Source: a virus
Taxonomy: Duplodnaviria > Caudoviricetes
DNA: 24,982 nucleotides
IMG/VR virus record: IMGVR_UViG_3300022841_000477
Coordinates: 1-24,982 of that record
Direction: 5' to 3' (one strand)
Shown here: piece after piece, positions 1 through 24,982 of the stretch
Position numbering within the stretch: position 1 is the stretch's first letter
Layout of the letters: each line of letters starts with the position of its first letter
Translations under genes and position numbers: made by a program
The notes under the pieces: generated by a model
The model's database searches: none
What the model was told of the DNA's origin: nothing
What the model saw: only the letters and a program-made list of their open reading frames with translations

Positions 1-90
1 TTGCTGAGTACGGCTTTCGCCACTGATGATCATTGCATTGAACAATGCACAACCGAACGATTTGATGGAGTTTTTAATTTTAGTAACCAT
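1..90 (-). CDS. Hypothetical protein, 5' part only (MVTKIKNSIKSFGCALFNAMIISGESRTQQ...), runs off the window
   Basis: Manual translation: ATG at 90-88 preceded by GGAG, open frame to position 1, overlaps the stop of the upstream minus-strand ORF. Confidence 0.55.
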   Translation of the reverse strand, partial: MVTKIKNSIKSFGCALFNAMIISGESRTQQ

Positions 91-253
91 ACTGTGAGCT
101 CCTTAGTGAGCGCTCGTACGTGCGTACTAGCTGTTCTAGGTCTGCTGTGCAGGTAGGGTTCTTGCTCTTAATAAAGAGTTCAAGTTCGCGTTGACGAGAT
201 GTGTCAAACCGAGTTGCAACTCCTTGTAAGAGTGCTTTTAGTTTCTTAAACAT
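80..253 (-). CDS. Small hypothetical protein, 57 aa (MFKKLKALLQGVATRFDTSRQRELELFIKSKNPTCTADLEQLVRTYERSLRSSQYGY)
   Basis: Manual translation, not in the ORF track. SD AAAGGA upstream, and a consensus promoter at 323-351. Confidence 0.7.
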   Translation of the reverse strand: MFKKLKALLQGVATRFDTSRQRELELFIKSKNPTCTADLEQLVRTYERSLRSSQYGY

Positions 254-313
254 TTTTTATTTCCTTTGAATGTGTGTATTATCAGTAGAAACGTTATCAT
301 GGTTTCTACTTAG

Positions 314-351
314 TATTTATACATTATACGCTGCAACCGCACATTTGTCAA
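314..351 (-). promoter_or_regulatory. Leftward sigma70-type promoter plus an adjacent TATAAATA late box
   Basis: Minus strand: TTGACA (351-346), 17 nt, TATAAT (328-323); TATAAATA at 321-314. Confidence 0.75.
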
Positions 352-355
352 GTGG

Positions 356-406
356 TTGCAAAGCACCGTAAACTATTGTATAATAACTTTTAAATATAGT
401 TAAATA
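356..406 (+). promoter_or_regulatory. Rightward sigma70-type promoter and two TAAATA boxes, divergent from the leftward promoter
   Basis: TTGCAA (356-361), 17 nt, TATAAT (379-384); TAAATA at 391-396 and 401-406. Confidence 0.6.
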
Positions 407-426
407 CATTATAATTTGGAAAAGTG

Positions 427-711
427 ATGAAAATTAGAACTAGATCTATCCTACAAGAATTAAATGAAATTGCCGAAGTACGGAACAAGGACGGACTTTT
501 TGAAAGTCGCGCCACTAACATTATCAACTCTGCAATCAATCTGTTAGAAAGCCTGCATAAACATTATGATGCAGATCAAGCAGATGAGCTGGAGCGCCGT
601 TTCATTAACGCTATTAAAGGACAAGATACTGCTAAATTTACTCGCGGTATACGTAAGATAGCAGAATCACGCAAAACAAAGAAATTACTGGAATCAGATG
701 ACAAAAAGTAA
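427..711 (+). CDS. Hypothetical phage protein
   Basis: ORF track 424..711 (GTG at 424 or ATG at 427); overlaps the start of the next gene; no recognised motif. Confidence 0.7.
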   Translation: MKIRTRSILQELNEIAEVRNKDGLFESRATNIINSAINLLESLHKHYDADQADELERRFINAIKGQDTAKFTRGIRKIAESRKTKKLLESDDKK

Positions 712-1519
712 TCTACTACTAGAGGGCGGAAATATTTTTAAAGGCCCAGACAAGCAACCGCTAACACAGCGCATTGCCACTGGCGACGTTGAAAGTACCG
801 TTGCCTATATTGAAAAAATCACAGGCTTGGACTTTACTAAAGAAAAGCAGCTTGATGATAAGAAGCCTGTTAAATGGTTAGGTACTACTGGCCGCAAAGA
901 AGATGCCGATGGCACGTTTGAAAAGAACAGTAGTGGTGATCTTGACCTATCAGTAGATGCAAATGAAGTAGACAAGAAAGAATTTGCCAACAAGCTAATA
1001 GCACAGTTTGGCAAAGAGAATGTTAAACTAACGGGTGACAACGTGCATTGGAAAACTCCAATTGGTGGTGATCCAGCAAATGGGTTCGTGCAAGCAGACT
1101 TCATGTTCTCAGCTAATCCATTGTTCCAACAAGGATCAATGATCGGTGGACAAGGTGCTTACCGTGGCGAACACCGTCACATTGTGTTGAGCTCAATTGC
1201 TCGTGCAAAAGGATTAAAGTACAGTCCTAAGCATGGTTTACTCAGTGCAACTACCGATGAGCTATTGCCAAATGGCAATGACTGGAACCAGATTGCCAAA
1301 GTGCTACTAGGGCAAACAGCCACAGTAAAAGATGTTAAGAGCGTTGACAGCATTTTAGATTACATTAAAAAATTGCCTAACTACGAAGCGCTAATTGCTG
1401 GTGCAAGAGACACATTGGGCAAACAGGGTATCACATTACCTGAAAATATTATATCTTTTGAAAGTGCAATGACTGGAACGCCGGCGTGGTTCCGCAGAAT
1501 GATGGAAGCAACAAAATGA
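698..1519 (+). CDS. Putative nucleotidyltransferase (Pol beta-like superfamily)
   Basis: WLGTTG...SSGDLDLSVD resembles the hG[S/T]...DxD motif; VQADF offers a third acidic residue. Confidence 0.6.
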   Translation: MTKSNLLLEGGNIFKGPDKQPLTQRIATGDVESTVAYIEKITGLDFTKEKQLDDKKPVKWLGTTGRKEDADGTFEKNSSGDLDLSVDANEVDKKEFANKLIAQFGKENVKLTGDNVHWKTPIGGDPANGFVQADFMFSANPLFQQGSMIGGQGAYRGEHRHIVLSSIARAKGLKYSPKHGLLSATTDELLPNGNDWNQIAKVLLGQTATVKDVKSVDSILDYIKKLPNYEALIAGARDTLGKQGITLPENIISFESAMTGTPAWFRRMMEATK

Positions 1520-2631
1520 GAGCATTTGAATTCCTGCGCGAAGCTGAAGCTGCTCCTCCGAAGAAAGTTGGTCGCGAGTTTAACCACTTAGAGGATCTTG
1601 TATTTACAGAGCCTAGTGGTGCTAAACGTGCTGTTGAGATTCTTAAAAGTCTAGCACAAGATGCCAAAGACGTAACGGTCAAGTGGGACGGCAATCCAAC
1701 AGTGTATTGGGGACGTGAAGAAGACGGCACGTTCCGTATGGTTGGTAAGAATAACTGGGGACGTGAAGAAGGCAAGAGCTCTAGCCCTGAAGAACTAAAA
1801 CAGTTTATCCTAAGTAGAGGCAAGGGTGAAGAGTGGCGTGAGAAGTTTGCCAACGATATGGCCAGTCTATGGCCTATCTTCGAAGCAGGTACTCCCAAAG
1901 ACTTCCGTGGTTATATCTATGGTGACATTCTATTCCACCCAGGTAAGCCGTATGAAGGTGCTAATGGGGTGATGAGTTTTACTCCTAACCAGACAACCTA
2001 TTCAGTGAAAGGTGTTAGCGAACTGGGCCGTAGAATTGCCAATGCCAAGATTGCAGTTGCTGCACACAAGGTATTAAATAGTTTCGGAGACAAAGACGGC
2101 GATGATCTCAACGATGTGTCAAGTCTAAACTCTAATGCACAATTAGTAGTATTAGGTCAAACTTATGTTAACCATCAGCCCGCAGTTAATGCAGATAACT
2201 TAGCAGCAATTGCAAAAATTGCTAATAGTAAAAGCGCTCTGATTGACAAGTTCCTAGCACCAGTTGCAGGACTTAGTGATCTAAAGACTATCATTTATAC
2301 CTTTGTTAATAATCAAAGTAAAGCCAAAGCACTAGACAAAATTGCTCCGGAGGTATTCCTTAACTGGTTATCTACTAGCAAAGTTAGTCCTGCTAAACAG
2401 AAGAAGATTATCGATCTAGCAGCTATAAATGCAGGCGCACTCGAAGATATATTTTATCTAGTACGTGAGCTAATGAAAGCCAAGGATGAAATTATCCGTG
2501 AGCTTGATAGTGCAGGAGGCGATGTTGCTGCTAGTACAGGCGGCAAACAAGGCGGAGAAGGCTATATGAGTACAGCAAACGCTGTTAAGCTAGTTCCACG
2601 TGACCGTTGGACGCCGTTTAGAGCCGATTAA
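1516..2631 (+). CDS. Phage protein with ATP-dependent ligase / nucleotidyltransferase-like motifs (DUF6267-like)
   Basis: TVKWDG (KxDG, motif I-like), YGDILF, GEGYM and VKLVPR. Start moved to ATG 1516, which forms an ATGA overlap with the upstream stop. Confidence 0.6.
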   Translation: MRAFEFLREAEAAPPKKVGREFNHLEDLVFTEPSGAKRAVEILKSLAQDAKDVTVKWDGNPTVYWGREEDGTFRMVGKNNWGREEGKSSSPEELKQFILSRGKGEEWREKFANDMASLWPIFEAGTPKDFRGYIYGDILFHPGKPYEGANGVMSFTPNQTTYSVKGVSELGRRIANAKIAVAAHKVLNSFGDKDGDDLNDVSSLNSNAQLVVLGQTYVNHQPAVNADNLAAIAKIANSKSALIDKFLAPVAGLSDLKTIIYTFVNNQSKAKALDKIAPEVFLNWLSTSKVSPAKQKKIIDLAAINAGALEDIFYLVRELMKAKDEIIRELDSAGGDVAASTGGKQGGEGYMSTANAVKLVPRDRWTPFRAD

Positions 2632-2651
2632 ATATGATTTTTTCTCTTTGA

Positions 2652-2659
2652 TATAAATA
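2652..2659 (+). promoter_or_regulatory. T4-type late promoter TATAAATA
   Basis: Exact T4 late consensus, followed by hairpin 2667-2683 and SD AAGGAG. Confidence 0.75.
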
Positions 2660-2705
2660 CTATGCCGACCTCTGAGCGAGGTCATATAATCAAGGAGAAC
2701 ATATT

Positions 2706-3110
2706 ATGGCAGATCTAACATCTTTCGCACAAACCTACAGCAATGCAGGTGCAGCAATTACAACAGCTTACTTACCAGCTAACAACTTCAAAATCACAGA
2801 CGGGTACAATGGTGGTGCTTACGGTACACGTGAACTTTCATTCTTGAAAATTACGTTAACAGGCATTGAGACAACACCAACTATTTCTAGCAGCAATTTT
2901 GTTAAAGCAATTCAAGGTGTACAAAGAATGGCTGAAGTTTATTACGCAGCAGTGTTAACAACTAACGAAGCAATTGTTATTGTTTCTAAAGACACACTAT
3001 CAGCATCAGATACTGCAACTGACGACACAGCAGGCTACGGTCTATTTGAAGCAGCGATCAACGCAGCTACAGGCGGATCAGCAACAGTTACAGCAGCAGT
3101 ATTCGCATAA
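2706..3110 (+). CDS. Ala/Thr-rich small protein, probably a virion structural protein
   Basis: Late promoter, strong SD, Ala/Thr/Gly-rich composition; function inferred. Confidence 0.6.
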   Translation: MADLTSFAQTYSNAGAAITTAYLPANNFKITDGYNGGAYGTRELSFLKITLTGIETTPTISSSNFVKAIQGVQRMAEVYYAAVLTTNEAIVIVSKDTLSASDTATDDTAGYGLFEAAINAATGGSATVTAAVFA

Positions 3111-3130
3111 TTATAAAGGAATAATATATC

Positions 3131-3520
3131 ATGGCAAATTTATACACAAGAGTAGAAACAGTTAACAACGCAGGCGGTACAGCAGCAACTTTTGGTGCCA
3201 ACGCACTAAAAACTGTCATCAGTACTTCTGATGCAGGTACAACAGTTATTGTTTCATTGGCAGGTACAGACTTAACAGACGCTGATATCCAATCAGTTGC
3301 TGGTTACTTGACAACATCACATGGTTCAGCTGGCGATGGCGACTCAGCATTCACAATCGCCGGTGTTGGTACAGTTGACGGTACAGCCTTCGTTAGTGGA
3401 ACCACTGACACTGTATTCCTACGTATCCAAGGTACAGGCGATTTCACCGCAGCTACAGCTGATATGGAAATTGGTGGGTTGACAGTTTCTACTATTGCAA
3501 TCTTTACACCAGCTAAGTAA
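3131..3520 (+). CDS. Ala/Thr/Gly-rich small protein, probably a virion structural protein
   Basis: SD AAAGGA; size and composition similar to the upstream gene; followed by a terminator. Confidence 0.6.
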   Translation: MANLYTRVETVNNAGGTAATFGANALKTVISTSDAGTTVIVSLAGTDLTDADIQSVAGYLTTSHGSAGDGDSAFTIAGVGTVDGTAFVSGTTDTVFLRIQGTGDFTAATADMEIGGLTVSTIAIFTPAK

Positions 3521-3548
3521 TTTTAGTATTTCCTAGTAATAGGAAGTG

Positions 3549-3579
3549 AAGGGTGGAATTTATTTTCCACCCTTTTTTT
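3549..3579 (+). terminator. Intrinsic terminator
   Basis: AAGGGTGGAA / TTCCACCCTT stem followed by a T-run. A second hairpin TTCCTA-GTAA-TAGGAA lies at 3530-3545. Confidence 0.85.
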
Positions 3580-3598
3580 ATCTGCGTAAATATATCTG

Positions 3599-3994
3599 AT
3601 GGCACGATACAAAATAACAACCTTGATTGATATCACTCGTACGAATCCCGACCGTAGTGAAACTGATAAACTAAAATTAAGCCAACAGGCAAACTTTAAC
3701 AGTCTCATACAGGCCATTGGATTACGAGCCAACCCAGAATGGCTAGTTGATCCTAAAATGGTCATAGGGCAGTTGCCGGATCCATTTAACGGCAAGGCTG
3801 CATATTGGTCCTGGGAGTTTGACAGCGAGCGCGACGATGTTTTCCTTGAGGATAATAATCCAGTAGGCTTATTGATTAAGGATCTGCATGGTGTGCCGGT
3901 CATTCCTGATCTTGCAAATACTACGGACATAACTCCTGCTGCGTTTCAAACAGCTAATGGCAATACCAATACCTACGTAGAAATTATCTCGTAG
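3599..3994 (+). CDS. Hypothetical phage protein
   Basis: 131-aa ORF starting 6 nt after TAAATA (3587-3592). Confidence 0.75.
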   Translation: MARYKITTLIDITRTNPDRSETDKLKLSQQANFNSLIQAIGLRANPEWLVDPKMVIGQLPDPFNGKAAYWSWEFDSERDDVFLEDNNPVGLLIKDLHGVPVIPDLANTTDITPAAFQTANGNTNTYVEIIS

Positions 3995-4028
3995 TATTAA
4001 TTTTTTGTAATCGAGTTTAAATACTAGT

Positions 4029-4328
4029 ATGAATACTATAATAAAAAAACTACACTGGCAACAAGTTATGATAGCTGCCAGCATAATGATGTCTGGAGGA
4101 CTAGCATTGTCTCTATGGGCAATTAGTCATCAAAATAACTTACTTGCAATTATCGGTATTACGCTAATAGGAGTGATAGCAATTAGTTGGTGGTTCTGGG
4201 TTATGTATGTGGTTAAGACTTTAATAAATTTCTATACCACTACTGGTAGTGGACTAGTTGAAATAAAATACAGTCTAAGAGACATTAGAAATCTGATGCA
4301 AGACTACGAATCTGCACGACAGAGATAA
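4029..4328 (+). CDS. Two-TM membrane protein
   Basis: Two hydrophobic stretches (VMIAASIMMSGGLALSLWAI; LLAIIGITLIGVIAISWWFWVMYVV); ATG 5 nt after TAAATA. Confidence 0.7.
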   Translation: MNTIIKKLHWQQVMIAASIMMSGGLALSLWAISHQNNLLAIIGITLIGVIAISWWFWVMYVVKTLINFYTTTGSGLVEIKYSLRDIRNLMQDYESARQR

Positions 4329-4420
4329 ATACTGTATCAAAGGCAAACAATAGGCGACTTACAATTTAGGCATATGGCTCGGAGCGAGCACTTGACTTAA
4401 CAAGAGGATACCCAAACAAC

Positions 4421-4660
4421 ATGTCATCGCAAACAACACAATTAGAAAGATCAAGCCTTGAAGCGCATGTAGACTTATGCGCACTACGTTATGAGCAATT
4501 AGACGAACGTCTAATCACTCTAGAAGGCAAAGTAGATATCATGCACAAAGATATTGTAGACGGACAAAAGAGTTTGACCAAAGTAATTATTGGTACAGCC
4601 GGAACAGTAGTAGCAGGGATATTATCAGTAGCAATTGCAGTCTTAATGAAGATGGCGTAA
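4421..4660 (+). CDS. Coiled-coil protein with a C-terminal TM helix (XhlA/holin-like architecture)
   Basis: Heptad-like LDERLITLEGKVD followed by VIIGTAGTVVAGILSVAIAVLM; SD GAGGA. Confidence 0.6.
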   Translation: MSSQTTQLERSSLEAHVDLCALRYEQLDERLITLEGKVDIMHKDIVDGQKSLTKVIIGTAGTVVAGILSVAIAVLMKMA

Positions 4661-4678
4661 TCAACTACTTGGTTAAAT

Positions 4679-4702
4679 AAAGGAGCATGATGCTCCTTTT
4701 TT
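4679..4702 (+). terminator. Intrinsic terminator overlapped by a TAAATA box
   Basis: AAAGGAGCA-TGA-TGCTCCTTT plus a T-run; TAAATA at 4674-4679. Confidence 0.7.
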
Positions 4703-4703
4703 A

Positions 4704-5132
4704 ATGACTGATATTTCTAAACGCCTAGAGCAAACATTACGCTCTGCAATACAAAAGAATCCAATTCTGCCTGTCAAGGTAGCAGACGGCATTCTGGTCG
4801 GCGATGTTAAAATTACCAGCGAAGGATCTTTAAAATTCCTTTGGCAACATGGCGAAATAAAATATAAAGAAATCAGTTTAAATTGTGCCGCAATCAGCTT
4901 GGCAAACTTGCTTGCTAGGCGTAAAAATGTTATACTACAAGATAACATCTACAACGCAGATCAAGAGTATGGCCGTTGGTTTGTAGATAGTCAACTGCTG
5001 CGGTCGCAATATCAACTAGCAACTAACAACCGAGACTACGATAAAGCAGATGTGCTGTGGGCAAAGTACACAGAAAGCAGAAATCGCACCGATAAAACAA
5101 AAATTATAGCAGAACGTTTGTCTTCTTTCTGA
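4704..5132 (+). CDS. Hypothetical phage protein
   Basis: 142-aa ORF in the sense of its neighbours. Confidence 0.7.
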   Translation: MTDISKRLEQTLRSAIQKNPILPVKVADGILVGDVKITSEGSLKFLWQHGEIKYKEISLNCAAISLANLLARRKNVILQDNIYNADQEYGRWFVDSQLLRSQYQLATNNRDYDKADVLWAKYTESRNRTDKTKIIAERLSSF

Positions 5133-5163
5133 ATAAATACTACATCAATCTGGATACTATAAA

Positions 5164-6369
5164 ATGAAAACAACAGATCTTTTTAAAACAAGTGCTAAAA
5201 AACTAAACGAAAGTCTAGCTAAAACATTTGGACAAAAACTAAACCTAGAAAGCTTCGATACACCTAAGCTGGAAGATGCACGTAATAAATTACGTACACA
5301 AATTCACACTGCCCGAACAGAAGGTGGATTCAACGAAAATATTGAAAACGAAGCTCTTTCGCAAGCTCAGTTCATGCACGATGCTATTGTGGCAGAAATT
5401 ATGGATAGAGCAGAGTATATTGTGGGCACTGTAGGAGAAGAAGGGGTTGATGATCTTAGAAGTGCTGTGTTGTCAGCGATACAAAATATTTACAATGGTG
5501 CCCGAGCAGGCGAAGACATGATCGACGATGTTGCTGATGAACTAGGCGATTATTTCAATGATGTAAAACGCAGTAAAGATCAAACACTTCGCCAAGCCTA
5601 TCAATTTATGCGCCAAGAAGGTGCCAATGCCGAAGGCGATCCAGAAATGATGGCACAAGCGGCCAAACAAGCAATTGATATGTTAAGTCAACAAGGTGTC
5701 GAGCAAGGCGTGGAAGAAGGCGATATGAACCGCGCAGCTAAGGGCAATGAGAAGTATGGCAAGGACGGTATGAAAGCATTGGCCAAAGCAGGCCGTGAAG
5801 GTGCTAGTGAAAAGAAATTAGATACTATCCGTGACAAGCACGATAAGTATGACGAAAGCATTGAACAAACAGGAGATAATATGCGCAATTTAAGAGAAGG
5901 TGAAATCCAACAGGCTAGTGCAATCGTCACAGCAAAAACAATGGTTGACAGAGTTGGCCGTTGGATTGAAGAATTAAGCGGCATGGAAAATGACACACTA
6001 CTAACACTAGGTGACAGCATCCGTGACGAAATGGGACAGGAAGCAGCTAAGAACTTTATCTCAGCTTGCGCACCAGCAATCCAATCTGCACTAGAAAATT
6101 TAAAGGCTACACGCGAAGCATTAAGCACTAGCGTTCGTGCGTTGACTGGCGAAGAACAGTCACCGGAAATGTTAGGTGCTGAAGATCCAGAAATGGGCGA
6201 TGTTGCTGAACCAGACGCAATGAATCCAGATGATGCAGGCGACGGTATGGATATGGACGACGAGTTTGGTGCAGCCGATGCAGCAGCAGGTGGTGCCGAA
6301 GAAATGGGCCGTACCCAGCGAGAAAGTATTGATCGCGGTAGCCGTTTGTTAAAAGTACTAGCAGGCTAA
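5164..6369 (+). CDS. Acidic helical protein, probable prohead core / scaffold-like protein
   Basis: Follows ATAAATA (5133-5139). E/D/A/M-rich with a low-complexity acidic C-terminus and several (L/I/V)xE motifs. Function inferred. Confidence 0.5.
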   Translation: MKTTDLFKTSAKKLNESLAKTFGQKLNLESFDTPKLEDARNKLRTQIHTARTEGGFNENIENEALSQAQFMHDAIVAEIMDRAEYIVGTVGEEGVDDLRSAVLSAIQNIYNGARAGEDMIDDVADELGDYFNDVKRSKDQTLRQAYQFMRQEGANAEGDPEMMAQAAKQAIDMLSQQGVEQGVEEGDMNRAAKGNEKYGKDGMKALAKAGREGASEKKLDTIRDKHDKYDESIEQTGDNMRNLREGEIQQASAIVTAKTMVDRVGRWIEELSGMENDTLLTLGDSIRDEMGQEAAKNFISACAPAIQSALENLKATREALSTSVRALTGEEQSPEMLGAEDPEMGDVAEPDAMNPDDAGDGMDMDDEFGAADAAAGGAEEMGRTQRESIDRGSRLLKVLAG

Positions 6370-6370
6370 A

Positions 6371-6643
6371 ATGCGACTATCTAGCATAACTACAGAGAGT
6401 GATTACTCTAGACTTAGAGAGCTTGCTCCTGCAATGGGTGCAGCTCCTGCAATGGGTGCAGCTCCTGTACCGGGTGCAGCTCCAGGCGCAGCTCCTGTTG
6501 CTCAAGATCCCCAGGCAAATGCTAAGATGCAAGCACAACAAGCGTTAGCTCGTGCTGAGCAAAAGAAAGGGATACAGTCTCAAATCGCTGCAACACAAAA
6601 GCAGTTACAAGAATTGCAAAAACAACTGGCGGCGGTAAGATGA
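6371..6643 (+). CDS. Hypothetical protein with Ala-Pro-Gly repeats and a Gln-rich coiled coil
   Basis: APAMGA repeats followed by QKQLQELQKQL. Confidence 0.7.
   Translation: MRLSSITTESDYSRLRELAPAMGAAPAMGAAPVPGAAPGAAPVAQDPQANAKMQAQQALARAEQKKGIQSQIAATQKQLQELQKQLAAVR
6425..6497 (+). repeat. In-frame 18-bp tandem repeat GCTCCTGCAATGGGTGCA (2 exact copies plus degenerate copies)
   Basis: Seen directly; encodes APAMGA-APAMGA-APVPGA-APGA-AP. Confidence 0.85.
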
Positions 6644-7026
6644 GATTTTTTGAATTCGCAGATAGTGATTCCGGAGTTGACAAGTTCATAATGATTCTTA
6701 GGAATTACATTGGACGTGCAGCTAGCAAGAAAGCTTCAGCTAGTCTAAACTGGAATGGATTAGCACAGGTCGCTAAAGCTAACGGTTTCGAGTTTGCTGC
6801 AGATTACGAAACATTTAAGTCGATGTTTGACACTACTCCTGCGTTACAATCTTTAGTTAAAGATTTTAATGATGACGGGATTACATTAAAAGTTCCAGGC
6901 GCACCAGACGACCAAGCACAAAGTCCACAACAAAGTGGCGAGACAAGTCAAGATCAAGTAGACCAAACTGCCGATTCAGCAGCAGCAGGTCAGATGGCTG
7001 CGTCACAAACAATGCCAAAAGTTTAA
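6640..7026 (+). CDS. Hypothetical phage protein
   Basis: 128-aa ORF with an ATGA overlap; begins MRFFEF. Confidence 0.75.
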   Translation: MRFFEFADSDSGVDKFIMILRNYIGRAASKKASASLNWNGLAQVAKANGFEFAADYETFKSMFDTTPALQSLVKDFNDDGITLKVPGAPDDQAQSPQQSGETSQDQVDQTADSAAAGQMAASQTMPKV

Positions 7027-7033
7027 ATCTAGG

Positions 7034-7062
7034 TTGACCGAATAGTATTTTTACTGTATAAT
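7034..7062 (+). promoter_or_regulatory. Sigma70-type promoter of the exonuclease gene
   Basis: TTGACC (7034-7039), 17 nt, TATAAT (7057-7062) with an extended -10 TG. Confidence 0.75.
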
Positions 7063-7069
7063 ATACAGT

Positions 7070-7765
7070 ATGAATACTATTTCTCCACCACCGTTCGTTG
7101 AACGGTACCAATATAAAAACTGTGTCCAAGTAAACGATCCAGTTACTCGCAAGCGTGTTTACAAAACTCCAGACGGTGAAAGCCTTCCAAGCGTTACAAC
7201 TATCCTGTCAGCAACAAAGGATATGACTCATTTGAATGAATGGAAGAAACGAGTCGGCGAAGCTAAAGCACAACAGATTGTAACCGAAGCGTCCGGCGTC
7301 GGAACAGCCATGCATGCCAACCTAGAACGATTCCTGATCGGCGAGCAAAGACAACCGGGTAACAACCCAGTTCACGTACAGGCTAATCAGATGGCTGATG
7401 TTATCATTAAGAATGGGCTGAGTAAAATGAACGAAGTATGGGCTATGGAACAGAGCTTGTACTTTCCTGGACTGTATTCGGGTACAACTGACCTAGTAGG
7501 AGTACACGACGGCGAGCCAGCAGTATGCGATCACAAGCAGACCAATAAGCCTAAGAAAGCTGAATGGGTAGAAGACTACTACTTACAGTTAATGGCTTAT
7601 ATATTAGCACATAACGAAGTCTACGGCACGGACATTCGCAAGGGTGTTATCTTTATGTGTAGCCGTGCTTTTGAATATCAACAGTTTACACTAGAACCTA
7701 AAGACTTTAACAAGTACCAAGATCTTTGGTTAAACAAAGTAGAAGAGTATTACGCTTTGAGATAA
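7070..7765 (+). CDS. PD-(D/E)XK exonuclease (Cas4/MGME1-like phage exonuclease)
   Basis: PSVTTIL, GTAMH, E...YSGTTD...DHK and QLMAY motifs. Confidence 0.85.
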   Translation: MNTISPPPFVERYQYKNCVQVNDPVTRKRVYKTPDGESLPSVTTILSATKDMTHLNEWKKRVGEAKAQQIVTEASGVGTAMHANLERFLIGEQRQPGNNPVHVQANQMADVIIKNGLSKMNEVWAMEQSLYFPGLYSGTTDLVGVHDGEPAVCDHKQTNKPKKAEWVEDYYLQLMAYILAHNEVYGTDIRKGVIFMCSRAFEYQQFTLEPKDFNKYQDLWLNKVEEYYALR

Positions 7766-7802
7766 GCTAAATACTAGAAATAGAAGTTTCTAGGGGAATA
7801 AA

Positions 7803-9395
7803 GTGGCCGTAATTCAAATCTCAAAAATCCAGGTCCGTAGAGGACAAAAAAATTCAAACAGTGGAGTTCCGCAACTAAGCTCTGCTGAATTTGCTTGGGC
7901 AGTTGACAGTCAAGAGTTGTTTATTGGTAATGGCAGTGTTCTAGAAGGTGCGCCCTACGTAGGCAACACTAAAATTCTCACAGAGCACGATAACATATTA
8001 GCACTAATATCTAGTTACCAGTTTGCTTCTAACGACACTTCAATCACTCTTAGCGTACCTCGTGGGTTCCAAAGTAAGATTGACGAAATTGAAGTTAGTG
8101 TTATAGACTTCGGTGCAGTTGGTGACGGGTCTACGGATAATGTAACTGCATTTGAAACTGCTGCCACACAGTTATTTAGAAACGCTGATCCAGGCTTTAA
8201 GAAAGTATTAGTAGTTCCAAACGGAGAATACATTTTCTCTAGCGACTTAACACTGCCTAGCGGAATTATCCTTCGAGGAGAAACACAACGTGGCTCAGTA
8301 TTAAACTTTAGCATACATAATATTCTTTTCATAACATCTACAGGACTACAACTAGTAGACTTCTCAAGTGGTGATGATACTACTCGTCCTCAAAATATCA
8401 AGGTAGACAATTTAACAATACAACGCACAACTGGACAGACAGTACTTTCCGGAGTTGCATCTAGTGAATTTACTGAAGTATTGTTTAAAGGCAACTACGA
8501 TATACATACTGATACAGTATCTTCGTTAACTTTAGAACCAGCCGCAGTATTTTGGAATAATAATAAAGCTGGAGTGCTAACTACAGATATTACATTTGAA
8601 TCTTGTATCTTTGAAAATGTCAGCATCGGTGCAAAATGTCGACAAACAGTTGCACCAGTATTAGGTGACCCGACAGGAACTGAGTCAGTTATTAAATTTA
8701 TCAATACTAAGTTTTTTAATAACAATACCAGTGTGTATGTCGAAGGCGAAACCGGACAATTGACCAATTGGAAAATTGATAGTTGTACTTTCGAGGAAAT
8801 TTATGCCAGTACATTTAGATCAATCAACGGCATCAATACACTGTTACAAGATTGCTCATTTAAAAATTGCGGCAACGGAATAGGAACTGCAAGTGCTCCA
8901 GAGACTCCAATAGTTTACTTTGAAGAAAAGACAAACAACAGAGTATTAAATTGCTCTAGTGATCGACAACAAGCGTCATTAAAAGCTAATGCCGCAGTAG
9001 TCGAAGTATACAACGGCGATAAGGTTTCATTTAACGAACGCATTAACTTAGAAATCAAAGTAGTTGACTATGCATCACCATTGGCAGCATTCTCAGCATT
9101 TAACAAGTATATGACTATAAGTTACTTTTTAAATTTGGGAGTGTTTACTAGAACAGGCGAACTAACTCTATTAGTTGGAGACGACCGCTCTGAAGTATCA
9201 ATCACTGATAATTATCAATATTCATCATCGTCAGTAATATCCGAAGGAGGATCTATAATGGCAGCATTAGAATTTTCAGCAGCATTAGCAAGTCCTAATC
9301 TTGACAGTGCAGTTGACACCGTCGTTTTATCCTACCAAAACCCGAACCCGAGTTTTGAAGGTATCATCTCTTTTGATGTTACCTACGGTGTTTAA
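7803..9395 (+). CDS. Tail fibre / structural protein with a pectin-lyase-like beta-helix
   Basis: N-terminal KIQVRRG...AEFAWAVD...LFIGNG module; VSVIDFGAVGDGSTDN beta-helix start; repeating C-x-F-x-N strands; TAAATA at 7768-7773. Confidence 0.7.
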   Translation: MAVIQISKIQVRRGQKNSNSGVPQLSSAEFAWAVDSQELFIGNGSVLEGAPYVGNTKILTEHDNILALISSYQFASNDTSITLSVPRGFQSKIDEIEVSVIDFGAVGDGSTDNVTAFETAATQLFRNADPGFKKVLVVPNGEYIFSSDLTLPSGIILRGETQRGSVLNFSIHNILFITSTGLQLVDFSSGDDTTRPQNIKVDNLTIQRTTGQTVLSGVASSEFTEVLFKGNYDIHTDTVSSLTLEPAAVFWNNNKAGVLTTDITFESCIFENVSIGAKCRQTVAPVLGDPTGTESVIKFINTKFFNNNTSVYVEGETGQLTNWKIDSCTFEEIYASTFRSINGINTLLQDCSFKNCGNGIGTASAPETPIVYFEEKTNNRVLNCSSDRQQASLKANAAVVEVYNGDKVSFNERINLEIKVVDYASPLAAFSAFNKYMTISYFLNLGVFTRTGELTLLVGDDRSEVSITDNYQYSSSSVISEGGSIMAALEFSAALASPNLDSAVDTVVLSYQNPNPSFEGIISFDVTYGV

Positions 9396-9801
9396 TCTAC
9401 ATAATAACGATAGACTAACAGCCTGGAAACACTTTAGAGAAACACTAGAAACTAGCAACACTCCTTTTGAAGATGTTGCTGATCTCTGGGGTCATGCTCC
9501 GTTTGTTAGTCACTATCTAGATCACCAAAATCCTGAAGAATGGCCCGATCCTTGGACACTAATTGCCAATGGAAACTTCGATGAGCTTGCAATTGTAATA
9601 GGCATGCTGTATACTATTAAGTTAACGCAGCGATTTATGAACTCCCAAATTGAGATACATACTTCTACTTCCCCGGAAGAAAAAGATCCTATCTATATGT
9701 TAATAATTGACAACACATATGTTATAAATTACGAATATAGAACAGTTAGCAGCATTGATGTGTTAGAAAAAATTCAAACCAGACTGATGTGGACCAAGTA
9801 A
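9388..9801 (+). CDS. Hypothetical phage protein
   Basis: ORF track 9301..9801; likely start is GTG 9388 (MFNLHNNDRLTAWK), overlapping the upstream stop. Confidence 0.7.
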   Translation: MFNLHNNDRLTAWKHFRETLETSNTPFEDVADLWGHAPFVSHYLDHQNPEEWPDPWTLIANGNFDELAIVIGMLYTIKLTQRFMNSQIEIHTSTSPEEKDPIYMLIIDNTYVINYEYRTVSSIDVLEKIQTRLMWTK

Positions 9802-9841
9802 CATCAATGGTAAATATCAGACAATAAAGATTGAGGCGTAG

Positions 9842-11317
9842 ATGACAACGATTACGGTAATAAAAAGAAGTGGAGCGAAAGAGCCATTGATGATCGAGAA
9901 GTGGCAGGCACAGATCGCAAAAGTATGTAAAGGTATTGCAGATGTCAGTCAGTCAATGATTGAGATTAAAGCGCAATTGCACTTTTACGATAACATAACA
10001 ACAGAAGAAATTGACGGTATCACATTACGTGCTATTGTTGACCTAATCGATGTAGAACAAAATCCCGATGTAGGACATACTAACTATCAATATGTAGCAG
10101 GTAAACAGCGGCTATCAATGTTGAGGAAGAATGTATATGAGTCATATGAAGTTCCCCACCTTTACGAAATTGTAAAGAAGAATGTTGCTGTTGGCCTGTA
10201 CACTAGTGAATTATTAGACTGGTACAGTCAAGACGAGTGGAACAAGATGGATGACATGCTGGATCATGAAAAAGATGAACAGTATGGATATGCAGCCATT
10301 GAACAGTTAATTGAAAAGTACTTGGTACGTAATCGTGCAACAAAGGAAATTTACGAAACTCCACAGATTAGATACATGGTTGCATCTGCTACGATTTTTC
10401 ACAAAGAAGAACCAAGCGGCGCACGTATGCGTTACATCAAAGAATATTACAATGCAGCTAGTGATGGACTCTTTACTCTTGCAACTCCGGTCTTGGCCGG
10501 TTTGGGCACTCCTACTAAGCAATTTAGTAGCTGTGTTCTTATTCGTAGCGATGATGACTTGGATAGTATTTTTGCATCTGGTGAGATGATGGCAAAGTAT
10601 GCTAGCAAACGTGCTGGCATTGGTTTAGAAATTGGACGTCTACGTTCATTAGGTGCCCCGATTCGTGGCGGGGAAATTCAACACACAGGCATGATACCGT
10701 TCTTAAAGAAATGGTTTGGTGATTTGCGTTCATGTTCACAAGGTGGAATTCGTAATGCTAGTGCTACAGTGTTTTATCCTATTTGGCATCATCAGTTTGA
10801 TGATCTTATTGTGCTTAAAAATAATCAAGGCACTGAAGAAACTCGAGTCCGACATATGGATTACGGAGTGGTTCTTTCTGCCTTCTTCTGGAGACGGTTC
10901 AAGAACAAAGAACAAATAACATTCTTTGACCCTAATGAAGTACCTGACTTGTATGAAGCGTTCTACAGAGATACCTCTTTGTTTGAAGAACTGTATGTCA
11001 AGTACGAAAAGCAGAAAGGTCTACGTAAAAAGACTATGAGTGCTGAAGAAGTGTTCAAGAGTGGTATTTTGAAGGAACGCACGGACACAGGTCGAATATA
11101 TCTTGTATTCATTGATAATGTAATGAACCAAGGGCCTTTCAATCCTGAATATCATGCGATTTATCAAAGTAACTTGTGTTGTGAGATTCTATTACCAACC
11201 AAATCATTCAAACGCCTGGATCCAACACGAAAGACAGTTCGTGTTAAAAAAGATAAGGTAGATGAGTTTATGAAAAACAAGTCTAATGATATAGTTAAGA
11301 TCAGAAAGATATCATAG
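9842..11317 (+). CDS. nrdA: Class Ia ribonucleotide reductase alpha subunit, N-terminal piece (NrdA-a)
   Basis: ATP cone (VIKRSG), TPVLAG...FSSCVL, SQGGIRNAS and SNLCCEI; ends in a 31-aa basic tail that is not RNR sequence. Confidence 0.95.
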   Translation: MTTITVIKRSGAKEPLMIEKWQAQIAKVCKGIADVSQSMIEIKAQLHFYDNITTEEIDGITLRAIVDLIDVEQNPDVGHTNYQYVAGKQRLSMLRKNVYESYEVPHLYEIVKKNVAVGLYTSELLDWYSQDEWNKMDDMLDHEKDEQYGYAAIEQLIEKYLVRNRATKEIYETPQIRYMVASATIFHKEEPSGARMRYIKEYYNAASDGLFTLATPVLAGLGTPTKQFSSCVLIRSDDDLDSIFASGEMMAKYASKRAGIGLEIGRLRSLGAPIRGGEIQHTGMIPFLKKWFGDLRSCSQGGIRNASATVFYPIWHHQFDDLIVLKNNQGTEETRVRHMDYGVVLSAFFWRRFKNKEQITFFDPNEVPDLYEAFYRDTSLFEELYVKYEKQKGLRKKTMSAEEVFKSGILKERTDTGRIYLVFIDNVMNQGPFNPEYHAIYQSNLCCEILLPTKSFKRLDPTRKTVRVKKDKVDEFMKNKSNDIVKIRKIS

Positions 11318-11326
11318 TTAAACGTG

Positions 11327-11370
11327 CCTAAAGTACATAGTAATGATAAATAACTACAATGTACTTTAGG
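11327..11370 (+). promoter_or_regulatory. RBS-sequestering hairpin with a late promoter in its loop
   Basis: CCTAAAGTACAT (11327-11338) / ATGTACTTTAGG (11359-11370) form 12 perfect bp; ATAAATA at 11346-11352; SD TAGGA lies in the 3' arm. Confidence 0.85.
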
Positions 11371-11378
11371 AATAATAA

Positions 11379-12110
11379 ATGACTTTTACACCCACGTGGC
11401 TAATGATTAAGAAACATAAAATTACTGGATTGAAATATCTTTGTAAAACTACCGGAAAAGACCCTATAAAATATCTAGGGTCTGGTACTTATTGGAAAAG
11501 GCATCTTAAAGAACACGGCACCGAAGTTGAAACAGTATGGTGTCAATTATTTGAGAACAAAGACCAGATATATCAATTTGCTATTAATTTTAGCAAAGAA
11601 AATAATATTGTAAATGCTAGGAACACAGACGGTGAAAGAATTTGGGCAAACCTAATTGAAGAAAACGGCATTGATGGTGGCGGCAATAAAAATCTTCCAA
11701 TGTCTGCTGAACAAAAAGCAAAACTAACAGATACTTGGGAAATTACTACTCCAACCGGCGAACATTTAATTTTAGAAAATATGTTAGAATTTTGTCGAAA
11801 TAATGGATTAAATGCTAGTGCAATGAGTGCTGTAGCAAGAGGCAATAGAGGACACTATAAAGGATATAAGTGTCGTAAACTTACTAACAACAGAAATGTT
11901 ATATATGAGTTTAAGGAAAAACAATATCTAACAGATAGTGAAAAAAGTAAAATAAACAGTGATGGCGTAAAAAAAGCAAAAAGAGCCAATGCTGACCCAA
12001 AAATAAAATATAATGATGTTACATATAACACATTAGTTGAGGCAATAGATGCAACTGGAATAAGTAGACATCTTTTGATAAAACATGGCAAACTTTTAAG
12101 AAATAACTAG
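11379..12110 (+). mobile_element. Free-standing GIY-YIG/Seg-like homing endonuclease gene inserted in nrdA
   Basis: PTWLMIKKHKITGLKYLCKT...YLGSG.YWKRH resembles the Seg-type N-terminal domain; C-terminal NUMOD-like DNA-binding modules; AT-rich. Confidence 0.8.
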
Positions 12111-12118
12111 GATGAACA

Positions 12119-13135
12119 ATGAACGCATTATATGAAGAGATAGAATGTCTACCGGAAGAACTAGATGACGAATACGAGTATTATGAAATTGATGAAGTCG
12201 AGGGCAGAGTGTCCCTGTGTACCTTGGGATCTATGAACTGGGGAGCGTTCCGGAACCCAGAGGATATGCGTAGAGCTTGTAGAATTCTACATCGTAGCCT
12301 AAATAACATTCTTGACTATCAAGACTTTTTGTCGATACAGAGTAAACTCAGTAACGATGAGATTCGCCCATTGGGCATTGGCATTACTAACCTAGCATAC
12401 TGGCATGCCAAGCGCAGCCTTAAGTACGGTGAGAAAGATGCACTGGCTGAGGTTAAGAGCTGGCAAGAGCACCAGTCATTCTACTTAACAGAAATGTCAG
12501 TTGAACTAGCTAAAGAGCGTGGTAAGTGTTTAGACAGCGACCATACTCGTTACGGTCAAGGAATATTTCCTTGGGAACTACGTGCTAAGGGCGTTAACGA
12601 GTTAACCGACTTTACTCCTGAATTAGATTGGGAAACGTTACGCAAAGAAATGTTAATCCACGGTGTGCGCAATGCTACCAATGGTGCAGTTGCTCCTGTT
12701 GAGTCTAGTTCAGTGGTTATCGACAGTACCAATGGTATTGAAATGCCAATGAGTTTAATTACCACTAAAGAATCAAAAGCAGGATCGTTTACGCAAGTTG
12801 CTCCCGAATATAACAAGTTGAAGAACAAGTATCAGCTGATGTGGGAGCAGAAAGACTGCGTTGGTTACATTAAGACAGCGGCTGTTATTGCGGCCTACAC
12901 TGACCAAAGTATTAGTACTAACACATTCTACAATCCAGCACACTTTCCAAATCGTAAAGTGCCAACTACATTAATTGCCAAGAACTTGATGCAGGCGCAT
13001 ATATGGGGCCTTAAGACCTTCTACTACAGTTTAATTAACAAAGCAGGCAGCAAGATGGCTGCAGACGATGCGCCTACTATGCTAGAACCAATTAACTTTG
13101 ATGACGAGGAAGATTGTTTATCTTGTAAGTTGTAA
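12119..13135 (+). CDS. nrdA: Class Ia ribonucleotide reductase alpha subunit, C-terminal piece (NrdA-b)
   Basis: Own SD (AGGA) and ATG; acidic leader, then GRVSLCTLGS, RPLGIG, APVESSS, DQSIS, LKTFYY and terminal CLSCKL. Confidence 0.95.
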   Translation: MNALYEEIECLPEELDDEYEYYEIDEVEGRVSLCTLGSMNWGAFRNPEDMRRACRILHRSLNNILDYQDFLSIQSKLSNDEIRPLGIGITNLAYWHAKRSLKYGEKDALAEVKSWQEHQSFYLTEMSVELAKERGKCLDSDHTRYGQGIFPWELRAKGVNELTDFTPELDWETLRKEMLIHGVRNATNGAVAPVESSSVVIDSTNGIEMPMSLITTKESKAGSFTQVAPEYNKLKNKYQLMWEQKDCVGYIKTAAVIAAYTDQSISTNTFYNPAHFPNRKVPTTLIAKNLMQAHIWGLKTFYYSLINKAGSKMAADDAPTMLEPINFDDEEDCLSCKL

Positions 13136-13178
13136 ACGGAAAATGTTATACTAATGAAAGTAAAGTAATAGGACATAT

Positions 13179-13256
13179 ATGAATATGATAAAATATTTTA
13201 GGAGTGGATGGATTCCAACTCTTGACACCGACTGGACAAACTATAATGGCTTATAA
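13179..13256 (+). CDS. Possible 25-aa peptide (MNMIKYFRSGWIPTLDTDWTNYNGL)
   Basis: SD AGGA upstream, candidate promoter TTGTAA (13123) 18 nt TATACT (13147), overlaps the SOD start. Confidence 0.3.
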   Translation: MNMIKYFRSGWIPTLDTDWTNYNGL

Positions 13257-13806
13257 TTTTATTAGAAATGTCCTCCTAGAAGGAAAAAAAGACAAATTGT
13301 TTCATTTGCCTTTGCCTTACAAACCTACAGATTTGGCACCTGTCAAGAGCAAAGAAACTCTTGACTATCACTACGGCACTTTGTATAAGGGCTATGTTGA
13401 TCGTTACAACAAAGGCGAAGGCGATGCTGATTTCAATGAAGCCGGCGCATTTCTGCACAACATATACTTTGGTCAATTACATGCACCACAAGGTGCTAAT
13501 AGACCTTACGATGCCAGTTTAGCGTTTATCGAACAGCATTATAAAACCTATGATGCATTCCGAGACCAAGTCGAAACTGTGGCCATGAAGATACAAGGTA
13601 GTGGATGGGTGTACTTGGCACAGGATGGCAAGATCAAAACTATTGTGAACCACGAAGTACGCAATGACATTGTGTTGTTGATTGATTGGTGGGAACATGC
13701 ATGGGCCCTGGACTATCAAGCAGACAAAAAGAAATACTTGCAGAACATCTGGAAGATAATAAACTGGAGAACAATAAATGTCGTACTCAGCCAAAGTAAC
13801 CAATAA
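13246..13806 (+). CDS. sod: Fe/Mn superoxide dismutase
   Basis: LPLPY, TLDYHY, LHNIYF, GSGWVYL and DWWEHAW metal-ligand motifs. Start taken at ATG 13246; the track start is GTG 13204. Confidence 0.9.
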   Translation: MAYNFIRNVLLEGKKDKLFHLPLPYKPTDLAPVKSKETLDYHYGTLYKGYVDRYNKGEGDADFNEAGAFLHNIYFGQLHAPQGANRPYDASLAFIEQHYKTYDAFRDQVETVAMKIQGSGWVYLAQDGKIKTIVNHEVRNDIVLLIDWWEHAWALDYQADKKKYLQNIWKIINWRTINVVLSQSNQ

Positions 13807-13839
13807 ATAAGCGGGTGCGCCAAGATGATAAATATTTGT

Positions 13840-14430
13840 ATGAAAAACAAGTATGGTAATTTTAAACAGTGTTTATTTTGTAAGAGTGAATTTGAAACTC
13901 GTCCACGATTTTTAGATTATTGTTCTCAGAAATGCAAAAACCCGTTGAACCGAGGAGAGTATGAACCATGGAACAAAGGTATCAAACTTACAGAAGAACA
14001 AAAAGCCAAACAGAATACAGAAGGATTAAAGAAAGGGTGGGGCTGGAATAAGGGATTGTCCAGTGAAACACAAAGTCTGAAATGGAAGGGCGAAAATAAT
14101 CCTAACTGGGAAGGTAAGACTAATAATCTAAGACTAAAAAATCCGCAAACTGATTTGTTAAAACTGTATCGAAGCAAAGTCAGGTACGCAACATATAGAA
14201 CCCTTAAAAAAATGAAACAGGCTGGAGAGCAGATACCAACTTGTGGGAAACATCCTACAGACTTGCAATTAGATCACATTATTTCTATAATGCAAGGGTT
14301 TAAGTTAGGAATAGATCCTATATTGTTAGGACAACGAAATAATATACAGTTTATAACGGGTGAAGAGAATCGTCGTAAATGGCATTTTGATCAACCGATG
14401 GAAGTAGTACAATCTATAATAGGAGATTAA
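13840..14430 (+). mobile_element. Free-standing HNH homing endonuclease-like gene
   Basis: N-terminal CxxC...CxxxC, NUMOD3-like PWNKG repeats, C-terminal LDHII...NIQFI...EN.RK. ATG 13840 follows TAAATA; the track start is 13825. Confidence 0.75.
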
Positions 14431-14431
14431 A

Positions 14432-14824
14432 ATGGCTTATTCAGCTGCTGTGGTGGACCATTATGAGAACCCCAGAAATGTAGGAACTCTTAATAAAAAA
14501 GATAGTGATGTAGGTTTTGGACTCGTCGGAGCACCGGCATGCGGTGACCTTTTACAGTTAAGTATTAAAGTTGATCCAGCGACAGATATTATAATTGATG
14601 CAAAGTTCAAGGCATATGGATGTGGCAGTGCAATTGCAAGTTCAAGCCTTGTAACAGAAATGATAAAAGGATTGACATTGGATCAAGCAAGCACTATTAA
14701 AAATAGTCAGATTGCAGAGGAGTTGGCGCTTCCGCCCGTAAAAATTCATTGCAGCATTTTGGCTGAAGATAGTCTTAAAGCAGCAATTTTAGATTACAAA
14801 ACAAAGCAATCAAGGCTGCGATAG
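14432..14824 (+). CDS. iscU: Fe-S cluster scaffold protein IscU
   Basis: DHYENPRNVG, GAPACGD, YGCGSAIASSS and LPPVKIHCS (HscA-binding LPPVK). Confidence 0.97.
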   Translation: MAYSAAVVDHYENPRNVGTLNKKDSDVGFGLVGAPACGDLLQLSIKVDPATDIIIDAKFKAYGCGSAIASSSLVTEMIKGLTLDQASTIKNSQIAEELALPPVKIHCSILAEDSLKAAILDYKTKQSRLR

Positions 14825-15151
14825 ATGATTACCGTAACCGAAACAGCAAGTAAACGAATTAGCCAGAATTTAGAACGCCGTGGCAAGGGTGTGGGTATTC
14901 GAATAGCAGTTAGAACTACTGGTTGCAGTGGATTGGCATATGTGTTAGAATATGTAGACAGCATCGAGTACGAGGAGGGTGTAACAAATTATGCTCAATC
15001 TAAGTTTGCTGTATTAATAAGCACCAAAGATGAACCCTACCTAAACGGAATAGTTGTGGATTGGGTACGCAATGGATTGAATGAGGGGTTTGAATTTACT
15101 AACCCCAACGAGCGTGACCGGTGTGGTTGCGGTGAAAGTTTTAGAGTATAA
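14825..15151 (+). CDS. iscA: A-type Fe-S carrier IscA
   Basis: TTGCSGLAY, GLNEGF.F.NPN and CGCGESF. Confidence 0.95.
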   Translation: MITVTETASKRISQNLERRGKGVGIRIAVRTTGCSGLAYVLEYVDSIEYEEGVTNYAQSKFAVLISTKDEPYLNGIVVDWVRNGLNEGFEFTNPNERDRCGCGESFRV

Positions 15152-15155
15152 AGTA

Positions 15156-15812
15156 ATGTTAGAAACAATATGTGATGTGATGTTAGATGCGTATAAACGC
15201 AATTGGATTACCAGCCGTGACGGCAACGTGAGTATTCGCCATCACGATAGAGACCACTTTTACATTACACCTAGTGGTGTCCGAAAGCAGACTCTGCAAC
15301 CTGATCAGTTTAAAAAGATTGGTATTGATAAAACTATACATAGTGGTCACGGTACTGCTGCCATTAACTATAGCTGGCAAGAGTTACCTTATACTGATAT
15401 TAGTAAGAACTTAACACCAAGCGGTGAGATTCCATTGCACTTTGGCTTACAAAAAGAAATGGGCCAACATGCGGGTGAAGTTCGAGTAGTTGTACATGTA
15501 CATCCTACTTACTGTATTGCAGCAATGCATGCTGGCATTAATTTAAGCACAGTTAGTGATGCGTTTCCAGAACTTAATCGCTATACTCGAGTTGCGCCTA
15601 ATGTAGGAGATGTTGCTCCTATCAGTCAGGAACTTGCAGATCAATGCCACTGGAATTTAGAACTAGATAAAGACGGTAATACTGCCTATGACATCGTAGG
15701 TATCAAAGGACACGGTGTTGTTGCTATTGACACAACACCATGGCGGGCGTATGAACATGTAGAGAGATTGGAACATATTTGCAAAATTGTGTTAGCAAGT
15801 GGAAAATATTAA
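15156..15812 (+). CDS. Class II aldolase/adducin family protein
   Basis: DGNVS, ITPSG, PSGEIPLH, VHVHP and GHGV. Start moved to ATG 15156. Confidence 0.9.
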   Translation: MLETICDVMLDAYKRNWITSRDGNVSIRHHDRDHFYITPSGVRKQTLQPDQFKKIGIDKTIHSGHGTAAINYSWQELPYTDISKNLTPSGEIPLHFGLQKEMGQHAGEVRVVVHVHPTYCIAAMHAGINLSTVSDAFPELNRYTRVAPNVGDVAPISQELADQCHWNLELDKDGNTAYDIVGIKGHGVVAIDTTPWRAYEHVERLEHICKIVLASGKY

Positions 15813-16415
15813 ATGCATCATATCCCTACTACTATCAGCGACCGCAACGCAAAACGATTTACTATGATGCTGCGCTGGGTAGCAGATACATTCTTTCTAA
15901 AACAGTACGGACACAGAGCAGTTGTACTAGAAACAGTAGCAGCCGTGCCTGGCATGGTTGCAGGAATGTGGACGCATCTTAAAAGTCTACGTCAGATGAA
16001 AACAGGATATGGTCCCAAGATTCGAATGTTGTTAGCTGAGGCAGAAAACGAACGTATGCACTTGATGACATTTATTGAAATCGTCAAACCTAATTGGTTT
16101 GAACGTATGTTGGTGCTTGTGGCGCAATTTGTTTTCTGGCATGTGTTCTTGTTCATCTATATATTCTTCCCCCGCACAGCACATAGGATTGTGGGCTATT
16201 TTGAAGAAGAAGCAGTGATCAGTTACACAGATTATCTGGCCCAGGTTGATTCCAATCCAGAGCTCAATGTGCCTGCACCACAATTAGCCATCGATTATTG
16301 GAATTTACCTGTTGACGCTAGACTTAGAGATGTTATAATAGCGGTAAGGGCCGATGAACAAGGACACAGCGAAGTGAACCATGCGTATGCTGACGATTAC
16401 GATACTAAAAAGTAA
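15813..16415 (+). CDS. aox: Alternative oxidase (ubiquinol oxidase, di-iron)
   Basis: LETVAAVPGMV, EAENERMHL, GYFEEEA and RADEQGH. Confidence 0.95.
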   Translation: MHHIPTTISDRNAKRFTMMLRWVADTFFLKQYGHRAVVLETVAAVPGMVAGMWTHLKSLRQMKTGYGPKIRMLLAEAENERMHLMTFIEIVKPNWFERMLVLVAQFVFWHVFLFIYIFFPRTAHRIVGYFEEEAVISYTDYLAQVDSNPELNVPAPQLAIDYWNLPVDARLRDVIIAVRADEQGHSEVNHAYADDYDTKK

Positions 16416-16433
16416 AACAAATTATTTGGAATA

Positions 16434-17186
16434 GTGCGAATGATATTTGAAGAAACAGTCACTGCTGTACATCACTGGAGTGATCGAACTTTCAGTTTAA
16501 GGACTACTAGAAACTCTGCATTTAGATTTAACGCTGGCGAATTTGTATTAATTGGTGTTATGCACGAAGGAAAACGTATTCGCAGAGCCTACAGTATGGT
16601 GAGTCCGCCTTGGAGTGAAGAACTAGAGTTTCTCAGTATTAAAATAGCCGATGGTGCATTGACCAGTCGATTGCAACATATCAAGATAGGCGATCAAGTC
16701 ATTATAGGTGACAAGCCTACTGGCACACTGCGAAATGATGCTTTACTCAAAGGCGGCGAACTATGGTTACTAGCCACTGGCACTGGTCTAGCACCGTTTA
16801 TGAGTCTGATTCAAGACTTGGAAACTTTGGAAACTTGGTCTCGGATTCATTTGGTACACAGCGTAAGAGATGCAGCAGATTTGGCATATCGCCGTGAGTT
16901 GCACACAGCATTCTTGGATCATCACAGATCCGGTGAGCTACATGCCACAATCAAAAGTCTGATGGATTATCAACCTGTGGTTACTGGTCAGGGCGATCCC
17001 AGAATCACGACTCAACTAAGTTCGGGTAAGTTGGCAATAGACCCTGCACAAGACAAAATCATGCTGTGCGGAAACATGGCTTTTAATAAAGAAATCATGC
17101 TGTGGTGTGAACAACAAGGTATGAAAGAAGGCAGTTTGCGTGACCCAGGGCAGTACATAATCGAACGAGCGTTCGTGGATACATAA
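16434..17186 (+). CDS. fpr: Ferredoxin(flavodoxin)-NADP+ reductase, bacterial Fpr type
   Basis: RAYSM, GALTSRL, KPTGTL, ATGTGLAPF, MLCG and terminal ERAFV. Confidence 0.92.
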   Translation: MRMIFEETVTAVHHWSDRTFSLRTTRNSAFRFNAGEFVLIGVMHEGKRIRRAYSMVSPPWSEELEFLSIKIADGALTSRLQHIKIGDQVIIGDKPTGTLRNDALLKGGELWLLATGTGLAPFMSLIQDLETLETWSRIHLVHSVRDAADLAYRRELHTAFLDHHRSGELHATIKSLMDYQPVVTGQGDPRITTQLSSGKLAIDPAQDKIMLCGNMAFNKEIMLWCEQQGMKEGSLRDPGQYIIERAFVDT

Positions 17187-17192
17187 TAAGAT

Positions 17193-17819
17193 ATGAATAT
17201 AGACCATTTATTAATCGCCGCTGACTGTGCCCTGCGCACACTGTTTTCAAAACCCTATGCTAGCAGATCGTCACCAACTTGCAAAGCCGATACTGCCGAA
17301 CTGACTGAAAAAGAAAACAATCACAGTGCAGCATTAATGCGAGTGAATCACGTAGGGGAAGTGTGCGCCCAAGCATTGTATAGTGGACAATGCCTAGCCA
17401 CTCAAGACTCTGCACTTAAAAACCTGTTTGAAAAAGCAGGTCGAGAAGAAGTAGATCACCTAGTATGGTGCCGGCAGAGATTAGACCAATTGGGAGGTAA
17501 GCCTAGCCTACTGAATCCTATTTGGTACATTGGAGCATTTGCAATGGGGTACGCAGCTGGTAAAATAGGCGGCGATGCTCAAAGTTTGGGATTTGTAGCA
17601 GAAACAGAAAGGCAAGTGGAACAGCATCTGGCAGATCACTTGTCGAAATTGCCTGTGAATGATCACGCTAGTCGAGTTATTATAACACAGATGAAACAAG
17701 ATGAAGCAGCACACGGCGCCGCAGCGGTACACGCTGGCGCTACAGAACTTCCTAAAAGTGCTAAATCTGTCATGAAAGCAGTTAGTAAGATTATGACTAC
17801 TGTCGCTTACAGAATATAA
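17193..17819 (+). CDS. coq7: Demethoxyubiquinone hydroxylase Coq7
   Basis: LMRVNHVGEVCAQALY, EE.DHL.WC, ETERQVEQHL and DEAAH. Confidence 0.95.
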   Translation: MNIDHLLIAADCALRTLFSKPYASRSSPTCKADTAELTEKENNHSAALMRVNHVGEVCAQALYSGQCLATQDSALKNLFEKAGREEVDHLVWCRQRLDQLGGKPSLLNPIWYIGAFAMGYAAGKIGGDAQSLGFVAETERQVEQHLADHLSKLPVNDHASRVIITQMKQDEAAHGAAAVHAGATELPKSAKSVMKAVSKIMTTVAYRI

Positions 17820-17920
17820 GTACAAACACTGAGATATGAATAAATACGCATTCAAATACTTAAAATAAACCATTGTTGTCGTGCAGTTATTGCACGGAAC
17901 CTATATACAGAAGATACAAT

Positions 17921-17983
17921 ATGAATGCAGACTTAGTTAAACTGATTTTTGGAAAACTCACTTGGGATGTTGACACAAGATGA
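17921..17983 (+). pseudogene. Probable N-terminal vestige of cytochrome bo3 ubiquinol oxidase subunit I (cyoB-like)
   Basis: 20-aa ORF MNADLVKLIFGKLTWDVDTR; LIFGKLTWD resembles the CyoB N-terminus (FGKLS/FGRLTW). It runs into the glyA promoter. Confidence 0.45.
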
Positions 17984-17998
17984 ATAAAAATGTATAAT
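17970..17998 (+). promoter_or_regulatory. Consensus sigma70 promoter of glyA
   Basis: TTGACA (17970-17975), 17 nt, TATAAT (17993-17998) with TG extension. Confidence 0.85.
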
Positions 17999-18035
17999 TA
18001 TATAGTGAGCAAGACATTATGAGAAAACAACTAAA

Positions 18036-19187
18036 ATGATTGATAAACGTATTTTAAGTATATTATCTGCAGAAGGCATTCGCCAAGCAGACACAGTTGA
18101 ACTGATTGCCAGTGAGAACTTTGCTAGTGATGAAGTGATGCAACTCTGTGGCAGTATCTTCACAAACAAGTATGCAGAAGGACTGCCAGGCAAGCGTTAT
18201 TACAATGGCTGCGATGAAGTAGACAAGGTAGAACTACTGGCTATTGAGTATGCCACCAAACTATTTAATTGTTCCTTTGCTAATGTTCAACCACACTCCG
18301 GTGCCAATGCTAACCTAGCAGTATTCAAGGCATTTCTAAAGCCAGGTGATGTTATTGTAGGTATGGACTTGGCCAGTGGTGGGCATTTAAGTCACGGTGC
18401 CAAAGTCAATGCCAGCGGCGCTTGGTTCAACTCACACAGTTACGGAGTCAATGAACAGGGACTAATTGATTACGATGCTGTGGCACAGTTGGTATGGGAC
18501 ACTCAACCTAAAATGGTGATTGCTGGCGCCAGTGCTTACAGTCAAGTGATTGACTGGGCCCGTTTTGAAGAGATTGCAGCCAGCGTGGGTGCTCTGCTGT
18601 TGGCAGACATTGCTCACTATTCAGGTCTAATCGCAGGCGGCGAGTATCCCAGCCCGTTCCCCCATGCTGACATTGTAACAACCACAACACACAAAGGACT
18701 GCGCGGCCCGCGTGGCGGCATGATTTTATGGAATGATCCCGACCACTCCAAACTGATCAACAGTGCTATTTTCCCAGGCACACAGGGCGGTCCATTGATG
18801 CACATCATTGCAGCCAAGGCACAGTGTTTCTACGAAGCATTGCAGCCAGAGTTTACGTTGTACGCCAAACGTATCCGTATCAATGCACATGCAATGGCAC
18901 AAACGTTTATGGATGCCGGTGTTGATATTGTGTCTGGTGGGACTCAGTGTCACATGATGACTATAGACTTGCGTAAAGAACAATACAGTGGACGCGAGTT
19001 TGCTGACTTGTTGGAAGCAAATGGTATCACTGCAAATAAAAACGGAGTGCCTGGCGACACAAGAAGCTTTGTTGAGACATCAGGTGTGCGTATTGGTGTA
19101 GCAGCAGAAACCACTCGCGGTCATGACGAAGCGTGGTTCAAAGAGCTGGCCAACAGAATGGTTAACATACTAAGGGATTCAAAATGA
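18036..19187 (+). CDS. glyA: Serine hydroxymethyltransferase
   Basis: LIASENF, NKYAEG.PGKRYY, VQPHSG, GGHLSHG, TTTTHK (PLP lysine) and FPGTQGGP. Confidence 0.97.
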   Translation: MIDKRILSILSAEGIRQADTVELIASENFASDEVMQLCGSIFTNKYAEGLPGKRYYNGCDEVDKVELLAIEYATKLFNCSFANVQPHSGANANLAVFKAFLKPGDVIVGMDLASGGHLSHGAKVNASGAWFNSHSYGVNEQGLIDYDAVAQLVWDTQPKMVIAGASAYSQVIDWARFEEIAASVGALLLADIAHYSGLIAGGEYPSPFPHADIVTTTTHKGLRGPRGGMILWNDPDHSKLINSAIFPGTQGGPLMHIIAAKAQCFYEALQPEFTLYAKRIRINAHAMAQTFMDAGVDIVSGGTQCHMMTIDLRKEQYSGREFADLLEANGITANKNGVPGDTRSFVETSGVRIGVAAETTRGHDEAWFKELANRMVNILRDSK

Positions 19188-19387
19188 GAGATCAACTATT
19201 AACAACATTGCAAGCACACTTTTCGGCACAGGTTCAAAAACACAAGATGAATGTGGAGATCATGCTGCACAATCCCATGGCTATTCATGACCACACTGAC
19301 TGGATGTCGGCAGTAGAAGCTGAAATTGCACAGATTGCAGAGTATGAGGACAAACTAGCAGTAGTGCGTCAACACTTTGCAACTTAA
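19184..19387 (+). CDS. Small hypothetical protein
   Basis: 67-aa ORF with an ATGA overlap to glyA. Confidence 0.7.
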   Translation: MRDQLLTTLQAHFSAQVQKHKMNVEIMLHNPMAIHDHTDWMSAVEAEIAQIAEYEDKLAVVRQHFAT

Positions 19388-19662
19388 TGGAAAGTAAAAA
19401 ATTTGCGCTGTTTCCGACTCGTATGACCAGCGGAAAACAGATTTGGCTTAAATACTACTTCCAACACCAAACATTATATGACGAATCAACTGGTCGACCA
19501 CCACTAAACAGTCTGTATTTTACGTGGACAGAAACACCCCAAGAAAAAACTTGGAGATTACTAAAAGACAGGGTAACGCACAATCGAAATGTGTGGAATA
19601 CTATAGAATTAACTCAACAGGATAAAAATAACAAAAAAACTAGTAGCAGAAGGAACACATAA
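19387..19662 (+). CDS. Hypothetical protein
   Basis: 91-aa ORF with a TAATG overlap. Confidence 0.65.
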   Translation: MESKKFALFPTRMTSGKQIWLKYYFQHQTLYDESTGRPPLNSLYFTWTETPQEKTWRLLKDRVTHNRNVWNTIELTQQDKNNKKTSSRRNT

Positions 19663-19906
19663 TTTATTAAAGCGGCCAGATGGTACTAGCGTAGCTTCGG
19701 ACCGAGTAGCAGCAGGAACTCATCATTTTGTTAATTCAGAATGGAAAAAGCAACATGGTATTAATCATGCAAAATGGATGCGAGAACAAATGGACAAAGG
19801 CGATCATATTTTTATAAATAGTAATCCTGCTAAAATTAAACTATGTTGTATCACTTGCCAAAAAGAAACAAACCCAATGGGGTTATCAAGATTTCATAAA
19901 CATTAA
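19613..19906 (+). pseudogene. Start-less C-terminal remnant of a homing endonuclease-like gene
   Basis: The +1 frame reads KLVAEGTHNLLK...DRVAAGTHHF...KGDHIF...CCITCQKE...SRFHKH*; no initiator near its 5' end and no catalytic domain. Confidence 0.6.
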
Positions 19907-19925
19907 ATTAAGGAAGAAAATAATA

Positions 19926-21026
19926 ATGAGTAAAGCACAGTACGATTTATCTAAACCAACAGACTATCTGAATCGCAAGATGTTTCTGGACCCAGCTGGT
20001 CCGGTGGTCATCCAACGTTTTGAAGAAGTCAAATACAAGAAGATAGCAGACTTTGATGCAACTGCACGTGGTTTCTTTTGGCAACCAGAAGAAGTAAGCC
20101 TCACAAAAGATAGTAACGACTTTAAGGAGGCCAGCGATGCTGTCAAGCATATTTTTACTAGTAACCTACTTCGCCAAACTGCTTTGGATAGCCTTCAGGG
20201 TAGAGGTCCTACACAGGTATTTGCTCCTGTATGCAGCCTTCCTGAACTTGAAGCGCTAATGTACAACTGGGGTTTCTTTGAAACTAACATTCACAGCAAG
20301 AGTTACAGTCATATTATCCGCAATATCTATAACGTGCCTAAGGATGTGTTTAACACAATCCACAACACAGAAGAAATTGTTGGAATGGCAAGTTCAGTAG
20401 GCAACTACTATGACAAGTTGCACGTTATTAACTGCCGTAAAGAACTCGGCGAAGTTGTTTCAGAAAAAGAGCATATTAGAGCAATCTGGATGGCATTGCA
20501 CGCTAGCTATGCACTAGAAGCTTTCCGCTTTATGGTATCGTTCGCTACAAGTCTTGCAATGGTGGAGAACAAAATCTTTATTGGTAATGGCAACATTATC
20601 AGCTTGATTCTACAAGACGAATTATTGCACAAAGGTTGGACTGCTTATATTATCAATCAGGTAATTAAGGACGATCCCCGCTTTATTGAAGCAAAGATAG
20701 ACTGCGAAGCAGAAGTATACGCACTGTACATGGATGTTATCCGTGAAGAGAAAGATTGGGCAACCTACTTGTTTAAGATGGGTCCAGTTATTGGTCTTAA
20801 TGCTAACATCTTGCGTGACTTTGTTGACTTTACAGCAGTGGCCGCGTTAAAAGAAATCGGCATCAAGTACATGTCGCCTGCGCCTAAAAGCACTCCAATA
20901 CCGTGGTTTAACAAGCATGTAGACACAAGTAAGAAACAGACTGCCCTACAAGAAAACGAAAGTACGAACTATGTACTAGGCGTGATGGGAGAAAATCTTG
21001 ACTACGACGCACTTCCGGCTATATAA
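19926..21026 (+). CDS. nrdB: Class Ia ribonucleotide reductase beta subunit
   Basis: FWQPEE, LDSLQGR, ETNIHSKSY (radical Tyr), LEAFRF, DELLH and C-terminal QENESTNY. Confidence 0.97.
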   Translation: MSKAQYDLSKPTDYLNRKMFLDPAGPVVIQRFEEVKYKKIADFDATARGFFWQPEEVSLTKDSNDFKEASDAVKHIFTSNLLRQTALDSLQGRGPTQVFAPVCSLPELEALMYNWGFFETNIHSKSYSHIIRNIYNVPKDVFNTIHNTEEIVGMASSVGNYYDKLHVINCRKELGEVVSEKEHIRAIWMALHASYALEAFRFMVSFATSLAMVENKIFIGNGNIISLILQDELLHKGWTAYIINQVIKDDPRFIEAKIDCEAEVYALYMDVIREEKDWATYLFKMGPVIGLNANILRDFVDFTAVAALKEIGIKYMSPAPKSTPIPWFNKHVDTSKKQTALQENESTNYVLGVMGENLDYDALPAI

Positions 21027-21034
21027 TAAACAAT

Positions 21035-21202
21035 ATGTATAAAGCACAATACAAAGACAAGAGCCCTTTTGAATCCTGGGCTACTCACGGTTCTTACGCT
21101 AATGAAAATTCTGCAATCGCAGCAGCATTAGCACGTAAGAGCAAAGGCGCATTGCTGGTTAGAGTAGTCGATTCAAAGGGTGCTACCATTTACTCAAATT
21201 AA
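21035..21202 (+). CDS. Small hypothetical protein, 55 aa (MYKAQYKDKSPFESWATHGSY...VRVVDSKGATIYSN)
   Basis: Manual translation; fills the nrdB-glutaredoxin gap; not in the ORF track. Confidence 0.7.
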   Translation: MYKAQYKDKSPFESWATHGSYANENSAIAAALARKSKGALLVRVVDSKGATIYSN

Positions 21203-21210
21203 AAGATATA

Positions 21211-21453
21211 ATGATTACTGTTTATTCAAAAAATAACTGCCCATACTGCGACCGTGCAAAGGCGCTGCTAGAAAGCAAAGACATTCCATTTAAAGTAATT
21301 AGAGTAGAGGACGATGTTACTGTACGTGCGTTCTTAGTGGACCAAGGTCTGCGGTCAGTTCCGCAGATCTTCCAGGACGGTGTTCTACTTCCTGGAGGCT
21401 TTCAAGGTCTAGCAGATAGAGACGAAGAATTTTTTAACACACTGAAAGGATAA
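21211..21453 (+). CDS. grx: Glutaredoxin
   Basis: CPYC, RSVPQIF and GGF; next to nrdB. Confidence 0.93.
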   Translation: MITVYSKNNCPYCDRAKALLESKDIPFKVIRVEDDVTVRAFLVDQGLRSVPQIFQDGVLLPGGFQGLADRDEEFFNTLKG

Positions 21454-21454
21454 T

Positions 21455-21745
21455 ATGATAATTGATAAAGGCGTATGTGTAGGTGAGGTAATTACACTAA
21501 AACTAACAAGCGGCGAAGAGCTTGTTGCTAAACTAGTAGAAGAAACCCCTACTCACTACAAACTGGCAAAGATACAAGTTATTGGAATGGGTCCGAAAGG
21601 TCCAGGACTAATGCCGTATTTGTTTACAGTTAATCCAGACAAAGATGTTAAGCTACTAAAAACAACAGTTACTGTAGCAGAAGCAACCGACGAAGTATTT
21701 GCTAAACAGTTTCTTCAAAGCACTACTGGTATTGCATTGATGTAA
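21455..21745 (+). CDS. Hypothetical phage protein (possible Sm-like beta fold)
   Basis: TLKLTSGEELVA motif; fold assignment is inference. Confidence 0.6.
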   Translation: MIIDKGVCVGEVITLKLTSGEELVAKLVEETPTHYKLAKIQVIGMGPKGPGLMPYLFTVNPDKDVKLLKTTVTVAEATDEVFAKQFLQSTTGIALM

Positions 21746-21755
21746 ATACTAGACT

Positions 21756-22727
21756 ATGACTACTCCGACAATAACTCCTTCTAATGCAAACTCGTCGACT
21801 GTAACAGGTCCCGATCTAGTACCTCATCAGCATAATTTTAATTCTGTTGTTGGATTAAGATTTGGAGAAGATGGCAGAGTTGAACCAGTATACGATTCTG
21901 CGGATGTTAAAGCAAACGGACAGGTTATTGCACTTTATAATGCAGCAACTACCAAAGCTGGATTTAGTCCAAGTGCAGTACCATTAGTTACTGTACAGGA
22001 TGCTGTGCAAGATAATGACGGTGACAACAGCGACGGCGCCGTTCAAGCATCTCAATTTTTAGCAGCCGGAAAAATTAATCAACAAGAATACGATCTTATA
22101 ACTGCCGAAATTAAACCAACTGGTACTGGTATTGCCCCAGTGGCAAGTCTAAAAGGCAATACTATTGTAGTTACTGGCGATGCGTTTACCTACGATACAG
22201 TGTTAACTCCGTATGGAACAACACTAGCTACTATGATTAAGGATGTTGCATTTCCTAGAACTATCGCACAGTTGGGACAGGGAACAGTAACAGCCGCGCA
22301 AGCAGTTAATAACTTAGCTAACTTAGCATTAAATGTTTGGGAGCCGGTTAAGCGACAGTATCCTAGAGCTATTATGACCAACAGCTTCAGACAGGGATCT
22401 GGATCGAGTCAACACTCGAGCGGACAGGCTTGTGACATTCAAATTCGAGGACTAAACTCTAGTGCATACTTTGATGTAGCAGTATGGATGAGTAAAAATA
22501 TTCCTTACGATCAGCTGTTGCTAGAATACTTGCCAGGTAAAACTGTATGGATACATGTTAGTTACGCTATTCCAGGGTTGCCAACAGGCGGAAGAAGCGT
22601 ATTGTTAGCTAAAGGAAAAGCTAGTACATTAGCAACACTAAACGGAGCATCAGGCGGAAAGTTTGTACCTAACCTACATGCTGATATTATTGCTAACGCA
22701 GGTATTAACAGAGTGGTGGCTGCTTAA
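21756..22727 (+). CDS. Peptidase M15 (Zn D-Ala-D-Ala-type) domain protein with a long N-terminal extension
   Basis: NSFR...SQHSSGQACD (HxxxxxxD), YDQLLLE and WIHVS; TAAATA at 21743-21748. Confidence 0.8.
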   Translation: MTTPTITPSNANSSTVTGPDLVPHQHNFNSVVGLRFGEDGRVEPVYDSADVKANGQVIALYNAATTKAGFSPSAVPLVTVQDAVQDNDGDNSDGAVQASQFLAAGKINQQEYDLITAEIKPTGTGIAPVASLKGNTIVVTGDAFTYDTVLTPYGTTLATMIKDVAFPRTIAQLGQGTVTAAQAVNNLANLALNVWEPVKRQYPRAIMTNSFRQGSGSSQHSSGQACDIQIRGLNSSAYFDVAVWMSKNIPYDQLLLEYLPGKTVWIHVSYAIPGLPTGGRSVLLAKGKASTLATLNGASGGKFVPNLHADIIANAGINRVVAA

Positions 22728-23137
22728 TGAAAAAGTTTCTTTGGACTACATTAGGATTCCTTAGTTTGGGAATGGCCTACTTAGGAGTTATTACTCCTGG
22801 ACTGCCTTACAGCATCTTTGTGGTATTTGCAGCCTATTGCTTTAGCAAGGGCAGTGAGCGTATGCATCGTTGGATATACAATCACAAACTGTTCGGCCCG
22901 TTCTTAACCAATTGGGGTACTAAGCGAGTATTCCCAACTAAGATGAAATTCTTCATGCTAGCTATGATGACTTCTAGTTTAATTATTATGTTCTTCACCG
23001 GAGTTAAACCTATCGGTATAATTAGTACTGCCTGTTTCATGGCACTAGTTTCGGTATGGGCTTGGCGTTTCCCCGGCTCAGTAGAAGAACATCAACGAAG
23101 AAAAGATAACAACGAAAGGATCGGATGGCTAAAATAA
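22727..23137 (+). CDS. YbaN/DUF454 family membrane protein
   Basis: LGVITPGLP...AAYCFSKGS.RMH.W...H.LFGPFL.NW. Confidence 0.85.
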   Translation: MKKFLWTTLGFLSLGMAYLGVITPGLPYSIFVVFAAYCFSKGSERMHRWIYNHKLFGPFLTNWGTKRVFPTKMKFFMLAMMTSSLIIMFFTGVKPIGIISTACFMALVSVWAWRFPGSVEEHQRRKDNNERIGWLK

Positions 23138-23379
23138 CTTTAGAACAACTAGTCGATATTGCATTCGCTGTAGAAGAAGGTGACCCATTTGATTGGGGAG
23201 CATTTAAACAGGGAAAAGAAGAAGCAATGAAGATGATCGGCACTAGTATTCTTGATCAATTTGATAAAGATGCTTACTCAGACGAAGACAGATTAATCAT
23301 GTTGTCCACTATTACTAAACTAGTAACAGAGAATATGATTCTACATACAAAACTAATGCAGGCTAAGAATGAAGTGTGA
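23125..23379 (+). CDS. Hypothetical protein
   Basis: 84-aa ORF with SD AAGGA, overlapping its neighbours. Confidence 0.7.
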   Translation: MAKITLEQLVDIAFAVEEGDPFDWGAFKQGKEEAMKMIGTSILDQFDKDAYSDEDRLIMLSTITKLVTENMILHTKLMQAKNEV

Positions 23380-23677
23380 AGTAGGCGATCTAGCTAAAAT
23401 TATATATTCAATCCGTCCTACAAACATAGGTAAAACTGTGTTAGTAGACAGTTACATTGGTCATTTTAAAGAAGGCGAAATGTTCGCCTTCTGCGGCGTT
23501 CCTTGCAAGGCTATGGTCACTGATCACTATTGGTGGATTGCCACTGAATATGGGCTAACTAATATGCTAGGTGACACCCCAAAAGCATACATTCCGGATA
23601 CTTGGTTAGATCCAATCCGTCCAGAGAAAATGGTAGAAAAAGAAAGAGAAAGAGAAATAGTTGAGCAGGATGCTTGA
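23369..23677 (+). CDS. Hypothetical protein
   Basis: 102-aa ORF overlapping the upstream gene. Confidence 0.65.
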   Translation: MKCEVGDLAKIIYSIRPTNIGKTVLVDSYIGHFKEGEMFAFCGVPCKAMVTDHYWWIATEYGLTNMLGDTPKAYIPDTWLDPIRPEKMVEKEREREIVEQDA

Positions 23678-23702
23678 CAAACACACACAGATGTAGTATA
23701 AT
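23674..23702 (+). promoter_or_regulatory. Consensus sigma70 promoter of cspA (and probably the tmRNA)
   Basis: TTGACA (23674-23679), 17 nt, TATAAT (23697-23702). Confidence 0.85.
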
Positions 23703-23730
23703 TAATTTTTAACAAAGGTAACATAAGTAA

Positions 23731-23934
23731 ATGGCAACAGGTAAAGTAAAATGGTTTAATGAAACCAAGGGTTTTGGATTTATTACTCCAGACAACGGCG
23801 GTGAGGATGTATTTGCTCACTACACAGCTATTCAAACTTCAGGATTTAAAGTCCTGCAAGAGAACCAAGCTGTAACATATGACACAGTGCAAGGTGCCAA
23901 AGGCGCTCAAGCTGCAAATATTGTACCAGCGTAA
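23731..23934 (+). CDS. cspA: Cold-shock protein
   Basis: [15 protein letters not shown] (RNP1) and DVFAHY (RNP2). Confidence 0.97.
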
Positions 23935-23944
23935 GCTAGTACAG

Positions 23945-24266
23945 AAAGAATTGTTGTAATTCCTTCGACAAGGATGTGTTCAAGACGCCGGTTCGAATCC
24001 GGCCAGGTCCACCATAAGCAGTTTAAAACTCGTTACCAGACGATGAAACGTAACCAACTGGAAATGTAGAGATACATAGGAATACGCAAACTGCTTTTGA
24101 TGGGCCTGCTCTGGTAATCGATTGGGCAAATAGTTAGAGACGGCAACACGGTAGGCGATGACCGTTAATCAAGCAAATCAAAGTAAATGCAACAGCAATT
24201 ACAAATGAGGCCTACGCTCTAGCAGCGTAATCTCCGAGGCAACTATGCCTTGTCATCCAAACTAGT
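23945..24266 (+). ncRNA. ssrA: Circularly permuted (two-piece) tmRNA
   Basis: T-arm GCCGG-TTCGAAT-CCGGC (23987-24003) and CAGGTCC-ACCA (24004-24014) come before the 5' strand GGGCCTG (24102-24108), which pairs 7/7 including G3:U70. Tag frame 24189-24230 reads ATAITNEAYALAA*. Outer ends are approximate. Confidence 0.93.
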
Positions 24267-24268
24267 TT

Positions 24269-24293
24269 AAAAGGCTACTTCGGTAGCCTTTTT
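24269..24293 (+). terminator. Intrinsic terminator after the tmRNA
   Basis: AAAAGGCTAC-TTCG-GTAGCCTTTT plus T. Confidence 0.9.
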
Positions 24294-24318
24294 ATTTGCC
24301 TAAAATTACCAAAACCGA

Positions 24319-24347
24319 GTGACTAATTTTATACAACACTGTATAAT
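24319..24347 (+). promoter_or_regulatory. Sigma70-type promoter in front of the non-coding locus
   Basis: GTGACT (24319-24324), 17 nt, TATAAT (24342-24347) with TG extension. Confidence 0.65.
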
Positions 24348-24353
24348 AATTAC

Positions 24354-24825
24354 TTAAGGCAATAAAGGCGCACCTAGGCAAACTAGCGTGACATAAGGTT
24401 GGCGGGCCGGTTAATAATTCCGCTGGATAAGGTTCTGATGTGTGACCCAATGTCCAATTCTTTTCTTCACTCGAAAGACTTTTAAGCACTACCTCAAGCC
24501 TTGACTTGAGATGCCTATAAAACGCCAGTCCCTTGATTGTTCACGTTTGCTTAATCGGAAAAGGTTGCAGGAATTTATTAGCGCATCCATGACTGAAATT
24601 GGCACCGAGTCAGTCTTAAAAATCGTAGTAGGTGGGGTAAGGTACAGAGCCCAGAGATGTTAATTCCAAAATACCTACAGCCACCAGTGTGATTGAGCAA
24701 CTCAACAAACATGAATACGGCACTCATTATGTGGGTGCCGTATGACTTCACAATCTAACAAAACTTAAAACAATTAAAAGAAGAAAAATAATGCGAGCGA
24801 CAGCGTAGCATTGGTCTTTAGACCT
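24354..24825 (+). ncRNA. Candidate large structured non-coding RNA of unknown class
   Basis: Own promoter, no + strand ORF in the track, and many nested helices (see findings). Ends are approximate. Confidence 0.6.
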
Positions 24826-24884
24826 TTACTGATTTATACTGTAAACATCTTAAAATATATTAAGTCAAAATCTATTAGAACTAC

Positions 24885-24913
24885 TTGACTATTAGGATTA
24901 ATCAAGGTATAAT
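24885..24913 (+). promoter_or_regulatory. Sigma70-type promoter for the next gene
   Basis: TTGACT (24885-24890), 17 nt, TATAAT (24908-24913). Confidence 0.75.
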
Positions 24914-24970
24914 ATAACATCAAGAACAGGTAGTTCTTAGAATTTATTTCACACACAAAGGAAAAACAAT

Positions 24971-24982
24971 ATGTCAAATACT
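24971..24982 (+). CDS. Start of a CDS that runs off the window (MSNT...)
   Basis: SD AAAGGA followed by ATG at 24971. Confidence 0.5.

Follow-up and report, generated by a model that had tools for sequence, protein, structure and literature searches.

The locus examined here raises the question of why a 79-aa gene should have three copies of the word AGGC where its leader is predicted to begin, and a large candidate non-coding RNA three more at its 5' end, and of what might read them. The window, by which we mean the whole 24,982-nucleotide stretch of DNA that was analyzed, is a phage contig of 25 kb on which virion, exonuclease, and endolysin genes were identified. Table 1 lists the features that bear on the question.

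Table 1. Positions of the features discussed in the text
Feature	Position	Strand	Remarks
ATAAATA box, predicted phage late-type promoter of the 79-aa gene	4325..4331	+	Present in 49/51 non-redundant homologue leaders
Three AGGC copies, leader of the 79-aa gene	4340..4372 (copies 4341, 4352, 4368)	+	G-poor spacers; predicted 5' end of leader
Small hairpin-forming element GCTCGGAGCGAGC	4377..4391	+	Between repeats and ribosome-binding site; folds as hairpin
79-aa conserved ORF	4421..4660	+	Likely coiled coil, then one C-terminal hydrophobic segment; XhlA-like at best; putative holin only
Cold-shock protein gene	23731..23934	+	phrog_729, E 2.8e-23
Permuted betaproteobacterial-type tmRNA with 3' hairpin	23903..24294	+	RF01850, 121.8 bits; RF04321, 114.7 bits
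Sigma70-like promoter consensus match GTGACT-17-TATAAT, 5' of the large RNA	24319..24347	+	
Three AGGC copies, optional 5' tail of the large RNA	24356..24380 (copies 24357, 24366, 24376)	+	
Structured core of the ~400-nt candidate non-coding RNA	24395..24762	+	Conserved; compensatory changes; no Rfam family

The initial annotation had placed the copies just after TAAATA (positions 4326 to 4331) and TATAAT (24342 to 24347); all of its coordinates in both clusters proved exact, and both sets do start 9 nt past their box. The promoter setting that it took the clusters to share holds insofar as a promoter-like box precedes each of them; the boxes themselves, however, are unlike, one being ATAAATA and the other sigma70-like. 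We take ATAAATA to resemble T4 TATAAATA, while TATAAT or TATACT occupies the equivalent position in many homologues of the large RNA. The proposed common order of word variants amounts to a loose trend at most: in both classes, the central copy tolerates the most variation. Counting window-identical loci, a G follows the second copy in 4 of 29 leaders of the 79-aa gene and 2 of 11 RNA tails that have three copies, but never the first or third. When the window was scanned against random controls, both clusters stood well above background for triplets of [AT]AGGC[AG] (WAGGCR). With both strands scanned, no other stretch of 35 nt in the window holds three such words; 300 order-3 Markov simulations gave a mean of 0.023 and never two, for a motif that was picked after the two clusters had been seen. 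Plain AGGC in three copies is less rare, with a simulated mean of 0.59 and a third window cluster in coding sequence at 2517 to 2559.

Relatives of the 79-aa protein were encoded in 596 of the 600 stretches scanned, and 80 loci were kept. Removal of two with short upstream sequence and collapse at 85% identity left 51 leaders, one of them window-identical; all leader counts below likewise refer to non-redundant sets (<85% identity), and kinship among loci inflates every one of them. The cluster is conserved, with at least two AGGC copies within 100 nt in 49/51 leaders. The copies are oriented, 129 lying on the sense strand versus 3 on the antisense strand, and positioned, 100 lying downstream versus 9 upstream of ATAAATA (within 40 nt), with the first copy 6 to 11 nt past this box in 37 of 49 leaders. 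They are spaced 7 to 25 nt apart by spacers containing 3% G. As a control, two copies were found in 2 of 187 upstream stretches of neighboring genes at the same loci, an imperfect comparison in that these stretches were 60 nt long and often coding. No AGGC was found at two distant 79-aa homologues (contigs G006 and G007) or at locus L553. The last copy lies 30 to 75 nt before the start codon in 51/51 leaders and does not overlap the ribosome-binding site; thus, simple occlusion of that site would be impossible here without spreading. The 3' half of the leader has recurring modules of its own, namely, the CTCGGAGCGA hairpin in 7/51 and RAGTTTACT in 25/51.

The large RNA was traced with a 20-nt core motif, which was found at 36 viral, 72 metagenome, and 1 genome-collection loci; a second search pattern gave 29 loci, all on contigs that the core motif had found. 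Compensatory changes occur at 31 of 54 predicted pairs in 26 aligned sequences; the window RNA, when folded by itself, does not stand out (z −1.4). Rfam contained no match to the RNA, BLAST found none in cultured phages, and the RNA core profile, run with nhmmer, found nothing at E < 1 among the four ncRNAs annotated in PA5oct, as given in the available part of PMC7318152. Only one of four sequencing runs, X4, which is probably DNA, covers the RNA region well. In the 3' part of the RNA (24700 to 24762, alignment A2), a two-copy motif, CTCAACAAA ... CTAACAAA, is visible whose copies seem by eye to change together across homologues, and TGGCACC co-varies by eye with GGGTGCC, a likely pseudoknot. 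Many homologues have an inverted repeat, CCAAAA...TTTTGG, before the −10 box, possibly a DNA site for a phage activator; the window has the first arm only (24306 to 24335).

Conservation of the word at the RNA 5' end is partial. Of the 110 sequences, 69 allowed anchoring with 130 nt of upstream sequence, and these reduced to 40 non-redundant homologues (one window-identical). In the 65 nt before the core, at least two AGGC copies were present in 16/40 homologues (at least three in 15) and one in 2, whereas 22/40 had none, four of the AGGC-less tails being ACAC-rich instead. Because it lies before the core and is present in some homologues and absent from others, nearly all or none, the AGGC tail is an optional module outside the RNA core. 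Where present, it resembles the leader clusters in orientation (61 sense to 6 antisense at RNA 5' ends) and position: 38 copies lie downstream and 3 upstream of the −10 box, and the first is 7 to 11 nt past it in 12 of 14 tails. The cis-element common to the 79-aa leader and the large RNA is thus conserved and real.

A scan of eight related contigs revealed the AGGC word again at the same few genes, so that it now marks five kinds of locus: the leaders of the 79-aa gene, of a gp32-like single-stranded-DNA-binding protein (SSB) gene, of a 115-aa basic protein gene, and of a SegE GIY-YIG gene, and the 5' ends of the large RNAs. The SSB leader is the most constant carrier, with at least two copies in 59/60 (80 loci fetched, 70 with full leader, 60 non-redundant), which removes the specific link to a membrane or lysis-type gene that the initial annotation had drawn. 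The SSB gene (phrog_1192, E 6e-66; PF08804, E 1.6e-5) is absent from the window, and its leaders are known here from relatives; the SSB of one relative is closest to those of the cultured jumbo phages Paride/PA5oct, Atu_ph07, and GAP32, at <60% identity. The repeated word in these leaders is AGGCA[AT], with a sense-to-antisense ratio of 163:2, and the last copy occupies the ribosome-binding position, 11 to 15 nt from the ATG, in 28/60. Inverted repeats can also be seen by eye in SSB leaders. A check of covariation within contigs was limited by the fragmentary state of the contigs, of which 0/5 and 1/35 yielded the SSB.

At the 115-aa gene (53 loci fetched), whose product matches no known family, at least two copies were present in 23/32 leaders, and 5/32 were without the word; the ratio of sense to antisense copies was 53:1. 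The last copy is at the ribosome-binding position, 9 to 13 nt from the start, in 25 of 27 word-bearing leaders, a position that usually reads GAAAGGCAAC (for example, L420:13328-13675). At the SegE gene (PF19835; 80 loci fetched), 23/57 leaders had at least two copies and 18/57 had none, again with a strong sense bias (66:2). Moreover, the large RNA or its 3' signature lies downstream of SegE in 57 of 63 unique stretches (L231 to L310, just past the stop codon). No fewer than three divergent subtypes are represented among these SegE-linked RNAs, seven of which start in the manner of the window RNA. The subtypes are probably homologous, judging from a shared 3' end seen by eye and weak profile matches for the window-like subtype (best E 3e-8). 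Contigs G001, G002, and G010 were each seen to have a pair of large-RNA paralogues, the first following SegE and the other, of window type, located elsewhere.

Extended forms of the word include AGGCAAC, AGGCACAC, and ACAC-type tails, with GCACAA in Atu_ph07. Two contigs (G009 and G019) have the word on SSB and 79-aa leaders alike. In G010, the RNA tail (×4) and the SSB leader, which has a single AGGC copy, have the 11-mer CTTAGGCACAC in common. After the SegE gene of the same contig (L477), C-rich tandem repeats of type ATACCACCACGGC stand between gene and RNA, replacing AGGC.

Intergenic pairs of AGGC are not enriched overall (45, versus 58 for GCAG and 45 for GGCA), and the marked set is therefore small. 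To rank clusters within genomes, we used a matrix trained on 79-aa leaders only; the training set held close relatives of some 79-aa leaders and no RNA tails. In the window, the 79-aa leader ranked 1st and the RNA tail 2nd of 24 clusters. The RNA tail ranked 1st of 67, 72, and 152 clusters in G001, G004, and G010, respectively, and the top cluster in G010 led to a further divergent copy of the large RNA. The SSB leader came 1st of 224 in G008 and 2nd of 211 in G002, and the 79-aa leader came 1st in G009. The SegE leader was the one known member among the top five clusters in G006, and no known member was among the top five in G007.

Across loci, AGGC spacings range from 7 to 37 nt and the spacers contain 3 to 11% G. 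Furthermore, GGC is less paired in folds of the leaders than in shuffled context (0.43 to 0.52 versus 0.25 to 0.33). The preference for the sense strand, the variable distances between copies, the scarcity of G in the spacers, and the weaker pairing seen when leaders are folded point to sites that act at the RNA level; counting against this, the GGC of the tails was just 0.28 unpaired when whole RNAs were folded singly. The initial annotation had proposed repeated sites for one RNA-binding protein. The sites stand, being conserved, on the sense strand, and downstream of promoter-like boxes, whereas the binder is something that we infer. That one RNA-binding protein reads both the 79-aa leader and the large RNA is nonetheless probable.

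The leading candidate for this protein is the SSB itself, and we put the probability that the AGGC repeats are RNA sites for a shared protein, that protein putatively being the SSB, at roughly 45%. Several points argue for it: the SSB leader is the most constant carrier of the word; T4 gp32 represses its own mRNA via a pseudoknot and UUAAA repeats with cooperative spreading, as described in the available part of PMC535899; such spreading would account for sites far from a start codon; and some cultured relatives have other repeats in their SSB leaders. In Atu_ph07 the SSB-leader repeat differs, and the only matches to its pattern in 490 kb are at this leader and ahead of the topoisomerase II gene; in GAP32 the repeat is confined to the SSB leader. 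No clear repeat was found in the SSB leaders of Paride and Phosso. The Atu_ph07 repeat reads GCACAATTAGCACAA in the SSB leader (L554, 2608 to 2622; L312) and upstream of the annotated topoisomerase II start, which makes this gene a possible second target in a cultured phage.

Under the SSB reading, SSB present beyond what single-stranded DNA takes up would nucleate at the AGGC repeats and spread cooperatively from them across the ribosome-binding site, and the spread protein would repress its own gene and the 115-aa, SegE, and 79-aa genes. The RNA tail would let SSB load on the large RNA, as a buffer or to control RNA folding or lifetime. Both repression and titration by the binder are inferred. 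Among described systems, this arrangement would be most like the T4/RB69 gene 32 operator, with another word, several targets, and a presumptive binder. The likeness lies in short repeats within a largely unstructured, A-rich leader of a gp32-family SSB gene, running up to the ribosome-binding site (in relatives). In contrast, the word here is AGGC(A) and that of T4 is UUAAA/UAAA; the T4 operator is described, in what is available of the source, for gene 32 alone, whereas the AGGC word marks three further genes and the large RNAs. By this analogy, a gene-32-like operator word may have come to serve a small regulon, in which the RNA tail would act as a decoy or loading site. Since T4 gp32 binds single-stranded DNA sequence-independently (according to the same available part of PMC535899), a preference for 4 to 5 GC-rich nucleotides would be new. 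The fullest version, which we regard as rather unlikely in its entirety, would make the replication SSB of this large clade of uncultured aquatic jumbo phages a sequence-selective RNA regulator whose regulon comprises the SSB, a small basic protein, the SegE nuclease, and a late membrane protein; the detachable AGGC tail of the large RNA would sponge or load SSB and thereby couple single-stranded DNA levels in replication to late gene expression.

All of the conservation and strand evidence fits equally well a word that serves as RNA site for some other protein, either a dedicated translational repressor of the phage from some unknown family, such as the basic 115-aa protein, or a host RNA-binding protein, which the large RNA would then titrate. 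The 115-aa protein has in its favor the word at the ribosome-binding position of its own leader (25/27), as in an autoregulated repressor; its family is large (1319 representatives), and its structure model is confident (pLDDT 82) and shows a small alpha/beta protein. This model found no PDB match by Foldseek at E ≤ 0.001 and a best VIA Z of 3.5, its sole matches among viral structures were uncharacterized homologues, the sequence gave only weak short matches to solved structures, and BLAST found no match in cultured phages. However, the 115-aa gene was found in only 4/8 contigs, not in the word-bearing G001, G004, G009, and G010 (contigs 41 to 81% complete), and 5/32 of its own leaders are without the word. 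None of the RegA, CsrA, Hfq, and KH families was represented among 114 conserved G006 proteins of ≤330 aa (of 422 called); RegA (PF01818) was not found in five contigs either, in a search without a positive-control match. The cold-shock protein CspA was ruled out as a general binder, being present in only 1/8 related contigs. We consider another binder unlikely, though it is the alternative that fares best.

The close placement of the first copy behind the promoter box in both classes, together with the fact that the word heads non-coding RNAs too and never overlaps the 79-aa ribosome-binding site, might instead indicate a 5'-end signal for transcription or RNA turnover (initial transcription or antitermination, nuclease cleavage or protection) rather than a translational operator. 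Such a signal is hard to reconcile with the SSB and 115-aa copies, which mostly lie 20 to 66 nt from a promoter box and track the start codon, or with the type-A RNAs, in which a pair of copies is internal (mean of 2.6 AGGC versus 1 GCCT per 450 nt), and we judge it improbable.

Base pairing has a lower standing still. Here, the RNA would be a regulator of antisense type, whose conserved GAUGCYU would pair with AGGCAU(C) either in the leaders or within the RNA tail itself. GA[TC]GC is indeed present in 40/40 RNA cores and unpaired in the consensus fold, and several 79-aa leaders read AGGCATCC. On the other hand, exact GAUGCCU occurs in 8/16 tail-bearing versus 18/24 tail-less RNAs and so does not co-vary with the tail, the predicted pairing of the tail to GAUGCCU is 0.11, and internal GCCU-AAGGUA pairing had no support in nested folding (0.005). 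The SSB and 115-aa leaders prefer AGGCAAC, which would leave a duplex of about 5 pairs. This role is very unlikely. Least probable of all are DNA-level transcription-factor sites just past promoters, where direct repeats can be operators, and a chance match of two unrelated repeats, for which the shortness of the word and the genome-wide commonness of AGGC pairs would speak: a non-palindromic 4- to 5-bp core, unfixed spacing, the strict restriction to the sense strand, and the way in which copies line up with the ribosome-binding site argue against the former, and recurrence at the same loci with top ranks in independent contigs excludes chance for the set.

The CsrB/CsrA-style system envisaged in the initial annotation is a poor fit. 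CsrA and CsrB work through GGA motifs in hairpin loops on targets and decoy, whereas the word here is AGGC, carried in 3 to 4 copies on an optional tail, with the last 79-aa copy well away from the start codon. As in CsrA/RsmA with CsrB/RsmZ, mRNA leaders share a short word with a non-coding RNA that has it in several copies, and the word overlaps the ribosome-binding site in part of the SSB leaders and in 115-aa leaders; unlike there, the copies lie in G-poor spacers and the RNA has a covarying core of its own. No CsrA-family protein was among the 114 G006 proteins scanned. The permuted tmRNA is of betaproteobacterial type, a hint at the host group.

One described RNA touches the family. The Polynucleobacter-1 motif (RF01718; PMC2864571) matches the 5' part of one SegE-linked RNA subtype (6 of 16 loci scanned), and the 3' end of that subtype is common with the window-type RNA. 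In contrast, the RF01718 covariance model gave no match in window positions 24290 to 24982 up to E 10, and the motif covers ~140 of ~450 nt; the kinship between the RNA subtypes was judged by visual alignment and shared position, with no statistic. A literature search found no paper on the AGGC word or the large RNA. New here, as far as the available part of PMC2864571 goes (an earlier SegE remark there is possible), are the extent of the locus set, the all-or-none tail, and the linkage of SegE to the RNA. If the SSB reading is true, gp32-type autoregulation, known in T4 for a single mRNA, would in this widespread clade of uncultured phages have broadened into an RNA regulon of several genes, partnered by a non-coding RNA. 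The AGGC word also offers a direct handle, as a 30-nt bait with which to find the binder and as a first testable interaction for an orphan family of ~400-nt structured RNAs. It likewise connects these RNAs with the SegE GIY-YIG gene and probably with Polynucleobacter-1, itself an orphan motif. The pairing of the SegE nuclease gene with the large RNA merits separate study.

The holin label once attached to the 79-aa gene is unsupported, the matches behind it being weak. Like XhlA-type proteins and phrog_1193 "hemolysin," which a homologue matches at E 6e-4, the product is small and combines a likely coiled coil with a single hydrophobic segment at its C-terminal end. However, PF10779 (XhlA) matches only 3/52 family members (best E 0.006), no endolysin gene is adjacent in the window, and the complete relative G006 encodes a separate 3-TM holin. 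The window protein had no PHROG match at E 0.01 and no BLAST match in cultured phages.

Elsewhere in the window, the cold-shock gene runs straight into the permuted two-piece tmRNA (23731 to 24294). Positions 24885 to 24982 hold a strong sigma70-like match (11/12) and an ACAC-rich leader before an ORF that continues in the identical contigs L085 and L097 and that we take, by motif, to encode a peroxiredoxin-like protein. Finally, a ribonucleotide-reductase-like large-subunit frame, recognized by inspection at 9842 to 13135, is split into ORFs of 491 and 338 aa, and the 243-aa ORF between the two halves looks like a homing endonuclease.

Follow-up and report, generated by a model that had tools for sequence, protein, structure and literature searches.

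Between a tmRNA and the next gene of an otherwise gene-dense phage record lies a stretch of about 470 nucleotides (positions 24354 to 24825), for which a preliminary description had proposed a large structured noncoding RNA. Is it an RNA gene, to which known RNAs is it related, and what might it do? The window, i.e., the whole stretch of DNA that was analyzed, is an entire virus record of 24,982 bases and was matched in salt-lake metagenome runs; its gene content points to a fragment of a large phage rich in auxiliary functions. The gene at 9842-13135 (+ strand), which from its sequence we take to encode a ribonucleotide reductase alpha-like protein, seemingly is split into two ORFs around a 243-aa ORF (11379-12110), an arrangement as with an intron or homing element; the insert gave no match in a Pfam search. 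An auxiliary metabolic gene cluster occupies positions 13204-19187 (+ strand), with alternative oxidase, COQ7, and class II aldolase recognized by Pfam, and with ORFs that are presumably SOD-, IscU/IscA-, ferredoxin-reductase-, and SHMT-like.

Homologues and Covariation

To collect homologues, IMG/VR, metagenomes, and GTDB were scanned for exact motifs, and the loci were then passed through an iterated profile, which filtered out the many chance loci produced by gapped search patterns. At least 248 of the 434 fetched loci matched the profile; they come from phage and metagenome contigs and represent at least 131 distinct homologues, of which at least 106 are near full length and at least 85 fall below 95% identity. 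The mean identity in the resulting set of 85 sequences is 62% (minimum 40%). The conserved core of about 370 nt corresponds to positions 24395 to about 24762 of the window, and its length varies between 343 and 496 nt with a median of 370. The GTDB scan gave three pattern matches, two of them real, both on short contigs of metagenome-assembled genomes (4.7 and 6.1 kb), and for this reason they were not counted as cellular genes. A blastn comparison of the window RNA, a subclade member, and two sister RNAs with 50,697 GenBank phage records yielded no real match. No account of the full-length RNA or its repeats was found in the literature covered; the per-motif discussion of PMC2864571 and the IMG/VR candidates (at most 151 nt) of PMC10690425 lie outside this scope and may hold fragments or comments.

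Covariation was assessed by a G-test with APC correction against 20 tree-based null alignments, using custom code similar to R-scape. The underlying alignment was a sequence-only MAFFT alignment, in which a subclade of ten sequences is misregistered around 24600-24633. Seven column pairs covary among the 85 homologues at E<=0.05 (six Watson-Crick and one like-with-like), and 27 do so at E<=1 (16 Watson-Crick, six like-with-like, and five other). The folding signal of the single sequence is marginal (z of -1.8 on the + strand and +0.8 on the - strand). The overlapping ORFs are not conserved: an open, in-frame counterpart of the minus-strand ORF, whose conservation would have spoken against an RNA, exists in 13 of 85 homologues, and one of the 50-aa + strand ORF at 24511-24663, present where the preliminary description had seen none, in only 15 of 85. 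The region is a structured and well-conserved RNA gene, and the proposed large, multidomain phage RNA is supported by covariation and turns out to be pseudoknotted.

Several divergent forms were observed among the homologues, which we call class I. The central motif is altered in L651, most of the 5' domain is apparently absent in L181, which retains many AGGC repeats, and the twin repeats described below are lost in L150 and L336.

Anatomy of the RNA

The elements of the RNA and of its surroundings, all on the + strand, are as follows.

24319..24347, +: sigma70-like promoter GTGACT-17-TATAAT, by consensus match; absent in some homologues
24354..24394, +: leader, in which AGGC occurs three times (24357, 24366, 24376) as a complement to the conserved ATGCCT of 24512-24517
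24386-24391 with 24467-24472 (P4 loop), +: pseudoknot PK1; duplex energy -6.9 kcal/mol for own and -3.8 for swapped strands
24395..24554, +: 5' domain, P2-P7 closed by P5, a distant homologue of Polynucleobacter-1 (RF01718) by covariation and homology searches
24396-99/24513-16, +: P1, a possible helix that crosses P5; conserved, no covariation
24401-05/24420-24, +: P2
24425-55, +: P3
24460-64/24473-77, +: P4
24482-88/24548-54, +: P5; -6.0 kcal/mol for own and -1.5 for swapped strands
24493-98/24505-10, +: P6
24521-47, +: P7
24583..24683, +: central pseudoknotted domain, by covariation and conservation
24583-88/24654-60, +: P8, crosses P10
24591-24615, +: P9 hairpin
24601..24606, +: A1 loop GGCACC, which can pair with B1 (24679-82) or B2 (24734-39)
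24629-33/24673-77, +: P10, crosses P8
within 24583..24683, +: P11, GGGT/GCCC
24698..24709, +: repeat r1 (CAA-CTC-AACAAA), with no covarying partner strand in the RNA
24718..24740, +: A2:B2, the conserved core of a 13-bp hairpin between the repeats, by pairing in homologues
24751..24762, +: repeat r2 (CAA-TCT-AACAAA), where the conserved core ends
24763..24789, +: A-rich spacer, by sequence
24790..24824, +: tail, folding into two hairpins that include a GA/GTA inner loop and the DNA mini-hairpin GCGACAGC (24797-24804); by prediction it functions as single-stranded DNA

Comparison with the helices first read from the single sequence shows which of them belong to the conserved fold. The CGG/CCG helix (P2; 0.96 paired), the GGA/TCC and GGTT/GACC helices, CTCAAG/CTTGAG (0.93 paired), the GACTGA/TCAGTC hairpin (best pair G=64), GTAGGT/ACCTAC (0.95 paired), and the terminal hairpins are all retained in homologues. 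The hairpin of 13 bp at 24715-24743 is retained in its core (0.96 paired), and a helix does lie inside GTAGGT/ACCTAC, formed by GGGT/GCCC (1.00 paired) rather than by TGGG/CCCA as had been proposed. Three other pairings were not confirmed by the comparison: the long interrupted stem 24375-24404/24523-24553 (0.52-0.67 paired, no covariation, and nearly equal duplex energies for own and swapped strands), the TTGAG/CTCAA hairpin at 24693 (0.29-0.93 paired per column), and GGTTGC/GCAACT (0.79 paired, no covariation). In place of the long stem, its segments 24386-24391 and 24548-24554 take part in PK1 and P5, respectively.

Many unpaired bases of the core are invariant. The central domain contains the near-invariant segments TTAAAA-TCGTAG and GGTAAGGTACAGAGCC, and its GTAG (24625-28) may pair with CTAC (24489-92), both being invariant. 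Four strands fit two pairing schemes, A1 with B1 or B2 and the hairpin arm A2 with B2 or B1, and all four pairings are 0.90-1.00 paired; A1:B2 is 1.00 paired in the 75 main-clade rows and complementary in the ten subclade rows. The complementarity of A1/A2 with B1/B2 is consistent with a possible strand-swap switch. Leaders contain on average 1.5 AGGC motifs compared to 0.29 in controls. A weak hint places the likely 3' end of the RNA at r2. A palindrome of the CCAAAA..TTTTGG type, located near the promoter before the -10 hexamer, recurs upstream of many class I cores (e.g., L083, L089, L097, and L098) and is possibly an operator.

Genomic Setting and Transcription Data

The candidate RNA is located between a permuted tmRNA of betaproteobacterial type and a downstream gene that, in the near-identical contig L003, runs on as a 179-aa protein clustering with a Redoxin-family protein. 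The two sigma70-like promoters described earlier, that of the RNA at 24319-24347 and that of the next gene at 24885-24913, are present and match the consensus at ten and 11 of 12 positions, respectively. Such a promoter is not a general feature of the family, as 18 of 77 homologues begin within 45 nt of a same-strand stop codon. An OxyR-type site was sought upstream of the peroxiredoxin gene, with no match. The two-piece tmRNA itself occupies positions 23903-24321 (+ strand) and has the tag ATAITNEAYALAA; most related contigs have a tmRNA-like stretch in the vicinity of the same gene. The adjacency of the RNA and the tmRNA, noted in the preliminary description, proved incidental: among 80 contigs fetched via a neighboring gene, only three carry the RNA at that place, all near-identical to the phage of the window, and the slot after the tmRNA is therefore variable. 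In another contig, the L343 homologue directly follows the 3' hairpin of a tmRNA, a further case at odds with a universal promoter of its own.

The genes flanking class I RNAs differ widely and lie on either strand, with no partner gene among the neighbors, which indicates a free-standing accessory gene without a partner protein. The first downstream ORF, belonging to many different genes, is on the + strand in 53 of the 85 homologues, on the - strand in 24, and absent in eight. Class I RNAs reside among variable genes and not among replication genes.

Transcription data weigh neither way. In runs X15, X16, and X18, homologues cover positions 24345-24860 only, all in contigs flagged as probably DNA. 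Three X15 contigs from one study end at 24760-24761 and an X18 contig continues past this point, again with the flag of probable DNA; the tail is traversed by one high-depth contig from a run labeled RNA-Seq but flagged as probably DNA. In the true RNA runs X17, X19, and X20, no piece over the RNA was present among the matches listed.

Relationship to Polynucleobacter-1 and Sister Classes

The stretch had initially not been matched to any known RNA class. For the window itself this holds, since an Rfam search gave nothing over the stretch either at the gathering cut-off or at E<=10, the tmRNA being the sole match in the window, and the Polynucleobacter-1 model (RF01718) in particular gave no match at E<=10. 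It does not hold for the family, whose 5' third is distantly related to Polynucleobacter-1. The RF01718 model, 141 nt in length, yields full-length sub-threshold matches in six of 20 class I homologues (22-35.5 bits), the best of them in G009 (35.5 bits, E of 5.6e-7 genome-wide) against a gathering cut-off of 37; the model had no match in five further carriers.

A weak second match of the class I profile in G009 revealed a different RNA with the same r1-hairpin-r2 end, hereafter class II. When this end was used for a scan, 120 loci were obtained, 116 of which are not class I, and seven of 16 tested loci match Polynucleobacter-1 above the cut-off in their 5' part. RF01718 corresponds to the 5' third of the class II RNA. 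The class I and class II profiles cross-match in the 5' domain and in the 3' module, and their joint alignment is collinear. The 5' domain of class I has the same order of helices as Polynucleobacter-1 and the same ACTAYCC..GGAYG and TTTG blocks, and bona fide Polynucleobacter-1 members share with class I the r1-hairpin-r2 end and the tail. In contrast, the central domain of class I differs in sequence from that of class II, and no tested class I member attains the 37-bit cut-off. The table row in PMC2864571 gives Polynucleobacter-1 a "y" for RNA and a "y" for cis-regulatory, with 16 sequences from Burkholderiales and fresh water or estuary; unlike this listed possible cis role, class I is not consistently 5' of a gene (53 downstream ORFs on the + strand, 24 on the - strand, and eight absent). 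Given the full-length matches below the cut-off, the profile cross-matches, and the collinear alignment, the window RNA works out, by sequence comparison, as a diverged full-length relative of Polynucleobacter-1 and not as a member by score. An orphan motif of 2010, regarded as a possible cis element, is recast as the front end of an RNA of about 400 nt common in giant phages.

Class II is far more common than class I in the same phages, with an estimated 1,500 or so IMG/VR stretches containing its core motif, and in five of six carrier contigs the two classes occur together, on the same strand. The class II RNA of L484 (15560-16100, + strand), like those of L435, L456, L488, and L503, is a full-length form of Polynucleobacter-1 of about 400 nt, and its leader in L484 contains tandem repeats of the TTAGGCGATCTAGGCACA type. 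A single conserved ORF, ending in VRVHGSHI-like residues, precedes many class II RNAs. In an apparent third class (L645, L646, L648, and L672), the r1-hairpin-r2 end and the tail recur together with a CACTA(A)CCCA..TGGATG block; one contig of 518 kb has two copies, L646 and L672. These third-class loci score at most 7.6 bits with model R1.

Twin Repeats at the 3' End

Both class I and class II RNAs end in two single-stranded repeats around a hairpin. In class I, the six bases after CTC in r1 are identical to the six bases after TCT in r2 in 82 of 85 homologues, with 12 variants of the repeat. On the class I tree, about 21 and 22 changes were counted for the two repeats separately and 22 jointly. 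At the four variable places of the repeat columns, identity is 0.96-0.99 within a sequence versus 0.35-0.59 between sequences, and the three bases preceding CTC and TCT also tend to match (0.84-0.92). The same holds for class II, sampled via an independent core motif: the repeats are identical in 85 of 86 sequences and show 11 variants, with eight of 94 rows left out for lack of CTC/TCT at the aligned place. On a 94-leaf class II tree, for which sequences were selected by the presence of the repeat, 39 repeat changes were counted.

No complement of the repeat was detected that could explain this co-change. Within 250 nt, 14 Watson-Crick matches were found compared to 17 for other variants; there was none in the three GOLLD RNAs of carriers, and none at any shared locus of six carrier contigs. 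Nor did a search of six contigs for enriched direct or inverted repeats reveal a partner of the 6-mer. Antiparallel pairing of r1 with r2 was rejected, own and swapped energies being about equal.

Rare variants affect the center of the repeats. The third base of r1 alone is changed in L155, L167, and L190, and the first base of r2 alone in L090 and L096, whereas CT became CA in both repeats of the class II RNA L771. These variants suggest a pairing register of NNA-CT-x-N6 against NNA-y-CT-N6, in which each side would have one bulge. The spacing of r1 and r2 is 47-74 nt, not in triplets and without a clear helical phase. Each of six carrier contigs has one class I copy and no tandem products. 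Such strict like-with-like covariation without a partner strand is unusual whichever explanation applies, be it a primer that grips its template, a parallel duplex occurring naturally, or a template jump; since the repeats must stay identical, paired mutations test the mechanism directly.

DNA-Type Hairpins Beyond the Core

The hairpin loops of the core are of RNA type (GNRA 42 and GNYA 2), and those in the 100 nt past r2 are of DNA type (GNA 33, GNYA 28, and GNRA 9, with GA/GAA inner loops, on the + strand); both counts are drawn from related sequences and are therefore not independent. DNA-type hairpins occur in 55 of 83 class I tails on the + strand and in three of 83 on the - strand, compared to 116 of 1721 post-stop controls, and 28 of 83 tails have no scored hairpins. 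In at least seven class I homologues, a convergent gene abuts the core. Immediately 3' of r2, class II RNAs have GCGN(N)AGC mini-hairpins in 72 of 102 cases on the + strand and 36 on the - strand; according to an excerpt of PMC13037366, such mini-hairpins are much more stable as DNA than as RNA and are present at the G4, St-1, and alpha3 origins. Overall, DNA-type hairpins are present on the + strand of 93 and on the - strand of 30 of the 102 class II tails.

A Putative Replication Preprimer and Its Alternatives

Among the functions offered in the preliminary description (scaffold, sponge, ribozyme, or replication primer), a replication-primer RNA is the one favored. We tentatively propose, at somewhat short of an even chance, that this knotted RNA gene of about 370 nt, a relative of Polynucleobacter-1, is a putative ColE1-style preprimer that would prime phage replication. 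A ColE1-like preprimer is preferred because the RNA's own template strand, complementary to the repeats by construction, would be the simplest source of a complement for both of them. In the model, the gene would be transcribed, and r1 of the folded RNA would pair in the bulged register with the DNA template at the identical r2. This pairing would hold an R-loop, possibly gated by the A1:B1/A1:B2 swap, and the 3' end near r2 would serve as the primer. The tail of the displaced + strand would then fold into mini-hairpins and load a primase or helicase. Class I might thereby provide an accessory second origin beside the more common class II RNA.

The co-change of r1 and r2 in both classes, the absence of a nearby complement, the rare variants that fit the bulges, the DNA-type hairpins on the + strand past r2, the precedent of ColE1 RNA II, and the single class I copy in each of six carrier contigs, joined in five by a class II copy on the same strand, all support the preprimer. 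Several observations count against it. On its own, a hybrid of 11 bp that contains two bulges is weak; the invariant unpaired bases exceed the evident needs of a primer; the distribution of class I is accessory; 28 of 83 homologues have no scored tail, and a convergent gene abuts the core in at least seven; and cumulative skews of four contigs follow gene orientation, with no turn at class I loci. In four contigs, the divergence point of gene orientation is no more than about 10 kb away from the class II loci, a proximity that may be one inherited arrangement and says little on class I. No RNase_H-family gene was found in the five carriers (0/5), and hence the preprimer model needs a host or other nuclease.

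The twin repeats could instead belong to an architecture built of RNA only, a scaffold or cage like GOLLD, ROOL, or OLE, where a short parallel duplex of like bases (A-A, G-G, C-C, and U-U) joins r1 to r2 within or between molecules and A1/B swaps link monomers. We consider this unlikely. The dense pseudoknots, the invariant loops, and the purine-rich repeats agree with it, and precedents are described in part of PMC12286853, namely a symmetric A-A helix in OLE and phage cages built of GOLLD or ROOL. GOLLD is also present in three of five carriers, and a short helix before both repeats lends slight support (-5.5 own versus -4.9 swapped). However, joint purine-pyrimidine swaps occur in the repeats, like-with-like pairs of purines and of pyrimidines being unequal in size, and the DNA-type tail would be left unexplained. 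The invariant single-stranded bases and the swappable strand sets A1/A2 with B1/B2 could equally belong to a self-processing ribozyme, freed from longer transcripts, whose core cuts or recombines the transcript by docking r1 and then r2 (or the AGGC repeats of the leader) in one site. The CTC of r1 and the TCT of r2 are each complementary to the invariant AGAG at 24646-49, with no covariation, and the 18 of 77 homologues without room for their own promoter fit release from a longer transcript. Yet the RNA contains no guide for the variable 6-mer, no Rfam ribozyme is matched, and the contigs examined, which are insensitive data in this respect, show no r1-r2 skip or back joints, which makes a ribozyme quite improbable in our estimate.

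Identity of the repeats without an internal complement, as observed, is what a template jump requires: a reverse transcriptase or other polymerase would copy from r2 to r1 and jump back via the identical repeat, as in the repeat synthesis of DRT2-type defense RNAs and telomerase. The genomes speak against such a template, for which we see only a slim chance. RVT_1 is absent from five of five carriers, three of which are at least 90% complete, no reverse transcriptase or partner gene typical of a retron, DRT, or DGR is linked to the RNA, the spacing of 47-74 nt is not in triplets, and each contig has a single copy without tandem products. A protein sponge or decoy RNP, or DNA iterons, with the AGGC repeats of the leader and r1/r2 as sites of a host or phage protein, would account for the five-fold enrichment of AGGC in leaders, repeated motifs being typical of CsrB-like sponges. 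We regard it as very improbable, as the protein would have to switch its specificity a dozen or more times and still demand strict identity, at two sites offset by a register shift of 1 nt and spaced without a clear helical phase.

Extending the preprimer model to the sister classes, one may view this widespread superfamily of jumbo-phage RNAs (at least three classes, one of them with about 1,500 IMG/VR stretches) as putative cis-acting guide RNAs that locate their own gene. The folded core would offer its 12-nt repeat to the twin's template strand, change conformation through a strand swap, and prime replication without an initiator protein, and the Polynucleobacter-1 motif would be the first third of such RNAs. 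This broader proposal is possible and on balance rather doubtful. The family bears on the start of replication in large T4-related lake phages and on large phage RNAs such as GOLLD and ROOL, to which no function is known to be assigned; its two repeats, which must stay identical, make a sharp genetic handle.

Comparison with Known Systems

Like GOLLD and ROOL, the window RNA is large, pseudoknotted, and phage-borne, and is found in lake phages with many tRNAs; unlike them, it is not tied to tRNA islands. Its identity as either was ruled out by model searches. The GOLLD model (RF02032) had no match on this RNA, with positive controls at other loci of the same contigs (GOLLD occurs elsewhere in three of five carrier contigs); the ROOL model (RF03087) had no real match, and no positive control match either. 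Conversely, the class I profile and model miss GOLLD RNAs. Loci L210, L211, and L212 are GOLLD RNAs (192-215 bits) in three carrier phages, and those of L210 and L212 appear by eye to have a tRNA-like insert. Rfam models of group I introns, RNase P, and small ribozymes gave no match on the window.

By eye, ncRNA004 of phage PA5oct (MK797984, 246116-246734; L795, 517-1135, + strand) resembles the window RNA in an ACTAC..GGATG block and a GAGG..CCTC stem, and also in a 6-nt repeat around the last hairpin, the second copy of which lies at the annotated 3' end, with a GA/GAA tail beyond. This RNA is transcribed at 0.02-0.08% of phage reads, according to an excerpt of PMC7318152. It differs in having no CTC/TCT, and chance alone is expected to produce one 6-mer repeat. 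Neither Rfam, nor either profile, nor model R1 matches ncRNA004, which is therefore a lead only; no model matches PA5oct ncRNA002. Parts of the queried ncRNA004 stretch match four places in the PA5oct genome.

The preprimer model is compared with the ColE1 plasmid, where an upstream rG run pairs with a dC run of the template. The window RNA differs from ColE1 RNA II in having no sequence or Rfam similarity to it and no G-run anchor, and in belonging to a phage and not a plasmid; no counterpart of the antisense RNA I was seen at the window RNA. As described in parts of PMC5043065 and PMC6317783, RNA II is a structured preprimer of about 550 nt that forms a persistent hybrid. Similarly, the window RNA would be a large folded RNA with a predicted promoter, followed by predicted DNA-type hairpins on the non-template strand, and its same-sense repeat could anchor the RNA to the template.
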